This document shows positions 1 through 64,000 of a DNA stretch of 64,000 bases, one piece after another (positions within the stretch are counted from its first letter, which is position 1; each line of letters starts with the position of its first letter). This stretch comes from Candidatus Limnocylindrales bacterium (GTDB lineage Bacteria > Moduliflexota > Moduliflexia > Moduliflexales > JAUQPW01), in the NCBI GenBank assembly GCA_035559535.1, contig DATMBG010000022.1, forward strand, positions 192,568 to 256,567. The letters run 5' to 3'. The notes under the pieces are model-generated. The model ran no database searches. It was not told the DNA's origin and worked only from the letters and a program-made list of their open reading frames with translations. Both the position numbers and the translations under genes were made by a program.

Positions 1-293
1 GCTTTAAGATCGCATAAAGCGTTGTCGATTCCGGCAATTGCCTGTTGAGCTATTCCGCCGGGATTCTGCCGCATAGCCCGGTACATATCCCAATATAGTT
101 TCTCAATGGGCCTTGGATCCCGACCCAACAAAAGGGGTGTAAGATCCTGAACACAGGCCGCTATGGCAAACGGGGCCCTGGGATTACTAAACTCTCCATA
201 CCCTGTAAGACCTTCATCTGTTTGAATTTTCACGAACGACCACGGTCGCCAACCTGCATCGCAATGAATCGTTTCAACTTTGGTTATTTTCAT
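1..293 (-). CDS. enolase superfamily protein (mandelate racemase/muconate lactonizing enzyme family, sugar-acid dehydratase-like), N-terminal part; CDS runs off the window start
   Basis: The reverse-complement of 1..293 translates to MKITKVETIHCDAGWRPWSFVKIQTDEGLTGYGEF..., a typical MR/MLE N-terminal domain. ATG at 291-293 on the minus strand. Not in the ORF track because it is truncated. Confidence 0.55.
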   Translation of the reverse strand, partial: MKITKVETIHCDAGWRPWSFVKIQTDEGLTGYGEFSNPRAPFAIAACVQDLTPLLLGRDPRPIEKLYWDMYRAMRQNPGGIAQQAIAGIDNALCDLK

Positions 294-352
294 TTAGATA
301 TAAAAATCAAGGATCAGGAGCCGGAATAAAGATGGCTTCTGACCCCTGATTC

Positions 353-1198
353 CTAAAGGAATTCTAAAAGCTTCTCAAGGATAATTTCGGGTTTTTCCTC
401 AGGTAGAAAATGACCGCATTCGGGAATTGCTTCCCCTCGAACATCCTGAGCAAACTCTTGCCAAATTTCAAGGACATTAAAAAGATGGAGGACACTCCCT
501 CCACCCCACAGGACCAGCGTGGGCATTTTCAGTTTCTTACCCACATCCTGTTTATCTTGAGACCAGTCTTCGGAGATTCCGGCCCGGTAATCATTGAAGC
601 CTCCCCGTAAGGCACCGGGTGCAGAATACGTGTGTACGTATTCTGCGATGACTTCAGGTGTGAAAACCGCCCGGTTATAGGCCCAGGTTGTAAAAAAGTA
701 ACGGAGGTAGGCTTCTACATTGGCACCTACCAGGAGCTCGGGTAAATCCGGCACCAGATGAAAGAACCAGTGCCAATAACCCCGGGCGATCTCGGCATTT
801 ACCCGCTCAAAGACAGCTCGGGTAGGTACGATATCCAGGATAACCAGTTTTTCAACTTCCTCGGAATAATCCAGACCGTACCGGTGGGATACGCGTGCTC
901 CTCGATCATGACCCACCAGCTTAATCCGATTATAACCAAGGGACCGAACTAATTCATGGATGTCGGTAGCCATGGTCCGTTTATCATAACCCCCGGCAGG
1001 TTTATCCGAGTAACCGTAACCCCGCAGGTCAGGAGCCACGACGGTATAGTGTTTCGCCAAAGCCGGAATAATCAGCCGCCACTGATACCAGCTTTGAGGC
1101 CATCCATGTAACAAAACCAGCAAGGGACCACTCCCTTGAATAACATAGTGCAATCGAATACCGTTTACATAAGCCATGCGGTGCTGCCATGTTTCCAT
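353..1198 (-). CDS. alpha/beta hydrolase fold protein (epoxide hydrolase / haloalkane dehalogenase-like)
   Basis: HGWPQSWYQW oxyanion-hole motif, nucleophile elbow VGHDRGARV, 281 aa. Confidence 0.8.
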   Translation of the reverse strand: METWQHRMAYVNGIRLHYVIQGSGPLLVLLHGWPQSWYQWRLIIPALAKHYTVVAPDLRGYGYSDKPAGGYDKRTMATDIHELVRSLGYNRIKLVGHDRGARVSHRYGLDYSEEVEKLVILDIVPTRAVFERVNAEIARGYWHWFFHLVPDLPELLVGANVEAYLRYFFTTWAYNRAVFTPEVIAEYVHTYSAPGALRGGFNDYRAGISEDWSQDKQDVGKKLKMPTLVLWGGGSVLHLFNVLEIWQEFAQDVRGEAIPECGHFLPEEKPEIILEKLLEFL

Positions 1199-1235
1199 AT
1201 TTTTTTATTTTTCCCCAAAGGCGCAGAATAACCCA

Positions 1236-2309
1236 CTAGGATCGAATCGGAGATGCATCTACTCCTAATTGTTCTGCAGCCGTTATGATTCCCTTCAAGG
1301 TATCTTCGTTCAGGGGAATTCCTTCCTTTCGATATTTTATCTCGGTTTCCGCTTCTAATTCACCCGGGGAATAGATTCGGTCAAAGCCCGGAGCTTTACG
1401 CCCATGACGAATTTGCCGAATAATTCCATCGACCCGCTGCTTAAATCGGGCCACATCCTCAAAGGCGGCTATTTTCAGGGCCATGAAAAAATGACCATCC
1501 TGCCCGGCCTTTGCTCCTTTTTCCAGATCCCCTAACTCGGTTCCGTAGCTGGCCCCTGACAAGACTGCCGAGAGAATCCCCATGATCAGAGCCAGCGAAG
1601 TTCCTTTGTATTCGCCAATTGGCTGGAGTAGACCCTCCAGGGCCTTCGCCGGATCGGTCGTTGGACGTCCCTCTGCATCAAAGGCCCAGGTGCTGGGAAT
1701 CTGTAAGCCCTTCTGATGATAAACCTCGATCTTACCCCGGGCCGAATAACTAAAGGCAGCATCATAGACAATGGGAATCTCCTCGCCTGCAGGAATGGCT
1801 ACACTCAGTGGATTGATCCCCAGAATTCGGTCTATTCCACCCCATGGAGCCATAGTCGGAAGTGCATTGGTTGTTGCCAGACCGATCATGTCTTCGGGGA
1901 GAGCCATCATGGTATAATAGGCCATCGCTCCACAATGATTACTTCCTCCAACCGCTGCCACAGCTACCCCGGTAGTCCGGGCCCGTTCAATGACCTGACG
2001 CATGGCAAAGGTAGATCCAATCTGCCCCATACTGTTACCCCCATGGATTACCAGGGCAGCCCCGGTATCCTTTACCACCCGGGGTCGTCCTTTTGGATTC
2101 ACCCCTGTCTGCAACCTCTTAACATAGTTGGGTACCCGCATGACCCCATGGGAATGAACCCCCCGCAGGTCCGCTACTACCAATGTCTCGGTTAACAACT
2201 CTGCATCCTCTGCCGACATCCCACAACGTTGGAAAATAGATTGAACGACTTTTTTAAGTGTATCGGCCGGAATTCTCCGTTCTTTTTCGCTTCCAGGATA
2301 TGTCCCCAT
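1236..2309 (-). CDS. Ldh_2 family malate/L-lactate/sulfolactate-type dehydrogenase
   Basis: Ldh_2 family hallmarks: SHGVMRV, GGSNHCG, GINPLSVAIPAG, GHFFMALKIAAF. Confidence 0.75.
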   Translation of the reverse strand: MGTYPGSEKERRIPADTLKKVVQSIFQRCGMSAEDAELLTETLVVADLRGVHSHGVMRVPNYVKRLQTGVNPKGRPRVVKDTGAALVIHGGNSMGQIGSTFAMRQVIERARTTGVAVAAVGGSNHCGAMAYYTMMALPEDMIGLATTNALPTMAPWGGIDRILGINPLSVAIPAGEEIPIVYDAAFSYSARGKIEVYHQKGLQIPSTWAFDAEGRPTTDPAKALEGLLQPIGEYKGTSLALIMGILSAVLSGASYGTELGDLEKGAKAGQDGHFFMALKIAAFEDVARFKQRVDGIIRQIRHGRKAPGFDRIYSPGELEAETEIKYRKEGIPLNEDTLKGIITAAEQLGVDASPIRS

Positions 2310-2533
2310 GTGAATTTTTTTACCTCCCCTTTATACTTTTTAACGTGATAACAACCTGTGTTGTCACATTAGTCCCTTTTCCGGTTAATAAGATGCAAAG
2401 CCCTCCTCTGCTTGGGGCTTTTGAGCAGGTTTCTTACCGCCTTCTGGGGTAACTTAAAGTTTGAGTCCTTTCCTGGATGAGGGAAAGTTTCTTAATCTTC
2501 TTTTGCTTCTTCTGACCGGGTTCAAGGTCTGAT

Positions 2534-2953
2534 TCAGGCCGGTTTTTCGATCTTTCGCTTGATATGGGTTTGAATAAAATGGATGATCTCTTCCAGGGAA
2601 GTTCCTACCGGAAAAATTCCATCCACACCCGATTCCTTCAGCTTAGGAATATCTTGATCTGGAATGGTTCCTCCCAGTACCACCAGCATCTCATCTAAAA
2701 CCCCTTTTTCTTTAAGAAATCCGGTTAACTTGGGAACAAGCCGCATGTGAGCGCCGGAAAGAAGACTTACACCGATTACATCGACATCCTCATGGATAGC
2801 TGCCTGGGCAACCTGATCCGGGGTCAGTCGCATTCCCAGGTAAATAACCTCCATACCGGCATCTCGCAAGGCCTTTGCGATGACCTTTATGCCTCGATCG
2901 TGTCCATCTAAACCGAGCTTTCCTAATAATACTTTAATTGGCCGTTCCGACAT
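2534..2953 (-). CDS. acyl-CoA mutase B12-binding small subunit (methylmalonyl-CoA mutase family, cobalamin-binding domain)
   Basis: IKVLLGKLGLDGHDRG cobalamin-binding DxHxxG motif. Start trimmed to the internal ATG (MSERPIKV) at 2951-2953 because the longer ORF N-terminus is a translation of the heptamer repeat. Confidence 0.8.
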   Translation of the reverse strand: MSERPIKVLLGKLGLDGHDRGIKVIAKALRDAGMEVIYLGMRLTPDQVAQAAIHEDVDVIGVSLLSGAHMRLVPKLTGFLKEKGVLDEMLVVLGGTIPDQDIPKLKESGVDGIFPVGTSLEEIIHFIQTHIKRKIEKPA

Positions 2954-2965
2954 AGGAATAAGCAG

Positions 2966-3138
2966 GAGAGTGTGGGAGTGTGGGAGTATGGAGGTATGGG
3001 AGTAGGGAAGTAGGGAAGTGTGGGAGTGTGGGAGTGTGGAAAGTAAAGTGTTCATACCTCCATACCCCCATACCCCCATACCTCCATACTCCCATACCCC
3101 CATACCTCCATACTCCCACACTCCCGTACTTTCATACC
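2966..3138. repeat. heptamer-repeat palindromic element, copy A1 (G-rich TGGGAGT-like arm / center / C-rich ACTCCCA-like arm)
   Basis: About 10 x 7-nt units RTGGGAG on one side, ~13 nt center, reverse-complement units on the other side. Forms a long imperfect hairpin. Lies between the two mutase subunit genes. Confidence 0.75.
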
Positions 3139-4908
3139 TTAAAAAACGGCGGGATCTTTGTAGTCTCCGTACAATTCTCGAAGTGTACCCATAATTTCCC
3201 CTTCTGTGGCATAAACCTTTACGGCCTCCAAAATCCGAGGCATGAGGTTTTCATTTTTCTCTACCGCCTCTCGTAGTCTATCCAGTGCCTTATCTACTTC
3301 TCTTTGATTTCGGGATTTTTTAACTTCTGCCAATCGTTCCTTTTGTCGGTCTTCTTCTGCCGGGTCGAATTCAAAGACCTCGATGGGTTGTTGAACTTCG
3401 GACTGATAGGCATTTACACCGACGACCAGATAATCCTTTTTTTCGATTTTTTGTTGATACTGATAGGCAGCTTCTGAGATTTCCTTTTCGATATATCCCT
3501 TCTCTATGGCTGTAAGCATCCCTTCGAGCATACTTCCCTTGCCGAGGGTCTCGATTTTTTCTATATACTCTTGGGCTTTTTCTTCCATGGTATTGGTTAG
3601 AGATTCTACGAAATAAGATCCGGCCAGTGGATCAATGGTATTGACGACCCCACTTTCATGTCCGATGATTTGCTGGGTGCGTAAGGATATCATCATGGCC
3701 TCTTCCGAAGGAATATCATAAGCTTCGTCGTATCCACTGACATGGAGAGATTGAGTTCCTCCCAGGACCGCGGCCAGTGCCTGAATGGTTCCCCGGATGA
3801 TGTTATTTTTAGGTTGTTCCCGAACCAGGGTAGAACCCAGGGTCTGGGTATGGAACCGAACCCGCATAGATTCGGCTTTTTTAGCCCCATATCGTTCTTT
3901 CATAATTCTGGCCCACAACCTTCTGGCAGCTCGAAACTTGCTGATCTCCTCAAAAAAATCATTGTGGCAACCGAAGAAGAAGGACAGCCGGGGTGCAAAA
4001 TCGTCTAGGGCGAGGCCGCGTTGAAGACCGCCTTCCACATAAGCCATCCCTTGGGCCAGGGTAAAAGCGAGTTCCTGTACGGCAGTAGACCCGGCCTCAC
4101 GGGTATGATAACCCGAGATGGAAATGGTATTCCAGTTGGGAACATAGCGGGTACAATACTCTACGACATCCAGGGTAATCTTAAAAGCCGGGCGGGGAGG
4201 AAGACCAAAGGTTTTCTGCCCATGGAATTCCTTTAACGAATCGTTCTGGACCGTTCCCCGCAAATCTTCCCATTTAACACCCCGTTTCTCGGCCACAGCC
4301 AATAAAAGACTCAACAACACAATTGCCGGATGGTTGATGGTTAAAGAAATACTCACCCGATCCAGCGGAATTCCTTCAAACAGCTCTTCCATATCCCGAA
4401 GGGTATCAATGGCAACTCCTAATCGTCCCACTTCTCCTTCTGCCAGAGGATGATCTGAATCATAACCTGTGAGAGTCGGATGATCAAAGTCCGTACTAAT
4501 ACCTGTTTGTCCATGCTTGAGAAGGAAGCGGTACCGTTCGTTGGTTGATCGGGCCGTTCCAAATCCGGCAATCTGCCGTCGGGTCCACAGCCGCCCCCGA
4601 TACATGGTGGGATATACCCCTCGGGTAAATGGAAAGGCACCGGGAAAGTTCAGATCCTTCAAATAATCCAGCTCCTTCACATCTTCAGGGGTGTAGACCC
4701 GCTTGACTTCCAGGTCAGAAACAGTTCGAAAGGTTTCACGCTGTTCAGGAGTCTTCTTAAGGACAGGAGCCAGGATCTCCGATTCCCATTTTTCTTGGGT
4801 TTCTTTGATCTGCTCCAGGGCTTTTTCATTAAAAAGTTTAGGGTCCATCTTTAAACCTCCGATTAACAAGGTATTTGGTTTTTTAAATTTCGGCCGTCTG
4901 TCCGCCAT
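3139..4908 (-). CDS. methylmalonyl-CoA mutase family large (catalytic) subunit, split type without B12 domain
   Basis: FTRGVYPTMYRGRLWTRRQIAGFG...TDFDHPTLTGYDSD signature of MCM/ICM catalytic barrel, 589 aa. Co-oriented and adjacent to the separate B12-binding subunit. Confidence 0.85.
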   Translation of the reverse strand: MADRRPKFKKPNTLLIGGLKMDPKLFNEKALEQIKETQEKWESEILAPVLKKTPEQRETFRTVSDLEVKRVYTPEDVKELDYLKDLNFPGAFPFTRGVYPTMYRGRLWTRRQIAGFGTARSTNERYRFLLKHGQTGISTDFDHPTLTGYDSDHPLAEGEVGRLGVAIDTLRDMEELFEGIPLDRVSISLTINHPAIVLLSLLLAVAEKRGVKWEDLRGTVQNDSLKEFHGQKTFGLPPRPAFKITLDVVEYCTRYVPNWNTISISGYHTREAGSTAVQELAFTLAQGMAYVEGGLQRGLALDDFAPRLSFFFGCHNDFFEEISKFRAARRLWARIMKERYGAKKAESMRVRFHTQTLGSTLVREQPKNNIIRGTIQALAAVLGGTQSLHVSGYDEAYDIPSEEAMMISLRTQQIIGHESGVVNTIDPLAGSYFVESLTNTMEEKAQEYIEKIETLGKGSMLEGMLTAIEKGYIEKEISEAAYQYQQKIEKKDYLVVGVNAYQSEVQQPIEVFEFDPAEEDRQKERLAEVKKSRNQREVDKALDRLREAVEKNENLMPRILEAVKVYATEGEIMGTLRELYGDYKDPAVF

Positions 4909-5635
4909 CTACGGCCAGCAGGGCTCCCGTAACAAAGGAAGATTCATGGGAAGCCAGAAACAGAGCCGCATAAGCCAGTTCTTCAGGTCGACCCAGACGT
5001 CCCATGGGAAAAGTGGCTGCAAAGGCCTCTAATTCCTTGGGGGATAAAACTTCCCTCAACATGGGAGTATCGGTAGGCCCCGGACAGAGGGCATTAACCC
5101 GTATTTTGTCTTTAGCGTGATCTATGGCCATGGCTTTGGTAAGCAAAGCCACCCCGCCTTTAGAAGTCACGTAAGCTACGGTGTTTTTAGCTGCGTCATG
5201 GGCTCCGGTTGAGGAAGATACGTTGATAATAGAACCTCCACCGCGTCGAATCATATGAGGAAGTACCGCCTTGCAACATAGGAAGGTCCCCGTCAGGTTA
5301 ACGGAAATTACCCGGTTCCAGGTTTTCTCATCGGTAGTTAAAACGGTGCCGAACGTAAGGATCCCGGCTCCGTTGAACAAAATATCGATACCCCCATAAG
5401 CGTCGAGGGTTGTCTCAACCATCCGTTGGACCTGAGTGAAATCCGAAACATCTACTTCAACAAAAAGAGCTTCTCCTCCGGTATTTTTGATGCTCTGAAC
5501 AGTCTGTTGACCTGCATAGGATTGGGAGTCGGCTACGGTGATCCTGGCCCCTTCTCGGGCAAACAGTTCGGCCGTAGCCCGCCCAATACCAGAACCCCCT
5601 CCGGTTATAATGGCCACTTTATCTTTGAGTCGCAT
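4883..5635 (-). CDS. SDR family NAD(P)-dependent oxidoreductase
   Basis: TGGGSGIGRA Rossmann motif, NGAG, S...YxxxK catalytic tetrad spacing, 250 aa. Confidence 0.85.
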   Translation of the reverse strand: MRLKDKVAIITGGGSGIGRATAELFAREGARITVADSQSYAGQQTVQSIKNTGGEALFVEVDVSDFTQVQRMVETTLDAYGGIDILFNGAGILTFGTVLTTDEKTWNRVISVNLTGTFLCCKAVLPHMIRRGGGSIINVSSSTGAHDAAKNTVAYVTSKGGVALLTKAMAIDHAKDKIRVNALCPGPTDTPMLREVLSPKELEAFAATFPMGRLGRPEELAYAALFLASHESSFVTGALLAVDGGQTAEI

Positions 5636-5735
5636 GGAAAATTACTCCTTCTGTTAAATCTTTTATGGGAAAAGTTTTAATCTTAAGAGAGTTTCTGCAT
5701 GTATCTCTTCGTATTTCTTTGCATTCCTGGGCGTT

Positions 5736-6761
5736 TTATCCATTTTGAGACTGGCGGGTTTCCGTCAGGTAACGCCGATAGGTTTGGATGTATTCGGCCA
5801 CACCGTCACGAATATTCGTAAAACGAGGTTGATAACCGAGCTGTTCCTGTGCATTTTGAATACTTAATATCCCCCTATATCGAATCTCGATTAAATCTGC
5901 TTCAGACAGGCCGGATCCGATCTGGATATCTGCGTCCGGGATCAGGCTTTTAACAATTTCAGCAACCTGCCCGGCTGTAACCAGGGGTTGTCCGGTCGCT
6001 GCATAGAAGATACGGTCTTTTACTTTATCGGCAGGGATTTCAAGGGCTTTTATGGCTAACTGGGTAACATCTTCCACGTGGGTATAGTCCCTCGGGAACT
6101 CCCGACCTTTTTCGAAGCGGGTCGGTAGACCTCGAACCGAGTTTTCAACCATGGGTTTGATGAAGATCGGCCACTGCATACCAAAGCCGTAAACGGCCGA
6201 AGGGCGTAGTGTAATGAAATCGAGTCCAAAGCTCTGATGGTAGGCAAAGCAGAAGGCTTCGCCGGCAACTTTGGAGGCTCCATAAAAACTGGAACCGGGA
6301 CCTTCTTGAGGTAACAGCACCGGATGTGCGGCATCGATGGGCTGGTATTGGACAGAGGGTAATACACCGATGGAACTGAAATACACGATACGTTGGAGTT
6401 TGAAAAGTCGAGCGGCTTCCAGGATATTCATCGTGCCTCCTAAATTGACACGCAGGGCTTCTAGAGGTTCCCGGGACAAATACACCGGATTCACAATGGT
6501 TGCCATATGGATCACTTTTCGTGGGCGATACTCCTGGATAACCTGAAAGAGGCGTGACCAGCTTTCTATACGACCCTGAGCAAAAACAGGAACATGGCGG
6601 ATTTTATCCTTATCCAGAACCGGTTTTAATATCCAGGCAGCTTCAGGACCCGGTTCTTTGATATCGTACATAATCACCGGATACCCCCTCTCGGCCAGGT
6701 GGCGAGTGAGGTAACTCCCGATAAATCCGGTACCTCCTGTAATCAATACTGCTTCATCCAC
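5736..6761 (-). CDS. NAD-dependent epimerase/dehydratase family protein (extended SDR)
   Basis: VLITGGTGFIGSYL N-terminal Rossmann motif, YGASKVAGE catalytic YxxxK. Confidence 0.85.
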   Translation of the reverse strand: MDEAVLITGGTGFIGSYLTRHLAERGYPVIMYDIKEPGPEAAWILKPVLDKDKIRHVPVFAQGRIESWSRLFQVIQEYRPRKVIHMATIVNPVYLSREPLEALRVNLGGTMNILEAARLFKLQRIVYFSSIGVLPSVQYQPIDAAHPVLLPQEGPGSSFYGASKVAGEAFCFAYHQSFGLDFITLRPSAVYGFGMQWPIFIKPMVENSVRGLPTRFEKGREFPRDYTHVEDVTQLAIKALEIPADKVKDRIFYAATGQPLVTAGQVAEIVKSLIPDADIQIGSGLSEADLIEIRYRGILSIQNAQEQLGYQPRFTNIRDGVAEYIQTYRRYLTETRQSQNG

Positions 6762-6777
6762 TTTCCTTTCTCCTTTC

Positions 6778-7632
6778 TTATTTTATAGCCCCTAAAGTTA
6801 AACCGCGAGTTAGATATTTTTGAACCAGCAGGGAAAGGACAAAAATAGGGGCCGATGCAATGACCGAAAGTGCACCGGCTGCCCCCCAGAAGGTAGATTC
6901 GGAACCAAAAAATCCACTCATTTTTACAGGTAGAGTCACCACCTTAGAGCGGGTTAAAATAACGGCGAATAGAAACTCATTCCAACTGAAGATGAAAGTA
7001 AAGACCGTGGTGGCAATCAATCCTGCTGCCGAAAGAGGTAAGGCAATGGACCAAAATACCCGAAAAACCGAGGCGCCATCTACCAGAGCACTCTCTTCCA
7101 CTTCGACAGGTACATCCCGGAAGTATCCTCGCATCATCCAGATAACGTAGGGTGTGTTAAAAGCTGCATAGAGAAGGATCAGGCCGTGGTAGGTATCTAC
7201 CCATTTGAGGGTACGAAAAAGCAGAAAAACAGGAAAGGCAATGGCAATAGGAGGTAGCATTCGTTGGGACAGAACCCAAAAAGCAAAATTCCTTCCCCCT
7301 GTTTTAAAGCGGGCCATACTATAAGCAGCCGGACAACCTATGATCATGGCCAAGATAGTGGCCCCTCCTGCGATCACGAGGCTATTGACCAACGCATCGA
7401 TGGATCGGTTTCTCACCAGGGATTGAAAATGATCGAAGTCTAGGGATCTGGGAAACCAGACCGGAGGATTATGGAAATACTCGCTGGGCCGTTTTACCGA
7501 CATGCTAAAGATCCAGTAAATGGGAAATAAAAAGAACAAAAAGGCCAGGATCATGACCACATATCGTAATCCATACCTTCGGAGAAAGTAGGTGACTCCT
7601 TTATGTTTTGAAGCAACAGCTAAACTCTGCAT
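6778..7632 (-). CDS. carbohydrate ABC transporter permease (MalG-like)
   Basis: Six TM segments, EAA-like loop (ESALVDGASVFRVFWSIALP). Confidence 0.85.
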   Translation of the reverse strand: MQSLAVASKHKGVTYFLRRYGLRYVVMILAFLFFLFPIYWIFSMSVKRPSEYFHNPPVWFPRSLDFDHFQSLVRNRSIDALVNSLVIAGGATILAMIIGCPAAYSMARFKTGGRNFAFWVLSQRMLPPIAIAFPVFLLFRTLKWVDTYHGLILLYAAFNTPYVIWMMRGYFRDVPVEVEESALVDGASVFRVFWSIALPLSAAGLIATTVFTFIFSWNEFLFAVILTRSKVVTLPVKMSGFFGSESTFWGAAGALSVIASAPIFVLSLLVQKYLTRGLTLGAIK

Positions 7633-7695
7633 TGAACCGAAAAAACCTGACCTTCGACTCCTCCCCTGGGGAAGGAAGCCGAAGGGTTGGGTTTT

Positions 7696-8640
7696 CTACT
7701 CCTCACTAAATCGACGAAGGAAAAGGGTCGTTGCGGTAGAGACCAAAATAAGGACAATAAAGGCCATTGCCGCCGTGTAGCCCAGGCGGAAATTTTTAAA
7801 ACCTAAGGTATAGATATAAAAAGTAATGGTTTCCGTAAAGGTCCCCGGTCCGCCCACGGTCAGGGCAAAAATTAGATCGAAGATTTTGAATACATCCAGA
7901 CTTCGAATAATCAAGGCAATGATCATAATCGGTCGAATCAAAGGCAACGTCATATGCCAGAAAGTCTGCCAGGCTGTGGCCCCATCCAGGGCAGCCGCTT
8001 CATAAAGTTCCGGATTAATGGCGCTTAGACCGGCCAGTAAAGCCAGAAACATAAAGGGGGTCCATTGCCAGACTTCCGCTACAATCAGGGAAAAGTACAC
8101 CGTTTTAGGATTGATCAGCCACACCAGGTTGACAGGATGTCCGAGTATCCAACCCAATACCTCATTGATAGGCCCATATTGAGTGTCCCATAGCATACGC
8201 CATCCATATCCTACCACCACCGGACACATAATGGTTGGCAAAATCAGCAGGGGGATGAGGATCTGCTTACCTGGAAGCTTACCCACCAGGACTTGAGCCA
8301 GAAGGAGTCCCAGGATAAGCTCGGCACTGACCGCTACCACCATGATGAACAGAGTGTGTCCCAAGGCTTCCCACATTCGGGTATCCTGAAGGACCTGGAT
8401 GTAATTGCCAAGGCCTATAAAAGGGCGTTCTCTTCGTTGGAAAGTCCAGTCTAAAAAGCTAATCCAGAAAAGGTACAGAATGGGGAAGATGGTAAATGAG
8501 AGGATCAAAATAACCGAGGGAGCCACCAAGAGATATCGAATACCACGTCCCCCCCAGATAAATTTACCCCGTTGCGGGGCTACAGCCTCAACAGATTTTT
8601 TAGATCCGGTGGGTACCACGGGAGTATCGATGATTTGCAT
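7696..8640 (-). CDS. carbohydrate ABC transporter permease (MalF-like)
   Basis: Polytopic. EAAALDGATAWQTFWHMTLPLIRP EAA motif. Confidence 0.85.
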   Translation of the reverse strand: MQIIDTPVVPTGSKKSVEAVAPQRGKFIWGGRGIRYLLVAPSVILILSFTIFPILYLFWISFLDWTFQRRERPFIGLGNYIQVLQDTRMWEALGHTLFIMVVAVSAELILGLLLAQVLVGKLPGKQILIPLLILPTIMCPVVVGYGWRMLWDTQYGPINEVLGWILGHPVNLVWLINPKTVYFSLIVAEVWQWTPFMFLALLAGLSAINPELYEAAALDGATAWQTFWHMTLPLIRPIMIIALIIRSLDVFKIFDLIFALTVGGPGTFTETITFYIYTLGFKNFRLGYTAAMAFIVLILVSTATTLFLRRFSEE

Positions 8641-8738
8641 TTAATTTTTGGTTTATGGTCCATCGTCCGTTGTCCTTTGTGGAGTTTAGTCTATAATTAA
8701 CCTCTGACAACGGACAACGGACTGAGGACTATAGACTC

Positions 8739-10184
8739 CTACCTGGGATAGGCATTAGGTCTGCTGGCCCATTCTTTGTAAGCTTCCCGTTGTTTATCTA
8801 CCCCAAGCCTTTGCGTGATGGCATCCCATTCTGCCGCAGCTTTATCCAAAGCTTCTTTAGGAGGTGTTCCCGCGTAGGCAGCTACGGCTGCTCGATCCAG
8901 AGCTTCTTCATATTCCCGTGCACCGGGTATGGCCAGATCCAGAAGACCTTTTTCGGCTCCGAGTTTGAGGACATCCAGATACTCCCCGGCATTATCCCAT
9001 TGAGATCGATACTCTTTAGATTCATAATGGCTCAAACGGTAGGGATCCCGTAAGGCGTAAGGAAGCATGACCCGTTGGAGGCTGATCTCCTTGCTGGTAA
9101 GCCATTGAATGAAAAGGTAAGCGGCTTCTTTGTTTGGACTATCCGACGATACACCCAGATTGAATCCTGCAGCCAGCTCGGGATGGCCTCCGGGAGGCAA
9201 GGCATAACCAACCTTACCGATAACCTTCGTTTCCGGCATCCATTTAAGTTGCTCGGCCCGATCTCTATAACCTTGCGACCAACGACCGGGGGGTGGCCAA
9301 CTGATAATCATGGCAACCTTACCGTCCATCCAGGCGCTGAAGACTTCGATAAAGCTCCACTTTTCAATTCCAGGGGGCATATTTTTGTTGTTATTTACCA
9401 TGTCCGTAAGGGCCTTAATGGCGGCTTCGCTGTTGATGGTAGCCTTCATGGTTTCAGGATCGAAGAATTTGGCTCCGTAGACTCGAAGCTCTTCTTCGAC
9501 CCAGGGGTAGGTCTGGCCTGCGGCTCGTTGAATAGCACATCCGTGGCCTCCACTGGCGGCTAATCTCTCTTTGAAGAAGGCACAGATTTGATCCCATTCC
9601 TGCCAGGTCTGAGGGGGGCGTAAGTCCTGACCATACTTGGCCTTATAGGCCTCCTGGTTTGCCTTATCCCCAAATAAATCCTTTCGATAATACATGACAA
9701 AGGTGTCCCCATCGTCAAAGATTCCATAATGCTTTCCTTTCCAGACCAGCCACTGTTGATAGGTAGGATGGATATCATCCAGAGCTCCCGGGGGCATATA
9801 CTTATTCATGAAATCATCCAGAGGCTCCAGGGCTCCCGCCTCAACCAGATCCGCCTGCCAGGCCGGGACGTAGTTGATAACATCGAAATCCCCCGACCCG
9901 GCCAGATGGGCAGTTACTATCTTGGAGAAAAGTTCAGGGAAAGGAGTTTCAATGGTCTGGACTTTAATACCCGTTAGCTTCTCCCACAGGGGACCCGAGA
10001 AGACTATAGGGTCCTGCGCCTGCAATCCGGCTTCCCATATTACCCGCAATGTGATTCCTTTGTATTTCTTAGCAGCTTCCACTGCAATATCTGCGGCAGA
10101 TTTCTCTTGACCATAACTTTGCAATCCAAAACTTAGTAGAGCCAAGATAGAAATTACAAATACCGAATGGATTTTCCAGTTCAT
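8739..10184 (-). CDS. ABC transporter substrate-binding protein (extracellular solute-binding family 1, sugar)
   Basis: Sec signal peptide MNWKIHSVFVISILALLSFGLQSYGQ, 481 aa. Directly upstream of the two permeases. Confidence 0.85.
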   Translation of the reverse strand: MNWKIHSVFVISILALLSFGLQSYGQEKSAADIAVEAAKKYKGITLRVIWEAGLQAQDPIVFSGPLWEKLTGIKVQTIETPFPELFSKIVTAHLAGSGDFDVINYVPAWQADLVEAGALEPLDDFMNKYMPPGALDDIHPTYQQWLVWKGKHYGIFDDGDTFVMYYRKDLFGDKANQEAYKAKYGQDLRPPQTWQEWDQICAFFKERLAASGGHGCAIQRAAGQTYPWVEEELRVYGAKFFDPETMKATINSEAAIKALTDMVNNNKNMPPGIEKWSFIEVFSAWMDGKVAMIISWPPPGRWSQGYRDRAEQLKWMPETKVIGKVGYALPPGGHPELAAGFNLGVSSDSPNKEAAYLFIQWLTSKEISLQRVMLPYALRDPYRLSHYESKEYRSQWDNAGEYLDVLKLGAEKGLLDLAIPGAREYEEALDRAAVAAYAGTPPKEALDKAAAEWDAITQRLGVDKQREAYKEWASRPNAYPR

Positions 10185-10334
10185 AGGCTTTGATCTCCCC
10201 TTATTTCACCAAGGTAAAAGCCGAAAATAAAACATTCCTCCCTTTACCTTATATTAATTATTTTATCATTTACCTTATTTTCGTGGTGCTTTTGGGTGAC
10301 GAAGTGTTTTTGTAACAAAGCCGTTAAATGATTT

Positions 10335-12326
10335 TTAACGCCTGTAATCTATTCTCACCAAACCATACGGAAGCATTTCAAATTTTAAATGGCCTTCTTC
10401 TGTTCCCACCTCCTTTCCGTTCTCTTGATAAAAGGTTTCTGGCTCCTGCATGGCCTGTTCGACATTCTGTTCATCTAGAGGCCGAATCCAGACTCTGGAA
10501 GGCAACCCGGCAACGGTCACCTGTTCCGGGACCGGACTAAGATTCATCACGATGAATCGGGTATGTCCATTTTTTCTCAATCCCAGTCCATTGGCCCGTA
10601 GAATGTCACTGGAACGGGTAGGGATGACAGTACCGCCGATAAACTGACCCACATCGGCCAGGACATGGTAAAGGGGAAATACCGTACCCGGTCGTGAAGG
10701 GAACTTTTCCGGTAAGGGAGAACCCTGCTCCGTCTCCATAACCCCTCGCCAGCCGGTCGTTTCATAGTAGGTGACACTGTATATTCCTTCTTCCAGGAGA
10801 TATTTGAGACTTCCCGTGGTCCAACATGCGCCAAACAAAGATGTTTGCCGAACGTCCACCTGGGGGGGAAGTTCTCCTGGAATGGCTTTTGGCTCGGGAG
10901 GCGAACCGTTGGGTTGAAGTCGGGGACGGAGCGTAACCGGACTGATGGCCAACAGTTTATCTCCGATAATTCGACGGGCATTTTGAACGGTTACCCCTTG
11001 GGTCTCCAGGTTTTCTACCAGTGTTGCATCATCAAAGGCGTGAACCTGGGGATTAATGGAATAGCTTACCAAATCGATAAGGGCCACCGGGGGATGACCG
11101 CGGTTTATCTCCGTAAAATAGGCGTTGGTACCTGCACCCACTTTGGCGGCAGGTGCGTATTCTTTCAAGACAGGACGGGCCAGTTGAATCCACTTTTCGG
11201 TGGTTGAACTCTCCCCAATATGGAAGATCAACCAGGTACAAACCCGCGGTTTAATCTGAAATAGTGCGTCCCTCAAGTCCATAAGTTCCTCCCTGGCTAC
11301 ATCCGACAAAATCAATGCCACTTCCAAGTCCACTCCCAGCTTTTCGGCTTCCTCGCCGGCTCGCTGCAATCGATTCCTATAATCTGATTCAAATAAAGGT
11401 AAATCCACCCGAAGATGGGAAAGGTTGAGTAGCTTCAGGCGGGCGATTTCCTTGGGGGTTAAAGATTGACCATGACTGGCCATACCCAGTCCGATACGCG
11501 GTAAGGGGAATGGATTGGCCGTAACCAGCCCCTCTATTCTCAAAGGTTTTGGCTGAGGAGGGGTGAAGAGGGCCGGGGTATGAAAACGTGCCGGATCTTT
11601 CTGTTCTCGAATTTTATCCTCTTCCCCCTCCTGACCATAGTGAAGGAAAAGAGTAACCGACTGGCTAATTTTCTCCCCGGCTTTGACTTCGACAGGACGT
11701 GGTAGCGCAAGGGGGGTACAATAGGTTTTGAAAGAAGCATCTGTCCAGTTACGATGGTCTTCGGTTTCAAATACCTCTCCTTCAAAGCGAACTTCTGCCC
11801 GAATGCCGGGTCGGACTTCATGGATCATACCCTGTAGATCCATAAAAGGTTGATGAGGTGAAATTGCTTTTGGAAACATGCTGCGTTCTCGGGTGCCATC
11901 TTTTTTCAATAATTCAACCGGTAACCCGGCAACCGACATGGGATGAAGTACACAGAAACCGAGACGGGCCCGCCAGAAATTACGATGGGCGATTCCCTCC
12001 ATCGAGAAGCGAATTGTTCCCTGCCGGTCCCCTGTAATATGTCCCTGCCAGGAAAAGTCGATTTCACCTTGTTTATGATCGGCGTCAAAGGTAATTTCAA
12101 AATGATCTTCCTGGCTATCTACCTTCAGGTTGGAAATAACCGGCACCACGGTACTCCAATCCGGCGGACGCAGCGCCATATAGATGTGCCGAAGAACTTC
12201 CTGTTCACCGAGTCGAATATACCTTAGTGTACCTGCTTCAAATTGAAGCGTGAGTGGACCTGCACGAAGTTCAAGCCGTTGCGCGGGAGGTTCGTTGACC
12301 CCACGTAGAAGAATCCAATTTGACAT
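10335..12326 (-). CDS. hypothetical protein (663 aa) heading the sugar-uptake cluster; possible glycan-processing enzyme
   Basis: Long uninterrupted ORF with no motif I can name. First gene of the co-directional cluster. Confidence 0.5.
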   Translation of the reverse strand: MSNWILLRGVNEPPAQRLELRAGPLTLQFEAGTLRYIRLGEQEVLRHIYMALRPPDWSTVVPVISNLKVDSQEDHFEITFDADHKQGEIDFSWQGHITGDRQGTIRFSMEGIAHRNFWRARLGFCVLHPMSVAGLPVELLKKDGTRERSMFPKAISPHQPFMDLQGMIHEVRPGIRAEVRFEGEVFETEDHRNWTDASFKTYCTPLALPRPVEVKAGEKISQSVTLFLHYGQEGEEDKIREQKDPARFHTPALFTPPQPKPLRIEGLVTANPFPLPRIGLGMASHGQSLTPKEIARLKLLNLSHLRVDLPLFESDYRNRLQRAGEEAEKLGVDLEVALILSDVAREELMDLRDALFQIKPRVCTWLIFHIGESSTTEKWIQLARPVLKEYAPAAKVGAGTNAYFTEINRGHPPVALIDLVSYSINPQVHAFDDATLVENLETQGVTVQNARRIIGDKLLAISPVTLRPRLQPNGSPPEPKAIPGELPPQVDVRQTSLFGACWTTGSLKYLLEEGIYSVTYYETTGWRGVMETEQGSPLPEKFPSRPGTVFPLYHVLADVGQFIGGTVIPTRSSDILRANGLGLRKNGHTRFIVMNLSPVPEQVTVAGLPSRVWIRPLDEQNVEQAMQEPETFYQENGKEVGTEEGHLKFEMLPYGLVRIDYRR

Positions 12327-12505
12327 GTCATTTCCTCCTCCGGGTTTTTTAGCAGATTTTCAACAAAACCAGGTAATATTGGCTTAACATACTCTGTCCG
12401 GGCTGGCAAGAAAATTTTAAAAAAATTGTAATCTGAAGGAGGAAGGGAAGGAAATAAGGGGAAAAAACAAAAAGGAGATCTTTAACGATCTCCTTTTTAA
12501 CTCCA

Positions 12506-12579
<74 letters not shown>

Positions 12580-12788
12580 AGATGCCTAGTAAAATTTAGT
12601 GCTTCAAAAACAATTACGCAACAAGAAAAAATTACCGGTTAACCTTCATCCCTTGCTGGACCCCTTCCTTTGTGCATCCCAACAGATGACCCCAGGAGCA
12701 ATACCCTGGGTTAGATTTGGAAAGTATCCAAGGGATGGTTTCATTACTCCCGGCCATAACGGCCCGGAAAGAATCTACCCTGTAAGGT

Positions 12789-13067
12789 TTAAAGAGTCTC
12801 TTCCTCCAGGGCTCTGATTTTCCTCTGCAGAATATCCAGTTGTTTTTGAAACTCCTCCTCACTGGCATTCATATCTAGAAGAATCTCTCCCTCTTGAGGT
12901 ATATCTTTCACTACGTACAAAGAATAATCGGGATATAATATGTCGGCCTCTGGATTTGGACTCTCTAAATCAAATTCCATAAAAGATAGATCTGAGCGTA
13001 AAAGGGATTCTGCAAGCAACATCATAGATTCCCAACCTAGAAAATGATTCCTGAATTTTCGACTCAT
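12789..13067 (-). CDS. hypothetical small acidic coiled-coil protein (doubtful)
   Basis: ORF only, no recognisable motif. Confidence 0.2.
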   Translation of the reverse strand: MSRKFRNHFLGWESMMLLAESLLRSDLSFMEFDLESPNPEADILYPDYSLYVVKDIPQEGEILLDMNASEEEFQKQLDILQRKIRALEEETL

Positions 13068-13166
13068 AAACTTAATAGGCTCACGATTGACTTTATTCTA
13101 TTATTTATCTTATTAATAAAAAAGGCAAATAAAAACAGGCCCGGGAAACTAACTTTTTATGTTGTC

Positions 13167-13859
13167 ATGCAGCTTTCTATGCTAAAGCAAGCTTTGGTGA
13201 TCATGGTTAAGGCACCGGTTCCAGGAAGAGTAAAAACCCGACTCTGTCCCCCTTTGACTCCGGAAATGGCCGCAGAACTTTATCGGTGTTTTCTGATTGA
13301 TATTTTCAGACGAGTGGTCCAACTCCCCCAGGTGAATAAAATTATCGGGTATACCCCTGAGGGAACCTGGCCAATCTTTCGCAGTTTATTACCTTCCGGG
13401 GATTTTGAGTTTATTCCCCAACGGGGTCAGGATCTGGGAGAACGCATGGCCAATCTGTTTAAGGATTTATTTCGATCTGGATACACTTCCATTTCTTTAA
13501 TCGGAAGTGATTGCCCCCATCTCCCCCTAGAGTTTCTACAAAAATCTCTGGATTATTTAAAAAACCCGGAGGTGGAAGTCGTGCTGGGACCCTCAGAAGA
13601 TGGGGGTTATTACTTGGTGGGATTATCCAGATCGCAACCGGAGATCTTTCAAGGAATCACCTGGAGTACCGATAAGGTTCTTACTGAAACCCTGAATCGA
13701 GTCCACCAACTAGGGCTTAAGGTGGCTCTGCTCTCCCCCTGGTATGATCTAGATACACCAGAGGATCTTAAAAAACTTACAAAAGAAGAACTAAAACACC
13801 CCGGGAAAGATTTACCGCTGGAGACCCTGGGCTTTTTGAGAAAGCATTTGAAACTATAA
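13167..13859 (+). CDS. DUF2064 / TIGR04282-type glycosyltransferase-like protein
   Basis: LVIMVKAPVPGRVKTRLCPPLTPEMAAELYRCFLIDIF matches the DUF2064 N-terminus. Start moved to ATG 13167 because the upstream ORF extension is AT-rich and low-complexity. Confidence 0.6.
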   Translation: MQLSMLKQALVIMVKAPVPGRVKTRLCPPLTPEMAAELYRCFLIDIFRRVVQLPQVNKIIGYTPEGTWPIFRSLLPSGDFEFIPQRGQDLGERMANLFKDLFRSGYTSISLIGSDCPHLPLEFLQKSLDYLKNPEVEVVLGPSEDGGYYLVGLSRSQPEIFQGITWSTDKVLTETLNRVHQLGLKVALLSPWYDLDTPEDLKKLTKEELKHPGKDLPLETLGFLRKHLKL

Positions 13860-13864
13860 TACCG

Positions 13865-14040
13865 GATCGTGTCCGGTGCCTCCGGATCCCTTCCCTCGCA
13901 TACTTCTTCAAGTTGAAAATGATCTCCCGAACCTGTCCGTGCAGGCAGGGATAAGGGTAAAGTCGTTTCTTCACTTTACGCCGGGCCTCAGTACGCCTCG
14001 TTCCGTGCAAGGGAAGGGAGACTTTCAAAGGCCCGGGTAT
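13865..14040. repeat. GC-rich hairpin-cluster element bounded by inverted TCCCTTCCCT / AGGGAAGGGA arms
   Basis: Left arm ggatcccttccctcgcata (~13886) pairs with tgcaagggaagggagac (~14000) about 110 nt apart. Related to motifs at 57190-57480. Confidence 0.4.
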
Positions 14041-14209
14041 TTCCCTTGAAACATTCCCTTTACAAGATTACTTTTTCTGAAAATTCAAAGAGATATGATC
14101 TTGTAACTTCTTTTAGTACTCATCTGCCTTTCAGGGAATAATCCCAGGATTGCCGGTCAGGACTGGGTTTAAGTAACTGTATCAATTTAGTAGATGTCCC
14201 TTTTTCTGT

Positions 14210-14290
14210 CTAAACACCCCCCTGGCCCCCCTCCAGGGGGGATTCAGCAGCAACCCTATGTCAGTCCCCCCTGGAGGGGGGCCAGGGGGG
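14210..14290. repeat. perfect 28-bp inverted repeat with 21-nt loop (cacccccctggcccccctccagggggga ... tcccccctggaggggggccaggggggtg)
   Basis: Direct reading: the right arm is the exact reverse complement of the left arm. Confidence 0.7.
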
Positions 14291-14393
14291 TGTTTCTTTT
14301 TCCACCTACTAAATGGATACGGATACCGGGTTTAAAACCTGTCTTTACTTATGAAAGGCAAACGGGTATAAAAAGAAGAAAGGAGGCTATTTC

Positions 14394-15068
14394 ATGGAGC
14401 CCACAGAGTTTAAAAATGCTACCCGAGCCCAGTCTGCTTTCTTGACTTCTGCGGAGCGAAAAGTTCTAAAATGGCTCGCCCGGCGGACACCCCTATGGAT
14501 TCATCCAGATCATCTAACCCTGATAGGCTTTGTAGCCATGTTTTTAGCCGGGGTATTTTATGGTCTCAGCCGGTGGGATGCCCGGTTTCTTCATGGGGTT
14601 AATTTTTGGCTTCTGATTAACTGGCTGGGAGACAGTCTGGATGGTACATTGGCCCGTTACCGAAATAAACAACGACCCAGGTACGGATTTTACGTGGACC
14701 ATATGGTGGACACCTTTGGCACTTTTTTTCTCATAGGTGGACTGGCCTTCTCCGGTTATATGAGCGAACGGATTGCCTTTGGAGTGCTGGTTGTTTATTT
14801 CATGCTGGCCATTCAGGTTTATCTGGCTACCTACACCCTGGGGACCTTTCAATTGTCTTTCTGGAAGTTGGGTCCTACCGAGTTGAGGATACTTCTCGTT
14901 CTGGGAAACCTTGTTCTGCTTTTGTCTCCCCATGCGCAGATTTATGATCGGACTTATTTACTTTACGATGTGGGGGGTATTATGGGTATAGTCGGTATGG
15001 CCTGGACGTTAATCACTTCGGCGATTCGAAATACAAAAATTCTGTATGATTTGGAACAGGTTTCATAA
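14394..15068 (+). CDS. CDP-alcohol phosphatidyltransferase family protein
   Basis: DSLDGTLARYRNKQRPRYGFYVDHMVDTF matches the D-G-x2-A-R-x8-G-x3-D-x3-D motif. Multiple TM segments. Confidence 0.8.
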   Translation: MEPTEFKNATRAQSAFLTSAERKVLKWLARRTPLWIHPDHLTLIGFVAMFLAGVFYGLSRWDARFLHGVNFWLLINWLGDSLDGTLARYRNKQRPRYGFYVDHMVDTFGTFFLIGGLAFSGYMSERIAFGVLVVYFMLAIQVYLATYTLGTFQLSFWKLGPTELRILLVLGNLVLLLSPHAQIYDRTYLLYDVGGIMGIVGMAWTLITSAIRNTKILYDLEQVS

Positions 15069-15163
15069 AGGGGAGCATCTTTTCGCCTTGATTTCGTCTC
15101 GGTAAAGGGTATATTAATACCAGGTAGATTTATTTTTAACCTCTTAACAAAGGACAACTTATT

Positions 15164-15859
15164 ATGTGTGGACGTTATACCCAAACCCGAGAGACGGAAG
15201 CTTTACAGGCCCGTTTTAAATTTGAGCCTACAGACATTGTACTCCATCCCAGATATAATCTGGCCCCGGGACAGGACGCTCCGGTAATTGTCCAGGAGGA
15301 GTCCAGGGTCCTCAAGCTCATGCATTGGGGTCTGGTCCCATCCTGGGCAAAAGAAACCTCCACCGGCTATAAGATGATCAACGCCCGGGCAGAAACCCTT
15401 ACCCAAAAACCCAGTTTTAAGAAGTCTTTTCAGCGCAGGCGTTGCCTGGTTCCGGCCGATGGTTTCTATGAATGGCGTAAAAATGGCGGTCGGGCCAAAA
15501 CTCCTCTACGTTTTGTACTCAAAAGCGGAGACCCTTTCGCTTTTGCAGGTCTCTGGGATATATGGCAGGGATCTGACGAAGACGCAACAGAAGGTAACAA
15601 CCGCTTGTTGCTGCTTTCCTTTACCATCATTACAACAGAAGCCAACGATCTGATTCGTCCGATTCATGATCGAATGCCGGTTATACTCCAACCAAAAGAT
15701 GAAGATACCTGGTTAGATCCGGATTTGAAGGATGTTAACAAACTGGCTTCTCTGTTAGTACCTTATCCATCGGATAAAATGATGGGGTACGAAGTCTCCT
15801 CTCTGGTAAATTCACCTCAAAACGATACCCCTGAGTGCCTGTTAGAAAGGAGGGTATAG
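15164..15859 (+). CDS. SOS response-associated peptidase (SRAP / YedK / HMCES family)
   Basis: N-terminal MCGRY with catalytic Cys2. 231 aa typical. Confidence 0.85.
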   Translation: MCGRYTQTRETEALQARFKFEPTDIVLHPRYNLAPGQDAPVIVQEESRVLKLMHWGLVPSWAKETSTGYKMINARAETLTQKPSFKKSFQRRRCLVPADGFYEWRKNGGRAKTPLRFVLKSGDPFAFAGLWDIWQGSDEDATEGNNRLLLLSFTIITTEANDLIRPIHDRMPVILQPKDEDTWLDPDLKDVNKLASLLVPYPSDKMMGYEVSSLVNSPQNDTPECLLERRV

Positions 15860-15860
15860 A

Positions 15861-16151
15861 ATGAATAATCTCAAACCGGATAGAAGTGAAATCGAGAAAA
15901 ACTGGCGGGCCCGGGGATTTAGCTGTGATCTTTGGGTTGATCCCCCCGGACGGGTCTGGAAAGATTATATTCATTCCGTGGATGAGCTTTTGATGGTCCT
16001 GGAAGGAGAGATTGAACTGGAAATGCAGGGAAAGACCTTTCGTCCCAAGGTAGGGGAGGAAGTACTCATCCCGGCCAGAACCCTGCACACCGTTCGTAAC
16101 GTAGGAAGTACGACTTCCCGATGGCTTTACGGTTATAAGGAGCATCCCTGA
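15861..16151 (+). CDS. cupin domain protein
   Basis: Small beta-barrel-type sequence (GEEVLIPARTLHTVRNVG). The ATG is 1 nt after the SRAP stop, consistent with translational coupling. Confidence 0.55.
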   Translation: MNNLKPDRSEIEKNWRARGFSCDLWVDPPGRVWKDYIHSVDELLMVLEGEIELEMQGKTFRPKVGEEVLIPARTLHTVRNVGSTTSRWLYGYKEHP

Positions 16152-16533
16152 AACCTCTCTGGATCCTGAAAGGAGTCACTCTTGTTCCTGCTTATGGCAG
16201 CAATAGCCGGGACGGGTACCCGGTTAGCCGAAAGCAGAAAAAAGCAGAAGATTTTTAACAGGAAATTTTATCTCCCTGCCGAAGTCCAGATCAGGATGGA
16301 TTCCTGAGAAGGTTAAGACAGGCCGATTATTAAATAACCCTGGGACTCCTGGAATTGTTTACATGGATCTAGAGAGGTGGGTTTCAAACCCTGCTTCTCA
16401 ACATAGGTGGGAAGAGGATAAGCCGGAGTTCCCCTTTGATTTTAACTCAACTCCTTTAACTTCAGCATAATTCATCAAGAAAAAGGATTTTATACTTTCC
16501 CCCTAATATTTCTCTGAGGTTCCATTTTTTTTC

Positions 16534-16562
16534 TTGACAGGGGATTTTGGAGGGAATATAGA
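16534..16562 (+). promoter_or_regulatory. candidate sigma70-type promoter (TTGACA-N17-TATAGA) preceding a ~290-nt structured leader of the PQQ dehydrogenase gene
   Basis: TTGACA at 16534-16539, TATAGA at 16557-16562, preceded by a T-run. Identified by eye only. Confidence 0.25.
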
Positions 16563-16852
16563 ACAGGGTTATCCTCATCCCTCAACCCTTCCTCTAACCG
16601 GAGGGGGATCATACCACCGGAGCGACAAAAGCAGAGATCTACCGTCCACCTGTGGGATAAGGAGTCGAGTCAATTCAATCTTTGGCCATGAGTTAGATCA
16701 CAACCGTCTATCCCTACCTCGTAGGGATAGATCCTTAAACCCATAAGAATCTGTGGTGAGTAGCCCCCGGCTTGTGGGTTTAGACAAAGAGGGTATCTGT
16801 GTACGTTCTATTGAATTTGCACGGATAGAACCCTGAATCAAAGGAGGAAATC

Positions 16853-18550
16853 ATGGACCGTATTTTAAGGAGACTCGCAGTAAAGTATTTTGTTTTAGTG
16901 CTTTTCCTCACAGGTATTACCGGTTGGGTGCACGCACAACCCGTAACAGATATCATGCTGGCGGCTAATCCAGGTGAATCCTGGCTCCATGCCAACGGCA
17001 ACTGGGCAGGACATCGCTACAGTACCTTAACCCAACTAAACCCGGAGAGCATCAAGGGTCTCAAGCTTGCCTGGATTTACTCATTAGGGGGAAAAACCGA
17101 TGCCCAGAATACACCGCTCTATCATGATGGACTGGTATATGTTGCCCAAGACAATACCGTGTTTGCCCTGGATGCCCATTCTGGGAAACGGGTATGGAAG
17201 TATACCCACAAGCTTCCTGAAGATTGGGGTGGATACAACGTTCCCTTCATCACAGGTAAACATCGGGGCTTAGCTATTTACGGGGAATATATTTACTTCC
17301 TGTCTAACGATGCCAAACTCCACGCCATCCATTACAAAACGGGTCAGGCAAAGTTCGTAAAGGATTATCCGGACTTTCCTTACCCCAAGGACTTCGAAAA
17401 ATCTAAGGATGCAAACGGCTATGCAACGACCGTTGGTCCCCTGGCAATCCCTGGCCAGATTATTGTACCTATGAACGGGACAGACTTCGGTGGACTCCCC
17501 GGATATGTGCTGGGTGTAAATCCAGAGAACGGCAACATGTTATGGAAAGCCAACATGATCCCAGGACCGGGGGAAGTAGGATACGAGACCTGGCCTCAGG
17601 GGAGCCATGAGTGGGGTGGAGCAGGTCCCTGGATTACCGGTACCTGGGATCCTGAGCTGAAAATGTACTTTACAGGGACGGCCAATGCTTATCCCTGGAA
17701 TCCTAAAAACCGGGGTAAGGGATTAATGGAAAACCTGGGGGCTGCAGGTATTGTGGCAGTTAATACAGATACCGGCAAGACGGTCTGGCGCTATAGTGCT
17801 GTCCCTGGGGATCCCTGGGACTTTGATACGCCACAGACTCCGTTGATTATAGAGATCGAAGGACGAAAGACCCTTGTCCAGCCAAACAAGACCGGTTTTA
17901 TCCACTATCTGGATCCGAAGACCGGAAAATTCCTGAGAGCCGTACCTTTCGCCGATAAGATTACCTGGATTAAAGGATATGATCCGGAAGGAAAACCCAT
18001 CAGCCAGATCGACCTGCCTGTAGAAGGGGGGCCGACGATTGAGGTATGGCCCAGCTTGCTGGGTGGCGTGAACATGTATCCTTCAGCGTATAATCCTAAG
18101 ACGGGTTATATCTATCTGGCAGCGGTCAATGCCGGAATGAAGTATGGATTCGAGGATATTAAGGTCATCAGCAACGTCCGACATTTCGGTGCGTATCAGG
18201 AATTCATCTGGGGATACGAGGTGGATCAGGCCAGGGACGTCAAGTCGGGTAGAGAAGTCTGGAGGGATCAAAAGAGTAAACATGGATTTGCCGGTGGAAT
18301 GCTGACCACAGCCGGAAATCTGACCTTCTACACAACCCAGGGGGGTGTCTTTCAAGGTGTAAATGCCACTACCGGTGAAATCCTATACGCCTTCAACCTG
18401 GGAACAACAGCTTACTCTGGACCGATTACCTTCATGGTTGATGGTAAACAATGCGTCGTACAGGTAGCCGGAGGATCTCCCGAAAAATTCGGCTACAAGG
18501 AGCACAATCTGGAACACGGCAGCCTGGTTGCAGCATTCTGCCTGGAATAA
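16853..18550 (+). CDS. PQQ-dependent dehydrogenase, methanol/ethanol family (XoxF/ExaF-like)
   Basis: Sec signal peptide. Eight-bladed propeller with Trp-docking motifs. Catalytic region GDPWDFDTPQ carries a D-x-D motif. There is no adjacent Cys-Cys pair anywhere in the 565 aa. Followed by a c-type cytochrome. Confidence 0.85.
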   Translation: MDRILRRLAVKYFVLVLFLTGITGWVHAQPVTDIMLAANPGESWLHANGNWAGHRYSTLTQLNPESIKGLKLAWIYSLGGKTDAQNTPLYHDGLVYVAQDNTVFALDAHSGKRVWKYTHKLPEDWGGYNVPFITGKHRGLAIYGEYIYFLSNDAKLHAIHYKTGQAKFVKDYPDFPYPKDFEKSKDANGYATTVGPLAIPGQIIVPMNGTDFGGLPGYVLGVNPENGNMLWKANMIPGPGEVGYETWPQGSHEWGGAGPWITGTWDPELKMYFTGTANAYPWNPKNRGKGLMENLGAAGIVAVNTDTGKTVWRYSAVPGDPWDFDTPQTPLIIEIEGRKTLVQPNKTGFIHYLDPKTGKFLRAVPFADKITWIKGYDPEGKPISQIDLPVEGGPTIEVWPSLLGGVNMYPSAYNPKTGYIYLAAVNAGMKYGFEDIKVISNVRHFGAYQEFIWGYEVDQARDVKSGREVWRDQKSKHGFAGGMLTTAGNLTFYTTQGGVFQGVNATTGEILYAFNLGTTAYSGPITFMVDGKQCVVQVAGGSPEKFGYKEHNLEHGSLVAAFCLE

Positions 18551-18654
18551 ACCGGAAGATGCCCAGGAGTTTTACTTAAAGTAGAGATGAAAAAGCGCGC
18601 ACAGAGGACTGTGCGCGCTTTTGTGGGATAGGTCAAAAATAAAGGGAGAAAGTA

Positions 18655-19083
18655 ATGAGGAGAATGGGTCAAGGAATTCTGTTAGGGATTTTTATGGTAG
18701 GCTTTATCACCATAAATGGATGGGGCCTGGGGAACGCCCTGGGAGCCGATACAGGAACAGAAATCCCGGCGACAAATCCTTTTTCGGGGAATCAAGCCGC
18801 CATCGAGGAAGGTCGCTCCTGGTACCGCTCTATATGCAGTAATTGTCACGGTGGAAGGGCCGATGGAGCAGGAGAGCGTGGGCATGGTGCCGATCTACGG
18901 GTGTTCAACAAGGGATTCCGGAAATTTGTTGAAACCGTAAAGAATGGAAGAGATACCGGTCGTGCCATGAAAATGCCCAGTTGGGGAAAAGTTTTATCTG
19001 ATGATACTATCTATAAAATCGGAGCCTATCTGGAAACACTGGCCCAGGAAGGAGCTAACTGGAAAGAAGGAGTCAAACAGTAA
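18655..19083 (+). CDS. c-type cytochrome (candidate electron acceptor of the PQQ dehydrogenase, XoxG-like)
   Basis: Signal peptide. Single CSNCH haem-binding motif plus a downstream Met (KMPSW). 142 aa. Confidence 0.8.
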   Translation: MRRMGQGILLGIFMVGFITINGWGLGNALGADTGTEIPATNPFSGNQAAIEEGRSWYRSICSNCHGGRADGAGERGHGADLRVFNKGFRKFVETVKNGRDTGRAMKMPSWGKVLSDDTIYKIGAYLETLAQEGANWKEGVKQ

Positions 19084-19357
19084 CCGCCTGTTAACCTCCA
19101 GCAGGGCGGTACCGATCGTCCTACCGGTTCCAGGTAAACAGAGAAAAATCAAAGTTCCGTTCTCGAACCTCCAGGGCTAATAGGAAAATTAACCGACATG
19201 AAAATGGGGGGGGTAAGGCGTTTGCGCTCCCAGGGAATGGGACCAAACTTTTCTACTTTATCCTGCGCATATAGGAACAACCTGGAGCAGTTGAGAAAAC
19301 CCTAAGGAGGAATTAGAGTGAGCGGCGAGGGCCCCCTCGCCGCCTTGAGAAGTGGGA

Positions 19358-21862
19358 TTATTTTGCCGCAGATACCGGAAGATCTCCCAGCGAACCTACA
19401 GAAACTACAGGAAATACGCCCAAAAATTGAGAAGAAGAAGTAAGAATCCACCACTGCCCCGTAGAAGGTCGAAAGATTCCCAGATCGGTCCGTCCATCTC
19501 CATCATAATCTGCCTGAACCGGAAGATCTCCGGGTTGTCCCCATGCCCTTGTCACGATTCTCCTACTTCTAAGAATACCTATCCAGGTTCCTGTGCTGGG
19601 TCTCCAGACGGCTACATTGGCTAATCCATCTCCATCATAATCCCCAGGTACCGGAAAATCTCCCACAGTTCCTAAAACCCTAATGGTAAGCAGATTATTG
19701 CTAGAATTGGTAATAAACCACTGACCGGTGGAAGGTCTAAAAACAGCAATATCCGTCACACCATCTCCATCATAATCAGCCGGAACAGGGATGTCGCCGG
19801 GCATACCCCAAATTGTGGCTCCAAGGCCACCACTTGAGAAAAGGATCCACCATACACTGCCGAGGGGCCTCCAAACAGCACGATCCGTCAAGCCATCCCC
19901 ATCGTAATCTCCAGGAACCGGAAGATCTCCCGCCTGACCCCAGACCTGAATATCCTCACCGGCTGGAAGAAGAACATGCCACTCGCCGGTGGAAGGCCTA
20001 AAGAAGGCAAAATCGGCGGTTCCATCTCCATCGTAATCACCGGGAGTTGGAATATCTCCCGAAGATCCGAAGGAAACCTTTGAGGTCCTGCCGGATACCG
20101 ACCACTCTCCGGTTGTGGGATTCCAGACGGCAATATCATCATTCAACCCCCCATTGAAATTCGCCTTATCTGCCACAGGAACAGCCGGAATCAAAGGTAA
20201 GGTTTGTTGAATAACCCACACACTCCCGAGAGTTCCGGCATAGAGAATAGAAGGAGTTGTTGGATCTACTGCTAAAGCCTGGATACCCAGATTCGTCAAT
20301 CCTGTATTCATCACGCTCCAGTTTCCTCCTCCATCGAGGCTCTTGAACACACCCTCCAAGGTTCCCGCATAGAGAGTCACAGGGGTCACCGGATCGATAG
20401 CCAGGACTCGAACATCCAGATTCGTCAGTCCAGTACTGATACTGCTCCAACTGCCACCCCCATTGATGCTCTTGAAAATACCGTTACCGACGGTACCTGC
20501 ATACAGAGTTGCAGGGGTCGCCGGATCGATAGCCAAAGCCTGAATATTCAGATTCGTCAATCCCGTATTCATCACACTCCAGCTCCCACCCCCATTGATG
20601 CTCTTGAAAATACCGTTACCGGCAGTGCCCGCATACAGAATTGCAGGGGTCGTCGGATCGATAGCCAGAGCCTGAATATTCAGATTCGTCAGCCCGGTAT
20701 TTATTGCCCTCCAGCTTCCCCCCCCATCGGTACTCTTGAAGATCCCCCCACCTGAAGTCCCCGCATAGACCGTGGAAGGAGTCCCAGGATCGATAACAAG
20801 ATCCCGAATATTGAAGGCCGTCAGTATATCAAAGGCCGTCAGTCCGGTATTTATTGCCTTCCAGCTTCCCCCCCCATCGGTACTCTTGAAGATGCCTCCC
20901 GAAGTTCCTGCATAGACCGTGGAGGGATTTGTAGGATCGATAGCCAGATCCCGAATATTGAAGGCCGTCAGTTTGTTATTTACAGGGTTCCAGTTTACCC
21001 CCCCATCGGTACTCTTGAATACCCCACCATCGATAGTCCCTGCATACACCGTGGAAGGGGTTATGGGATCGATGACCAGAGTAAGAACACTCAGATTGGT
21101 CAATCCGGTATTCGCCACACTCCAGCTCCCCCCGCCATTGGTACTCTTGAAGATACCTCCTCCCAAAGTCCCTGCATACAGGATAGAAGAAGTTTTAGGA
21201 TCCACGGCCAGGATATAAACATCCAGGTTGGTCAGTCCAGTATTTACCGTATTCCAGTTTCCTCCTCCATCGGTACTCTTGAATACCCCACCTGAAGTCC
21301 CTGCATAGAGAATGGAGGAAGTTACAGGATCAACGGCCAGGGCTCGAACCTCCAGATTCGTCAACCCCGTATTTGCCACACTCCAGTTTCCTCCTTCATC
21401 GGTACTCTTGAATACCCCACCTGAAGTCCCTGCATAGAGAACGGAGGGAGTCGAGGGATCAACGGCCAGGGCTCGAACTTCCAGATTCGTCAACCCCGTA
21501 TTTGCCACACTCCAGTTTCCTCCTCCATCGGTACTCTTGAATACCCCACCTCCAAAAGTCCCTGCATAGAGAACGGAGGGGGTCGAGGGATCAACGGCCA
21601 GGGCTTTTATGTTTCCACCTTTCGGTCCATTGGTCGTCCATAGGTTAAACCCGGCAAAAGCCCTGTCTACCCCTAGAGAAAATAGAGTCAATAGAATTCC
21701 CACAAAGAGTATCTGGAGGCGGAGATATAAGGATAAAGTTTTTATCCCTGATTTACAAAAACTATAACGAAAGTCGGAAAGTAAATATTTTTTATCTTGC
21801 TTCTCACTGTTATTGCGTAACAGAGAAAGCAGGTTTTTTATAGATTCCCTTGGAGTTTCCAT
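19358..21862 (-). CDS. large membrane-anchored repeat protein: N-terminal TM, about 12 BNR/Asp-box-like repeats (YAGTxGGGVFKSTDGGGNW), C-terminal FG-GAP/VCBS-like repeats (GDYDGDGxTDxAVWRPSTGxW)
   Basis: Repeat consensus read directly from the translation. 834 aa. Confidence 0.8.
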   Translation of the reverse strand: METPRESIKNLLSLLRNNSEKQDKKYLLSDFRYSFCKSGIKTLSLYLRLQILFVGILLTLFSLGVDRAFAGFNLWTTNGPKGGNIKALAVDPSTPSVLYAGTFGGGVFKSTDGGGNWSVANTGLTNLEVRALAVDPSTPSVLYAGTSGGVFKSTDEGGNWSVANTGLTNLEVRALAVDPVTSSILYAGTSGGVFKSTDGGGNWNTVNTGLTNLDVYILAVDPKTSSILYAGTLGGGIFKSTNGGGSWSVANTGLTNLSVLTLVIDPITPSTVYAGTIDGGVFKSTDGGVNWNPVNNKLTAFNIRDLAIDPTNPSTVYAGTSGGIFKSTDGGGSWKAINTGLTAFDILTAFNIRDLVIDPGTPSTVYAGTSGGGIFKSTDGGGSWRAINTGLTNLNIQALAIDPTTPAILYAGTAGNGIFKSINGGGSWSVMNTGLTNLNIQALAIDPATPATLYAGTVGNGIFKSINGGGSWSSISTGLTNLDVRVLAIDPVTPVTLYAGTLEGVFKSLDGGGNWSVMNTGLTNLGIQALAVDPTTPSILYAGTLGSVWVIQQTLPLIPAVPVADKANFNGGLNDDIAVWNPTTGEWSVSGRTSKVSFGSSGDIPTPGDYDGDGTADFAFFRPSTGEWHVLLPAGEDIQVWGQAGDLPVPGDYDGDGLTDRAVWRPLGSVWWILFSSGGLGATIWGMPGDIPVPADYDGDGVTDIAVFRPSTGQWFITNSSNNLLTIRVLGTVGDFPVPGDYDGDGLANVAVWRPSTGTWIGILRSRRIVTRAWGQPGDLPVQADYDGDGRTDLGIFRPSTGQWWILTSSSQFLGVFPVVSVGSLGDLPVSAAK

Positions 21863-22120
21863 CCTGTCTATCCCTCCTCCCCGGCCCTAAACACCCCCCT
21901 TTACGTCTCTTATTTCTGTAGCGTAATGTAATAAAGTAAGTTAATTTTAAAAATGCTTTTTATATCGGAACAAAACCTGTTTTCCCAAGATTAAGAATAA
22001 TCTATCGAATGGTCTTTATAGGGCCGGGTCAAAGTTAAAATTCATGAACCAATTCCCTTGAGATACGCTATTACACTGTTACCTTAATTTTAGCCTCATA
22101 AAGTAGCTTTCACTTCCCAA

Positions 22121-22245
22121 CGCCCCTCTCCCGCAGCGTGGGAGAGGGGAGAAACTCCCCTTCTCCCGCAGTGACGGGAGAAGGGAGTTGGGGGGCTGAG
22201 GGCAGAGCAAAACACTGCTTCAAATCTAACTTTACAAAGTTAGAA
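22121..22245. repeat. GC-rich palindromic repeat element, family B copy 1 (two tandem hairpins built on CTCCCGCAG..GGGAG)
   Basis: cccctctcccgcagcgtgggagagggg and ccccttctcccgcagtgacgggagaagggag hairpins. Shares motifs with the 40125 and 53060 copies. Confidence 0.6.
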
Positions 22246-22523
22246 AAGTAGGAGATTAAAGGACCTAAATTCTGCTATAAATTCCTGCAAGGGTTATACC
22301 GTTTTGAAAAACAAAGGATAAGTCCAGGATGGGGTGAGCCTGCCCATCGGTTAAACCGTGACCCGGTCGATAAGGAAATTAAAAGATACCCAGGATAAAA
22401 CCCTTAAAGTGCATAAAGGACTATCCACAGCCTGTGATATCCCTTTCCTATTGGGGTAGGGCAAAAGGGTGAGGGTTCCCCTATTCGCCTGGACTCTTTA
22501 ACTTCGGCAGGATGTCCTCCGGC

Positions 22524-22967
22524 CTATATTCCCAAAACCATGACGGATATGGTTCTCTCCCTGGCCCGGTCCAATTCTATAAAAAAAATCCGTTGCCAGG
22601 GACCCAATTGAATCTGTCCGTTCACAAGGTTCAGGGTCTCTGAAGCTCGCAGGAGCATGGCTTTACAATGGGAGTGACCATTATCATATTCCTCAGGACC
22701 CATGTTGACCGTTCGGATGGAAAAGTCGTTATGCCGATACACGGCGTCCTGGGGAACTATATTCTCCAGAATCTTTTTCATATCCTCCAGGAGTAAAGGT
22801 TCGTTTTCATTGATCACAATGGCCGTGGTGGTATGTTTGGTTTGTACGTTGACAAAGCCATTTTGAATTTGAGATTTTTCCACCAGCTCGATGATGATGT
22901 CTGTGAGATCTACAAATTGTAAACATTCTTGAGTTTTTAATGGGATTAACTCATGAAAAACTCTCAT
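22524..22967 (-). CDS. YjbQ/UPF0047 family protein (secondary thiamine-phosphate synthase-like)
   Basis: Family-typical GxVNVQTKHTTTAIVINENE and HNDFSIRT, HSHCKAML motifs. 147 aa. Confidence 0.85.
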   Translation of the reverse strand: MRVFHELIPLKTQECLQFVDLTDIIIELVEKSQIQNGFVNVQTKHTTTAIVINENEPLLLEDMKKILENIVPQDAVYRHNDFSIRTVNMGPEEYDNGHSHCKAMLLRASETLNLVNGQIQLGPWQRIFFIELDRARERTISVMVLGI

Positions 22968-23128
22968 AGCTCCCTATTCCCTTTCCTTTCCAGAAGTTCT
23001 TTTAAACCTGGAAGCTTATTCTTTTGAAGGATAAAGTACTTTGTTTAGTAAAGCAATCGGGTGAAAAAATAAACAAAATATGTAATTTATTTGCTTGCCG
23101 GGGGATAAGCTGCAAGGTCTGAACGGTG

Positions 23129-23509
23129 CTAGGCACGGACCGGTTTTACCCAGGATAAAATCCGGGGTGGGTCTTTTTCGGCAATTATGGCAGATTCTGC
23201 AGCCTTTCGCAGGACTTGTTCCAGGGCTTGCAGATATTCGATAAAGCTCTCACGACCCTGATCAGTAAGAAATACCGTAGTACGAGGTTTGGCTCTGACA
23301 AAGGTCTTTTCAATCTTGATGGCACCGGCTTCTTCTAAGGCTTTCAAATGCCGACTCAGGTTGCCGTCGGTAAGTTTACATTCCTCCTTGAGCTCGTTAA
23401 AAGTCAACCCATCTATGGAACCACAAAGGGCTGATACAATGGCTAAACGATTCGGCTCGTGAAAAATTTGTTTTAAGGCTACATAAGGATTATCGTACTT
23501 GGCGGACAT
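23129..23509 (-). CDS. winged-helix transcriptional regulator (ArsR/MarR-like)
   Basis: LTFNELKEECKLTDGNLSRHLKALEEAGAI helix-turn-helix plus wing. Overlaps the upstream membrane-protein gene by 20 nt. Confidence 0.7.
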   Translation of the reverse strand: MSAKYDNPYVALKQIFHEPNRLAIVSALCGSIDGLTFNELKEECKLTDGNLSRHLKALEEAGAIKIEKTFVRAKPRTTVFLTDQGRESFIEYLQALEQVLRKAAESAIIAEKDPPRILSWVKPVRA

Positions 23510-24143
23510 GGTTGTTCTCCTTTATTTTAAAGAAACTACTTAAGGAAGTGGGGGTTGCCCCATCGTAATGCAAAATGATTCCCCCGGCCCATTCCCCGAC
23601 AAAAAAGACCATGGCTGCCGGCCATGGATTTAAAAAAGAATTATGGGGAGTCAGCAGATAAATAGTGCCACAGATAATGTAAAACCAACCCACCTGACAA
23701 ATCTGTTTCGGCAGAACATGGCGTGAGGCCAGGTTGGCCAATCCAAACAAACACATCCATACGCCAAATAAGTATTTATGGAGCCCATCCCTCATTAAGA
23801 TTAAGGTTAGGACTCCTCCCACAAAAAGAGGGGGGAGTACATCAATGGTCGGTTTAAGCCGGCGGATATCCCGCTTCACACAGGGATCAAAAAAGAACCA
23901 GTAAACCAGGGATCCAAAATTTAAAAGAATGGCAAGGACAAAGACAGTTCCCCAGCCAACGGCATGGGCGGTGATGGTTTTCGGAAAATAGTCGGAAGAC
24001 ATAACCGGAGCAGCCAGTAAAGCAAGGGTCCCAGAAATGGCTCGGGCACGCCCCGAATAGCCTTTAAAACGTTGTTTTTCCAATACCTTCTGTTGTAATT
24101 CCTGAACCTGGGCAAGTGCATGGTGAATAGGATTGGTCATCAT
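23490..24143 (-). CDS. polytopic membrane protein of unknown function (co-transcribed with the wHTH regulator)
   Basis: Five to six hydrophobic segments. Start placed at the ATG preceded by GGAGGAAGAAACC, where the longer ORF would begin at 24167. Confidence 0.6.
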   Translation of the reverse strand: MMTNPIHHALAQVQELQQKVLEKQRFKGYSGRARAISGTLALLAAPVMSSDYFPKTITAHAVGWGTVFVLAILLNFGSLVYWFFFDPCVKRDIRRLKPTIDVLPPLFVGGVLTLILMRDGLHKYLFGVWMCLFGLANLASRHVLPKQICQVGWFYIICGTIYLLTPHNSFLNPWPAAMVFFVGEWAGGIILHYDGATPTSLSSFFKIKENNHVRQVR

Positions 24144-24184
24144 GGTTTCTTCCTCCTTTTCTAACAAAATATACTTGACAAATT

Positions 24185-24201
24185 ACTTTGCAATACAAAG
24201 T
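24185..24201. promoter_or_regulatory. perfect palindrome ACTTTGCAATACAAAGT in the divergent intergenic region, adjacent to a TTGACA hexamer (24175-24180); candidate operator
   Basis: Read directly. Lies between the regulator/membrane operon and the VIT-PEP-CTERM/exosortase operon. Confidence 0.3.
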
Positions 24202-24315
24202 TTTTATTTTAAATGTTAAAAAATCACTTGCTTTTCGGAATAGATGCGTTAGGCTGGTCGAATCGTTATTTCAATACACCTTTATTTTTATGCAAAGAAA
24301 AAAGAGAGGGAAAAT

Positions 24316-27069
24316 ATGATCCCATGGACCCAATCCGCAAAGGAAGAATTAGATCGTTATTCCGACCAAATTCGGCGTACGGTGGAATCATCGGGAGCCG
24401 ATCCTTCGATATTTATCACAGACATTTATCGGTACGTTGATGAAGCTATTGCTGCTTCTCACCTTCAGGTGGTAACGGAGGAGGATATCCGGCGAATCTT
24501 ATCCCAGATAGGCTTGCCTGGCTCCGATTCCATGGGATGGAAGAGAGATTTTGAACCTGAAATTCCTGTTCAAACAAATCCTTTCCATTCTGGGACAGAT
24601 CCTGGGACAGAAGTACCGAAGAGTCCAGGGATAAAGTCTTTACAAAGGTCGGATTTTAACCGGATTTACAAGAGGCCATCCGGTCTGTTTATTCTTTTGT
24701 TTGGTGTTGTACTTCCTCTGATAACTCTTGGGGTTGAATTAAGCACCCATCTATGTGCCAACGAATTTTTCGATCCGATTCCGACGACCTGGCATATTCT
24801 TTTGGTCGGGTTTGTGCCCCTTGCGAATCTTTTAGTTTGGCTGGCCGTCTGGAAGGGTAAAACCTCCTATCGACGGAAATTGGGATTAATCAATGGAATT
24901 GCACTGGGTGTGGCATTTTTTTACACACTCCCCTTTATTCCTCTCCTTCCCCTGAGTGTTTTTGCAATTATTTATTTTGGTATAGGATTGTTACCCATGG
25001 CGCCTCTTTTCTCTTTCATTTCAGCCGTCCTTTGTCGCCGTTACCTTCGACAGATGACCCTCGAGGCAACGCCCAGGAAGGTCCCAGGTCTTGGATGGGG
25101 GATTCTTTTAGCTCTCGTAGCTTTTGTGGCCGCCGATTTGCCAATTGTTCTCACCCGAATCGGTATACAGATGGCTGCTTCCCCTTCTTCCGAGATCAGC
25201 CTTCGAGGGATTCGATGGCTCCGGGCCATAGGGGATAAAGACCTTCTACTACAGGCCTGTTATCGGCGCCCTGCAAGGATATCGGATTTCTTCAGTTTTA
25301 TGGTTTCCATGGGAAATCTTCCTACCCCCGAAGAAGTCCGCAAGATTTACTACCGTGTTATGGGGAAGCCCTTTAACGCAGTTCCTCCACCAAAACTTGT
25401 TACCTTTGATCGTTGGAGTTTCTGGGACGAGCTTGATTTTGACCGGGATCAGGGTGGGGCTGTGGTGGGAGAACGGATAAAAGGACTTTCCCTGGTCGGC
25501 TCTCGACTGGATGGATCTTTGGATCCTGATGCCGTTTTGGTTTATACCGAATGGATCCTTATTCTCAAGAACAATTCCAATCGGCAACATGAAGCAAGAG
25601 CTCAAATCGCTCTCCCTCCAGGGGGAGTAGTTTCACGCGTAACGCTCTGGATCAACGGAGAGGAGCAAGAAGCCGCCTTTGGATCGCGAGGGAAGGTGCG
25701 GCAGACCTATGAACAGATCGTTCGACAACGGCGAGATCCTGTTCTCGTTACCACCAGCGGCCCTGATCGTGTCTTAGTCCAGTGTTTTCCTGTACCTCCA
25801 GGCGGAGAGATGAAAGTTCGAATTGGGATTACCGCACCACTTTTGTTGGAAACCAGGGACCGGGGGCTTTTTCGTTTACCTTACTTTTTGGAACGTAACT
25901 TTAGTATCTATGAAGAAGGTTCCCATTCTGTCTGGTTTGAATCGAGAAAGCCCATGGAAACCCTCAGCAAAACTCTTAAATTAGAACATTCCGACAACAA
26001 CCTCTATACCATCCGAGGAACCATGTCGGATCCCGATCTGACAACATCCCAGGCTATTATCCATGTGGGTCGGTCTGGAGAGGTCGTGCAGGCCTGGACC
26101 CCAGATCCTGTAAGCAAAAAGGAACAGATCATTCGTCAGATCATCCAAGAGAGGGAACCTCAGTCTCCGGCCCGGGTTATCCTTGTCGTTGATGGCTCTC
26201 AAGGTATGCAAGGGTTTCTTCCAGAAGTTATCGATGCCCTCTCCGGGCTCCCGGAAGGCATCGAATTGGGTTTGATCTTTGCCTCAGATGACGTTCGTCT
26301 CCTGGCAGGGTCGATACAAAAAGTTACAGCCGAATGGTATAGAACTCTTGCCGATCACCTGAAGAAAGAGAATTTTGAAGGAGGCCAGGATAACATCCCG
26401 GCCCTGATCAAGGGTTGGGACCTTGCAACGGAGCATCCAGATGGTATCATCCTGTGGATTCATGGACCCCAACCCATTCTTTTGCAAACAACAGAAGAAA
26501 TTCGGCAGAGATGGGAAAGACGACCTGACTCCCCTCATCTTTATGAGATCCAGGCCGGAGGTGGACCCAACCGTATCGTTGAGCAACTCGATGGGATCCC
26601 AGCCATAAAATCCATTCCACACCTGGGAAGTTTATCCGATGATTTGAAAAGACTGTTCTCCCCATGGCGTGGTGAGTCAAAAGAATGGGTGTTATTCCGT
26701 GAAAGAGTTACCCGAGAAAGCCTGGACGATTCGATCCCGGGTAAAGAGACCTCTGCCCATCTGGCTCGACTTTGGGCGAAGGATGAAATTCTGAAACGTG
26801 TTGTTTTCAAAGGGAGACCTGAATCTTCGAGTCCGAACCTGATAGAGGAAGCTCTTCAGCTTGCAATCAGCTATCAACTGGTAACTCCCCTTAGTGGAGC
26901 GGTTGTTCTGGAAACCCAGCAGCAATACCAACAAATGAATCTTGAGCCGGTCAAACCGGGTACAGTTCCAACCATCCCTGAACCGGAGACCTGGATGCTC
27001 CTGCTGGTGGTTGCTACGGTCCTGATAGGGGTCTTTTACCGATGGAAGATCTTGCCCGTTAGAGAATAG
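24316..27069 (+). CDS. PEP-CTERM-anchored protein with N-terminal polytopic membrane domain, VIT (vault protein inter-alpha-trypsin) domain and VWA domain; XrtN-system-like exosortase target
   Basis: C-terminus IPEPETWMLLLVVATVLIGVFYRWK is PEP followed by a TM helix and basic tail. A VIT-like block lies around AQIALPPGGVVSRVTLWINGEE...VQCFPVPPGGEMKVRIG. A VWA-like block lies around RVILVVDGSQGM. About six TM helices sit in residues ~120-290. Confidence 0.8.
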   Translation: MIPWTQSAKEELDRYSDQIRRTVESSGADPSIFITDIYRYVDEAIAASHLQVVTEEDIRRILSQIGLPGSDSMGWKRDFEPEIPVQTNPFHSGTDPGTEVPKSPGIKSLQRSDFNRIYKRPSGLFILLFGVVLPLITLGVELSTHLCANEFFDPIPTTWHILLVGFVPLANLLVWLAVWKGKTSYRRKLGLINGIALGVAFFYTLPFIPLLPLSVFAIIYFGIGLLPMAPLFSFISAVLCRRYLRQMTLEATPRKVPGLGWGILLALVAFVAADLPIVLTRIGIQMAASPSSEISLRGIRWLRAIGDKDLLLQACYRRPARISDFFSFMVSMGNLPTPEEVRKIYYRVMGKPFNAVPPPKLVTFDRWSFWDELDFDRDQGGAVVGERIKGLSLVGSRLDGSLDPDAVLVYTEWILILKNNSNRQHEARAQIALPPGGVVSRVTLWINGEEQEAAFGSRGKVRQTYEQIVRQRRDPVLVTTSGPDRVLVQCFPVPPGGEMKVRIGITAPLLLETRDRGLFRLPYFLERNFSIYEEGSHSVWFESRKPMETLSKTLKLEHSDNNLYTIRGTMSDPDLTTSQAIIHVGRSGEVVQAWTPDPVSKKEQIIRQIIQEREPQSPARVILVVDGSQGMQGFLPEVIDALSGLPEGIELGLIFASDDVRLLAGSIQKVTAEWYRTLADHLKKENFEGGQDNIPALIKGWDLATEHPDGIILWIHGPQPILLQTTEEIRQRWERRPDSPHLYEIQAGGGPNRIVEQLDGIPAIKSIPHLGSLSDDLKRLFSPWRGESKEWVLFRERVTRESLDDSIPGKETSAHLARLWAKDEILKRVVFKGRPESSSPNLIEEALQLAISYQLVTPLSGAVVLETQQQYQQMNLEPVKPGTVPTIPEPETWMLLLVVATVLIGVFYRWKILPVRE

Positions 27070-27180
27070 TAGAAGGGTGGGGGTGTGGGAGGGTGGGGGT
27101 AGATGTAAATTCTCCCATACTTTTACGCTCCTTTCTACCCTTCCATACTCCCATACTCCCACACCCTCATACTTCCCTCT
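27070..27180. repeat. heptamer-repeat palindromic element, copy A2
   Basis: gggtgggggtgtgggagggtggggg / center agatgtaaatt / ctcccatac...ccatactcccatactcccacaccctcatac. Sits in the 112-nt gap between the PEP-CTERM gene and the exosortase gene. Confidence 0.7.
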
Positions 27181-27181
27181 G

Positions 27182-27991
27182 ATGAACAACCAGAGTTTCC
27201 TTTTTATTCTCCAGTTTCTTGCCTTTTGGCCGGTTTGGAAATGGTATGTTCTCAGGCTGATAGATTCTCCCCAGGAACTATTTGGCTTAATCGCTTTAGG
27301 TACCGCGGGAGGATTTATTTTATGGAGAAGGCCTGATTTAAGTTCCGCCAAATCCCGTCTGATTTTGCCGGCCGTTTTTGTGCTTCTCTATACGGTGACT
27401 TACCCTTTTCTTCCATTCCTGATAAAGGCTGCTATTGCGCTCGTTGCCATAGGTTGTACCCTAAGTTCCTATCGATGGGGGATATCTTTTCATCCTGGAA
27501 TCTGCGGGCTTCTCCTCCTATCCCTCCCCGTTATCCCCTCTCTACAATTCTACCTGGGATATCCACTCCGTGTGTTAACAGGTATCCTAGCGGTTCCTCT
27601 CCTTCAATTGGGAGGTTTTACCGTAGTTCGAGAAGGAACTTCCTTAAATTGGGATGGTCAACTCATCTTAATTGATGCACCTTGTAGTGGGGTTCGGATG
27701 TTATGGTCGGCCCTTTATCTCACTTTTACCTTGACCTGTTTCTACGGATTTAATACAGGAAAAACCTGTCTGGCCGTTCTTCTCTCATTCCTGGGGATTA
27801 TTGCAGGAAATGCGCTCCGTTCGGCTGCCTTATTCTATCCTGAGGCCCATACCCTTGCTCTCCCCTCCTGGACCCACGAAGGGATTGGGATGGTCGTATT
27901 TTTCTTCACAGCCATTTTTATTGTGGGAGGTATTCGGTGGATTCGAAAAAAATTTCCATTGGTCAAGCGGGTGGTCAAGCGGGACGCTTAA
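27182..27991 (+). CDS. exosortase (small EpsH/Xrt family, XrtN-like)
   Basis: Eight TM helices. Conserved LIDAPCSGVRMLW with the catalytic Cys, and a conserved Arg in AGNALRSAAL. Start trimmed to ATG 27182 because the upstream ORF extension is repeat sequence. Confidence 0.85.
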   Translation: MNNQSFLFILQFLAFWPVWKWYVLRLIDSPQELFGLIALGTAGGFILWRRPDLSSAKSRLILPAVFVLLYTVTYPFLPFLIKAAIALVAIGCTLSSYRWGISFHPGICGLLLLSLPVIPSLQFYLGYPLRVLTGILAVPLLQLGGFTVVREGTSLNWDGQLILIDAPCSGVRMLWSALYLTFTLTCFYGFNTGKTCLAVLLSFLGIIAGNALRSAALFYPEAHTLALPSWTHEGIGMVVFFFTAIFIVGGIRWIRKKFPLVKRVVKRDA

Positions 27992-28509
27992 CCTACCTGA
28001 CCCTTCCCATTTATATCATTTCCTGTGGGTTAGCCACCATAGTACCCCTGGTAGTTGCTACTCCTGATTTCAAGCCCAATTTTGTCTCGTTCCCCGGCTG
28101 GCCAAATCAATTTGAAGACCGCCCTTTGATGGAGTTACCTTTATCCAAACGTGAGAGGCGCTTTAACAATGATTTTCCAGGGCGTATCGCAAGGTTCACA
28201 GATGGAACCCGTGAGTTTGTGATCCGATGGGTGATCCAAGAAACGAGAAAACTCCATCCCGGTGCCGATTGTTTCAAAGGAATCGGCTATTTTATTCAAC
28301 CTATCTCCCTCCGAATCGATATCAACGGCTACTCCTGGGGTTGTTTTGAAGCTACACGGGGTGAGGAAAGACTCAGAGTCTGCGAAAGGATCTACGATGA
28401 AGCAGGAAATAGTTGGACTGATGTGTCTGACTGGTATTGGGCAGCTCTTCTAGGAAGAACGCAAGGACCCTGGTGGGTCATCACCGTTGCCGAGAATCTA
28501 CAGGAATAA
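27937..28509 (+). CDS. exosortase-associated EpsI-like protein (N-terminal TM anchor plus periplasmic domain); assignment tentative
   Basis: 190-aa ORF overlapping the exosortase 3' end by 55 nt, with a single N-terminal hydrophobic helix. Position and size match EpsI-type partners. Confidence 0.4.
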   Translation: MDSKKISIGQAGGQAGRLTYLTLPIYIISCGLATIVPLVVATPDFKPNFVSFPGWPNQFEDRPLMELPLSKRERRFNNDFPGRIARFTDGTREFVIRWVIQETRKLHPGADCFKGIGYFIQPISLRIDINGYSWGCFEATRGEERLRVCERIYDEAGNSWTDVSDWYWAALLGRTQGPWWVITVAENLQE

Positions 28510-28660
28510 GGTTAAGAGCCCAACTTTACCATTCAGGTAGTCGCTTTTACAGATTTATATCAGATCAACTTGAAATGGGGTGTAATTCCCACATGCGAGG
28601 AGGGAAAAGGAGCTTTCAAGGACAGATTTTTTCTCCTCTAACCCCTTTCCTGCTGTCAAA

Positions 28661-29557
28661 CTAAAAACGTTGTTCTTCTAAGAGTTGGATGAGTTCATCG
28701 ACAGAAAATGTTTCCCTGGATAAGAAAAGGGCTTTTATGCCAGAGGCTTGAAATTGCTCTAAGCAGTAAGCTTGTTCCCGGCGTTTTTGATCTTCTACCA
28801 GGTTTAACCAGGCTTTAGCATCTACCTTCCCAAACTCTCCACTTTCGATGTCTCGATAGGTCAAAACCCCCACCGAAGAGATGAGACTCTCTGGAATTCT
28901 TTCTTCGAGGAAAATAGGAAAGATAGGATTATGGGCTCCAATCCGTTGGACTACTGGAATCCAATCCTCATCGGTTTCAAAATCCGAGATCAGGATGATA
29001 AGCTGTTTTTTATTGGGCAGGCCTGCGCCTTTACGGGCTTCAAAGAACTGAAGGACCGGGAGTAGAGAGGTTTTTTCGCCCACAGCCGGTTGGAAGTCCC
29101 AGATGGTTTGCAGGAGGTTTACAAGGGTTTTTTCAGAGCGAAAGGGAGAGAGAACCGTTCGAAGGGTAGAATCAAACCCGATAAAACCCATAAGATCCTG
29201 TTGGCGAATAATCGAACGGCCCAGTATGGCCAAAATATCTAAGAGGAGGCGATGCTTAGATTTTTCTTCTGAGAATCCGATGAACATGGAAGCACTGAGA
29301 TCTGCAACCATCCAGACTTCGAGAACCCGTTCCTCCCGAAGTTTCCGTACGAGAAACCCCCCTTCTAAGCGTTCACTGGCTTTCCAGTCGATATGGCTGG
29401 TCTCTTCGCCCACCGTGTACTGTTGGAAAAAATCAAAATCTTCTCCGCGTCCACGGAAGGTACTCCGATGCATGCCCTGCATGAGGGTCTGAACCCGGTC
29501 CCGTATCCGTAAATCCACCCTTCGGGTTATTTGAGCATACCATTCACCAAAATCCAT
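28661..29557 (-). CDS. DUF58 domain protein (VWA-like, MoxR/BatA-system type)
   Basis: HRSTFRGRGEDFDFFQQYTVGEETSHIDWKASER matches the DUF58 core. 298 aa. Confidence 0.8.
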   Translation of the reverse strand: MDFGEWYAQITRRVDLRIRDRVQTLMQGMHRSTFRGRGEDFDFFQQYTVGEETSHIDWKASERLEGGFLVRKLREERVLEVWMVADLSASMFIGFSEEKSKHRLLLDILAILGRSIIRQQDLMGFIGFDSTLRTVLSPFRSEKTLVNLLQTIWDFQPAVGEKTSLLPVLQFFEARKGAGLPNKKQLIILISDFETDEDWIPVVQRIGAHNPIFPIFLEERIPESLISSVGVLTYRDIESGEFGKVDAKAWLNLVEDQKRREQAYCLEQFQASGIKALFLSRETFSVDELIQLLEEQRF

Positions 29558-29772
29558 AAAATGAGTCTAAAGTTTAAAATAGCTTCGATAAAGCCAATCT
29601 CTCAGGGTACTTTTTCTTCGGTTAAGCAAGTATTTATTCTCATAGAGAAGCCTTGAAACCATTCCCCCTAAGCTTTAGACTATACTCATAGGTAGGGATC
29701 CTGTCAAGGATTGCAATAAAATTTAACAGGCAAATGTTATCCAAAGATCATCTTTTCTTTTAAAAGGAAGGT

Positions 29773-30693
29773 ATGTCGACCCAACGTATTGTATCTTTAA
29801 TTCCCAGTGGTACAGAAATTGTTTGCGCACTCGGTTTTGAAGCCCAACTGGTCGGACGTTCCCACGAGTGTGACTTTCCCGAATCGGTTAAGCGATTACC
29901 GGTTTGTACTGAGCCCAAGTTCAACCCGGAGGGTACCAGTTATCAAATTGATCAGCGGGTCAAAGCCATTTTGCAGGAGTCTTTGTCGGTGTATCGGGTT
30001 TATGCCGAAAAATTGAGGCAATTACAACCGGATGTCATTGTGACCCAATCTCAGTGCGAAGTTTGTGCCGTCAGTCTACAGGAGGTAGAACAAGCTGTTT
30101 GCGATTGGTTGGATTTTCGTCCTCACATAGTTTCACTGGCACCGGCTACCCTTTCCGATATCTGGGCCGATATAGCCCGTGTGGCAGAAGTTCTGGAAGC
30201 TCCTCAACGAGGCAGGGAGCTTATCCAGCGATTAAAGCAACGGGTAGAAGCCATTACCGAGAAGACCCGTGCCCTATCTGAACGACCCACCGTTGCCTGT
30301 ATTGAGTGGATCGAGCCTTTGATGGCTACCGGCAACTGGATGCCTGAACTGATTGAAAGGGCTGGTGGGGTGAATTTGTTTGGTGAGGCCGGTAAACATT
30401 CCCCCTGGATGGCCTGGGAGCAGTTATTGGAAAAAGATCCGGACGTTATCCTGGTTTTACCCTGCGGGTTTGATATGCCACGAACCCGCGAGAATATATC
30501 TGTTTTAATGCAAAAGTCGGGTTGGTCTGATCTGCAAGCCGTACGCAGAGGACAGGTTTACCTGGCCGATGGGAATCAATACTTTAATCGTCCAGGGCCC
30601 CGGGTTGTAGAGTCGTTGGAAATTCTGGCCGAAATCTTACACCCGGATCGGTTCCGGTTTGGACATAAAGGGACCGGATGGCAACACCTTTAG
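29773..30693 (+). CDS. BtuF/TroA-like periplasmic-binding-protein-fold protein (cobalamin/iron-siderophore class); no obvious signal peptide
   Basis: IVSLIPSGTEIVCALGF...VGRSHECDFP N-terminus typical of BtuF-like class III binding proteins. Confidence 0.65.
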   Translation: MSTQRIVSLIPSGTEIVCALGFEAQLVGRSHECDFPESVKRLPVCTEPKFNPEGTSYQIDQRVKAILQESLSVYRVYAEKLRQLQPDVIVTQSQCEVCAVSLQEVEQAVCDWLDFRPHIVSLAPATLSDIWADIARVAEVLEAPQRGRELIQRLKQRVEAITEKTRALSERPTVACIEWIEPLMATGNWMPELIERAGGVNLFGEAGKHSPWMAWEQLLEKDPDVILVLPCGFDMPRTRENISVLMQKSGWSDLQAVRRGQVYLADGNQYFNRPGPRVVESLEILAEILHPDRFRFGHKGTGWQHL

Positions 30694-31838
30694 AGTCGAT
30701 GATCCAGCAGCTCCGCTAAAAACGCCAGTACCTGCTCATAAACTGTATCATGACCGAGAATTTCCAGTTCCTGGCTCAGGAGTCTTGTTTCACTTTCTTT
30801 ATTCAGGCAGGTGATCTTTCCGGCTACGGGAGCTCCCCCAAATTCTACATGGGTTTGTAAATAAGGGCAATGGGAAGATCCATCTCTACCTGTAACTACA
30901 AATTGTGCCGGCGGATCACTTTCCGTGATGAGCTTAAGTGAACGAAGATCTGCCCGGCCGGAGTTTATAGCCGGAGAAGTTTTAACCTGGATGAGAATGG
31001 TTCGATTCAGGGCGGCCAGTTTCATCTGGTAGATATGCCGCTCCGTCCATCGGGGCCTTGAGACAGGATGCCATTTCAATCGACTGGCCAGCCAGCCAAT
31101 AATAAGAAGCGCCTGACTGGAAATGGAATCCATGGAATCGGAGTTGCATTCAATTTCTACAAAACTCAGTCGGTTCAGGCAAGATAGCCGGTCTGGAGCA
31201 TCAAAGAGTCCGGCCACTGCAACCCGCCAGGGGGTTAAACGAGACCAGTTCAGGTCGCTAAAGGCCACCCAGGGAAATTCACGCCGAATGAAAGCTGCTA
31301 GTTCCATAAGTCCCTCTTCCGGATTGGGCAGGCGTGCGGAGTCGATAATTACGCGATCGGAGGTCTCAACCAGCTCTTTAAACAATCGATTCCCGAGAGC
31401 CGGAACATCCCGCCACCATAAAACAACTGGCAGATCCGATACCAAAAGCGACCTCACAATACTCGGTAACCGAAAGATTCCTTCCCCCTCAGCAGTTACC
31501 ATGATCTGCTCACAGCAAACTTGCTTACGACCTCCCACAGAGACATGGCACTGGGCAGTCACCCAGGCGTGGACGACCGAGGAAGGAGCTTCGGGTTTCG
31601 GAAGCATCACAATACCCCGGCTCGGATGTTCTGGGGAGACCTCTGCCATAATTTTACTTATCTCTCCGGCACTTCCCGAGCCGGGCGCATAGATCAGGAG
31701 ATTCAAGACACATACCCGCAGAACCATCTGCTGACCTTCTGCCTGGGCTGCCTCAGCCATCTGCTTCCATAATTCCTGTAAATCTCGCTCGATTTCCACG
31801 GCATTTACACCGTTTGAAATGTGGAATTCAGTATGCAA
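30690..31838 (-). CDS. hypothetical protein, possibly glucose-6-phosphate dehydrogenase assembly protein OpcA-like
   Basis: Last gene of the co-directional gnd-zwf-prx cluster. N-terminal LRVCVLNLLIYAP resembles the OpcA N-terminal motif. Assignment rests on context. Confidence 0.4.
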   Translation of the reverse strand: MHTEFHISNGVNAVEIERDLQELWKQMAEAAQAEGQQMVLRVCVLNLLIYAPGSGSAGEISKIMAEVSPEHPSRGIVMLPKPEAPSSVVHAWVTAQCHVSVGGRKQVCCEQIMVTAEGEGIFRLPSIVRSLLVSDLPVVLWWRDVPALGNRLFKELVETSDRVIIDSARLPNPEEGLMELAAFIRREFPWVAFSDLNWSRLTPWRVAVAGLFDAPDRLSCLNRLSFVEIECNSDSMDSISSQALLIIGWLASRLKWHPVSRPRWTERHIYQMKLAALNRTILIQVKTSPAINSGRADLRSLKLITESDPPAQFVVTGRDGSSHCPYLQTHVEFGGAPVAGKITCLNKESETRLLSQELEILGHDTVYEQVLAFLAELLDHRL

Positions 31839-32223
31839 CTGCTTAAATCAAGAACCGGAAATCAGAAATCAAAGTACCGGGAGTTAGCCGTTAGCTTGAC
31901 TTCTCACTTCCGACTCCTGGTTCCGTTTGTAACGGTTCGCCCTTACCCCGACCTCCCATAGGCGCCAGGTTAAGGTACCCCCTTCCTGTCCCTCCCCCGT
32001 TTCCCAAGGGAGGGAACTTCACTTCAAAGTTCCTTCCTCTGCCAAGCGGGGGAAGATGAGTAGGTTAAACGTCTCGTTTGACATTAAGGAGACCCTCCTC
32101 AGGGATCTCACTCTTATCCTGGCGCGTAGGCCCCGACCCCTCCTATGCACCGGGATAAGTCCAGAAGGAATTACTTTACTAACCCCAACACCCCCTGCCT
32201 CTCCCATTTGAGGGTTAGAGCTG

Positions 32224-32853
32224 TTATTTTTCTAAATCTTCCAGGGCTTTTAAGAGAGGTTCCAGCGCAGGAGCTTCTCGAATGTCATGGACATCAATAT
32301 AACGAAGGATACCCTGCTTATCCACAACGAATATAGCACGCTCATTGGCCAGTCTCACCTGGTCTGCATAATTTTCATCCCGGAAGATCCCGTACTTTTT
32401 GGCGACTTCATTGTTGAAATCACTTAGCAAGGGATAAGATAATTTAAGGGATTCTGCCCAAACCTTATGGGCGAAGACGCTATCAGCACTTATACCCAGT
32501 ACCTGGGCATTTTTTTCTTCAAACCGGGAAAGTTCTTTCTGGAATGAAGAAACCTGCTGAATTCAAACAGGGGTCCAATCCAGAACATGAAAGGAGAGAA
32601 CGACATTTTTCTTTCCCTTAAACTGGCTTAGAGTAACCTTTTCTTTACCGTCGACTGGCATACTGGCCGGCAGGGTAAAGTCCGGGGCAGGCTCTCCAAC
32701 CTTGAGATGCGTTTGAGTTCTAACCGGAATCCGTTCATCGGCGCTGTAGGCGTAGGGGATCAAGGTACCCAGACTTAACATTAAAATAACTAGTAGGTCA
32801 ATCGTCTTGACAGTCAAATAATGTACTTTTTTTCTCATTCTAGAACTTCTCAA
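32224..32853 (-). CDS. candidate selenocysteine-containing peroxiredoxin (PrxQ/Bcp-like, exported) with in-frame TGA at the peroxidatic Cys position
   Basis: ORFs 32563..32853 and 32224..32430 are in the same frame, separated only by TGA at complement(32563..32565). Translation reads ...VVLSFHVLDWTPV-[TGA]-IQQVSSFQKELSRFEEKNAQVLGISADSVFAHKVWAESLKLSYPLLSDFN..., which is collinear with PrxQ ...DFTPVC-TTE...VLGVS.D....H.AW....L.FPLLSD. N-terminal signal peptide present. Confidence 0.6.
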
Positions 32854-32906
32854 AGGTCAGAAGTCAGAGCAATTCCTGGCTTCTAACTTTTGAGGGTTAA
32901 TAATCT

Positions 32907-34463
32907 TTACAGTCGTCTCCATCTTCGACCATCTTTTTGAATCAGCTCATCGGCTTCTTTAGGTCCCCAGGTTCCCGCTTCATAATTAGGAAACTGGGGG
33001 GTTGTTTGTTGCCAGGCCTTCAAGATGGGCATGACTAACTGCCAGGAAACTTCTACCATATCACCTCGGGCGAAGAGAGTAGAATCTCCCAGCATGGCAT
33101 CGAGTAGGAGTCGTTCGTAGGCTTCAGGGGACTTCTTTCCAAAGGAAGTTCCGTATTGAAAATCCATATTGACTGGGCGGATATGAATGGCCTGGCCGGG
33201 TAATTTAGCTTCAAACTTGAGGGAGATACCTTCATCGGGCTGAATGCGCAGGATCAGGGTATTAGGTTCCAGAGGTCCTTCGGCGGCATTTTTGAAAAGG
33301 AGGTGGGGGACCTGGCGGAACTGGATAGCGATTTCAGTCACCCGTTTGGGTAAACGCTTACCGGCCCGGACGTAAAAAGGGACCTCGGCCCATCGCCAGT
33401 TATCGATGAGGAATTTAACCGCCGCGTAGGTTTCCGTATTAGACTTGGGATTTACATTTTCTTCCTGCCGATAACCTTTAACCCTTTGTCCACCCACGGA
33501 GCCTTCTCCATATTGCCCCCGGACTGCCACTTTATTCACCTCCTGGATCAGGCATTCCGGATCTGTTGGGAGAGGACGAACGGCCCGCAACACCTTTGTT
33601 TTTTCATCTCGCACGTCATCGGCTTTTAAAGAAATGGGGGGTTCCATGGCAACCAGGGCCAGAAGTTGGAGCATATGATTTTGGATCATATCCCGAAGGG
33701 CTCCGGCCTGCTCATAGTAACCACCCCGGTTTTCTACTCCGATAGTCTCGGCGGCGGTGATTTGTATGTGGTCAATATAACGTCGATTCCAGAGAGGTTC
33801 GAAAATACCGTTGGCGAATCGCAGGACCATGATATTTTGAACAGTTTCCTTACCCAGATAGTGGTCGATCCGGTAGACCTGATCCTCGGTAAAAACCTTC
33901 AGAACTTCCCGGTTTAACGCCCGTGCACTTTCCAGATCATAACCGATGGGTTTTTCGATGATGATTCGGACCCAGCTCCCCGGGTTAGAGCGGTTTAGTC
34001 CGATAGCGCCCAGCATTTGGATAATATCTGTATAGAGGCTGGGAGGCGTAGAGAGGTAAAACAATCTATTGCCACAGGTTCCACGCTCGCGATCTATTTG
34101 AGCCAATAACCCGGCCAGCATTTGGTAATTGTCCTGATTTTTATAATCCATGGGGAGGTAAAATAAACCTGCGGCAAAATTTTCCCAAAGGGTGGGATCG
34201 ACCGGGCCCCCTTCATAGAATTGGTGGACGGCGTTGCGCATAGCGGCACGGAAGGTATCGTGGGTCATAGGGGTACGGGCTGCCCCCACAACGGAAAATC
34301 CTTCACCCAGCAAATTTTGCTGCGCCAGACTATAAAGGGCTGGAACGAGCTTACGTTTAGTTAAATCTCCTGAGGCTCCAAAGATGACCACCACACAAGG
34401 TTCTGCTACCCGCTGCAGGCGTAAACCCTCTCGAAGAGGGTTTTCAGAGAGAGTTGCTTCCAT
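32907..34463 (-). CDS. zwf: glucose-6-phosphate 1-dehydrogenase
   Basis: GASGDLTKRKL NADP-binding motif. RIDHYLGKE active-site motif. 518 aa. Confidence 0.95.
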   Translation of the reverse strand: MEATLSENPLREGLRLQRVAEPCVVVIFGASGDLTKRKLVPALYSLAQQNLLGEGFSVVGAARTPMTHDTFRAAMRNAVHQFYEGGPVDPTLWENFAAGLFYLPMDYKNQDNYQMLAGLLAQIDRERGTCGNRLFYLSTPPSLYTDIIQMLGAIGLNRSNPGSWVRIIIEKPIGYDLESARALNREVLKVFTEDQVYRIDHYLGKETVQNIMVLRFANGIFEPLWNRRYIDHIQITAAETIGVENRGGYYEQAGALRDMIQNHMLQLLALVAMEPPISLKADDVRDEKTKVLRAVRPLPTDPECLIQEVNKVAVRGQYGEGSVGGQRVKGYRQEENVNPKSNTETYAAVKFLIDNWRWAEVPFYVRAGKRLPKRVTEIAIQFRQVPHLLFKNAAEGPLEPNTLILRIQPDEGISLKFEAKLPGQAIHIRPVNMDFQYGTSFGKKSPEAYERLLLDAMLGDSTLFARGDMVEVSWQLVMPILKAWQQTTPQFPNYEAGTWGPKEADELIQKDGRRWRRL

Positions 34464-34519
34464 AACCGCCAGAAGACAGAATTCAGAATTTTTCTATTCT
34501 GGTTCCTGTCTTCTGATTT

Positions 34520-35995
34520 TTACTGTTGTCCGGTAATGCTTGCCCAGTCCGTATGGATCGGGCCAAGCTCAGGTTTATCGATACGTTCATAAAGGTGAGC
34601 CCCGAAGAAGTCCCGCTGGGCCTGGGTTAAGTTCTGGGGTAGATGGGCCGTACGATAAGTATCAAAGTAGGCCAGGCTGGCCGACATGGCCATCAGGGGG
34701 ATACCCAGGTTCTGAGCCAGCGAAACCGTTTGTCGCCAGCGGGGTTGTGCTTCGCTTACCCAGGTTCGAAAGTCAGGATCCAAAAGGAGATTGGGTAAAT
34801 CCGGTCTACGTTGGTAGGCCTGTTTAATCTTATCCAGAAACTGCGCCCGAATGATGCATCCCCCCTTCCAGATCCGACTTATCTCCCCCAGGTTAATATG
34901 CCATTGATACCTGTTCGAGCCTGCCCGAATCAGCGCCATCCCTTGGGCATAAGAGCAAATCTTACTGGCATATAGGGCATCATGAACGGCGGAGATCAAC
35001 TCCTTTTTATTTCCCGTGTAGGAGGAAAGAGAAATCCCCGGATCTCCGGTTTGCGGGCCGGGGATCTGCTGACTTGCCTGGACCCGTTCTTCTTTGAGAT
35101 TGGAAAGTAAGCGGGCTTCAATGGCTGCATGGATCGTTGGAATGGCAACCCCTAAGTCCAATGCCACATGGGAGGTCCACAGGCCGGTCCCCTTCTGACC
35201 GGCCTTGTCCAGAATCAAATCAACCAGTGGCTTGCCGGTTTCTGGATCTTTCACCGTGAAGATTTTTGCCGTAATCTCGATCAGGTAGGAGTTAAGTAAA
35301 CCTTTATTCCACTGAAAGAAGATGTCGGCCAGCTCATCGGCTCCCAGGCCTAAGACCCGTCGCAGGATATCATAGGCTTCAGCAATAAGCTGCATGTCCC
35401 CGTATTCGATACCGTTATGAATCATTTTGACAAAATGGCCTGCACCGTCCGGACCCACATAGGTCACACAGGGACCATCGTCTACTTTGGCCGCGATAGC
35501 TTCAAAGATCGGACGGATCTCCTCGTAAGCTTCCCGTTCTCCACCCGGCATCAAGGAAGGCCCCCACAATGCTCCCATCTCACCCCCGGAGACACCGGAA
35601 CCGATAAAGCGGAGACCTTCTGCGGCCAGTTCTTTTTCACGCCGTTGGGTATCTTGAAAGTAAGAATTACCCCCGTCAATAATAATATCCCCTGGCTCCA
35701 GATACGGCTTTATCTGACCGATAGTCCAATCTACAGGATCACCGGCCTTGACCAGAAGCATAATTTTGCGAGGTCTCTCCAACGCTTGAACAAAATCCCG
35801 AATCGACCTGGTTCCTATGATTTTCTTTCCCTGTGCCTTGGTCCGTAAAAATTCATCTACTACCTCCGGAGTACGATTCCATACCACAACCGAATAACCA
35901 TGACGTTCGATATTGAGAACCAGATTTTGTCCCATTACAGCGAGTCCTATCAGGCCAAACTGGGCTTTTCCAATCTCTGTTTTTGCGGTAGACAT
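34520..35995 (-). CDS. gnd: 6-phosphogluconate dehydrogenase (decarboxylating)
   Basis: GLIGLAVMGQNLVLN N-terminus. Conserved C-terminal domain. 491 aa. Confidence 0.95.
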   Translation of the reverse strand: MSTAKTEIGKAQFGLIGLAVMGQNLVLNIERHGYSVVVWNRTPEVVDEFLRTKAQGKKIIGTRSIRDFVQALERPRKIMLLVKAGDPVDWTIGQIKPYLEPGDIIIDGGNSYFQDTQRREKELAAEGLRFIGSGVSGGEMGALWGPSLMPGGEREAYEEIRPIFEAIAAKVDDGPCVTYVGPDGAGHFVKMIHNGIEYGDMQLIAEAYDILRRVLGLGADELADIFFQWNKGLLNSYLIEITAKIFTVKDPETGKPLVDLILDKAGQKGTGLWTSHVALDLGVAIPTIHAAIEARLLSNLKEERVQASQQIPGPQTGDPGISLSSYTGNKKELISAVHDALYASKICSYAQGMALIRAGSNRYQWHINLGEISRIWKGGCIIRAQFLDKIKQAYQRRPDLPNLLLDPDFRTWVSEAQPRWRQTVSLAQNLGIPLMAMSASLAYFDTYRTAHLPQNLTQAQRDFFGAHLYERIDKPELGPIHTDWASITGQQ

Positions 35996-36198
35996 ATCTG
36001 AGACGTAAAATGTAAAACATAAAAGGATGCCAATACCTTCTATTATGTTTTAGATTTTACCTTGTTTTACTTTGAGGTTAATAGGTGTGAGTTCCATATT
36101 GAGATCTCCAATTTAAGCCCGGGATTTGGGTCATCCTGAGGGTCTATAAGTTTAGTTATCGGATACTATTTCAAGGATATGGAAATAAGGAGGAATTG

Positions 36199-36525
36199 TC
36201 AAGGTGATACGTTTAGCCCCTTTGATTTCTTAAATCTTACCGATTGAGCAGGAACTTTGAGCTCATCCCGTGGCAGTGAGATCCCCTCACTTTGTGGCCT
36301 ATCCATTTTCTTTACAGCCCCTAACCGGCCTTGTTTCTTCTCCCAGATTACGATTAACAGACTGGCCCCAATGATCAATGCAATAAGTAATATACCCATA
36401 ACGACCCAGGTACCCGATTTTCTGAAAGTTTTACTCAGCAACCCTGGGGATGGAGCTTGAGAGCTTTGTTTGGAAGGATGGGGTTCCATTTTCAAAAGCA
36501 GTTTATTATCCAGCCGGAAAATCAA
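36199..36525 (-). CDS. hypothetical small membrane protein
   Basis: One TM helix (WVVMGILLIALIIGASLLIVIW). No other support. Confidence 0.3.
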   Translation of the reverse strand: MIFRLDNKLLLKMEPHPSKQSSQAPSPGLLSKTFRKSGTWVVMGILLIALIIGASLLIVIWEKKQGRLGAVKKMDRPQSEGISLPRDELKVPAQSVRFKKSKGLNVSP

Positions 36526-36759
36526 GGATCCTATAATGCCATAAATCTTCCTTCAAAATACATGGATTCTATGTAAACCATACCTTATAAAGGAGAATTG
36601 TCAAGGGCTGTGTGATAATTTTATGGAAAGTCGAAACTGATAACATCATCTTTCATTTCAAAAGACTTTCAGAAGCAACATCCTTTAAACAGGTCGCCCC
36701 GCTGGGGCTAACCTTCCTATCCTGGTTCGTAGGGTGATGAGGTAGGGTGAGGACAGGAT

Positions 36760-36950
36760 ACCAGTCTATAGCCTGGCCAGCTCCCGTTTGGCCCTATCCG
36801 GCTCTATCCAAGTACCTAACTGTTCAAAGATTTCCAGGGCTTTGGTTAAATATTTCCGAGCCTGGGCGGTATTCCCTTACTGTTTGTAGAACCGTCCATA
36901 GCCTGTGCAAGTTCGGGCTAATTCACTCTCGGTACCCTGCAAGGTAAAGA
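36760..36950 (-). pseudogene. degraded TPR-repeat gene fragment
   Basis: Minus-strand translation gives ...GRFYKQ*GNTAQARKYLTKALEIFEQLGTWIEPDRAKRELAR, a TPR-like helix pair interrupted by a stop. No intact ORF. Confidence 0.3.
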
Positions 36951-36953
36951 ATC

Positions 36954-38309
36954 CTATAGATCTTGCAAGGAGTTTTCCAGTCTTTGATTGAGCTGATTAC
37001 ACAACCCTTTCAACCGATTTACCTCTGCTTCGCCTAAAAAACGGCTGGAGAATACCGTCTTATTATGCCATAAAGGCTCATCCAGATCGACCCATGGACG
37101 GCACGACTCTCCATCTGGAGTCCCAGGAATCGGTGAAAATTCCGATAACATCAATCGAATCCCCAGGCTATGGGCAAAATACATGGAAGCCTCAACATGC
37201 TGTTGATCTGCTTGTGGGTGGGCAATGATAAGGTACGCGGTGATGTGGTTCAAGTCGGCTCCTGCCCAGGTCAGGTTATCTACGGCCCGAATCAGTTCTT
37301 CGGAATAAACCTTTCCTCCTGTTCGCCGTTGCCATTCGTAGGCGCTACTCTCAAATCCGAGATAAAATGTCTTAAAACCTGCCTGAATCATGAGCTTTGC
37401 CAGCTCTTTGGTAATAAACCGTGCATTGAGGGCATTGGGGGTATGGAAGTAAACTTCTCTCTCCTTCTTCAGAACCTGCTGCAAGAACGGAATCAATATT
37501 TTGTCGGACCGAAAAAGGAGGGCATCATCATAAAAGACCACATTCTGAACTTCACGTTGATGAAGGAAATCAAGTTCTGCCAGAGAATATTCCAGGGATC
37601 GACCTTGAAACTTAGGATAAACTTGCGGTACCGAACAGTACGTACAACGAAAAGGGCATCCATCGGCCAGTTTTAAAACCCCTACCTTTAAATTTTCGTA
37701 CCCTTCCCAAAACGGAAGTTCTTGCAGATCTGGAGCTATCTTTAAAAAGCGCCACAGCGGCTCCAGCTCCAACCCATCGATGACCAGGTCGGCTCCCAGA
37801 CCCTGGGCGTGTTGTGGACAGAGGGTTGCGTAAACTCCTCCCAGTACAATTTTGGTTTGGGGTGAGAAGGTTCGGATATCCTCAATGACCTCCCGGACTC
37901 CCAAATACCAGTAGGTCATTACGGTCTGAACCAGAGCGAAATCAAAAGGACCCTCTTGCATTAAAAAGGTTTGAAAGTATTTCCTTGGAAGTCCAAACCG
38001 ACGGTAATTCCTTGGAATTTGAGAAAACGGAGCGGGTCTTGGAATTATCTCTGAATAAAATTGCCCCCGTCCCCAGGGATCGGAGCGAAGTCTTTTAGAA
38101 TTCGGTACCTGGGGATGAAAGCGATCCAGGTAATCAAAGAGACGAAGCTCCCCTTTTCCACGGAGATAACCTGCCACCCGAAGGAGTCCATAGGGTTTCA
38201 GCCAGAAATCGTAAGCAGAGAAATCGTAAATAGGAGGATTTACAAGCAGGATCTTATACCCTTTCCCCATTAAAACATGACCCGGGCCGTCCCAGGGATG
38301 AAAATCCAT
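36954..38309 (-). CDS. B12-binding domain-containing radical SAM protein
   Basis: CPFRCTYC (CxxxCxxC) radical SAM cluster motif preceded by an N-terminal B12-binding-like domain (KILLVNPP...). 451 aa. Confidence 0.8.
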   Translation of the reverse strand: MDFHPWDGPGHVLMGKGYKILLVNPPIYDFSAYDFWLKPYGLLRVAGYLRGKGELRLFDYLDRFHPQVPNSKRLRSDPWGRGQFYSEIIPRPAPFSQIPRNYRRFGLPRKYFQTFLMQEGPFDFALVQTVMTYWYLGVREVIEDIRTFSPQTKIVLGGVYATLCPQHAQGLGADLVIDGLELEPLWRFLKIAPDLQELPFWEGYENLKVGVLKLADGCPFRCTYCSVPQVYPKFQGRSLEYSLAELDFLHQREVQNVVFYDDALLFRSDKILIPFLQQVLKKEREVYFHTPNALNARFITKELAKLMIQAGFKTFYLGFESSAYEWQRRTGGKVYSEELIRAVDNLTWAGADLNHITAYLIIAHPQADQQHVEASMYFAHSLGIRLMLSEFSPIPGTPDGESCRPWVDLDEPLWHNKTVFSSRFLGEAEVNRLKGLCNQLNQRLENSLQDL

Positions 38310-38329
38310 TTACCTGGAAGGAATGGGTA

Positions 38330-38704
38330 TTAGAGGCCATTCTTATCTGGAATTTCTTTTATTTCTGTCTTTACCGAAAAAGAAGTAAAGCCAGGTCTGG
38401 TATAAACCCAGATTGCTTCTTTCATCACCGTTTGGTAAAACCTTCTTCCTTCCTGACCGAGTTTTTTCCATTCCTCCCTGGTATAAACCAAAAGATCCAC
38501 CGGCACGGGAAGTTCCCCGGTATCCCATGTAAGCGTGCGTTTCTCAAAGGGTTGGTCTGAACTTTCCAGGATAACAATCAAATCAAGATCACTTCCTACC
38601 CCCCAATCCCCACGGGCATAGGAACCAAAATAACCTATCTGTAATATTTCTTTTCGACTTTGTACAATCTTTTCGGCCCAGGAACGTATGGCCCGGTCGA
38701 CCAT
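38330..38704 (-). CDS. nucleotidyltransferase (MNT-type, Pol-beta superfamily) antitoxin-like
   Basis: GSYARGDWGVGSDLDLIVIL motif. Start placed at ATG 38704 (MVDRAIRSW), which gives the typical ~124 aa and an 11-nt overlap with the HEPN stop. The longer ORF would overlap HEPN extensively. Confidence 0.7.
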   Translation of the reverse strand: MVDRAIRSWAEKIVQSRKEILQIGYFGSYARGDWGVGSDLDLIVILESSDQPFEKRTLTWDTGELPVPVDLLVYTREEWKKLGQEGRRFYQTVMKEAIWVYTRPGFTSFSVKTEIKEIPDKNGL

Positions 38705-38711
38705 TTCAGCG

Positions 38712-39125
38712 TCAGGCCATTTGAAAACGGACGAATTCAAGGATCTCACGGGCATATCGAATCGCCTCTTCGCTTTGTAGGGGACCATAATGTTCAAAGG
38801 GTGCTCCCTCGGGATGCCCATTGGGATAACGGGAAGGTATGTAAAAATTATCAAGAAAGCGCCCTTTCTCCACCAGCCCTTGGGGAACGGGCACAGTTGC
38901 CGGTAACTCTTGAAGGAGTCTGGCTATTGCGTGTCCCCAGGCTTCCTGTCCCAGGTAAAGGTGTAAAGCCTTCACAGCTTTTTCTGCAGATTGTTGAGCA
39001 GCAAAGCATGCCCACTCATGACGCTCCGCCCGGCGGGAATCTTCAGCCTGTTCTAAATCTCGCAACGCTTGATTCAACCAGTCTCGGCTACGATTAGGCA
39101 TGATCCCTCTCCTTCTGAAGGGCAT
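38712..39125 (-). CDS. HEPN domain protein (toxin-like partner of the MNT)
   Basis: YIPSRYPNGHP carries the R-x4-6-H HEPN motif. 137 aa. Confidence 0.8.
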   Translation of the reverse strand: MPFRRRGIMPNRSRDWLNQALRDLEQAEDSRRAERHEWACFAAQQSAEKAVKALHLYLGQEAWGHAIARLLQELPATVPVPQGLVEKGRFLDNFYIPSRYPNGHPEGAPFEHYGPLQSEEAIRYAREILEFVRFQMA

Positions 39126-39147
39126 AACCCATCCTATGCATACTTTC

Positions 39148-40047
39148 CTATGGTTTTGGAATCTCGATGGGCAGATCCAGCCGATCTCCCCACTCTTTCC
39201 ACGACCCTATGTAGTTGTGGAGCTTCGGATAACCGATGAGTCGCAAAGCTAAATAGGCGTGGGAAGAACGGTATCCACCCTGGCAATACGAGACGATATC
39301 TTTCTCCGGGGTCACACCGGCAGCTTCATACATGGCTTTTAATTCGTCGGCGGGTTTGAAGGCCCCTTTTTCATCCAGGTTATGGGTCCATTCCAGGTGG
39401 ACTGCCCCCGGAATAGCCCCTCCACGGGCAGCACGTACGTTACGAGCGTAATACTCCTCCTCACTCCTCGTATCCAGAATTACGGTATCAGGATCGTGGA
39501 GGTGTTTGAGAACTTCCTCGGCATTCCAGAAAAGCTCAGGTTTGGGTCTGGCCTGGAAATGAGACGCCTTAGGCTCTGTCACTTCTGTCGTTACAGGATA
39601 ACCGGCTGCAACCCAGGCGTTAAATCCGCCATCCAGGACATGCACATCTTCATGGCCGAAGTATTCCAGAAACCAAAACCCACGGGCAGCTTTCATACCG
39701 CTGATATTCTCATAAAAAACAACCGTTTTATCGAAATCGACCCCTCGATGTTGAAGGAGGTACTGATACATCCACATGAAGGCCCGAGAAGCCTCAGGGC
39801 CTGTATCGATAAGACTGATTCCGTAAAGATCAAAATGGATGGCTCCCGGGATATGTCCCCGGGCGAACTCGTGGGACAATCGAACATCGATCAGGCACAA
39901 TCTGGGATCCTTCAACCGTGTAAAGAGTTGGGTTGGGGTAAAGAGCAACTGAGGATGGGTATAGCCTTTGCTGTTCAAAAGTTCATCTATACGATCTGGC
40001 CATCGTGAATAGATCGATGAGGAATTTAGATTGGTTTCATCACCCAT
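39148..40047 (-). CDS. rhodanese-domain sulfurtransferase (tandem rhodanese domains)
   Basis: Active-site loop YCQGGYRSS in the C-terminal domain. 299 aa. Confidence 0.85.
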   Translation of the reverse strand: MGDETNLNSSSIYSRWPDRIDELLNSKGYTHPQLLFTPTQLFTRLKDPRLCLIDVRLSHEFARGHIPGAIHFDLYGISLIDTGPEASRAFMWMYQYLLQHRGVDFDKTVVFYENISGMKAARGFWFLEYFGHEDVHVLDGGFNAWVAAGYPVTTEVTEPKASHFQARPKPELFWNAEEVLKHLHDPDTVILDTRSEEEYYARNVRAARGGAIPGAVHLEWTHNLDEKGAFKPADELKAMYEAAGVTPEKDIVSYCQGGYRSSHAYLALRLIGYPKLHNYIGSWKEWGDRLDLPIEIPKP

Positions 40048-40124
40048 AAATCTTTCCTTTCTCAGAATCTGATAGGGGGAGCCGGTTATAGAAATAAGGC
40101 CCGATAATTCCCCTTCTCATCTCT

Positions 40125-40250
40125 TGGCCCTCACCCCCAGCTCCCTCCCTCTCCTCCCTCCCCGTCCACGGGGAGGGAGGGGGTGGGAGTGGAGAGGGGA
40201 GTTGGGGAGTGAAAGCAGCCCTATGAGCCAAAATTAGGTAAACAGTTTAC
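40125..40250. repeat. GC-rich palindromic repeat element, family B copy 2 (hairpin plus conserved ggggagtgaaagcaRccctatgagNcaaaattaRgtaaacagt module)
   Basis: ctccctccccgtccacggggagggag hairpin. The 3' module is near-identical to the one at 53100-53150. Confidence 0.65.
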
Positions 40251-40257
40251 TACCTGC

Positions 40258-41166
40258 TTACAACTGGTTATTTTGATGACCACCTACTCGAATTCCGGCC
40301 AGAGCCTCGATGGCATGAATAACCGAGGATACATCTTCTTCCCCGTGACCGAGGGCACGGGCTGCTTTGAACATTTCAAGGGCTGTTGCAGCCAGGGGAA
40401 GGGGGACTCCGAGTTCATCTCCCGTTGCTAAAACCAGCTTCAGATCCTTGCACATATGTTTGAGGGCAAAGTGGGTTTCAAAGTCCCGGTTGATAATTTT
40501 AGGGCCTCGCATCTCCATATTACCCGTTTTAGCACCTCCGGCCAGGGTACACTCCTTAAGATCGTTCAGGTTAAGTCCCGCTTTGGCACCCAGGGCTAAG
40601 CATTCGGCAACGGCTTCCATGGTTGCCCCCACCATCAACTGGATACACATTTTCGTGTAAGCGCCCATACCCTGGCCTCCCATGTAAGTTATCTTTTTCC
40701 CCATAGCCTGGAAAATTTCCAGACAGTCTTCAAAGATCTTTCGATCCCCACCGACCATAATCCCTAGACTGGCTTCCTCGGCTGCCTTTTTACTTCCTAC
40801 CACCGGAGCATCCAACAGGTAACAACCTCTGGCTTTGACCTGTTCTGCAATCTCCTTGCTGACCATAGGGGAAATGGTACTCATATCAATAATAATAGTC
40901 CCTTTCTTGGCCCCCTGGAGCACGCCCTGATCCCCTAAAATAACCTCCTTCACGTCGGGGGAATCGGAAACCATGGTAATGACAACGTCTGCGTTCTCTC
41001 CAACAGCCCTGGGAGAATTCACAGCTATTGCACCTGAGGACACCAGTTCTCGGGTTTTTTCTTGGGTTCGATTATAAACCGTCAGAGGGAAACCCGCCTT
41101 TAAAATATTTCTGGCCATGGGCCTTCCCATAACTCCCAGTCCGATGAATCCGACTCTTTTCTTCAT
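40258..41166 (-). CDS. NAD(P)-dependent beta-hydroxyacid dehydrogenase (3-hydroxyisobutyrate dehydrogenase / tartronate semialdehyde reductase family)
   Basis: VGFIGLGVMGRPMARN Rossmann motif. Start trimmed to ATG 41166 (MKKRVGFIGLG). Confidence 0.85.
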   Translation of the reverse strand: MKKRVGFIGLGVMGRPMARNILKAGFPLTVYNRTQEKTRELVSSGAIAVNSPRAVGENADVVITMVSDSPDVKEVILGDQGVLQGAKKGTIIIDMSTISPMVSKEIAEQVKARGCYLLDAPVVGSKKAAEEASLGIMVGGDRKIFEDCLEIFQAMGKKITYMGGQGMGAYTKMCIQLMVGATMEAVAECLALGAKAGLNLNDLKECTLAGGAKTGNMEMRGPKIINRDFETHFALKHMCKDLKLVLATGDELGVPLPLAATALEMFKAARALGHGEEDVSSVIHAIEALAGIRVGGHQNNQL

Positions 41167-41281
41167 ATCTCTCTGTTCCGGAAGCAATGGGGATAGGTAG
41201 CGGATCATAAACAACGGACCACAAACACTTCTTATCGGCCTCCCTTTACTGCCTGCTGCCTATCGCCCACCACCCGCTTTT

Positions 41282-42574
41282 TTAAGACCGCGCCTCTATA
41301 GGTACATAATCACGTTTTTGTGGACCTATGTAAATCTGTCGAGGACGGCTGATCTTCTGTTCCTTATCCAGAAGCATCTCTTCCCACTGGGCAAGCCACC
41401 CCACCGTCCGCGCAATGGCAAAGAGCACCGGAAACATATCTACAGGAAATCCCATGGCCTGATAAATGATCCCCGAGTAAAAATCGACGTTAGGATATAA
41501 TTTTCTGGTTACAAAATAATCATCTTCCAGAGCGATCCGCTCCAACTCCAGGGCAATATCCAACAGTGGGTTCCTTCCGGTTACCTCAAAGACCTCATCT
41601 GCAATCTTTTTGATAATTTTAGCTCTGGGATCATAGGATTTGTAAACCCGATGTCCGAATCCCATCAGACGGCCTTCTCCGGCTTTAACGTGCTTAATAA
41701 ATTCAGGAACCCGACTTTTGGAGCCAATCTGGTTTAGCATTTTTAATACTTCTTCATTGGCTCCACCATGTAAAGGGCCATACAAAGCAGCAATGGCTGC
41801 AGCAACGGCTGAATAAGGATCTACATGGGAGCTGCCTACTGTTCGCATGGCATTGGTACTACAGTTCTGTTCATGGTCTGCATGAAGGATAAACAGAACA
41901 TCCAAAGCCCTTTCGAGAACCGGATGAGGTTGGTACTTAAGTTCGGTCATCTTAAACATCATGTTCAAAAAGTTACCGGTATAGGAGAGATCGTTATCCG
42001 GATAAGAGTAGGGCATTCCAATTCCATGGCGATAGGCAAAGGCGGCAATGGTGGGTATCTTTGCAATGAGGCGATGAATTTGAATCTCTCTAATCTTGGG
42101 ATCGAAAATATTTTTAGCCTCCGGATAAAACGTAGAGAGGGCTCCTACTGTACTCAACAACATTCCCATGGGGTGGGCATCATAACGAAATCCATCCATG
42201 AACTTACGGATATTTTCGTGAACCATGGTATGATGGGTAATAATGTAGACAAATTCTTCATATTGAGATCGGGTTGGTAGCTCTCCATAGAGGAGTAAAT
42301 AAGCAGTCTCCAAATAAGTACTCTTCTCGGCCAGTTGTTCAATGGGATAACCCCGGTACCATAAAATTCCCTTTTCCCCATCAATGAAGGTGATTCGGCT
42401 TTGACAGTAAGCAGTATTCATAAAGGCCGGATCGTACGTCATCAACCCAAAATCATCCTCCGATACCTTAATCTGCCTTAAATCAAGAGCACGAATAGCT
42501 CCATGGGTAATCGGGATCTCATATGTTTTCCCCGTACGATTATCCGTGATGGTTAGCGTTTCTTTCGGTGCCAT
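41282..42574 (-). CDS. gltA: citrate synthase
   Basis: GFGHRVYKSYDPRA with the catalytic His and Asp. 430 aa. Confidence 0.95.
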   Translation of the reverse strand: MAPKETLTITDNRTGKTYEIPITHGAIRALDLRQIKVSEDDFGLMTYDPAFMNTAYCQSRITFIDGEKGILWYRGYPIEQLAEKSTYLETAYLLLYGELPTRSQYEEFVYIITHHTMVHENIRKFMDGFRYDAHPMGMLLSTVGALSTFYPEAKNIFDPKIREIQIHRLIAKIPTIAAFAYRHGIGMPYSYPDNDLSYTGNFLNMMFKMTELKYQPHPVLERALDVLFILHADHEQNCSTNAMRTVGSSHVDPYSAVAAAIAALYGPLHGGANEEVLKMLNQIGSKSRVPEFIKHVKAGEGRLMGFGHRVYKSYDPRAKIIKKIADEVFEVTGRNPLLDIALELERIALEDDYFVTRKLYPNVDFYSGIIYQAMGFPVDMFPVLFAIARTVGWLAQWEEMLLDKEQKISRPRQIYIGPQKRDYVPIEARS

Positions 42575-42688
42575 ACACCCTCCTTATAGTTGCAAAAACA
42601 CCCCTTCAACCCTTTAAGTAAATTTCTAGTCGATATTTATAGTATACCTCTATTTAGACAAAATCCATAGAACTATTTTATTTAAAAG

Positions 42689-42818
42689 TATGGGAGTGTG
42701 GGAGTATGGGGGTAGGGAAGTGGGGAAGTATGGGGGTAGGGAAGTGGGAAAGATAGAACTCCCATACTCCTACACTCCCACACTCCCATACTCCCATACT
42801 CCCACACTTCCACACTCT
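42689..42818. repeat. heptamer-repeat palindromic element, copy A3
   Basis: tatgggagtgtgggagtatgggggtagggaag... / center agatagaa / ctcccatactcctacactcccacactcccatactcccatactcccac. In the divergent promoter region between gltA and the lipoprotein gene. Confidence 0.75.
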
Positions 42819-42841
42819 TACTTAGATTCTATTCGAAGGAC

Positions 42842-44251
42842 ATGAAACCCTGGGTCACTTTTTTGCTAGAACTGCTTGCCCTGGCGGGAATGTTGAGCTG
42901 TAGTACGTCTGAAAAACAAAGTTATGTGGCGCCAAAGGAAACTCCAACAACCCCTACGGAAAGGGATATATTACCCAAAAGTAGCGTGAATTGGATTGGA
43001 CATTGGTTGGGTCAGGATAAACGTGAAACCCTTGTAAGGGAAGTAGCTCGGGAATTCGAGTTTTTGAATCCGGAGATAGAGGTTAATCTCAAATTCCCTC
43101 AAGAGATATTCGGAAATCGTAGCAAGGCTTTAATCGCCAAACAGTATGCCGACAGGATTCGTAAAGGTAACCTGGATTGGGATGTTATCTGGATGGATCC
43201 CGGAATTTATCAATTGGTGGCCCAGGATCTGGGGGATGCCGAGTGGGGAAAAAAGTATCTGGTTAACTTTGAGGAGGTGGATGGCTTTAAGGAAACGCAG
43301 AAGCCTTTTATTCTGGAAGACCCTATCTATAAGAATCAAACCGGTGGTATACTCATCGGACCTTTTATAGAAGGATTCTATTGGGCCCTTTTTTATAATA
43401 CGGAAGTTGCCAAAAGAATAGGAATAGAAATTAAGCAAGAAGATATGACTTTCGACGATCTGTTAGGATATGTTAAAAAGGTTTACGAATACAGGCAGAA
43501 GAACCACGTGGATATCGCGGCATTTTATGAGGCCAGGGATGCATTTTCCTTGGGGGTTCTGTTTCAAAGCCTGGTCACCTCAGAGCTTAGGGATTTTCGT
43601 AAAGTAAAAGAAGAGGTAACCTCGGAAGAAAAATGTGCAGCGTTACTGAAGACTTTTCGAGCCTTTGAAGAGTTAGGGAAATATGATCCCTTAATCCCTT
43701 CCCATGCCAGTAATCTCTGGTTTGAAACGAAGCATCTTGCCTTAGAGGATAAGGTACTTTTCCAGATCGGGGGAACCTGGATGTACAATACCTGGCGTCA
43801 GATATCCGAAGACAAAATGAAGAAGATGATTCCTGCTGAGTTACCCGTTTTTCAGGAAGTGAATTATTATCCCGGTGGCTATATCCCAACCTGGGCGGTG
43901 TTTAAAGATGCACCCCATCGGGATAACGGCATTAAGTTACTGTTATTCTGGAGTACACCCAAGGTAGCCGAAAAGTGGGTACGGTATACGAAAAGTCCAA
44001 CGGGTTTACGAGGTCATTTCTCCACTCCGGAAATTGGAGCCGATGTGTTTGAAAAATTTCAACATAGAATCACAACCAAATACGGTAAAAATGTTTTGGC
44101 AGTTTCCAATGCCGGGTATTTATTAGGAAAGGAAAACAGGCTCCTTTTGAAGGACATATCCGAAAAAATTATAGAACTCCTGGAAGGCCGAACAACGGCA
44201 GAGACGGCATATCACGAAGTCATCGTAAAAGCCGGATTGGAGAAAAATTAG
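42842..44251 (+). CDS. extracellular solute-binding-like lipoprotein (lipobox LSC), likely sensory partner of the downstream two-component system
   Basis: Signal peptide with LAGMLSCS lipobox. SBP family 1-like composition. Immediately upstream of the kinase. Confidence 0.65.
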   Translation: MKPWVTFLLELLALAGMLSCSTSEKQSYVAPKETPTTPTERDILPKSSVNWIGHWLGQDKRETLVREVAREFEFLNPEIEVNLKFPQEIFGNRSKALIAKQYADRIRKGNLDWDVIWMDPGIYQLVAQDLGDAEWGKKYLVNFEEVDGFKETQKPFILEDPIYKNQTGGILIGPFIEGFYWALFYNTEVAKRIGIEIKQEDMTFDDLLGYVKKVYEYRQKNHVDIAAFYEARDAFSLGVLFQSLVTSELRDFRKVKEEVTSEEKCAALLKTFRAFEELGKYDPLIPSHASNLWFETKHLALEDKVLFQIGGTWMYNTWRQISEDKMKKMIPAELPVFQEVNYYPGGYIPTWAVFKDAPHRDNGIKLLLFWSTPKVAEKWVRYTKSPTGLRGHFSTPEIGADVFEKFQHRITTKYGKNVLAVSNAGYLLGKENRLLLKDISEKIIELLEGRTTAETAYHEVIVKAGLEKN

Positions 44252-44268
44252 ACGCTGAATTAAAGGAC

Positions 44269-46155
44269 ATGCCAAAGACAAAGAGGTTTCAGGATAGTTT
44301 AATCTTTAAAATAGGAGTCGTTATTGTTGCGGTAGAATCTATCATCCTTTTTGCCCTGGGTTTTTATTATATTAATCGATTTTCCAACGAGATTGATGAA
44401 AGGATTCACCGACAACTCCAAATTCCGGGGATTCTCATGGGCAAAGGTTTATTAAATTATGAATCGGTAGAGGATAAAAAAACCATGGAACAATTGGTTG
44501 GGGAAACATTGATAGATGCCCTGTTGATCGGTATTAACCACAAAGTATTTTACTCCCTCAATGGGGATTATGTGGGACGAAAAATTACGGAAATACCCGA
44601 CATAAAGTTCATGGACAGACTGGATGAAACCCTGACAGAGATTGAAGAAATGAAGATATCGGAAGGTCAGAAGAACTATCGAATCAGTATAGCCCCTATT
44701 CGCCTGGAAGATGGGAAAATGGTTGGCTTTTTGTATATTAAGGCCGGAACCGATCAACTGGAACATAAAAAAAAGATCCTTACAATGGTTTTTGTAGCTG
44801 GCTCTCTTTTTTGTATTCTACTTACAACCTGTGCTACCGTTTGGTTACTCCATTGGATTATCTCTAAAAGGATTCAAAATACCCTGGCCTATTTAAAGAG
44901 GGTGGAGGCGGGCCATCTGGAAACAAGAATAGATCCTATCTTATCTCAAGATGAAATAGGCCTTCTCCAAAAAGGCATTAATTCCATGGTATCGGAAATA
45001 GAAGAACAGACCAGAGCACTTCAGGAAAGCGAAGATCGGTATAAAGGCCTGGTGGAGTCCTGCCCGGATGCTATTTTTGTCGAACAGGAGGGAAAAATAG
45101 TTTATGTAAATCCGGCGGGTTTGGATCTTTTCGGTTATAAAGCCATATTTGAGTTAAAGGGATATGGCCTTCAGGATTTATTCATTCGGCAAGATGATAA
45201 TCCCATCGAAAAATGGATAAGCTCCACCTCTGAGACCCGATCTTCTTTTATGGAGGGGAAACTGACTCGAAAGGATGGAGAACTCATCGATGTGGAAGTA
45301 ATACTTACCCTTACCCGGTATCAGGGTAAACCGGCCGTACAAATAATGGTTCGAGATGTCACCGAGATAAAGAATCTCAGACAAAAGACCCAGAGAATGA
45401 AACAACTTGCGGATTTGGGACAGCTTTCCGCAACCATCGCCCATGAAATTCGTAATCCCCTGGCGTCTATCCGTTTAGGTCTTGAGAGGCTTTCCGACCG
45501 GCTGGCGATTCCTGAAGCTTATAAAACTATTTTTAGCAATATTGAGCAAGGTATCTCACGAATCCAGGCCATCATCGATGGAATTTTAGACTTTACCCGC
45601 CCGGTAATACCCGATTTAAAGAAAGTAAACCTTCATGATCTATTAGATAGCAGTCTTTCTTCGGTACAGAACGAGTTGGAACAGGCCAGGATAATTATTA
45701 TAAAAATTTACATGCCGATTCAACCCTACGTTCTTGTAGATCCTTATCAAATGATCCAGGTCTTTATTAATCTCTTTCTGAACGCAAAACAGGCCATGCC
45801 ATCCGGTGGAAAGCTTACAATCCGTACGATTCTTCGAATTCCTCCGGCCAATCGCAGGGCAAGCTTCGGCTCAACCCAGGACAAACTCCCTCAAGATATC
45901 ACCGACCGGGTCCCTCTTATAGAAGTTCAAATTGAGGATACGGGAAAAGGAATCCCTCCGGAGAATCTGGATAAGATTTTTACTCCCTTCTTTACTACAC
46001 GGGCCAATGGAATCGGTTTAGGACTGGCCGTAGTTTCTCGAATTCTTGAACAACATCAAGCTCAAATATGTGTTGAAAGTCAGGTTGGAGTTGGCACAAA
46101 ATTTATCATAAAACTTCCTTTCCCAGGAGACGACTATGAAAAAAGCTACTCGTAA
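44269..46155 (+). CDS. sensor histidine kinase (two TM, HAMP, PAS, HisKA, HATPase_c)
   Basis: H-box ATIAHEIRNPLASI. N/G1/G2 boxes (DTGKGIPPEN, GIGLGLAV). Confidence 0.85.
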   Translation: MPKTKRFQDSLIFKIGVVIVAVESIILFALGFYYINRFSNEIDERIHRQLQIPGILMGKGLLNYESVEDKKTMEQLVGETLIDALLIGINHKVFYSLNGDYVGRKITEIPDIKFMDRLDETLTEIEEMKISEGQKNYRISIAPIRLEDGKMVGFLYIKAGTDQLEHKKKILTMVFVAGSLFCILLTTCATVWLLHWIISKRIQNTLAYLKRVEAGHLETRIDPILSQDEIGLLQKGINSMVSEIEEQTRALQESEDRYKGLVESCPDAIFVEQEGKIVYVNPAGLDLFGYKAIFELKGYGLQDLFIRQDDNPIEKWISSTSETRSSFMEGKLTRKDGELIDVEVILTLTRYQGKPAVQIMVRDVTEIKNLRQKTQRMKQLADLGQLSATIAHEIRNPLASIRLGLERLSDRLAIPEAYKTIFSNIEQGISRIQAIIDGILDFTRPVIPDLKKVNLHDLLDSSLSSVQNELEQARIIIIKIYMPIQPYVLVDPYQMIQVFINLFLNAKQAMPSGGKLTIRTILRIPPANRRASFGSTQDKLPQDITDRVPLIEVQIEDTGKGIPPENLDKIFTPFFTTRANGIGLGLAVVSRILEQHQAQICVESQVGVGTKFIIKLPFPGDDYEKSYS

Positions 46156-47509
46156 AAAGATCTTACTTGTAGAAGATGACAGATTATTCCAACAGATGGT
46201 GAAGGATTTCCTTGTAGATTTCTACGAAGTGATACCTTCTGAGTCCGCCGAGAGTGCGTTGAATATTTTAAGGAAAACCGTTCCAGATTTGATTTTGCTG
46301 GATATTCGATTACCTGAAATGGACGGTATAGAAGCTTTAAAAAGAATCAAAACTCTTTGGCCCGATATACCCATTTTAATGTTAACGGCAGTAGATCGAG
46401 TAGCAACGGTGGTCGAGGCTATGAAATTAGGTGCCTATGATTATCTGACCAAACCCCTGGTCGGCAAAGAACTCTTGATAAAGATCGACCGGGCTTTGGA
46501 ATCCCTGGAGATTAAGCGAGAACTCGAACGGCGTCGGAAGTTGCAACTGGCTACAAATAGAGAGTATCGGCTTATAGGAGTTAGTGCAGCTTTAGAAAAG
46601 GTAAGGGAACAAATACAAATTGCAGCGGTTTCCGATATCACTGTTTTAATCCAGGGCGAAACGGGAACCGGTAAGGAACTGGTTGCTCGAGAGATTCATG
46701 CTCGTAGTTCCCGTGCCGATGAGCCTTTTGTGGCTGTGAATTGTGGAGCTATTCCTAAAGATTTGATAGAATCAGAATTCTTTGGTTATAAAAAAGGAGC
46801 TTTTACGGGAGCTCAGAGAAATGAAGTGGGAAAATTTCAGTTGGCGGACCGTGGAACGCTACTGCTGGATGAAATTAGCGAGTTACCCCTCGATGCGCAA
46901 ACCAGGCTTTTACGGGTTTTGGAAGAGGAAGAATTTTACCCGGTCGGCAGTACCGAGCTTGTGAGAGTGGATGTTCGAATCATAGCCTCAACCAACAAAA
47001 ATTTGAAACACCTGATGGAACAGAGAGCTTTTAGAGAAGACCTGTTTTTCCGCTTGAACGTGTATCCCATTTTCCTTCTACCCCTTCGGGAACGTCCGGA
47101 GGATATTATTCCTCTGGCCGAATATTTTATGGAACGTTTTAGTACCAAATTTGGTAAGAATTTCACGGCGATTAGTCCAGAAGCCAAAGAGATCCTGCTA
47201 AAATATCCCTGGAGGGGAAATGTTCGAGAACTTCGCAACGTCATCGAACGGGTGGTCATCTCCGAGAAAGGAACCCTCATTGAAAAAGAACATCTCTCCT
47301 TCATCGAGACCCTTTCTCCCATCGAGCTCTCCAAAGACTCTCTTAAACTTCCCGAGATCGGTTTAGATAGGATGTTAGAAGAAACAGAAAAAAGGTTACT
47401 ACTCGAAGCCCTGGAACTTGCCAGGGGAAGCAAACCCAAAGCCGCCGAATTGTTAAAGATCTCTCCCCCCTCCTTTTATTACCGTTTAGAGAAATATGGA
47501 CTACACTAG
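46136..47509 (+). CDS. sigma-54-dependent response regulator (NtrC family: REC + AAA+ + Fis-type HTH)
   Basis: Receiver domain with the phospho-acceptor Asp. GETGTGKELVAREIH Walker A. GAFTGA sigma-54 contact motif. C-terminal HTH. Confidence 0.9.
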   Translation: MKKATRKKILLVEDDRLFQQMVKDFLVDFYEVIPSESAESALNILRKTVPDLILLDIRLPEMDGIEALKRIKTLWPDIPILMLTAVDRVATVVEAMKLGAYDYLTKPLVGKELLIKIDRALESLEIKRELERRRKLQLATNREYRLIGVSAALEKVREQIQIAAVSDITVLIQGETGTGKELVAREIHARSSRADEPFVAVNCGAIPKDLIESEFFGYKKGAFTGAQRNEVGKFQLADRGTLLLDEISELPLDAQTRLLRVLEEEEFYPVGSTELVRVDVRIIASTNKNLKHLMEQRAFREDLFFRLNVYPIFLLPLRERPEDIIPLAEYFMERFSTKFGKNFTAISPEAKEILLKYPWRGNVRELRNVIERVVISEKGTLIEKEHLSFIETLSPIELSKDSLKLPEIGLDRMLEETEKRLLLEALELARGSKPKAAELLKISPPSFYYRLEKYGLH

Positions 47510-47925
47510 GTCAGGACCGATCGCCATAAATATGCGCTGGGTTTCTTGGAGGGGCCATATTCGTACTATTTATTTTCAATTCCTATGGACCTATGGGGTC
47601 GTATCTTCAAGTCCTGCTTCTCTCAGAACCTGTTCTAAAAGTTGGAAAACTCCCCGAGATTGAGCTCCTCGCTTCAGATATTCATAATCCAGTGTATCAC
47701 GCTGAACTTGCAAGACGCCTAACACATCGTTCCATTGCCGTATAGGAGATATCAAGCTGCTTTAATACCTCAGCAACGCGCTGAGGAATGCAAAGGGGTT
47801 CTGCAAGCATCCTCCTAGAACCTATCCGACAAAGTCCTGATCTCGATACACCAGGCTTCGATGCACTTTGCTACTTAACCACCGGTACTTCATCAACGAA
47901 TTTTTCGGATAGTTCCTTAATAGCC

Positions 47926-48210
47926 CTATTGTTCGGGATCCCAGTGAGAGACCCGTATCATGGTTTCTCCTGGTAGCCAAAGTGCAGCTAAGCGAAGTTG
48001 TTGCTCTCGCTCTGAAATTTCTCCGTATTGTTTTCGAATACGAGCCAGTGCAAGCTGCTGAACCGCTTTTGTTAGTTCGTTGACCCGTTGTAGCTTTTGT
48101 TGGGGGGTCATCTTACGATAGCCAGCAATCAATATCTTTTGTATAGAAACAGGCGTATCCAGATTTTTGAAGGTTCTACGGCTTTCTAAAACATTTTTAT
48201 TCGGAAACAT
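47926..48210 (-). CDS. hypothetical protein (doubtful; lies in a region of apparent gene decay)
   Basis: ORF only. Confidence 0.2.
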   Translation of the reverse strand: MFPNKNVLESRRTFKNLDTPVSIQKILIAGYRKMTPQQKLQRVNELTKAVQQLALARIRKQYGEISEREQQLRLAALWLPGETMIRVSHWDPEQ

Positions 48211-48499
48211 AATAACGTATGAATGGTAAGGGAAAGTACACTTTTTACAATTCTAACTTTAATATAGTTGCGAGATTGATGCCAATCCGCAAATCCTTTG
48301 TTAGGACAACTGCTGGCGAGTCGGACTAAGCGGACGTAGTTAGGGTTTATGATGAAATTGAAGGAGCTACTTTTTTATTGACAAGAGCTTTTTTCTCAAA
48401 ATATTCTTTTTTATCCCAACAAGGTATCAGGATTTCCTATACCTCTAATCCCCTGTCGTTACTGCGTTGCAAATCTCTAGTTATCAAGTTTTCCGGCAG

Positions 48500-48610
48500 T
48501 GAGAGTACGGGAGTGGGGAGGTATGGGAGTGTGGGAGTTCTATCTTCCCCACTTCCATACCCCCATACTTCCCCACTCCCATCCTTCCATACTTCCATAC
48601 TAAAAGTATA
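48500..48610. repeat. heptamer-repeat palindromic element, copy A4
   Basis: gtgagagtacgggagtggggaggtatgggagtgtgggag / center ttctatctt / ccccacttccatacccccatacttccccactcccatccttccatacttccatac. Confidence 0.7.
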
Positions 48611-48623
48611 GCCGTCCCCTTGA

Positions 48624-50321
48624 CTATTGGAGATTTGTCGCCCGCAGAAAATCAAAATCAACCCCTTCGTGGGCCTGGAGGACGTGGTCCAGGTAGAGTT
48701 TTTCATAACCTCGATCGTAGGGGGGTTTTGGAGGTTTCCAGGCAGCCAGACGGCGGTTAATTTCCTCATCGGAAACTAAGAGATTGATCTTCCGGTTGGG
48801 AACGTCCAGTTCGATCAGGTCTCCGTTCTGGACAATGGCCAAAGGCCCCCCCACAGCCGATTCAGGGGAGATATGTAAAACCACCGTTCCGTAACTGGTC
48901 CCACTCATACGGGCATCGCTGATCCGGACCATATCTTCAACCCCTTTTCGCAATAATTTCGAAGGGATCGGTAGCTGCCCCCATTCCGGCATACCCGGGC
49001 CTCCTTTGGGACCTGCATTCTTTAATACCAGTACGCAGGTTTCATCCACATCCAGGTTGGGATCGTCAACACGCTGACGCATCTCCTCATAATTCTCAAA
49101 TACGACGGCTCGTCCCCGATGTTTCAGCAGCTTGGGATCTGCAGCCGTCTGCTTGATGACGGCCCCGTGGGGAGCCAGATTTCCGTAAAGAATGACGGTA
49201 CCTCCCTCCCCATGGATGGGATTATCCATAGATCGAATAACTTCAGAGTTGTAACATCTGGCATTCTTAATATTTTCGCCTATCGTCTTGCCTGTCACGG
49301 TCATGGCGTCCAGATGAAGCAGAGAGGAGATCTCTTTCATAACGGCGGGAATCCCCCCGGCATAGAAAAAATCTTCCATCAAGTATTTTCCCGAGGGTCG
49401 TACATTGGCAATAAAGGGGGTTCTTCTGGAAATCTCATCAAAGAGGGATAGAGGCAGTTTAATGCCCAGACGTCCTGCAATGGCAATCAGATGGATAATG
49501 GCGTTGGTAGAACCTCCGATTGCCATATCTACGGTAATCGCGTTTTCAATGGCCTTCTGGGTCATGATGTCGGAAGGTTTCAAATCCTCATATACCATTT
49601 CTACAATTCGGCGTCCGCTGGCTTCGGCAAAAGCATAGCGCCGGGAATCGGGGGCGGGAATATTGGCACACCCGGTAAGGGTCATTCCCAGAGCTTCGGC
49701 GAGACTGGTCATGGTAGAAGCCGTTCCCATAACCATACAATGACCTGCACTCCGAGAAATACTTCCCTCGATCTCACACCATTCTTCTTCACTGATTCTC
49801 CCGGCCCGCAGTTCATCCCAGTACTTCCAGACATCGGTTCCCGACCCAATCTCCTTTCCGCGCCACATTCCTCGTAACATGGGACCTCCTGGCACTACAA
49901 TCGCAGGAATATTAACACTGGCAGCTCCCATGAGCTGGGCCGGGGTCGTTTTATCACAACCACATAACAGAACCACTCCATCCAGAGGATTTGCACGAAT
50001 AGAGGACTCCACATCCATGGCCATGAGATTCCGATAAAGCATAGTGCTCGGTCTCATAACCGCCTCACCCAGGGAGATGGTTGGAAATTCCAATGGAAAT
50101 CCTCCTGCCTGCCAGACACCTCGTTTAACCGCCTCGGCAACCAGACGAAGGTGGGCATTGCAATTGGTTAATTCACTCCAGGAGTTGCAAATTCCAATGA
50201 CCGGTTTATTTTGAAAGACCTGTTCGTGAAACCCCTCGGCTCGCATCCAGGCTCGATGAATCATTCCCTGCTCATCCTTGCGCCCAAACCAATCTTGACT
50301 GCGTAGTCTCTTTTTCTCCAT
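48624..50321 (-). CDS. IlvD/EDD family dehydratase (dihydroxy-acid or sugar-acid dehydratase)
   Basis: CDKTTP and SAGHCMVMGTAST Fe-S cluster ligand regions. 565 aa. Confidence 0.85.
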   Translation of the reverse strand: MEKKRLRSQDWFGRKDEQGMIHRAWMRAEGFHEQVFQNKPVIGICNSWSELTNCNAHLRLVAEAVKRGVWQAGGFPLEFPTISLGEAVMRPSTMLYRNLMAMDVESSIRANPLDGVVLLCGCDKTTPAQLMGAASVNIPAIVVPGGPMLRGMWRGKEIGSGTDVWKYWDELRAGRISEEEWCEIEGSISRSAGHCMVMGTASTMTSLAEALGMTLTGCANIPAPDSRRYAFAEASGRRIVEMVYEDLKPSDIMTQKAIENAITVDMAIGGSTNAIIHLIAIAGRLGIKLPLSLFDEISRRTPFIANVRPSGKYLMEDFFYAGGIPAVMKEISSLLHLDAMTVTGKTIGENIKNARCYNSEVIRSMDNPIHGEGGTVILYGNLAPHGAVIKQTAADPKLLKHRGRAVVFENYEEMRQRVDDPNLDVDETCVLVLKNAGPKGGPGMPEWGQLPIPSKLLRKGVEDMVRISDARMSGTSYGTVVLHISPESAVGGPLAIVQNGDLIELDVPNRKINLLVSDEEINRRLAAWKPPKPPYDRGYEKLYLDHVLQAHEGVDFDFLRATNLQ

Positions 50322-50339
50322 AAATTTTCAAGGGTTCGA

Positions 50340-50460
50340 TCAAACCCCCAAGGATCCCTTTTGAGACCCGGAGACCCGGAGAAATTTCTCCGCGTCCCCA
50401 TGTCTCCGCGTCTCCGTGTCCCCATGTCTCCGCGTCTCAAAAGGGGTCCTTGGGTCTTCC
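50340..50460. repeat. tandem direct repeats of a ~16-nt unit TCTCCGCGTCYCCRTG (about 3 copies), preceded by an inverted GAGACCCGGAGAAATTTCTCCGCG palindrome
   Basis: Read directly: ccggagacccggagaaatttctccgcgtccccatgtctccgcgtctccgtgtccccatgtctccgcgtctc. Located in a divergent promoter region. Confidence 0.6.
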
Positions 50461-50685
50461 TGCCTTTATAGCTGAAAGATTTAAGTTTTATCAGGTTTAA
50501 AATCTGATATAATAAAAAAATTGGTCCCGAAGGGCTTATTTTTCAACCTCTAAAATTTTCTTCTTGACTTCTCTTATCTTCTCCTATTTATTCTTTTCCA
50601 GGCTGTTTTATCAGGAACTCTTTTTCCTCGGGGATTCTTCTAAATCAATCACCTTAACCCTTGTTATCCGTCGTAGAGGTGCCTT

Positions 50686-52905
50686 ATGAATCGAAGGCGG
50701 CGGTTAGGAGAGGTTTTAGTCGAAGCTTGTCTGATAAGCCCGGAACAACTGGATCGGGTCCTGGCCATCCAACAGCATGAACAAAAGCCTTTGGGAAGAA
50801 TTCTCATGGAACAGGGATGGGTCGAAGAAAAAGATATCTATAAGGCCCTCTCAGAAATCTGGGGGATCGAATACGTGGATATTTCCCAGGTCATGATCAG
50901 TCCCCAGGTTCTGCAGATTGTACCGGAAGAAATAGCTAAAAGATATCTGGTCTTCCCTCTTTTTCTCCAGGATAAACTCCTTTACCTGGCCATGGAAAAT
51001 CCTCTCCAATTGGAGCCTATTCAGCTTATCGAATTTAAGACCCGGTTACGGGTTAAACCCTTACTGGCAAGCCGAAGCAAAATCCAGGAAGCCTTGAATC
51101 GCCACTTCAATATGGATAACTATGTAGAAAAAATCCTGGCCCAAGTTCAATCTAAAGAGAAAATTCAGGTGATCCAAAACCCCGAAGAAGAAGAGGATCT
51201 TAGTAAACTTGAAAAGTCCACCGAAGGAAGTCAGATCCTGCAACTGGTCAATCTGATTCTGGTCAATGCCATCAAAAAGCGGACCTCCGATATTCATATT
51301 GAACCGGCCGAGAGCCTGGTGGGAATTCGATACCGTATCGATGGACTCCTTTCAGATCCTATCCGGCTTCCCAAACCATTTCAACAACCTCTTGTCTCCC
51401 GAATCAAAGTTATGGCGAATCTGGATATTGCCGAGAAGCGAAGACCCCAAGATGGTAAAATTACCATCCACTTCTCGGGTCGGCCCATCGATCTGCGGGT
51501 CTCTACCTTACCGACCAATTTTGGGGAAAAGGTGGTTATACGCATCCTGGATAAGAAAGCAGCCCTTCATAACCTTGCCAGCCTGGGTATGTCAGAGACT
51601 CAACTGACCATTTTTCAGCAGGCCTTAAGTCAACCCCAAGGACTCATTCTGGTGACCGGTCCGACCGGTAGTGGAAAAACAACGACCCTTTATGCCGGCC
51701 TCAATGCGCTCCGGGATAAAACTAAGAATATCGTTACCATCGAAGACCCTATTGAATATCAACTGGAGGGTATCAATCAGGTACAGGTTAATAGAAAGGC
51801 GGGGGTTACCTTTGCCAGTGTTCTTCGATCCGTTTTACGTCAGGACCCCAATGTTATTCTGGTAGGAGAGATTCGAGATTCAGAAACTGCCGAGATTGCC
51901 ATCCAGGCTTCCCAAACAGGTCACCTGGTTCTGAGTACTTTACATACCAACGATGCCGTAGCGACGGTAACCCGGTTGCTCAATCTGGGAATAGCTCCAG
52001 ATCAAGTTGCTTCGAATCTCATTCTGGCCCTGGCTCAAAGACTTATTCGCCGGATCTGCCCGGCATGTAAAAAAAGTTATGTTCCTTCTTTTGAAGAGTT
52101 AAAAAAGTTTGGTCTTGGCAAGCCATCGGCAACGTCCTTTTCTACCCTGTATCGAGGAACCGGATGCGAGCAGTGTAGAAATATAGGCTATTATGGGCAG
52201 GTCGGTATTTTCGAGATGCTGGTTCCGGGAAATGATCTAAAACTTGCCATTTCAAATAAAACTTCGGAAACAATTCTAAAAAAAGTAGCTATAGAACAGG
52301 GGATGGCAACCCTCTTGCAGGATGGATTGAGTAAAGTCCGACAGGGAATCACCACCCTGGACGAAATAGCCCGGGTCTGCTATGTCCAGGAAGGCTTAAC
52401 CGGGGAATCCCCCGGACTTAGAGAACTTTGCCGTACCTGCCAAAAGGAGTTGGATCCGAACTGGAAGTTGTGTCCTTATTGCGGGACTCCTAAACTTCCG
52501 GAACCCCCCGAAAGTTCCCAAAGGGTTTATAAGATTCTGGTTGCCGATGATGATGACCGCATTGGCGAAACCCTTGTGGCGATTCTGGAAGATCGGGGGT
52601 ATCAGATCATACGAGCTTCCAACGGAGTAGAAACCCTGGATAAGGTTCAAAAAGAAAATCCGGATCTTGTGCTTCTAGATATTGGGATGCCCCTGAAGAC
52701 GGGGTTTGAAGTTTGCGAGGAACTCCGTGCTTCGGTAGATACAATGTTTATTCCCATCATCATGTTGACGGCACAGACTTCCATTTCCGAGAAATTAAAA
52801 GGGCTCAGTCTGGGGGCCGATGATTATATCACAAAGCCATTTAACGGGGAAGAGTTAGTTGAAAGGATCAGAGCCGTTTTACGGCGGTCTTATCATACCC
52901 TTTAA
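50686..52905 (+). CDS. GspE/PilB-family secretion ATPase with N-terminal T2SSE_N/MshEN-like domain and C-terminal response-regulator receiver (REC) domain fusion
   Basis: Walker A GPTGSGKTTT. Asp box, Walker B and His box (LVLSTLHTND). Tetracysteine CPAC...CEQC plus an extra CRTC...CPYC zinc ribbon. C-terminal ILVADDDD...DLVLLDIGMP...KP is a canonical REC domain. Confidence 0.85.
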   Translation: MNRRRRLGEVLVEACLISPEQLDRVLAIQQHEQKPLGRILMEQGWVEEKDIYKALSEIWGIEYVDISQVMISPQVLQIVPEEIAKRYLVFPLFLQDKLLYLAMENPLQLEPIQLIEFKTRLRVKPLLASRSKIQEALNRHFNMDNYVEKILAQVQSKEKIQVIQNPEEEEDLSKLEKSTEGSQILQLVNLILVNAIKKRTSDIHIEPAESLVGIRYRIDGLLSDPIRLPKPFQQPLVSRIKVMANLDIAEKRRPQDGKITIHFSGRPIDLRVSTLPTNFGEKVVIRILDKKAALHNLASLGMSETQLTIFQQALSQPQGLILVTGPTGSGKTTTLYAGLNALRDKTKNIVTIEDPIEYQLEGINQVQVNRKAGVTFASVLRSVLRQDPNVILVGEIRDSETAEIAIQASQTGHLVLSTLHTNDAVATVTRLLNLGIAPDQVASNLILALAQRLIRRICPACKKSYVPSFEELKKFGLGKPSATSFSTLYRGTGCEQCRNIGYYGQVGIFEMLVPGNDLKLAISNKTSETILKKVAIEQGMATLLQDGLSKVRQGITTLDEIARVCYVQEGLTGESPGLRELCRTCQKELDPNWKLCPYCGTPKLPEPPESSQRVYKILVADDDDRIGETLVAILEDRGYQIIRASNGVETLDKVQKENPDLVLLDIGMPLKTGFEVCEELRASVDTMFIPIIMLTAQTSISEKLKGLSLGADDYITKPFNGEELVERIRAVLRRSYHTL

Positions 52906-53059
52906 AGGAAGGGATGAAAATTAAAATGCCTCTACAGATTTCTTGGATGGGTAGCTCATTCAGGCAGTAAATTAAGGAACAAAGGGATCTTTCAGAAACT
53001 TCCAGAAGAAGAAGGAACAAGTAGTACTTTGTTTACTTAGTTTTGTTTAACGTTTAAGT

Positions 53060-53201
53060 GGCCCTCACCCCCGGCCCCTCTCCCACGCTGGGGAGAGGGG
53101 AGCTGGGGAGTGAAAGCAACCCTATGAGGTCAAAATTAAGTAAACAGTAGTAGGATAACGCTTTAAGATTCTACAGTAGTAGGATAACGCTTTAAGATTC
53201 T
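53060..53201. repeat. GC-rich palindromic repeat element, family B copy 3, plus an adjacent 28-nt tandem duplication (cagtagtaggataacgctttaagattct x2)
   Basis: cccctctcccacgctggggagagggg hairpin followed by the conserved module ggggagtgaaagcaaccctatgaggtcaaaattaagtaaacagt. The direct duplication lies at 53146-53201. Confidence 0.65.
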
Positions 53202-53510
53202 TTTTCCTATCCACCCTGATGCGCAGGGACGATGGGGGTAGTTGGTAGGGCATCCTGAAGGCCGGTACTAAATACGTACCTACCAGCCATCTTTCCTTGT
53301 ATGTACCCGCGGGCTGATCATCGAGGGGTTTATACCTGCAGCCCGCATTTTACAATGTTGGTTCGTGAGAGTAGGCTCCACCTATCTACTCTCACGGCCT
53401 GGAACAGGCCCTGGAGGAGAGAATAAGGTAAGTTTCCCCTCTGAAAGGGAAACCTGACAAATCCCTTTTAGGACGAGGTCTTAGCGACCTCTTCCTCCTG
53501 GGTAGGGGAT

Positions 53511-53996
53511 TTACATTTGATATTTACTGAAATCTTCAGGCTTTAAATTCTCCAACCACTCTTTCAGCTTTTCGGTATCTTCCGACTCCTGATTCATATC
53601 GATGCTTTTGGCCTTTTCGATGACTTCTCGAGCAACGTAGATGGGCGCACCGACCCTGAGCGCCAGGGCAATGGCATCACTGGGTCTGGAGTCAATCACG
53701 ATTTTATTTCCGTTGGTCGTTAACTGAATGGTTGCGTAGAAGGTATTATTTTTAAGGTCATTTACCACGATTTTATTAACCGTTGCATTCAGACCTTCGA
53801 TGATGTCCTTCATCAGATCGTGGGTCATGGGTCTTGGAGTGCTGATTTTTTCCAATTCCAGTGCGATAGCATTCGCTTCAAATAACCCAACCCAAATCGG
53901 CAGAGCCTTTTTATCTTCTAAATCCCTTAGAATAACAATGGGCATATTGGTTAAGGGATCCAATGTAAGTCCTTTGACTTTCATTTCTAAATACAT
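53511..53996 (-). CDS. bifunctional nuclease family protein (DUF151/BFN domain)
   Basis: [19 protein letters not shown]...[11 protein letters not shown] core motifs. Start may be the internal ATG at 53984. Confidence 0.75.
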
Positions 53997-54143
53997 AAGT
54001 CCTATCCCCCTTATTTAGATGACTGGTTAGTCGTTATGCCCTGCAGAGCTGTAAACTACTACTACTATAAATCTTTTTTATTTAAATATCAAGAGGTATT
54101 TAAAAATTGTACTGACTCCCAAACCAGAGGTCCGGAGTCATAG

Positions 54144-55514
54144 CTAACTTCTGACTTCTGATGAAGTTAACCTACCTGCCAATCGATAAGGATAGGCTTC
54201 TGTAATTTCAACATGGACTAAACGCCCCAGTAATTCAGGGCCTCCAGGTAAAGTCACAATATGATTGGTTCGGGTTCGCCCGGTAACCTTTCCTGGAAAT
54301 TTAGGATTAAGTTCATCTACGAGAACTTCCTGGATCTGCCCCAGCAAGGATTTATTTTTCTCGAGACTGATCTTCTTCTGAAGATCTAAGACCCTCTGCA
54401 ATCGTTCTTCCTTAACCTCCTCGGGAACCGGGTTAGGTAATTCCGGAGATTTGGTATAGGGGCGATCCGAATATTTGAAAGCGAAGCAGCCATCGTATTG
54501 GACTTTTTCCATTACATCCAGAGTATCCTGGAAATCTTCTTCGGTTTCTCCCGGAAATCCCACAATGATATCGGTGGTGATACTAATGTGGGGGATTTCT
54601 TGTTTAAGCTGCTGGATTTTCTCCAGATATTGCTCCTTTGTATATTTCCGATTCATATCCTTTAAAACTTTGGACGAACCGGCTTGTACCGGGAGATGGA
54701 TATGTTCGCAAACTTTGGGGAGATCCCGAATGGCGGCAATCAGTTCCTGGGACAGATCCCGGGGATGAGGGGTTGTATATCGAATGCGTTGAAGCCCTTT
54801 CACCTCATTCAGTGCAGCCAGGAGTTCTGGAAACGACAGATCATCTCGAATTCTTTCTCCATGGGAGATAACCCGTTTTCCATAAGAGGTTACATTTTGT
54901 CCCAGCAGCATGATCTCAATAACCCCTCGATCGGCCAACAGTTGAGCTTCTCGGAGGATATCCTTGCTGGGTCTACTCTCTTCTCGACCTCGGGTGAAGG
55001 GAACCACACAGAAAGTACAGAATTTATCGCACCCCCGCATGATGGTTATATAGGCCTTGAAGCGGTTTTCTCGAACCACATTTGCTTCAGGCTCTTGCCA
55101 GTCCATATTGGAAAGGTCCACTACCCGCGCGGGACGCCCTGAACTCTTTCGGCTTTGTTGAAGTTCTTCGAGTAATTGAGGAAGCTTGGGAATCGTGTTG
55201 GTTCCAAAGACCAGATCTACATGGAAGGCCTTCTTAAGGATATTTTCGCCTTCTTGTTGGGCCACACACCCACAAACCCCAATAATAAGATCCGGATTCC
55301 GGGCTTTGAGAGATTTTAATTGCCCCAGCTTACTGTATAACTTATGCTCGGCTTTTTCCCGAACACTACAGGTGTTTAAAAGAATAAAATCCGCCTCTTC
55401 CAGGTTTTGAGTTAATTCGTACTCCGGTTGGAGTAGACCCGCTATTTTCTCAGAATCATGGACATTCATCTGGCAACCGTAAGTAATAATATGAAGCCGC
55501 TTTTGTTTTTCCAT
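54144..55514 (-). CDS. miaB: tRNA (N6-isopentenyladenosine37-C2)-methylthiotransferase MiaB
   Basis: N-terminal MTTase domain with YGCQMN. Radical SAM CDKFCTFC. C-terminal TRAM domain. 456 aa. Confidence 0.85.
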   Translation of the reverse strand: MEKQKRLHIITYGCQMNVHDSEKIAGLLQPEYELTQNLEEADFILLNTCSVREKAEHKLYSKLGQLKSLKARNPDLIIGVCGCVAQQEGENILKKAFHVDLVFGTNTIPKLPQLLEELQQSRKSSGRPARVVDLSNMDWQEPEANVVRENRFKAYITIMRGCDKFCTFCVVPFTRGREESRPSKDILREAQLLADRGVIEIMLLGQNVTSYGKRVISHGERIRDDLSFPELLAALNEVKGLQRIRYTTPHPRDLSQELIAAIRDLPKVCEHIHLPVQAGSSKVLKDMNRKYTKEQYLEKIQQLKQEIPHISITTDIIVGFPGETEEDFQDTLDVMEKVQYDGCFAFKYSDRPYTKSPELPNPVPEEVKEERLQRVLDLQKKISLEKNKSLLGQIQEVLVDELNPKFPGKVTGRTRTNHIVTLPGGPELLGRLVHVEITEAYPYRLAGRLTSSEVRS

Positions 55515-55911
55515 AAATTTTTTTACCTTCTTCGAAGAAACAAGATCTAAACAGAATAAAAATGATTGATCAGGTTGAGAAAAAACCTGATCCCCCTTCC
55601 TCCGTAAAGGGGGTTAGACCTCTTAACCCCGTGTATGCAGGACTACTCCTATTTTAAGATAGGAGTTTGTTGCTGAGTTAGTCAAGGGCTTACAGAATTT
55701 TCTCATCCCTAAAGGGAACGGTATGACGTGGCTTGTCAAAGGAGATTTCGTTACCCTTTAATAAACTTGTTGACAATCCAGGTTAAAGATGATAGCAGAA
55801 AGAGTTTAGAAAATAAGTCGTAGATTCATTTCTCCATGGGGAGAAATGAATAGGAATTAAAAGGTGGGTAATGGACCAAGGTGGGATGGAATAAAAGGAA
55901 GGGAGGTTTAG

Positions 55912-57180
55912 ATGAGTCAGGAGGGCCTAAAAAGAAGCCTGGAAGAATGGATGACGACCAAAAGAGGGTCGCCTACCTCTTCTTCAGAGCAATCCAATAT
56001 CGGGAGATTACTTCAGAAAGTTAATCTCTCGGACATTGAAATGTCAGATTCACCTTTCGCTTTAAGGGGGAAAACCGATTGGCCCACGCTCAAAAATTCC
56101 CTCAAGGATCAAGGGCAAAAATACCCTATTATCTTGAAAAGAGAAGAGGGCAGATACCGAATCGTTGCCGGATTCAGACGGCTAAAAGCCTTGAATGAGC
56201 TGGGCTATAGCTCCGTGATGGCCGTGGTATATGATAAGCTGACAGACGAAGAAATGGAGCTATTTTACCTCATGGATGTTCTTCTCTATCAAGAAACCGA
56301 CCTTTTGCGTCTATCCGAGTTACTGTCTGAAAAAGACGAAATTCTGGCCAAAAGTCTGGGTATTCCCCAGGCACTGTATGATTCCTTTGTAAAAATCGCC
56401 CTGGCCTCTGAAGAGATCAAAGAAGCTTTATCTCGTCAAGATATCAGCCTGAAACAGCTCCTGGAAATTCTTAAATCCGATCATCCCCAAGAATTGTTGG
56501 AAGAACTCTTAGCCTCTCAAGTTACTTCCCGAGAAATGAACCTCCTGAATCAGCTTATTTCTTTGAGAAAAGTCATGCCGGTCTCTGGAGAGGAAATTCA
56601 AAAGTGGATTGATATCGAAAGCCTGGCCATCCGGGTCTATAAAGATTTGAAACATCTATCTGAGAAAATTAAGATTCTAAAGGAGGTTTATCCCCAAATT
56701 CCCTTAGATATCCGGAAATATCTGGTAACTGAACTTAAAGAGCTGGAAGAGACCGGAATCTTTAATATCATCCATCAGCATCCGGGCGCAGAACATCTCT
56801 ATGAAGAGGTGACCGGGGAAGATTATGAGGAGATTAAAATCCTCTCGGACGAGATTTTTAATACCCAGATCCTTAATTCGGAAATCCCGGTTGTGGTTAA
56901 TCTGAATCTGGCAGGGTATCCTCCCTGTGAAGAACTTCAGCAGGCCCTGGGGATGTTACAGGCTAAATATCACGATAAACTTAGGTTCTATGCTGTTAAC
57001 ATCATGGAATCAGACTTAGGAGGTCGATTGCCCCATTTGGTTAAAATCGGAAAAGATTTTATGGTCAAAAACCTCCCTCGCATTATGATCTTTTGGAAGG
57101 GTAAGAAAGTAGCAGAGTCTAACAAGATTGATGATCTGGAAGAGGTCTTCAGGCTGGTTCGATCGGTTATAAAGGCGTGA
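55912..57180 (+). CDS. ParB/Srx-like N-terminal domain protein fused to a C-terminal thioredoxin-fold-like domain
   Basis: ParB N-domain motif YRIVAGFRRLKA. C-terminal ~110 aa resembles a Trx fold (GYPPCEEL at the CxxC-equivalent position, LPRIMIFWKGKKV). Confidence 0.55.
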   Translation: MSQEGLKRSLEEWMTTKRGSPTSSSEQSNIGRLLQKVNLSDIEMSDSPFALRGKTDWPTLKNSLKDQGQKYPIILKREEGRYRIVAGFRRLKALNELGYSSVMAVVYDKLTDEEMELFYLMDVLLYQETDLLRLSELLSEKDEILAKSLGIPQALYDSFVKIALASEEIKEALSRQDISLKQLLEILKSDHPQELLEELLASQVTSREMNLLNQLISLRKVMPVSGEEIQKWIDIESLAIRVYKDLKHLSEKIKILKEVYPQIPLDIRKYLVTELKELEETGIFNIIHQHPGAEHLYEEVTGEDYEEIKILSDEIFNTQILNSEIPVVVNLNLAGYPPCEELQQALGMLQAKYHDKLRFYAVNIMESDLGGRLPHLVKIGKDFMVKNLPRIMIFWKGKKVAESNKIDDLEEVFRLVRSVIKA

Positions 57181-57189
57181 CCCTGTCTG

Positions 57190-57480
57190 TTGTCCGTTGT
57201 TTTTAAGATCACCCCGGAAACTACCCCGGATTCCCGACTCAGGTTGCCATTTCCTCCCCCTTCAGGGGAAGGGTGCTTTCAGAGGTAGGTTTTTTAACCT
57301 GATCCCGCTCCCTTTTCCCCCGCTCACGGGGGAATTCCTCCCGTGGACGGGGGGAAGGGGGAAGGAGGAGCCGATCGTTGCCGGGCTCCTTGATTCTCCC
57401 TTCCCTTCAAGGGAAGGGGAGTTAGAGGGGATAGGTTTTAAAAAATGCCCTTGAAAGGAAAGGGTAAGGGGACAGCAGAC
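57190..57480. repeat. cluster of GC-rich short hairpins (cccttc/gaaggg and cccg-tgga-cggg types) related to repeat families B and C
   Basis: ctcccttcccttcaagggaaggggag, cccccgctcacggggg and ctcccgtggacgggggg hairpins read directly. Confidence 0.45.
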
Positions 57481-57503
57481 AACGGCCAACAGGTTATGGA
57501 TCC

Positions 57504-59702
57504 ATGAATCTGGAACAAGAGTTGAATCCTGTACAATTGGAAGCGGTATTGCATACCGAAGGACCCCTTCTTATTTTAGCCGGGGCCGGGAGTGGAAAAA
57601 CGCGGGTCATTACCTATCGAATTGCCCATCTTATCAGAGATAAAGGTGTAAAGCCCTGGAATCTCCTTGCGGTTACTTTTACCAATAAGGCCGCCCGGGA
57701 GATGCAAGAACGAGTTAAATCTCTTCTCCAGGTCTCTTCCCTCTCTAATCTCTGGATCAGTACGTTTCACGCTGCCTGTGTTCGGATTTTAAGAAAAAAT
57801 ATTCACCATCTGGGATTCAAATCCCACTTTGTCATTTATGATACGGCCGACCGGCTGGCCCTGCTCAAGGAATGTGAAAAAGATCTTAATATCGATGAAA
57901 AAACCCTGGCCCCTAAATTAATCTCCTCGCGAATCAGCAATGCTAAAAGCTGTCTTTGGACTCCTGAAGAGTACAAACAACGGGCGACTCAATTTCTAGA
58001 TGAAAAAATTGCCCAGGTCTATCAGCTTTATCAACAAAAGCTGAAACAAAACAATGCCCTGGATTTCGATGATCTGTTAATGGTTACCGTTCAGCTATTC
58101 CAGGAAATCCCAGAAGTGCTCCACTACTACCAGGAGCTTTTTAAATATATTCTGGTCGATGAATATCAAGACACGAATCATGCCCAGTATCGATGGATTT
58201 CTCATCTGGCACAAAAACATCGAAATCTTTGTGTGGTTGGAGATGATGATCAGTCTATTTATGCATTCCGTATGGCGGATATTCGAAACATCCTGGACTT
58301 TGAGAAAGATTATCCAGAGGCCAGACTGATCAAGTTGGAGCAAAATTATCGGTCCACACAAAACATCCTCGATGCAGCCTGGAGTGTAGTGGTCAACAAC
58401 CGCAACCGGAAGCAGAAACGCCTCTGGACGGATAAAGGATCCGGCCATAAGATACTTCTTTATACGGCTTACAATGAATCCGATGAAGCCCGTTTTGTTT
58501 GTGAAACCATCTCTCAGCTTCATCGGCAGGAATCCCGGGATTACAGTCATTTTGCTATCCTCTACCGGATTAATGCTCAGTCCCGATCCTTTGAAGAAAG
58601 CCTGATAAGAGCCAATATTCCCTATACCCTGGTCGGCGGGCTTAAATTCTACGATCGTAAGGAAATTAAAGATTTACTGGCCTATCTGCGGGTTATTGCA
58701 AATTCAAATGATCCCCTGGCTCTCAAGCGGATCCTCAATGTACCTGCCCGCCATATCGGCGAAAAGACCCTGGAGAAAATAGAAAATTTTGCGCGGCAGC
58801 AAGGCTATTTTCTTTTTCAGGCTATGAAAGAGATGGCTAAAACCGACTTACTCCCCTCCAGGGCTTTAAAAGCCATCCATCAGTTCATCCAGCTCATCGA
58901 TGATCTTAAGCTCTATGCAGAGACCCATACCGTTTCCCAGGTTCTCCAACGCCTCCTGGAGGTTACCTCTTACCGAGAGTGGCTCAAGGAAGAAGATCCT
59001 CTGGATGCAGAAAATCGTATTGAAAATATTCAAGAACTTCTTGCGGCTACTTTAGAATTTGAGCAAAATGCCTCGGATAAAAGTCTGCTGGCTTTTCTGG
59101 ACCAGGCTGCCCTCACTTCCGATGTGGATACTTACCAGGCCCAGGCGGGAATGGTAACCCTGATGACTCTGCATAGTGCCAAGGGATTAGAATTTCCCGT
59201 TGTATTCATGGTTGGCATGGAAGAAGGTTTGCTTCCCTATTATCACGGTTCTTCCAACTTTTATCTCAGTGAAGCAGAACGGGAAGAAGAACGGAGGCTT
59301 TGTTATGTAGGTATGACCCGAGCTAAGGAGCGTCTCATTTTAACCCTGGCTAACTCCCGACGCTTTTATGCTTCAGATGGCTGGCAGAGACAACCTTCCA
59401 GTTTTATTGAGGAAATTCCATCTTTTCTTCTGGAAAAAGTATCCCTTTCTGGGATTGAAGTTCAGGGGACCTGGAATCCAGAAGTACAGGAATATAGGAG
59501 GGGCCAGGAACCCCTTACTCCCTCCTACGCCCCTTCGTCCAACAGTTTCCAGGTCGGAGACGAAGTGCGCCATGCTAAATTCGGTAGAGGAGTGGTCCGA
59601 AATATAGAGGGGCAGGGAGATAACCAAAAGGTTATCGTATACTTTTACGATTTCGGTAGAAAAGTCCTCTTGGCTAAACAGGCCAGGTTAGAGCATGTTT
59701 AA
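57504..59702 (+). CDS. ATP-dependent DNA helicase, UvrD/PcrA/Rep family
   Basis: LNPVQLEAV...GPLLILAGAGSGKTRV motif I. Conserved helicase motifs. C-terminal FQVGDEVRHAKFGRGVV Tudor-like domain. 732 aa. Confidence 0.9.
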   Translation: MNLEQELNPVQLEAVLHTEGPLLILAGAGSGKTRVITYRIAHLIRDKGVKPWNLLAVTFTNKAAREMQERVKSLLQVSSLSNLWISTFHAACVRILRKNIHHLGFKSHFVIYDTADRLALLKECEKDLNIDEKTLAPKLISSRISNAKSCLWTPEEYKQRATQFLDEKIAQVYQLYQQKLKQNNALDFDDLLMVTVQLFQEIPEVLHYYQELFKYILVDEYQDTNHAQYRWISHLAQKHRNLCVVGDDDQSIYAFRMADIRNILDFEKDYPEARLIKLEQNYRSTQNILDAAWSVVVNNRNRKQKRLWTDKGSGHKILLYTAYNESDEARFVCETISQLHRQESRDYSHFAILYRINAQSRSFEESLIRANIPYTLVGGLKFYDRKEIKDLLAYLRVIANSNDPLALKRILNVPARHIGEKTLEKIENFARQQGYFLFQAMKEMAKTDLLPSRALKAIHQFIQLIDDLKLYAETHTVSQVLQRLLEVTSYREWLKEEDPLDAENRIENIQELLAATLEFEQNASDKSLLAFLDQAALTSDVDTYQAQAGMVTLMTLHSAKGLEFPVVFMVGMEEGLLPYYHGSSNFYLSEAEREEERRLCYVGMTRAKERLILTLANSRRFYASDGWQRQPSSFIEEIPSFLLEKVSLSGIEVQGTWNPEVQEYRRGQEPLTPSYAPSSNSFQVGDEVRHAKFGRGVVRNIEGQGDNQKVIVYFYDFGRKVLLAKQARLEHV

Positions 59703-59705
59703 AAA

Positions 59706-60848
59706 ATGAAAGTAATTTTGGTTTTCCTTATAATTCTTTTGCTTCTGATTGAGTTTCTCATCATCCGAAAAGGTTTGAGGTCTGCGAAGCGGCAGAGGAC
59801 TTATTATAATCTCTTGAGAAATCAACCTGGTGATTTCGAAAGAACGATTTCGTCGGATAAGGAAGACTGGATCCCTTCTTTTAACTTTACCGACCAAAAA
59901 AAATCCTCCCGACGTAATTCTACGTTACAAGAAGAAATCCAGGAGACCCAACAAACCCAGGTGATCGATGAGTTGGGAGAATTGGAAGAAGTTTCTGAAG
60001 AGGAGGTGATGGATCTCGAAGGGAGTGCTGCTGAATCCCAGGGAGATATTGAACTGGAATCGGAGCTTGAGCCTTCCATTGTATCTCAAGAAGATCAAGA
60101 ACCGGCCCAAGAGGGACATGCTTCCACGCCGGAAGAACATCTGAAAATGGGAATCGAATTGCTCCGGGAGAATAACCTGGAGGCCGGAATCCAGGAGATT
60201 CAAACGGCCATTCGACTTCAGCCTAATCTGGCCGATGCGCATTTTAACCTGGGCCTAGCCTATAGCCTACAGAATAATCCCGAGGCGGCCATGGAGGCCT
60301 ATCAACAGGCGATTCGATTAGACCCCAAATACGGGAAAGCCTATTTTAATCTGGGAACTCTTTTTTTAAAAAAAGGAGAACTCCTGGCGCCGGATTCGCC
60401 CGACTTACCCGATGTTTTGGCTAAAGCAGTAGAATGCCTGGAATATGCCGTCCGATACCTGCCGGATTCAACCAAAGCCCTTTGGAACCTTTATGAAGCT
60501 TATCGACTCAATGCCCAATTCGATAAAGCCCTGGCCATTTTGCTTAAACTTAAAGAAATTGAATCGGAAGATGCCTCCCTCATGAACCATCTGGGAATTT
60601 GTTATGCAAAGCTTGGAGATTACGATCACGCCATTGAATCCTGGGAAAAAGCGTTGGCCCTTAAAGCTCCCTCTCAACTTATTTATTACAATTTGGGAAA
60701 AGCCTATGAAACAAAGGGGGTAGTGGAAAAAGCCATGAGTAATTACAGGCGCTTTATTGCGCTGGCTTCTACTTCCCCGGAACGCAGGTATCTTGTCAGT
60801 GAAGCCAAACAACGCCTGGAAAGCCTGCGAGGATCCGCTCAAGGTTAA
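59706..60848 (+). CDS. tetratricopeptide (TPR) repeat protein with N-terminal TM anchor and acidic linker
   Basis: Five to six TPR units (AHFNLGLAYS..., AYFNLGTLF..., AIESWEKALAL...). Confidence 0.75.
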   Translation: MKVILVFLIILLLLIEFLIIRKGLRSAKRQRTYYNLLRNQPGDFERTISSDKEDWIPSFNFTDQKKSSRRNSTLQEEIQETQQTQVIDELGELEEVSEEEVMDLEGSAAESQGDIELESELEPSIVSQEDQEPAQEGHASTPEEHLKMGIELLRENNLEAGIQEIQTAIRLQPNLADAHFNLGLAYSLQNNPEAAMEAYQQAIRLDPKYGKAYFNLGTLFLKKGELLAPDSPDLPDVLAKAVECLEYAVRYLPDSTKALWNLYEAYRLNAQFDKALAILLKLKEIESEDASLMNHLGICYAKLGDYDHAIESWEKALALKAPSQLIYYNLGKAYETKGVVEKAMSNYRRFIALASTSPERRYLVSEAKQRLESLRGSAQG

Positions 60849-60929
60849 GCAATCTTTCCGGTCGGCAGGGGCGATCCTTGTGGCCTCCTCAAAACAATTT
60901 TATAGCCTGCAAAGTTTATCGGATTCTTT

Positions 60930-62657
60930 ATGTCCACGGAAGATAAAAATAAAACAAAGGACCACTCCCTTAAACCCTCCAGAGGGTTTTCAAAAACCCA
61001 CCCTGTTCTGCAAGAACAAATCGAAAGGGTACTGTACGAAAGTGAAGCCCACTATCGGGCTATTGTTGAAGAGCAAACGGAGCTTGTTTGTCGTTGGTTT
61101 CCGGATGGAACCCTGACCTTTGTCAATGAAGCCTATTGCCGTTATTTCGGCAAAAAACGGGAAGAGTTAATCGGACGTAGCTTTATGCCCTTAATCCCCT
61201 GGGAAGATTACGAAAAATTCCAAAAACACTTTAAGTCCCTCAATCCAGAAAATCCGGTGGGTGTGATTGAGCATCGGGTTCTGTTACCCCATGGGGAAAT
61301 CCGCTGGCAACAATGGGTAGATCGAGCGATCTTTGATGATCAGGGTTGTCTGGTCGAATTTCAATCGGTAGGACGGGATATCACCGAACAGAAGAGGACT
61401 GAAGAGAAACTGCGCCAGTGGAATGCCTACTTAGAAGCCTTGCATGAAACTGCAATAGAATTGATAAACCGGCTGGATTTGACCGATTTACTCCAGGCCA
61501 TTGTTACCCGAGCCGGAGCCCTTGTGGGGACCCAACATGGATATATGCTTTTGGTTGAGGGAACCGAAATGGTAGTGAAGGTGGCCGTGGGAGTAAACAG
61601 TGAATTTATCGGATACCGTATAAAGCTGGAGGAAGGTATGGCCGGAAGAGTCTGGCAGACCGGTCAACCCCTAACTGTAAAGGATTATCGTACCTGGCCT
61701 CATCGTTTGCCTGACCCTCGGTTTGATATCTTCCATGCCGTAGTCACCGTGCCCCTCAAATCCGGTTCACAAGTCGTAGGGGTCCTTACCCTCAACCACC
61801 TGGAAGAAGGCTTAACCTTTGGAGAGGATGAAATCATGATATTGAGTCGGTTCGCTGAACTGGCCTCTATCGCCCTGGATAATGCCCGATTGTATACCTC
61901 CGTTCAACAGGAATTGGCTGAGCGCAAACGGATAGAAGAGGCCTTGCGAGAAAGTGAAGAACATTACCGGATATTACTTAACCAGGCCTGTGAAATGCAA
62001 GAAACTTTACGGAGTTTGTCTAAAGAGGTTTTGCGATTACAAGAAGAGGAACGAAAACGAATCAGCCGCGAGCTTCATGATGAAATCGGACAGGCCTTGA
62101 CTGCCATCAATATGAATCTGGAGATGATGAAAAAAGAAATAGAACCGTATAAAAAAAATCTCCATAAAAGAATCACGGACACCCAAAATTTAGTTGCCCA
62201 GATGATGGAAAGTATCCATCGATTTTCCCGTGAGCTGCGTCCGGCCATATTGGATGATCTGGGACTTATCCCGGCCCTTCGGTCTTATACGAAAAGTTTT
62301 GCAGAACGCACAGGCATCCGGGTTTACCTTCGAACTACGTCGGCTGTGGAAAAACTGGATAGTGAGCGGAAAACCGTTCTTTATCGTATTATTCAAGAAA
62401 GCTTAACCAACGTCTCCAAGCATGCACAGGCCCATAAGGTAAATATTGGAATCAGGAACCTTAAAGGTCGTATATGCCTAGTCATCCAAGATGATGGTAA
62501 AACAGCCCGGATGGGCCAACAGGTGTTCTTATCCAGGCAGGAGAAAAGACTGGGGCTTCTGGGTATGCAAGAACGGGTACGATACGTGAATGGGGAGTTT
62601 TCCGTAGAATCGGAACCCGGAAAAGGGACCACGATCCGGGTGGAGATTCCTTTTTAA
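60930..62657 (+). CDS. cytoplasmic sensor histidine kinase (PAS-GAF-HisKA_3-HATPase)
   Basis: HisKA_3 H-box RELHDEIGQALTA. GAF region. G-boxes at the C-terminus (DDG, GLLGMQER, GKGT). Confidence 0.85.
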   Translation: MSTEDKNKTKDHSLKPSRGFSKTHPVLQEQIERVLYESEAHYRAIVEEQTELVCRWFPDGTLTFVNEAYCRYFGKKREELIGRSFMPLIPWEDYEKFQKHFKSLNPENPVGVIEHRVLLPHGEIRWQQWVDRAIFDDQGCLVEFQSVGRDITEQKRTEEKLRQWNAYLEALHETAIELINRLDLTDLLQAIVTRAGALVGTQHGYMLLVEGTEMVVKVAVGVNSEFIGYRIKLEEGMAGRVWQTGQPLTVKDYRTWPHRLPDPRFDIFHAVVTVPLKSGSQVVGVLTLNHLEEGLTFGEDEIMILSRFAELASIALDNARLYTSVQQELAERKRIEEALRESEEHYRILLNQACEMQETLRSLSKEVLRLQEEERKRISRELHDEIGQALTAINMNLEMMKKEIEPYKKNLHKRITDTQNLVAQMMESIHRFSRELRPAILDDLGLIPALRSYTKSFAERTGIRVYLRTTSAVEKLDSERKTVLYRIIQESLTNVSKHAQAHKVNIGIRNLKGRICLVIQDDGKTARMGQQVFLSRQEKRLGLLGMQERVRYVNGEFSVESEPGKGTTIRVEIPF

Positions 62658-62851
62658 GATTTAATAACGTCCCTTTATGGCAGAATGAAACCTTCTTGTT
62701 GCCGGACTAAAACCCGAGAATAGCGCCGGACCCATAGTATCTCCCCGGATCCTTAAAAAATTATAGATAAAAATAGAACGACCTTGCGAGGAACTTCTTG
62801 ATTCAAGATAAGATAAACGGGTAAGTAAAAGCAATCTTTTGGATCTTATCT

Positions 62852-63508
62852 ATGCAAAAAACCACGATTATCCTGGCCGATGACCACACCATAGTTCGAC
62901 AGGGATTACGTGCCCTGTTAGAAGCAGAGCGTGATATGAAAGTAGTGGGAGAAGCAGAAAACGGAAGACAGGCCGTACAATTAACCAAAAAGCTTCAACC
63001 GGATGTAGTGGTCATGGATATTGCGATGCCTTTACTCAATGGAATTCAGGCAGCCCGACAAATAAGAAAACACAACGCTTCTACCAAAGTGCTCATTCTT
63101 TCCATGTATCAGGACGATGAATATGTATACCAGGCAGTTCAGGTGGGTGTTGCAGGGTACCTGGTTAAACAAACTGCGGCCAATGAATTATTAACGGCCA
63201 TCCGAGAAGTGAAAAAAGGTCACGCTTTTTTCAGTCCTTCTATCTCCAGGCTTTTGGTTGATCAGTATCGAGAAACCTGTGAAAGAAAAATTTTTAAAAA
63301 GAAAGTTAATATCCTTACTCCTCGCGAGTTGGAAGTACTCCAGCTCATTGCAGAAGGCCAATCTAACAAACAAATCGCCGGAGAGCTTTCCATCAGTGTT
63401 AAAACCGTTGAGAAACACCGCCAGCAGATCATGGATAAATTAAGTATACATGATGTGGCAGGTCTCACCCGCTATGCCATTGCAAAGGGAATCATAAAAA
63501 GTAAATAG
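62852..63508 (+). CDS. NarL/FixJ-family response regulator (REC + LuxR-type HTH)
   Basis: DVVVMDIAMP receiver. LTPRELEVLQLIAEGQSNKQIAGELSISVKTVEKHR HTH. Confidence 0.9.
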   Translation: MQKTTIILADDHTIVRQGLRALLEAERDMKVVGEAENGRQAVQLTKKLQPDVVVMDIAMPLLNGIQAARQIRKHNASTKVLILSMYQDDEYVYQAVQVGVAGYLVKQTAANELLTAIREVKKGHAFFSPSISRLLVDQYRETCERKIFKKKVNILTPRELEVLQLIAEGQSNKQIAGELSISVKTVEKHRQQIMDKLSIHDVAGLTRYAIAKGIIKSK

Positions 63509-63830
63509 TCTTCTCAGGTCTTCTGCTACCCTCTGGGGTCTTTTCCTCCCCCCTATTTCAGGTCTTTACCCCATTCACAAAATGGATCGTCCCGGTTTAA
63601 TTTAACAGTAATCCTATTTAATTTTAAGACCTGGTAAACCTTAAATATAGTCATATTTAATACTATTCTTTTAATACTATTCTGGGCTGAGGAGGAGTAT
63701 TTTCTCACCTCGAGACGGATACTTTAAGAATGTCTTTGCCCATGACAACCAGAGCGAAGTTATTTTGTTGGGTAAAGAGACGGTTTCGTCCTCTTTGTTT
63801 TGTTCTGGGTTTTGGCTCATGCCGTTTGTA

Positions 63831-64000
63831 ATGAAATGGTCTATTGAAACAAAAATAGGTAGCGGATTTAGTATAGCCCTGATGTTGATTATTTTTATAG
63901 GAATAGTCTCATATCGGAGTATGGTAAAACTCATGGAAACTGCTAACTGGGTGACCCATACTTACGAAGTTCTTGAAAATCTGGAAGGTTTGTTTTCCTC
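63831..64000 (+). CDS. N-terminus of a CHASE3-domain sensor protein (CDS runs off the window end)
   Basis: Translation MKWSIETKIGSGFSIALMLIIFIGIVSYRSMVKLMETANWVTHTYEVLENLEGLFS gives a TM helix followed by the typical CHASE3 start. Shorter than the ORF-track cutoff, so not listed there. Confidence 0.45.
   Translation, partial: MKWSIETKIGSGFSIALMLIIFIGIVSYRSMVKLMETANWVTHTYEVLENLEGLFS

Follow-up and report, generated by a model that had tools for sequence, protein, structure and literature searches.

A probable UGA-encoded selenocysteine in a peroxiredoxin of a "Candidatus Limnocylindrales" bacterium

Introduction

The window analyzed here, a 64-kb (64,000-nucleotide) stretch of DNA from a "Candidatus Limnocylindrales" bacterium (GCA_035559535.1, DATMBG010000022.1:192568-256567), contains two minus-strand open reading frames (ORFs), 32563..32853 and 32224..32430, that resemble the two parts of a single peroxiredoxin (Prx). 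The question raised by this locus is whether the TGA codon between them ends a truncated protein or encodes selenocysteine (Sec). The original prediction favored the second option, with Sec in the position of the peroxidatic Cys and a SECIS element directly downstream. It also assigned the protein to the PrxQ/Bcp type and proposed that it is exported and linked to the supply of NADPH by the neighboring genes.

An interrupted peroxiredoxin gene

Translation of both ORFs confirms that they share one reading frame, 32853..32224 on the minus strand, and that the only stop within it is the TGA at 32565..32563. The likely start codon of the gene, referred to below as prx, is the ATG at 32838. Its main features are as follows.

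32224..32838, minus strand: predicted selenoprotein peroxiredoxin CDS; 204 codons, with the ATG at 32838..32836, UGA as codon 92, and the stop codon TAA at 32226..32224
32563..32565, minus strand: UGA, candidate Sec codon; U92 of the precursor and approximately U60 of the mature protein, in the peroxidatic position of the T-x-x-U motif
32574..32572, minus strand: codon for T89, the Thr of the T-x-x-U motif
32338..32340, minus strand: codon for the conserved active-site Arg, R167 in NERAIFVVD; an invariant alignment column, present in all Sec forms

When Cys is placed at the TGA, the 204-aa product matches the AhpC-TSA domain (Pfam ID PF00578) over the entire profile (positions 1 to 124 of 124; E = 1.1e-37), matches the Redoxin domain of Pfam as well, and retrieves 154 peroxiredoxin sequences from the PDB. 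Its W-T-P-V-U segment aligns with F-T-Q-V-C of 2ywn and F-T-F-V-C of 38ky, placing the TGA at the peroxidatic Cys, as proposed. Alignment with Cys homologues confirms the identity of this column: among the 80 closest relatives of prx in a set of bacterial and archaeal genomes with one genome per species, 41 have TGC or TGT in this position and 39 have TGA. Homologues with TGA and with TGC/TGT are referred to below as Sec forms and Cys forms, respectively.

Gene callers split prx into two fragments in every assembly, and the 91-aa product of 32838..32563 is already recorded as a called gene. The GenBank accession number HWP47052.1 stands between those of OpcA and Zwf, the products of the genes that flank prx; prx may therefore already be annotated in GenBank.

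Two adjacent fragments could also represent a naturally split gene, whose two polypeptides assemble into one protein. In one related lineage (locus L001), an ATG follows the TGA directly, which makes a second product callable. However, in the related loci L005, L008, and L012, as in the window itself, the TGA is followed by ATT or ACC, the frame offers no start codon until 44 codons further on, and the arrangement has no ribosome-binding site logic; moreover, a break at this point would cost the protein its catalytic residue, and the hairpin described below would occlude initiation. A split gene is accordingly extremely improbable, and prx is treated here as a single gene read through its TGA codon.

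Conservation of the in-frame TGA

The TGA codon is found on 14 independent contigs, i.e., the window and 13 more drawn from JGI, ENA, NCBI, and Logan, which represent five gene lineages with 67 to 97% protein identity. Loci L005 to L007 (JGI and ENA) and L008 to L011 (NCBI metagenome-assembled genome [MAG] GCA_030550175.1 and Logan) retain both the TGA and the gene order gnd-zwf-prx-opcA. Loci L001 to L004, with 87% protein identity, retain the TGA in an unrelated gene context, and L012, a 67%-identical paralogue found in the same MAG as L008, retains it as well. The search for close relatives with TGC or TGT, which would have pointed to an error or a recent mutation, found that all of them keep TGA.

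At least 67 homologues at a greater distance, spread over several phyla, have the same codon. Specifically, TGA forms are found in Anaerolineae, Ardenticatenia, Thermoanaerobaculia, Terriglobia, Gemmatimonadota, Polyangia, and Vulcanimicrobiota, and one of them comes from a cultured isolate, Levilinea saccharolytica KIBI-1 (Anaerolineae; locus L066). In addition to the 39 TGA forms of the one-genome-per-species set, metagenomes encode at least 30; the matches listed are all at 52% identity or less and include no new member of the window's own clade.

The sequence past the TGA evolves as a protein-coding sequence. Its dN/dS ratio (codons +21 to +111) is 0.053 in the comparison with L005 and 0.023 in the comparison with L008, and the respective values upstream of the TGA are 0.057 and 0.183. 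The conservation of the protein past the TGA, noted in the original prediction, is thus real, and since purifying selection in this segment is as strong as it is upstream, the segment must be translated.

These data bear on the possibility that the TGA arose through an error in sequencing or assembly, or through a recent nonsense mutation from TGC or TGT, and that the locus yields only a 91-aa fragment or nothing functional. Such an explanation would agree with the split gene calls in all assemblies and with the fact that neither the window nor the 1.48 Mb of fetched loci shows any Sec machinery (see below). However, the TGA is seen in four data sources, in all five lineages, and in the distant homologues; TGC or TGT occurs in no close relative; dN/dS downstream of the TGA is 0.02 to 0.05; and a Sec-form-specific RNA structure follows the codon. 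An error common to independent platforms and assemblers is implausible, and the presence of the TGA on 14 contigs from five lineages excludes a sequencing error or a recent mutation, which makes a pseudogene or an artifact highly improbable. The preferred reading is that of a functional gene with a decoded UGA.

RNA structure downstream of the UGA

The mRNA of prx folds into a hairpin just past the UGA, where a bacterial SECIS element would be expected.

32514..32552, minus strand: SECIS-like hairpin within the CDS, with an 8-bp lower stem, a 2-bp middle stem, a 4-bp upper stem, and the apical loop GAAC

The lower stem is formed by UUUCUUCA (32552..32545) paired with UGAAGAAA (32521..32514) and begins 10 nt past the UGA, and the 23 nt that it encloses form the 2-bp and 4-bp stems. 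In the minimum free energy (MFE) fold, the apical loop GAAC occupies 32535..32532, and its first nucleotide lies 27 nt past the UGA. The hairpin claimed in the original prediction is therefore present, and a foldable SECIS candidate exists, but its details differ: the distance from the UGA is 10 rather than 11 nt, the lower stem has 8 rather than 7 bp, and 23 rather than about 25 nt are enclosed.

The MFE fold of the 81-nt hairpin context of the window has a z-score of -3.25. Over nt 10 to 57 past the codon in question, 34 distinct Sec forms average an MFE of -17.9 kcal/mol and a z-score against dinucleotide shuffles of -3.36, and the respective averages of 40 Cys forms are -7.0 kcal/mol and +0.13; the Mann-Whitney p value for the z-scores is 1.6e-13. 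The hairpin of the window clade is A/U-rich and weaker than those of most Sec forms (-12.1 kcal/mol and a z-score of -1.8 for the 48-nt segment). Among the Sec forms, the apical loop starts 23 to 30 nt past the UGA, in most cases at 27 nt; it begins with GA in 22 of the 34 sequences and has a G in loop position 1 or 2 in 27 of them.

RNAalifold finds no consensus structure in the codon alignment of the 34 sequences, because the register of the stem shifts by 1 nt between clades. With four close sequences, it finds the hairpin conserved with no covariation, and there is no compensatory change within the window clade. A named consensus structure and per-sequence folding with Cys controls were used for this reason. 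The named structure was placed on the ungapped codon alignment, where 74.7% of the cells are paired, versus at most 46% when the structure is slid along the alignment, a margin that is inflated because the structure was derived from the same sequences. Changes on both sides are found in 7 pairs and 50 cells, and the covariation score is 0.289, compared to 0.126 for shuffled alignments; none of 500 shuffles reaches the observed value. Rfam searches, with the gathering thresholds for the whole window and with E values of up to 10 for 32400..32700, return only tRNA-Lys and chance matches; Rfam holds no usable bacterial SECIS model.

Selection at the nucleotide level is also evident in this segment. 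In the comparison with L001, 17 consecutive codons past the TGA are unchanged (permutation p = 1.6e-4). Within the window clade, dS is 0.09 in the hairpin codons and saturated in the rest of the gene, and third positions are variable in 4 of the 16 hairpin codons versus 121 of 146 elsewhere (Fisher p = 3.8e-6).

Judged by its position, its G-containing loop, its specificity for Sec forms, and the suppression of synonymous changes, the hairpin behaves as a SECIS element. It is very probable that 32224..32838 encodes a peroxiredoxin with a UGA-encoded selenocysteine in the peroxidatic site and a SECIS hairpin downstream. This central claim of the original prediction is supported by the conservation of the TGA, the alternation of Sec and Cys in the same column, purifying selection, the Sec-specific hairpin, and synonymous suppression. 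By analogy with the established bacterial mechanism, UGA codon 92 would not be read as a stop in translation; instead, the hairpin 10 nt downstream would bring SelB-GTP-Sec-tRNA(Sec) to the ribosome for the insertion of Sec.

Selenocysteine machinery and the use of TGA

The 64-kb window contains no selA, selB, selD, or tRNA-Sec gene, and its single tRNA gene is that of tRNA-Lys; Pfam and NCBIfam scans of 30 window ORFs likewise reveal no sel genes. In the 1.48 Mb of fetched loci, tblastn searches with SelA, SelB, and SelD of Escherichia coli return nothing relevant, and ARAGORN finds four tRNAs (in L045, L062, and L072) but no tRNA-Sec. Three window ORFs within 42842..47509 are similar in size to SelA and SelB. 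Two of these encode a histidine kinase and a sigma-54 response regulator; the third, 42842..44251, has no NCBIfam match and corresponds to a solute-binding-protein homologue in L005. Reports of Sec decoding in Chloroflexi and Acidobacteria (PMC1794560) count as indirect support for a Sec-decoding host.

A candidate for a second selenoprotein, likewise indirect support, is found in the organism that carries L001. The convergent neighbor of prx in L001 to L004 encodes a YruB/NrdH-like glutaredoxin (TIGR02196, E = 2.7e-22) with an in-frame TGA that produces a U-R-P-C motif. Downstream of this TGA lies a hairpin with an 8-bp stem, the G-first loop of which is found 23 nt past the UGA; the z-score of this hairpin, -1.3, is not significant.

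A genome-wide reassignment of TGA to a sense codon, e.g., for Trp or Gly, would be another way to read through prx, and TGA is indeed the rarest stop in the window. However, it ends 4 of the 49 other long ORFs, the standard code yields long ORFs with full-length Pfam and NCBIfam matches all along the window, and the lone in-frame TGA falls exactly in the position of the redox-active Cys. A scan for other TGA-interrupted genes in the window reveals none that is convincing. Since TGA is a normal, if rare, stop codon here and prx is the only convincing interrupted gene, a reassigned code is ruled out for practical purposes and deserves hardly any credence.

The UGA might also be read through by means other than dedicated Sec insertion. 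Near-cognate or suppressor decoding could place Cys or Trp at codon 92, or Sec might be inserted only when selenium is available, and the hairpin would then slow the ribosome or promote read-through. In other systems, Cys is known to be misincorporated at Sec codons; Cys at codon 92 would yield a normal peroxiredoxin, and the window and the fetched loci lack recognizable sel genes. On the other hand, the position of the hairpin and its G-containing loop are as described for bacterial SECIS elements (PMC1088965), the hairpin is shared with homologues from phyla with documented Sec decoding (PMC1794560), and this Prx family comprises experimentally verified selenoproteins (Sohling et al., 2001, as cited in PMC13188914). 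Furthermore, a lineage that required Cys could simply use TGC or TGT, as 41 of the 80 relatives do. Read-through that bypasses regular Sec insertion is thus unlikely, although it is the least improbable of the alternatives, and Sec decoding of codon 92 remains the favored interpretation.

Active site and peroxiredoxin type

The proposed assignment to the PrxQ/Bcp type is the best fit but holds only in part. It agrees with the top PDB matches, which are of the BCP type (2ywn, E = 3.7e-26; 3hjp, E = 1.1e-22), with Prx1-type proteins and AhpE close behind, and with the existence of Cys relatives that have the Cp-x4-Cr arrangement of peroxidatic (Cp) and resolving (Cr) cysteines. The equivalog scores and the resolving Cys do not agree with it. 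The prx product scores below every NCBIfam equivalog cutoff, with 66.8 (cutoff, 140) for the Bcp equivalog PRK09437, 56.2 (cutoff, 260) for PrxQ, and 77.7 bits (cutoff, 270) for the PrxU equivalog NF040737; because of this last score, it is not regarded as an orthologue of the Eubacterium acidaminophilum protein. In the U-I-Q-Q-V-S segment, Ser occupies position +5, where the resolving Cys of Cp-x4-Cr would be, and the mature protein (172 aa, approximately 19.6 kDa) contains no Cys at all. Many BCPs lack Cr, so its absence does not exclude membership in this group.

The full PxxxTxxU motif is likewise absent. Thr and Arg are kept, and Pro is replaced with Val (H-V-L-D-W-T-P-V-U) throughout the window clade. 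Among 115 Cys homologues, Val is found in position -7 in 4 and Phe in one more; the closest Cys homologues that share the Val, P0012, P0016, and P0033, have it in the motif Y-V-L-D-W-T-P-V-C-T-x-E-M-C, which includes the BCP-type Cp-x4-Cr. As Val is also found in Cys homologues, it seems to represent a subfamily variant and not a loss of function.

With Sec as the only redox residue and no resolving Cys, the protein should act like a 1-Cys peroxiredoxin that depends on an external reductant. In the likely reaction, the selenolate, positioned by the Thr of T-x-x-U and by the Arg, would attack the peroxide and be converted to selenenic acid, which would be recycled by that reductant, as in 1-Cys peroxiredoxins.

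The N terminus and the genomic context

The protein starts with a segment that has the features of a signal peptide.

32743..32838, minus strand: signal-peptide-like N terminus, residues 1 to 32, which begins with MRKK, has the core LVILMLSLGTLI, and ends in A-Y-S before the mature ADERIP

This segment has a net charge of +3, followed by a hydrophobic 12-mer with a Kyte-Doolittle value of 2.68. The signal peptide of the original prediction is therefore borne out in its features (charge, hydrophobic core, and A-Y-S), which in turn suggest cleavage and export. The N termini encoded in L001, L005, L008, and L012 have divergent sequences with the same architecture, and the L012 paralogue is located directly downstream of a gene for a SurA/PrsA-like PPIase, an extracytoplasmic foldase. 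Because the architecture is kept in the sister lineages and L012 lies beside such a foldase, export of the prx product is likely; a Sec-pathway-type signal peptide would probably direct it out of the cell or anchor it outside the cytoplasmic membrane. Among the matches listed, a signal-peptide-like N terminus is absent from 67 other Sec forms, which appear to be cytoplasmic, and is present in the distant Cys forms of approximately 200 aa from Nitrospirota and Thermodesulfobacteriota.

In the window, prx belongs to a cluster of genes transcribed in the same direction.

34520..35995, minus strand: gnd, 6-phosphogluconate dehydrogenase (HWP47054.1); first gene of the co-directional cluster
32907..34463, minus strand: zwf, glucose-6-phosphate dehydrogenase (HWP47053.1; NCBI name); directly upstream of prx, with a 68-nt gap
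30690..31838, minus strand: opcA, glucose-6-phosphate dehydrogenase (G6PDH) assembly protein (HWP47051.1); downstream of prx, after a 385-nt spacer

The gaps within gnd-zwf-prx-opcA are 56, 68, and 385 nt. No terminator-like site is found in the gap between zwf and prx, and an alignment of the prx-opcA spacers shows an insertion of approximately 185 nt that is specific to the window and absent in its relatives. In the syntenic loci, zwf is identified by Pfam families PF00479 and PF02781. The citrate synthase of the window is HWP47060.1, and the contig that encodes it together with Gnd, Zwf, and OpcA measures 349,979 bp. The proposed gnd-zwf context holds up as far as gene order is concerned: three lineages, the window and two more, keep this order on a single strand. 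The suggested link to NADPH supply is speculative, because NADPH is not directly accessible to an exported enzyme and because prx is found in unrelated contexts in the sister lineage L001 and in the paralogue L012. At most, prx may be coexpressed with gnd, zwf, and opcA.

Taken together, these features allow a tentative proposal, held with somewhat less than even confidence: in the window clade, a cytoplasmic Sec-Prx may have become an extracytoplasmic, Cys-free "1-Sec" peroxidase with a VxxxTxxU motif, wired to gnd-zwf-opcA in one sublineage. For such a peroxidase to work, a reductant would have to be present beyond the membrane of the Chloroflexota cell. It would also represent a rare case of a selenoenzyme in an oxidizing extracellular compartment and would couple selenoenzyme expression to oxidative pentose-phosphate genes. 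The nucleotide string GAYTGGACNCCNGTNTGA could serve as a query for the exported VxxxTxxU clade.

Comparison with known systems

On sequence grounds, the prx of the window is a member of the long-known TxxU Prx selenoprotein family (PF00578/COG1225, Bcp). This family, first shown in E. acidaminophilum (Sohling et al., 2001, as cited in PMC13188914 and PMC9312934), is listed with the prokaryotic selenoproteins that have been verified by experiment. Few bacterial selenoprotein families are older or more abundant than Sec-Prx with the TxxU motif (PMC1088965, PMC1794560, PMC13188914), whose members are catalogued in surveys of prokaryotic selenoproteomes (PMC1088965, PMC1794560, PMC9312934, PMC13188914); the 2006 survey lists 12 Prx genes and several Cys-to-Sec conversions (PMC1794560). 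The prx of the window shares with this family the AhpC/TSA fold, the UGA in the position of the peroxidatic Cys, widespread Cys homologues, the conserved Thr and Arg, and a SECIS hairpin that directly follows the UGA and carries a G in its small apical loop. It differs in the signal-peptide-like N terminus, the Val in place of Pro, and the lack of Cys in the mature protein.

The cytoplasmic Sec-Prx proteins of Anaerolineae, Thermoanaerobaculia, and Terriglobia, including that of L. saccharolytica (L066), are 50 to 56% identical to the prx product and have the UGA in the same column and the hairpin at the same distance, with the loop 27 to 28 nt past the UGA. In contrast, they consist of approximately 155 aa, have no export signal, contain the canonical PxxxTxxU motif, and mostly have 1 to 5 other Cys residues. 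Their hairpins have G/C-rich stems of -15 to -25 kcal/mol, compared with the A/U-rich stem of -12 kcal/mol in the window.

Among structurally characterized proteins, the best matches are the atypical 2-Cys BCP/PrxQ proteins of Sulfolobus tokodaii (2ywn/4g2e) and S. solfataricus (Bcp4, 3hjp), with E values down to 3.7e-26. This BCP/PrxQ group, which also includes the Cys homologues P0012 and P0016 with the motif YVLDWTPVCTxEMC, has the same length and indel pattern as the prx product, and the P0012 group has Val in position -7; prx differs in having Ser for the resolving Cys and Sec for Cp. The exported Cys Prx proteins of approximately 200 aa from Nitrospirota, Thermodesulfobacteriota, and Syntrophia (P0029 and P0054) have a signal-peptide-like N terminus, a single redox residue, and 42 to 47% identity. 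Unlike prx, they use Cys (TGT or TGC) with no hairpin and contain a WPHG insertion.

Against this background, what is modestly new is, first, the host, a MAG of Limnocylindrales (Chloroflexota), and the position of the gene between zwf and opcA; a literature search found no paper linking Limnocylindrales or Limnocylindria with selenocysteine. Second, the combination of a predicted export signal with a Cys-free mature protein that has no resolving residue is seen in the window clade alone, together with Val for Pro. Existing knowledge of selenoproteins and SECIS elements does not change. For taxonomy, the use of selenoproteins would be extended to Limnocylindria, and for enzymology, the exported Cys-free form raises the question of which reductant acts on the selenenic acid outside the cell. 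For annotation, the same splitting affects dozens of homologues from phyla that include Chloroflexota and Acidobacteriota, and recognizing them restores an antioxidant enzyme and flags the respective organisms as selenium users.

Glutaredoxin-like gene of the sister lineage

In the four sister-lineage loci (L001 to L004), where the Sec-prx homologue lies in an unrelated gene context, a glutaredoxin-like gene is found beside it. Its L001 copy is as follows.

L001 10432-10662, minus strand: glutaredoxin-like gene, 77 codons, YruB/NrdH-like (E value of 2.7e-22)

This gene is convergent with Sec-prx and carries an in-frame TGA that yields a U-R-P-C redox motif, with an 8-bp hairpin (loop GUA) 23 nt past the UGA; the gene-caller product comprises only the 58-aa C-terminal portion. 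The same TGA-containing gene is present in L002 to L004, and no copy is found within the 64-kb window. The L001 gene is a candidate for a second selenoprotein of that organism.

Sec-prx loci and their surroundings

The accession numbers HWP47051.1 (OpcA) and HWP47053.1 (Zwf) in the GenBank record of the source MAG imply an intervening annotated protein at the prx locus, HWP47052.1, possibly a selenoprotein call by PGAP. Downstream of prx lies the following spacer.

Window 31839-32223: prx-opcA spacer

It contains a G-rich insertion of ~185 nt (about 31950-32135), absent from L005 and L008, the two syntenic loci, and its sole ORF is an Arg-rich junk ORF (32019-32207). L005 and L008 also encode a HEPN/nucleotidyltransferase pair (toxin-antitoxin-like; L005 5386-6157 and L008 5343-6114), flanked by rhodanese and radical-SAM genes. 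At the respective place, the window has instead a 174-aa ORF (38330-38854) with no match to NCBIfam.

For the Sec-prx paralogue L012, from the same MAG as L008 (JZ-2.bins.100), the gene directly upstream encodes a SurA/PrsA-like PPIase, and FtsH is encoded nearby; such a neighbourhood fits an extracytoplasmic role.

L012 8728-9864: SurA/PrsA-like PPIase
L012 4614-6407: FtsH

Elsewhere in the window, a 422-aa ORF (55912-57180) has a ParB/Spo0J-like domain at its N-terminus and a thioredoxin-like one at its C-terminus; it ends in TGA, with no meaningful extension past it. Four intergenic sites in the 64 kb carry palindromic arrays built of 8-nt tandem repeats, with (GGGAGTRT)n ahead of (AYACTCCC)n. 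These arrays correspond to the repeat families D1, D4 and D7 and to the inverted pairs I1 to I14, and they can fold into long hairpins.

Window 2960-3140, 27073-27178, 42678-42827 and 48496-48608: palindromic 8-nt repeat arrays

Another intergenic element, I15 (14212-14295), is a perfect 31-nt inverted repeat (AAACACCCCCCTGGCCCCCCTCCAGGGGGGA and its complement) with a 22-nt spacer.

Second hairpin and active-site motif of Sec-prx

Immediately 3' of the SECIS-like hairpin, a small second hairpin (GCCCAGGUACUGGGU; window 32492-32510, minus strand) is found inside the Sec-prx coding sequence. Most homologues share GCCCAGGU because it encodes A-Q-V; given this coding role, the second hairpin may be incidental.

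Throughout the window clade, Val, preceded by His, occupies the position at which the peroxiredoxin motif PxxxTxxC/U almost always has Pro.

Window 32586-32584, minus strand: Val-for-Pro codon of Sec-prx, position -7

Codons -4 and -5 (32575-32577 and 32578-32580, respectively) are not affected by this substitution. A few Cys-type BCP homologues (P0005, P0012, P0016, and P0033) also have Val at position -7.

What the first reader, a model, noticed from the sequence alone, without database searches (positions are those of the whole stretch)
50686..52905. Orphan GspE/PilB-type ATPase fused to a C-terminal receiver domain
- The 739-aa protein has a complete T2SSE_N/MshEN-like N-domain and a full GspE ATPase core (Walker A/B, Asp and His boxes, tetracysteine).
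- It has a second CxxC...CxxC zinc ribbon.
- Its last ~120 aa are a canonical phospho-receiver domain (DDDD...D...KP).
- There are no pilus, pseudopilin, PilC/GspF or secretin genes nearby.
- The flanks are a repeat-rich divergent promoter with tandem 16-nt direct repeats and a repeat element.
- A secretion/pilus motor ATPase directly gated by phosphorylation, and also carrying an MshEN-like N-domain, is an uncommon architecture.
- It suggests two-component control of a type IV filament or T2SS-like machine encoded elsewhere.
Basis: partly seen in the sequence, partly recalled or inferred. Interest (0 to 1): 0.6.

Follow-up and report, generated by a model that had tools for sequence, protein, structure and literature searches.

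The report
Pilus-motor ATPase with built-in phospho-receiver
This is a real, intact gene for a PilB-type pilus/secretion motor ATPase with a phosphorylation-receiver domain fused to its tail; it belongs to a sizeable but unstudied protein family, so a sensor kinase probably switches the motor directly, though no pilus genes lie nearby to show which machine it drives.

Summary
ORF 50686-52905 (+) encodes 739 aa: an MshEN N-domain, a complete T2SSE ATPase (all boxes, tetracysteine), a CxxC...CxxC zinc ribbon in the linker, and a C-terminal receiver with every phospho-chemistry residue. No pilus or T2SS gene occurs in the 64-kb window.

The architecture is not a one-off. 88 of the top 150 50%-identity cluster representatives share the C-terminal REC, in KSB3/Moduliflexota, Omnitrophota and other MAGs. 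ATPase and REC catalytic residues are invariant or nearly so across the family.

In relatives the recurrent neighbours are histidine kinases and REC proteins, with occasional prepilin-like genes; one relative is split into PilB plus a separate REC protein.

The second c-di-GMP half-site of the MshEN domain is degenerate here, and this is specific to the REC-fused clade.

Best reading: a PilB/GspE-clade motor paralogue switched by His-Asp phosphorylation through a tethered OmpR-type receiver, serving a type IV filament machine encoded elsewhere. The target machine and the direction of control are inferred.

"Uncommon" is overstated. An N-terminal-REC version was catalogued in 2016.

Verdict: new variant of a known kind, moderate interest.

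The parts
50686..52905 (+). Complete gene, 739 codons plus stop: MshEN - T2SSE ATPase - zinc ribbon - REC
   Evidence: Exact protein is HWP47067.1 in a public MAG. 96%, 89% and 73% identical orthologues exist.
50551..50592 (+). Putative own promoter: conserved block TAAAATTTTCnTnTTGACTTC, with -35-like TTGACT (50564-50569) and -10-like TTTATT (50587-50592, 17-nt spacer)
   Evidence: It is the only upstream block conserved in the 73%-identity relative L007. The consensus scan did not pick it up, so its function is inferred from conservation alone.
50676..50681 (+). Shine-Dalgarno-like GAGGTG, 4 nt before the ATG
   Evidence: Sequence read. The AGAGG core is conserved in relatives.
50686..51141 (+). 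MshEN (GSPII) N-terminal domain, aa 1-152
   Evidence: Pfam MshEN. Aligns with the N-domains of Geobacter and Myxococcus PilB, PilF GSPII-A/B/C and MshE 5HTL. pLDDT 72-92.
50701..50772 (+). c-di-GMP motif I, aa 6-29: RLGEVLVEACLISPEQLDRVLAIQ (Gly10 of the motif replaced by Cys15)
   Evidence: Compared with the motif in PMC5013675. Family conservation.
50788..50859 (+). c-di-GMP motif II, aa 35-58: PLGRILMEQGWVEEKDIYKALSEI (starts with Pro; the terminal Gln is replaced by Ile58)
   Evidence: The 5-residue spacer is kept. The terminal Gln is kept in 27% of C-REC proteins against 75% of non-fused ones.
51226..52374 (+). T2SSE N2 domain plus ATPase core, aa 181-563, with Walker A (51658-51681), Asp box, Walker B and His box
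   Evidence: Pfam E 6e-136. Boxes invariant in 81/81 family members. Foldseek TM 0.89-0.93 to Geobacter PilB and Thermus PilF.
52057..52176 (+). Tetracysteine zinc motif of the ATPase C-domain (C458, C461, C494, C497)
   Evidence: Invariant in 81/81. Zinc is essential in EpsE (PMC5061722).
52429..52482 (+). Linker zinc ribbon CRTC...CPYC (aa 582-599), flanked by low-confidence linkers 569-578 and 605-611
   Evidence: Pfam Zn_Ribbon_1 and DZR below cutoff here, but above cutoff in relatives (DZR 31.7-34.7 bits). All four Cys conserved in 61/81 members. Short beta strands, block pLDDT about 75.
52531..52896 (+). Receiver (REC) domain, aa 616-737; phospho-acceptor Asp665 at 52678-52680; the protein ends right after helix alpha5
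   Evidence: Pfam 100 bits. Best matches are OmpR/PhoB-family receivers. D622 and D665 in 80/80, T695 as T/S in 78, K717 in 78/78. pLDDT about 90.

Best explanation
The gene encodes a hexameric motor ATPase of the PilB/GspE clade, closest overall to type IVa pilus extension ATPases. It has acquired its own OmpR/PhoB-type receiver domain, tethered to the C-terminus through a flexible linker that carries a small zinc ribbon. A HisKA-type histidine kinase phosphorylates Asp665; that kinase is encoded elsewhere in this genome but is adjacent in some relatives. The phosphorylated receiver changes its alpha4-beta5-alpha5 surface and thereby changes how the six subunits associate or cycle, switching ATP-driven filament assembly on or off. 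The most likely route is receiver-receiver pairing between neighbouring subunits, or release of an inhibitory contact. The N-terminal MshEN domain is kept as the docking and regulatory module, but its second c-di-GMP half-site has decayed. In this clade phosphorylation has therefore probably supplemented or replaced c-di-GMP as the main input. The motor would dock onto a PilC/PilM-type platform encoded outside this window. Shown: the architecture, intactness and conservation of every catalytic and phospho-site residue, membership of a large family, recurrent kinase neighbours, and clade-specific motif decay. Inferred: that phosphorylation acts on hexamer activity, its direction, and the identity of the filament machine.
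For: 1. All ATPase boxes and the tetracysteine are invariant in 81 family members, and the REC quintet is essentially invariant, so both halves are under purifying selection.
2. The family is large: 88 of the top 150 50%-identity representatives carry the C-terminal REC. In an NJ tree of the core, 82/83 fused sequences fall on one side of a single split.
3. Kinase and REC genes are the recurrent neighbours: a PAS-PAS-HK 3 nt downstream in L012, a hybrid HK plus a REC protein directly upstream in L008, and a dense phosphorelay cluster in L009.
4. L015 is a split form, PilB followed by a separate REC protein.
5. Prepilin-type N_methyl genes flank the gene in L008 and L011.
6. Full-length similarity, N-domain included, is to Geobacter and Myxococcus PilB and Thermus PilF.
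7. The REC is OmpR/PhoB-like, with GADDYITKPF and a conserved alpha5 Arg.
8. The AF2 model shows the REC tethered by low-confidence linkers.
9. Precedents: phosphorylated PixG binds PilB1 and PilG~P polarises PilB (PMC11181946). An oligomerising protein fused to the C-terminus of EpsE/GspE gives stable, more active hexamers that still work in vivo (PMC5061722).
10. KSB3 relatives glide and have pilB, pilC and pilT scattered in the genome (PMC4312070).
Against: No pilus or secretion component lies within 64 kb, and none is conserved next to the gene in most relatives, so the target machine is unknown. The protein scores below NCBI's equivalog cutoffs for both PilB (623 against 676) and GspE (581 against 630). 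The ATPase core is equally similar (48%) to PilB and to Vibrio GspE. No kinase is conserved next to this orthologue group; the HK/sigma54-RR pair 3 kb upstream is absent in the 73% relative L007. The structure model gives no confident REC-ATPase contact (pTM 0.49). Bootstrap support for a single fused clade is only moderate (60%), and the sampling was biased towards the query. No experiment exists for any member.
Confidence: 0.5

Rival explanations
1. It is a type II secretion (GspE-type) ATPase under two-component control. It would power a pseudopilus that exports proteins rather than a surface pilus.
For: The core is 48% identical to V. cholerae EpsE/GspE, the same as to PilB. The GspE model scores 581 bits. 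N_methyl neighbours could be pseudopilins. Some T2SS ATPases carry MshEN domains (PMC5013675).
Against: The full-length match, including the first 60 residues, is to PilB, PilF and MshE, whereas solved GspE aligns only from residue 133 or later. The PilB model outscores GspE (623 against 581). No gspF, gspL, gspM or gspD lies in any of the loci examined.
Confidence: 0.15
2. It is an orphan signalling ATPase that no longer drives any filament. The ring would act as a phosphorylation- and nucleotide-dependent switch that regulates another process, for example exopolysaccharide or cell-surface behaviour, as proposed for the signalling role of M. xanthus PilB.
For: Across the family the gene is persistently unlinked from machinery genes. 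It is embedded in signalling clusters (L009). Some genomes have several paralogues (two in Ca. Moduliflexus). Some members carry long coiled-coil tails. PilB acts as a signalling protein in EPS regulation (PMC5544727, listed).
Against: Every catalytic residue needed for a working motor, plus the zinc motif, is invariant. Prepilin-like genes flank it in some lineages. A pure switch would be expected to tolerate more drift in the motor elements.
Confidence: 0.2
3. The receiver does not regulate the ATPase allosterically. It would serve as a phosphate sink, or as a localisation tag that brings the motor to a kinase or chemosensory array.
For: The REC is joined by long flexible linkers with no predicted contact. 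Sink-type receivers exist in pilus control, such as PixH and PilH (PMC11181946). Coiled-coil-tailed variants suggest scaffolding.
Against: The Thr/Tyr switch residues and the alpha4-beta5-alpha5 signature (D712, D713, Y714, R727) are conserved, not just the phospho-acceptor pocket. A sink has no need to be fused 1:1 to a motor subunit.
Confidence: 0.12
4. The fusion is an assembly or gene-calling artefact that joins a PilB gene to a neighbouring response-regulator gene.
For: A split arrangement does exist in one relative (L015).
Against: The frame is continuous with no stop. The identical protein is found in independent assemblies from NCBI, JGI, ENA and Logan. At least 88 diverged clusters share the architecture.
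Confidence: 0.01

Closest known systems
Type IVa pilus extension ATPase PilB (Geobacter 5TSG/5TSH/5ZFR/6OLJ, Myxococcus 3JC8) and Thermus PilF
   Same: The MshEN/GSPII N-domain, N2 domain, ATPase core with all boxes and the tetracysteine align over residues 5-566. Similarity is 486 bits, 48% core identity and TM 0.89-0.93.
   Different: It has about 175 extra C-terminal residues (zinc ribbon plus REC). It scores below the NCBIfam PilB equivalog cutoff. It is not in a pilBTC or pilMNOPQ cluster.
MshE / MshEN c-di-GMP receptor domain (5HTL; Wang et al. 2016, PMC5013675)
   Same: Two tandem 24-residue motifs separated by a 5-residue spacer at the extreme N-terminus. Motif I is almost intact (R-L-G ... 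Q).
   Different: Motif I has Cys for Gly10. Motif II begins with Pro and ends with Ile instead of Gln, and that Gln hydrogen-bonds the phosphate and ribose. Loss of this Gln is typical of the C-REC clade (27% Q against 75%).
REC-MshEN-T2SSE proteins (e.g. Geobacter metallireducens Gmet_3473; PMC5013675, Suppl. Table 4)
   Same: The same three domain types in one polypeptide: a PilB-like ATPase fused to a receiver. Uncharacterised experimentally, as far as the searched library shows.
   Different: The receiver is N-terminal there, and C-terminal behind a zinc-ribbon linker here. Among the top 150 representatives, 88 have a C-terminal REC and 5 an N-terminal one.
Stand-alone response regulators that act on PilB: PixG/PixE/LsiR (Synechocystis) and PilG/PilH (Pseudomonas)
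   Same: A phosphorylatable receiver controls the extension motor. Phospho-PixG binds PilB1, and PilG~P polarises PilB (PMC11181946; bioRxiv 10.1101/2021.06.11.447907).
   Different: Those regulators are separate, diffusible CheY-like or PATAN-REC proteins fed by CheA-type kinases. Here the receiver is OmpR/PhoB-like and covalently attached at one per subunit.
NtrC-type enhancer-binding proteins (REC-gated AAA+ rings); resemblance recalled from general knowledge, not tested here
   Same: Phosphorylation of a receiver controls assembly or activity of a hexameric ATPase ring. This is a resemblance in how it works only.
   Different: A different ATPase superfamily (AAA+ sigma54 activator against the PilT-class secretion ATPase), with the receiver N-terminal and a DNA-binding output.
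Engineered EpsE/GspE-Hcp1 and PilB-Hcp1 C-terminal fusions (4KSR/4KSS; PMC5061722)
   Same: An oligomerising domain attached to the C-terminus by a short linker is compatible with function in vivo and stabilises a more active hexamer.
   Different: These are artificial and constitutive. In the natural protein the appended domain's association would depend on phosphorylation.

Membership tests
T2SSE / PilT-class secretion ATPase superfamily (PF00437) | Walker A, Asp box, Walker B and His box present and intact; Pfam score above the gathering cutoff | tested here: met
   453 bits against a cutoff of 24.9. Boxes read, and invariant in 81/81 relatives.
PilB/GspE extension-type subfamily | C-terminal tetracysteine zinc motif CxxC-x(n)-CxxC | tested here: met
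   C458, C461, C494 and C497, invariant in 81/81.
Type IV-A pilus assembly ATPase PilB (TIGR02538 equivalog) | Whole-protein score at or above NCBI's curated cutoff | tested here: not met
   623.3 bits against a cutoff of 675.65, although the alignment covers 2-562 of 564 model positions.
Type IV-A pilus assembly ATPase PilB | Encoded with, or demonstrably serving, pilC/pilT/pilMNOPQ and pilin genes | tested here: not met
   None found in the 64-kb window.
Type II secretion ATPase GspE (TIGR02533 equivalog) | Whole-protein score at or above the curated cutoff, and a gsp operon context | tested here: not met
   580.7 bits against a cutoff of 630.25. No gsp genes in the window or in related loci.
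MshEN c-di-GMP-binding domain | Domain fold and sequence family (MshEN_N four-helix bundle plus T2SSE_N1) | tested here: met
   Pfam MshEN 74.8 bits. Aligns with 5HTL, PilF GSPII domains and PilB N-domains. Helices predicted with pLDDT 72-89.
MshEN c-di-GMP-binding domain | [quoted passage not shown] The relaxed form is [RKPN]hGxxhhxx[GAS]hhxxxxhxxxhxx[QNKRYWST]. | tested here: not met
   The spacer is 5 residues. Motif I fails only at position 10 (Cys, not G/A/S). Motif II fails at the last position (Ile58). Actual binding is not testable here; PilF data show that some deviations are tolerated.
Two-component receiver domain (REC, PF00072) | Pfam score above cutoff, plus the acidic pocket Asp pair, phospho-acceptor Asp, Thr/Ser, aromatic switch residue and Lys | tested here: met
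   100 bits against a cutoff of 30.2. D621/D622, D665, T695, Y714 and K717 are present and conserved family-wide.
Two-component receiver domain (REC) | Phosphorylated by a cognate histidine kinase | not testable with these tools
   No kinase is conserved next to this orthologue group. Kinases are adjacent in L008, L009 and L012.
OmpR/PhoB-family response regulator | Receiver followed by a winged-helix DNA-binding domain | tested here: not met
   The receiver matches only the first 115-124 positions of the RpaB, PhoB, YycF and OmpR models. The protein ends 2 residues after helix alpha5.
REC-MshEN-T2SSE architecture (Wang et al. 2016) | Receiver N-terminal to the MshEN domain | tested here: not met
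   The receiver is at residues 616-737, after the ATPase. The published table lists only the N-terminal order.

The most novel reading that the evidence does not exclude
The C-terminal-REC PilB clade is a distinct class of pilus motor in which His-Asp phosphorylation acts directly on the hexamer, having largely replaced c-di-GMP sensing by the MshEN domain. In the signal-rich, gliding Moduliflexota-like filaments it would be the direct output device linking sensory kinases to type IV filament extension. That would make it a natural covalent version of the PilG/PixG-PilB interaction, and could explain how these organisms steer with an apparently incomplete pilus gene set.
Probability: 0.25. Interest if true: 0.65.

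Novelty: new variant of a known kind. Interest (0 to 1): 0.45.

Why it matters
How sensory systems control type IV pilus motors is an active question. In the model systems the link is a diffusible response regulator (PilG, PixG) whose contact with PilB is hard to pin down. A natural, conserved, one-per-subunit fusion of a receiver to the motor gives a simple biochemical handle: one purified protein, with phosphorylation mimics and ATPase and oligomer read-outs. It also acts as a 'Rosetta stone' supporting direct receiver-motor coupling. The clade-specific decay of the c-di-GMP site suggests that regulatory inputs on these motors can be exchanged during evolution. The family is concentrated in uncultured lineages (KSB3/Moduliflexota, Omnitrophota) whose motility mechanisms are unknown. 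If instead it is just one more regulated PilB paralogue, the finding is a useful annotation refinement, since these proteins are currently labelled plain 'PilB', 'GspE' or 'TadA'.

Tried and rejected
1. Sigma54 promoter upstream, to test a link to the NtrC-type regulator 3 kb away. No match in 50322-50685, and window-wide matches are at chance level. The HK/sigma54-RR pair is also not syntenic in the 73% relative.

2. Known RNA families in the flanks. Nothing at gathering thresholds. In 52880-53540 there is only sub-threshold hairpin noise.

3. PilX-like minor pilin as a conserved partner. The protein downstream in KSB3 (L004/L005, 30% identical to each other) and a 494-aa Omnitrophota protein give only E of about 0.1 to PilX_N. 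Its homologues number 10 clusters, none annotated PilX_N, and none is in the window. Left as inconclusive.

4. Long C-terminal extensions (1172-1528 aa forms) as a second fusion clue. They have no Pfam domain, are Ala/Glu/Arg-rich and coiled-coil-like, and are unrelated to the partners or the window.

5. Reference-genome scan for a census and for this genome's pilus genes.

6. Using the AF2 monomer to see where the REC docks. The linkers are low-confidence and pTM is 0.49, so no conclusion.

7. Separating PilB from GspE by core structure or sequence. Both are 48% identical, so this cannot be resolved.

8. Literature search for a described MshEN-T2SSE-REC protein. None found; only the N-terminal-REC order appears in a supplementary table.
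Full report
**Observation**

The ORF at 50686-52905 (+) is real and intact: an ATG start, 739 codons, and a GAGGTG Shine-Dalgarno 4 nt upstream.

Pfam finds four domains:
- MshEN at 59-142.
- T2SSE at 181-563 (E 6e-136).
- Response_reg at 617-729 (100 bits; cutoff 30.2).
- A zinc ribbon at 582-602, just under its cutoff.

I annotated all ORFs of at least 150 aa in the window. They encode central metabolism, transporters, an exosortase/VIT cluster, two kinase/regulator pairs, MiaB, PcrA and similar functions. None is a PilC/GspF, PilM-Q, secretin, PilT or prepilin gene. The gene lies between an oppositely oriented IlvD-like dehydratase gene and an oppositely oriented nuclease gene, so it is monocistronic.

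**Origin**

The exact protein is HWP47067.1 from a MAG labelled 'Candidatus Limnocylindrales'. That label is doubtful. For both the target and the housekeeping MiaB, the nearest named relatives after the close orthologues are KSB3/Moduliflexota, at 50-54% for the target and 56-60% for MiaB. The parallel divergence suggests vertical inheritance. Orthologues at 96%, 89% and 73% identity keep the downstream gene order (nuclease, MiaB, ParB-like, PcrA) but not the upstream one.

**A family, not a singleton**

A word-indexed search returned more than 100 clusters with the same architecture.

An exhaustive profile search of 1.84 billion representatives found about 89,000 PilB/GspE-like proteins at E<=1e-30. 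I classified the top 150 with my own REC and core HMMs:
- 88 carry a C-terminal REC.
- Of those, 46 have the linker zinc ribbon, 42 lack it, and 7 have long extra tails.
- 5 carry an N-terminal REC.

In an 81-sequence alignment:
- The ATPase boxes and the tetracysteine are invariant.
- The phospho-acceptor Asp and the pocket Asp are present in 80/80 members.
- Thr/Ser is present in 78.
- Lys is present in 78/78.
- The zinc-ribbon cysteines are present in 61/81.

The OmpR/PhoB-type signature G-x-D-D-Y-x-x-K-P and an alpha5 Arg are also conserved. The receiver's best matches are PhoP, YycF, RpaB and PhoB receivers. The protein stops right after alpha5, so there is no DNA-binding domain.

A neighbour-joining tree of 374 core columns puts 82 of 83 fused proteins on one side of one split, with five non-fused ones. 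The exception is a Gemmatimonadales-labelled protein. Bootstrap support is moderate, with 60% of replicates keeping at least 80 fused and at most 6 non-fused together. My sampling favoured similarity to the query, so a single origin is likely but not proven.

**What the ATPase resembles**

The best solved relatives are full-length Geobacter and Myxococcus PilB and Thermus PilF, aligned from residue 5 to 566. GspE aligns only from about residue 133.

The core itself is equally close to PilB and to Vibrio GspE, at 48% identity. The protein also scores below NCBI's equivalog cutoffs for both. I therefore file it in the PilB/GspE clade. It leans towards PilB because of the N-terminal region, but I do not file it as a member of either equivalog family.

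**The c-di-GMP question**

The N-terminus carries the two 24-residue MshEN motifs with the canonical 5-residue spacer (PMC5013675).
- Motif I (aa 6-29) deviates only by Cys for Gly at position 10.
- Motif II (aa 35-58) starts with Pro and ends with Ile instead of Gln.

PilF work shows that Leu or Pro at the first position is compatible with binding. The terminal Gln, however, hydrogen-bonds the phosphate and ribose (PMC11731258).

Across 205 proteins, the motif-II Gln is kept in 75% of non-fused ATPases but in only 27% of C-REC ones, where 48% have L/V/I. The motif-II leading Arg/Lys falls from 62% to 27%. The decay is therefore clade-specific, which suggests weakened or altered c-di-GMP control where a receiver is present. 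Binding itself cannot be decided computationally.

**Genomic contexts in relatives**

Among 12 fused loci examined besides the window's own orthologues, none has a complete pilus cluster. The recurrent theme is two-component signalling:
- L008: a hybrid kinase and a REC protein directly upstream.
- L009: a dense kinase/receiver cluster.
- L012: a PAS-PAS histidine kinase 3 nt downstream.
- L006: a hybrid kinase with Hpt 3 kb away.

In a pooled scan of 48 neighbours from seven further loci, four were histidine kinases, two had N_methyl and one was a T2SSF. The T2SSF belonged to L017, an ordinary non-fused HK-PilB-PilT-PilC cluster.

Other contexts:
- Clear prepilin-type N_methyl genes flank the gene in L008 and L011.
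- L015 is a split version, with PilB followed by a separate REC protein.
- Ca. Vecturithrix has a 2xMshEN protein and a second MshEN-T2SSE ATPase immediately upstream.
- KSB3 filaments glide in sugar gradients, are extremely rich in response regulators, and have pilB, pilC, pilG, pilT and pilV but an 'incomplete' pilus set (PMC4312070).

**Structure**

AlphaFold2 with a 22-sequence alignment gave mean pLDDT 80.8 and pTM 0.49. The individual domains are confident: MshEN, N2, the core, a small beta zinc ribbon, and the REC at about 90. The linkers at 153-180, 569-578 and 605-611 have low confidence. The receiver therefore looks tethered rather than docked, and nothing can be said about its position on the ring.

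**Mechanism proposed**

*Shown:* an intact motor and an intact, conserved receiver in one chain, with kinases as recurrent neighbours.

*Inferred:* phosphorylation of Asp665 by a HisKA-type kinase changes the alpha4-beta5-alpha5 face of an OmpR-type receiver. This alters contacts between neighbouring C-termini, or releases an inhibitory contact, and so modulates hexamer stability or cycling and hence filament assembly.

Two independent precedents make this plausible:
- Phosphorylated stand-alone regulators act on PilB. PixG~P binds PilB1, and PilG~P polarises PilB (PMC11181946).
- Attaching an oligomerising domain to the C-terminus of EpsE/GspE (and PilB) yields stable, more active hexamers that still function in vivo (PMC5061722; PDB 4KSR/4KSS among the hits).

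The sign of regulation and the identity of the machine remain unknown.

**Rivals**

- A T2SS-type ATPase. It cannot be excluded on the basis of the core.
- A signalling-only orphan ATPase. This fits the persistent lack of linkage to machinery, but not the invariance of all motor residues.
- A receiver acting as a phosphate sink or localisation tag.
- An assembly artefact. This is excluded by independent assemblies and by 88 diverged clusters.

**Flanks**

The upstream intergenic region contains a 108-nt palindrome (50347-50454; 36-nt arms, 86% complementary). It is built from 8-nt units with a 24-nt super-period, not 16-nt repeats. The unit occurs nowhere else in the window, and the element is expanded in close relatives.

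Only one upstream block is conserved out to the 73% relative: TAAAATTTTCnTnTTGACTTC, with a -10-like hexamer 17 nt downstream. It is probably the gene's own promoter. No sigma54 site is present.

Downstream there is a perfect 29-nt tandem duplication (53144-53201) and a G-rich hairpin bracketed by 16-nt inverted repeats. No Rfam family matches.

**Novelty and verdict**

The idea of a receiver fused to a PilB-like ATPase was catalogued in 2016, but only in the N-terminal order (REC-MshEN-T2SSE, PMC5013675 Suppl. Table 4). I found no paper describing or testing the C-terminal-REC/zinc-ribbon form. Databases label its members simply PilB, GspE or TadA.

I rate it a new variant of a known kind. 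It is a sound and moderately interesting lead for direct phospho-control of a pilus motor, but it is not a categorically new system, and its target machine is unresolved.

Noticed in passing
window 50347-50454: A 108-nt palindromic element in the ilvD-like/target intergenic region, with 36-nt arms (86% complementary) made of 8-nt units (GAGACCCG / TCTCCGCG) and a 24-nt super-period. The unit is unique to this site in the window. The element is longer and rearranged in the 96%-identity relatives, so it is a fast-evolving insertion/expansion hotspot.
   Followed up: partly
window 53030-53201: A perfect 29-nt tandem duplication (53144-53201, ACAGTAGTAGGATAACGCTTTAAGATTCT x2), next to a G-rich hairpin (about 53052-53123) bracketed by 16-nt inverted repeats (53030-53045 / 53131-53146). 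It looks MITE-like. No Rfam family matches.
   Followed up: partly
window 53210-53500: About 300 nt of non-coding sequence between the target and the nuclease gene, with several stem-loops (e.g. a terminator-like hairpin at 53430-53455 on the minus strand). Not identified, and not compared across relatives.
   Followed up: no
whole window; The NCBI label of the source MAG ('Candidatus Limnocylindrales', Chloroflexota) looks wrong. MiaB and the target both have KSB3/Moduliflexota (Ca. Vecturithrix, 'candidate division KSB3') as nearest named relatives. The window also encodes a sigma54-dependent regulator and an exosortase.
   Followed up: partly
proteins P0148, P0160, P0163, P0153, P0223: Some family members are 1172-1528 aa. 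They have the complete MshEN-T2SSE-Zn-REC unit followed by 340-760 residues of Ala/Glu/Arg-rich, coiled-coil-like sequence with no Pfam domain. The REC-plus-coiled-coil layout recalls Myxococcus FrzS, a pilus polarity factor, but this resemblance is from memory and was not tested.
   Followed up: partly
L004 7022-12352 (Ca. Vecturithrix granuli DF820469.1): Three MshEN-bearing genes sit in tandem: a 337-aa protein with two MshEN domains and a DUF4388/PATAN-like N-terminus, a 496-aa MshEN-T2SSE ATPase, and the 783-aa MshEN-T2SSE-REC orthologue. They are followed by a 436-aa membrane-anchored beta-solenoid protein, annotated CcmA/bactofilin-like, with a weak PilX_N match (E 0.15).
   Followed up: partly
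L015 6573-9289 (Omnitrophota MAG JAHISK010000130.1): A split arrangement: a 556-aa MshEN-T2SSE gene followed 186 nt later by a separate 286-aa REC protein. This is the unfused counterpart of the architecture.
   Followed up: partly
window 55912-57180: A 422-aa protein combining a ParB N-terminal domain (aa 58-119) with a C-terminal thioredoxin-like region (aa 311-408, weak). It is conserved next to PcrA in relatives. An unusual combination, not examined.
   Followed up: no
window 24316-29557: A cluster of a 917-aa VIT-domain protein, an exosortase (EpsH family), an overlapping 190-aa ORF and a DUF58 protein. This suggests a PEP-CTERM/exosortase protein-sorting system.
   Followed up: no
window 10335-12326 and 42842-44251: A 662-aa ORF with no Pfam match, and a 469-aa weak SBP_bac_1-like protein directly upstream of the HAMP-PAS kinase / sigma54 regulator pair. 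The latter may be the ligand-binding partner of that two-component system.
   Followed up: no

Follow-up and report, generated by a model that had tools for sequence, protein, structure and literature searches.

The palindromic motif described as BoxC, PIT or triplex motif has been known for about 30 years and occurs in hundreds of bacterial genomes; to our knowledge, neither a function nor a mechanism of dispersal has been accepted for it. The names BoxC, PIT element and TM(ECO) "intrastrand triplex motif" denote the same repeat (Bachellier et al., 1990s; Hoyne et al. 2000; Holder et al. 2015, PMC4666352), which is intergenic, shows no strand bias, often forms inverted pairs and is widespread across phyla (PMC4666352). 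Its strict TM-ECO consensus has a 9-nt C-rich stem and reads CCCTCNCCC-N3-6-GGGNGAGGG-N3-mirror GGGNGAGGG, and the type B form of E. coli reads CCCTCTCCC-TGT-GGGAGAGGG-CCG-GGGTGAGGGC (PMC4666352). In E. coli, BoxC/TM is tied to small deletions in intergenic regions and to local differences among strains, and PIT motifs show no promoter or terminator activity (PMC4666352). Even in E. coli, Holder et al. (2015, PMC4666352) did not observe a stable triplex in vivo; they also reported no transposase or integrase near the motif, put its presence or absence down to local instability and left its spread across phyla unexplained. On that spread, our literature search found nothing later than their study.

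Small non-coding mobile repeats are the other group of described systems to which the loci reported here come close. Correia elements of Neisseria and ERIC/IRU elements of Enterobacteria are flanked by TA, and we know of no cognate transposase for either. For MITEs, truncated copies, decaying direct repeats and stable stem-loops have been described, as has in-place inversion in the case of Correia elements (PMC10969869). Most REPs, in turn, are palindromes of 20-40 bp that carry GTAG or CGTC as a tag on one side (PMC3733652).

In the 64-kb stretch of DNA that was analysed (64,000 nucleotides, hereafter the window), three loci probably represent one family of small, non-coding, non-autonomous, MITE-like mobile repeats that have a BoxC/TM motif as their core. 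The three copies, named c22k, c40k and c53k, compare with an expectation of 0 by chance, and seven copies were found in total in the window and in relatives, whose loci are designated by L numbers. The copies are 118-235 bp long and without coding capacity; the open reading frames that overlap them are due to chance only. A profile of the last hairpin plus the module (nhmmer) recovers exactly these three copies in the window with E values of 1e-16 to 1e-22, the right arm of c53k scoring E = 2.5e-22. The module start GGGGAGTGAAAGCANCCCTATGAG is present without a mismatch over 24 nt at 53105-53128 and 40204-40227 and has 0 matches in 100 shuffles, and the 18-nt tail CAAAATTARGTAAACAGT follows at 53131-53148 and 40229-40246; when three mismatches are allowed, the tail is additionally found at 22075-22092 and 53028-53045, both on the minus strand. 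The hairpin pattern CCCTYNCCC-N3-8-GGGNRAGGG matches the window at 53076-53099 and 22124-22148 only, with 0 matches in 200 shuffles. A candidate fourth copy at 31937-32060 offers only a tail-like 20-mer and loose GC hairpins and was left uncounted.

These results bear on an earlier sequence-only reading of the same DNA. Its observation that the prefix GCCCTCACCCCC is shared on the same strand by the 53-kb and 40-kb loci is borne out (53061-53072 and 40127-40138), and so is the nearly identical module common to both, with its mismatch-free start of 24 nt and its shared tail. At the 22-kb locus it had recognised two hairpins; these are present, but they do not stand alone, being part of a full minus-strand copy at 22074-22248. 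Likewise, the element at 53 kb, which had been taken to begin at 53060, starts ~35 nt further left with an arm at 53027-53060 and ends on the right a few bases beyond ...AAACAGT, where three of five copies continue with G/T-TA. The tandem duplication noted next to this copy is exact, but its period is 29 nt and not 28 (53144-53201, Tandem Repeats Finder). The coordinates of all parts are collected in Table 1.

Table 1. Positions of the three repeat copies and of their parts in the window
Feature	Position or sequence	Strand	Basis or remark
Element ends	ACTGTTTACTTARTTTTG...CAAAAYTAAGTAAACAGT		
TA left of c53k, putative target-site duplication	53025-53026	.	read from sequence; partner 53151-53152
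c53k left AT-rich arm, type B, with terminal inverted repeat TGTTTACTTAGTTTTG at 53030-53045	53027-53060	+	inverted copy of 53131-53146; inside block missing from L004/L007
c53k core, BoxC/PIT/TM: CCCCTCTCCC-CAGCGT-GGGAGAGGGG-CCG-GGGGTGAGGG-C, read on minus	53061-53100	-	relaxed TM pattern match
c53k right arm = module: AGCT + GGGGAGTGAAAGC + AACCCTATGAGGT + terminal inverted repeat CAAAATTAAGTAAACAGTAG	53101-53150	+	
Exact 29-nt tandem duplication, 2 copies, across junction of c53k right end and flank	53144-53201	+	Tandem Repeats Finder
c40k, left-truncated copy	40127-40247	+	tail GCCCTCACCCCC 40127-40138; long imperfect GC hairpin ~40141-40203; module 40204-40246
TA right of c40k	40248-40249		
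c22k, full copy	22074-22248	-	type A left arm 22204-22248; tail GCCCTCAGCCCC 22192-22203; module 22075-22121
c22k hairpins, n = 2	22156-22188 and 22123-22149		
TA flanking c22k	22072-22073 and 22249-22250		

A full copy runs from TA through an AT-rich left arm, the tail GCCCTCACCCCC, one to three GC-rich hairpins (CCCCTCTCCC-loop-GGGAGAGGGG), GGGGAGTGAAAGC and CCCTATGAGG into an AT-rich right arm that ends in ...CAAAATTAAGTAAACAGTG and is followed by TA; 3' of the hairpins, the segments of the full copy are GGGGAGTGAAAGC, then NCCCTATGAGG, YCAAAATTAAGTAAACAGTG and TA. The segment GGGGAGTGAAAGC is an imperfect inverted copy of the prefix and represents a fixed, decayed form of a second TM tail. 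In c53k, the left arm and the inverted right end agree at 15 of 16 positions (TGTTTACTTAGTTTTG against TGTTTACTTAATTTTG). Since the left arm inverts the right end and GGGGAGTGAAAGC inverts the prefix, c53k folds as a single end-to-end hairpin (-62.5 kcal/mol, z = -7.4), in which the arms pair in a terminal stem of 21 bp. The folding z-scores of the copies lie between -7.4 and -4.3, all far better than those of shuffled sequences. The arms are imperfect inverted repeats of each other, and the whole unit is therefore one long imperfect palindrome. The module had been called non-palindromic; it is the right arm of that palindrome, the inverted left arm being its partner in the end-to-end fold.

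The left arm occurs in two types, type A in c22k, L014 and L002 and type B in c53k and L019, the latter two being 95.8% identical in this arm. Arm types and module variants are combined in a mosaic manner. Good terminal inverted repeats are restricted to c53k and L019 because the type A left arms of c22k, L014 and L002 pair poorly with the right arm. Conservation is highest in the module, with 90-92% identity among c53k, c40k and L002, which lie at unrelated loci. The very GC-rich centre between AT-rich arms is unlike the composition of typical AT-rich MITEs. TA is present at both ends of c53k and of c22k/L014, and was noted at the right end only in c40k, L002 and L019. These TA flanks are palindromic and equally readable as a TAC...GTA extension of the inverted repeats; the empty L004 site has 17 nt between the same anchors, a length that fits a 2-bp duplication without an indel, this being the one informative site.

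All three loci are intergenic, as had been stated before. The c53k copy lies between convergent genes that encode, on one side, a PilB-type ATPase with a fused receiver domain and, on the other, a BFN-domain nuclease, c40k begins 11 nt past the stop codon of an NAD-dependent dehydrogenase gene and ends ~80 nt ahead of a rhodanese gene on the same strand, and c22k is placed between yjbQ and a gene for a BNR/FG-GAP repeat protein. The earlier placing of the loci downstream of genes is correct; in addition, two of the three are upstream of the next co-directional gene. Every copy is located at most a few hundred nt from a gene end. Relative to the upstream gene, three copies are in sense (c53k, c22k, L019) and three in antisense orientation (c40k, L014, L002), with no preference. 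No transposase was found in the 64-kb window (Pfam; large ORFs not annotated via related loci) or in the gene tables of the fetched loci, and no parent insertion sequence with these ends was found in the window and the fetched loci. The closest named homologues of the PilB-type ATPase belong to candidate division KSB3 (~50% identity).

Orthologous loci in close relatives were located through homologues of the flanking proteins, and the relatives in which c53k or c40k is absent have 87-96% identity in these proteins. The c53k block is absent from L004 (PilB 96% identical) and from L007 (89%), while the flanks align; the missing block runs from the AT-rich left arm to the end of the first 29-nt repeat copy, the module included. 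In comparison with L004, the length difference is fully accounted for by 124 nt of element, 2 nt of TA, 29 nt of duplication and 9 nt of an unrelated indel (164 = 605 - 441). The 29-nt duplication (2.0 copies, 100% match) is single-copy in L004, and since its unit contains the last 7 nt of c53k, it arose with or after the insertion. Similarly, L011 (93%) and L012 (87%) have no c40k element in their orthologous spacers, the lengths being 210 nt against 106 and 50 nt. Its right boundary falls a few bases past ...AAACAGTT. On the left, c40k has no AT-rich arm, and ~30 nt of the relatives' spacer has no counterpart, which identifies c40k as a truncated copy.

The flanks of the c22k site relate the genomes as ((window, L014), L019), and L016 is the outgroup (identities of 92.8%, 85.5%, 86.1% and about 65%). 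The copy in the window has two hairpins in forward orientation, that in L014/L015 has one hairpin and the opposite orientation, that in L019/L020 has one hairpin and the orientation of the window, and the site is empty in L016-L018. The modules of L014 and L019 are 93.5% identical though oppositely oriented, and both carry GAAAGCCGCACTATGA. In addition, GGGAAGTGAAAGC is common to all three occupants of the site, whereas c53k, c40k and L002 have GGGGAG at this place. In L014, the outermost bases of both arms are swapped together with the rest. From these alignments, the site may be read as holding a single old insertion that was later turned round as a whole in the L014 lineage, with mosaic arms. 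The view of c22k and L014 as unrelated insertions, which are 87.5% identical and no closer than unrelated copies, was overturned when L019 and the outgroup L016 were added. An in-place flip by recombination inside the terminal repeats was ruled out as well, since the outermost arm bases are exchanged and the flip cannot come from recombination within the arms. The outgroup lineage has a related insertion of its own (~270 nt, L016 compared with L010), and the corresponding site of the window genome is empty.

A pattern scan of genome and metagenome contig collections with AGTGAAAGCNNYYYTATGAN{2,5}AAAATTA yielded one true match (L002) and one chance match in an AT-rich coding region (L003). This pattern was too strict, as it missed the copies in L014 and L019, whose module reads CGCACTATGA. 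L002 and L019 come from the same MAG (GCA_030550175.1), so that the known range of the family is a single clade of closely related genomes.

By its sequence and layout, the core of tail and hairpin is the widespread BoxC/PIT/TM motif and as such already known. BLAST of c53k against plasmids gave multi-copy matches to the core in Cupriavidus, Pseudanabaena, Leptolyngbya, Thermus, Tolypothrix and others and no match to the arms or the module, and a phage collection had no match. The Cupriavidus match is 76% identical over 77 nt and occurs at 33 places in one record, and the multi-copy matches in Pseudanabaena and Leptolyngbya are 84-91% identical over 44-51 nt. By eye, the ~40-nt core is nearly identical in these three save for the loop. 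The plasmid matches have the layout GCCCTCACCCCC-RG-CCCCTCTCCC-loop-GGGAGAGGGG-AGC, frequently as inverted doublets, and c22k is itself an inverted doublet of tail and hairpin units. E. coli chromosomes match the 47-nt core with 85-87% identity over ~38 nt at E ~0.7, which is weak for so short a query, and these matches were therefore used only alongside the published table; the lldD-trmL doublet of E. coli, read directly, has the same layout as c22k. The strict TM-ECO regular expression has 0 matches in the window or in any related copy, owing to the register of the stems, which are 10 nt long here and not 9. A relaxed pattern matches 53062-53099 on the minus strand as well as the copies in Cupriavidus, Pseudanabaena and Leptolyngbya, and c53k also falls under the broader ITxF definition (stems of 6-15 nt, loops of 1-6 nt, one mismatch permitted); c22k and c40k have the same three-block layout, with mismatches.

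The likeness to BoxC/PIT/TM thus includes the three-block architecture of the core, a nearly identical sequence and the same CCG as second loop. The intergenic siting, the lack of strand bias (3:3) and the inverted doublets expected of BoxC-type repeats are all found among the copies; the siting is strictly intergenic, the doublets have their tails outward and the loci vary between close relatives. Apart from the longer stems, the differences lie in what surrounds the core. Here it is part of a larger unit with AT-rich inverted arms and a 45-nt right arm that are unmatched in other phyla, this whole unit is gained as a block, and the second tail of the doublet has the fixed decayed form GGGGAGTGAAAGC. 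The sequence-only reading had accepted that it would fail if the module mapped to a known REP or terminator family; the prefix and hairpin do map to BoxC/PIT/TM, but no known family matches the arms or the 45-nt module. Judged by these searches, arms and module are clade-specific, and the repeat is a new family of a known kind.

The whole unit, arms and core together, has been gained as a block at new intergenic sites. At one site it has been flipped end-to-end in place, the number of hairpins varies between copies, and one copy is truncated. The published characters of MITEs (PMC10969869) are largely found here: a length below 500 bp without coding capacity (118-235 bp), terminal inverted repeats of ~4-30 bp (c53k with 15/16 positions and a 21-bp stem, L019 similarly), presence or absence at orthologous sites (the c53k, c40k, c22k and L016-specific sites) and a stable stem-loop; AT-richness holds for the arms only, and for the flanking direct repeats of young copies TA is the candidate. 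The suggestion of a miniature mobile element, one of two made by the sequence-only reading, is favoured by presence and absence at orthologous sites, terminal inverted repeats, the long hairpin, and the truncated and the flipped copy. In such a family, a transposase encoded elsewhere in the genome would act in trans, recognise the inverted ends and insert the element at TA. Slippage or recombination between nearly identical palindromes may shift the number of hairpins, and gene conversion may swap arm types between copies. Effects on neighbouring genes, for example through a hairpin in the 3'-terminal part of a transcript, would be a side-effect and not the reason for the family's existence.

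Several described families share this organisation. The BOX elements of Streptococcus pneumoniae (boxA-boxBn-boxC; Croucher et al. 2011, PMC3049150) also have conserved, mutually pairing ends that enclose variable internal modules, vary in size between strains at the same locus, form a long stem-loop and possess MITE-like inverted ends (PMC3049150). However, there is no sequence similarity, the internal modules are palindromic GC hairpins here and the 45-nt boxB in BOX, and the hosts belong to different phyla. Correia elements (Neisseria) and ERIC/IRU elements (Enterobacteria) resemble the present family as intergenic, strain-polymorphic, imperfect palindromes of ~100-200 bp with terminal inverted repeats, and Correia elements do so in their in-place inversion, too (PMC10969869). 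In contrast to them, the present family has no sequence similarity to either, no IHF site or promoter was detected in it, and its centre is a GC-rich BoxC/TM motif.

An explanation without any transposon has to be considered first among the alternatives. The repeats could be BoxC/TM-type palindromes that change through replication errors at the hairpin or triplex, illegitimate recombination and gene conversion, with the arms being flanks that are copied along by gene conversion; this corresponds to the "genomic instability" view of Holder et al. (2015, PMC4666352). The BoxC/PIT/TM nature of the core is in line with this, the motif being tied in E. coli to small deletions with no transposase nearby (PMC4666352), as are the mosaic arm types, the variable hairpin number, the slippage-type 29-nt duplication at the c53k junction and the failure to find a transposase in the window and the fetched loci. 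In addition, the c40k site shows ~30 nt replaced and no clean insertion. The c53k site, however, represents the clean gain of a discrete 124-bp unit with inverted ends and is empty in two separate lineages, so that the contrary event, a deletion, would have been needed twice, and precisely. Moreover, the modules of the young copies at unrelated loci (c53k, c40k and L002) share 90-92% identity, which requires copying to new sites and not only loss, and the flip in L014 takes in the outermost bases of both arms. We therefore regard an origin by local instability as unlikely.

The sequence-only reading had also proposed a small RNA gene family. In this case the 45-nt module would be a functional RNA, either an sRNA or a cis-acting 3'-UTR element, the GC hairpin would be its stabiliser or terminator, and the family would be kept for its function. 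Such a role would agree with the module being the best conserved part (90-92% among c53k, c40k and L002), with its retention in the truncated c40k and with the position of all copies within a few hundred nt of a gene end, and MITE-derived sRNAs do exist in Coxiella (PMC10969869). However, a conserved module is to be expected of an end that is bound by a transposase. At Rfam gathering thresholds, only a tRNA at 12506-12579 passes in the window, and a permissive Rfam search of the copies gave only models of eukaryotic miRNA precursors, at 23-33 bits against thresholds of 55-107. Neither a promoter-like site, including a sigma-70-like one, nor a terminator with a T-run was found in any copy. The intrinsic-terminator scan called no hairpin of the element, its sole match near a copy being a weak stem between the stop codon and the c40k right arm; a T-run follows none of the GC hairpins, in agreement with the earlier statement that the repeat is not a simple terminator. 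PIT motifs in E. coli are without promoter or terminator activity as well (PMC4666352). The 3:3 orientation and the flip of the c22k-site copy between sister lineages do not fit a transcribed unit kept for its function, and in close relatives the element is absent at the c53k and c40k sites with no compensating sequence. The lack of an Rfam family, a promoter and a strand bias, together with the absence at two sites in relatives, thus argues, at the level of sequence, against a small RNA gene family, and a functional RNA is a reading to which we give very little credence.

Hardly any weight is given to a REP/REPIN-type repeat moved on single-stranded hairpins by a RAYT (Y1, IS200/IS605-like) instead of a DDE-type MITE: tail and hairpin units do form outward-tailed inverted doublets in c22k, Cupriavidus, Leptolyngbya and E. 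coli, the hairpins of 24-33 nt are of REP size, GTAG stands beside three of six element ends (c53k left, c40k right, L002 right), and REP/BIME/REPIN repeats are likewise short, GC-rich extragenic palindromes at gene 3' ends and often in inverted pairs, but the GC hairpins lack at their borders the GTAG/CGTC tag characteristic of most REPs (PMC3733652), their flanks being CCCCGG/AGCT, CCAGCT/GAGTT and similar while GTAG is seen only outside the AT-rich arms, no RAYT or other Y1 transposase gene was seen in the window or the fetched loci, and the gain at c53k includes on each side a non-palindromic AT-rich arm of ~35-50 nt that is foreign to REPs and REPINs.

Taken alone, a MITE-like family of this kind is one more small intergenic mobile repeat family in an uncultured bacterium. 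Its point of interest is that the moving unit, with inverted repeats and TA at its borders, carries a BoxC/TM motif. Gain as a discrete unit provides a testable hypothesis for the dispersal of BoxC/TM, and the "genomic instability" near such motifs could alternatively be read as insertion, excision and inversion of a mobile element. As a broader proposal, which we consider rather unlikely, the BoxC/PIT/triplex motif could in general be the structural core of MITEs with inverted repeats and TA insertion, to which different clades supply the arms, the 37-nt motif of E. coli being the remnant left after decay of the arms. If so, the carrier in this clade would be still intact and recently active, and both the transposase and the reason for the conservation of the core across phyla would be findable; the core might, for example, be conserved because the transposition machinery needs the hairpin.

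For genome annotation, the copies should not be taken for genes, and they break short-read assemblies. In an independent short-read assembly of the same sample, contigs end at 53058, the start of the c53k core, and at ~40192 inside c40k (L025), whereas the assembly reads through c22k, the older copy; poor sequencing of extreme GC hairpins could be an alternative cause of these breaks. Of the four sites compared, three vary among close relatives (c53k, c40k and the L016-specific site), so the insertions are possible strain markers; at the fourth, c22k, every close relative carries a copy and only the outgroup has none.

In an independent short-read assembly of the same organism (Logan, SRR7882662), two copies of the MITE-like repeat with the BoxC/PIT/TM core coincide with contig ends. 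Contig L001 ends at position 53058, at the core of the c53k copy, and contig L025 ends at about position 40192, inside the c40k copy; contig L010 runs through the older c22k copy without a break.

Units resembling this repeat were also seen at other sites (see table). In the outgroup lineage L016, the insertion between the two flanking genes is the outgroup's own, and the window genome is empty at this site. The insertion has a left arm of type B, contains CCTCTTACCCCCGGCCCCTCTCCC along with three or more GC hairpins, and no right module is recognisable in it. The spacer that separates opcA from the gene for glucose-6-phosphate dehydrogenase (31840-32900) comprises about 1 kb without a large ORF, and the TM-tail-like stretch within it may be a degraded element related to the BoxC/TM-core family. 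The unit within the CDS on the Pseudanabaena galeata plasmid (locus L022) is either an intragenic copy or a sign that the CDS annotation extends across the repeat.

Features in the window and at two further loci
Feature	Position	Strand	Remarks
20-mer like the TM tail, TCGCCCTTACCCCGACCTCC, with loose GC hairpins	31937-32060		within opcA/glucose-6-phosphate dehydrogenase spacer
Insertion, ~270 nt	L016 240-500		between Peripla_BP_2 and DUF58 genes
BoxC/TM-type unit (n=1)	L022 151-194 (plasmid pPg_03)		within annotated 4.7-kb 'DNA methyltransferase' CDS
Conserved intergenic block	53290-53480		downstream of both convergent genes
Predicted sigma-70-like promoter	53329-53356	+	inside the block
Terminator-like hairpin	53430-53455		inside the block
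Octamer-period G-rich/C-rich arrays	2960-3140, 27127-27178, 42680-42825, 48500-48604		family separate from BoxC/TM-core repeat
GC-rich inverted repeat AAACACCCCCCTGGCCCCCCTCCAGGGGGGA	14212-14242 / 14265-14295		perfect, 31 nt, spacer 22 nt
Inverted repeat	50347-50454		36 nt, 86% complementary

The conserved intergenic block is near-identical in the relative with 96% PilB identity at the c53k locus, well conserved in the 89% relative, and missing from the 73% relative. Besides the promoter and terminator-like elements, it contains a 10-bp stem (GTGAGAGTAG...CTACTCTCAC), with only one compensatory pair among the three sequences compared, and the block has no match in Rfam. The block is a candidate for an sRNA of about 100 nt.

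In the octamer-period arrays, (GGGAGTRT)n is opposed to (AYACTCCC)n, giving long hairpins with arms of up to 131 nt and 76-91% complementarity; presumably, this is the family that the sequence-only reading had listed as its first. The perfect inverted repeat has a DUF2064 gene on one side and an unannotated ORF on the other. The imperfect one encloses short repeats with an 8-nt period (TCTCCGCG / TCCCCATG), and the pilB-receiver gene lies directly downstream of it. As a separate observation, the PilB-receiver protein has its best named homologues in candidate division KSB3/Modulibacteria (50-53%), with a single Limnocylindrales-labelled match at 43%; these homologues agree poorly with the label that the source MAG bears at NCBI, Candidatus Limnocylindrales (Chloroflexota).
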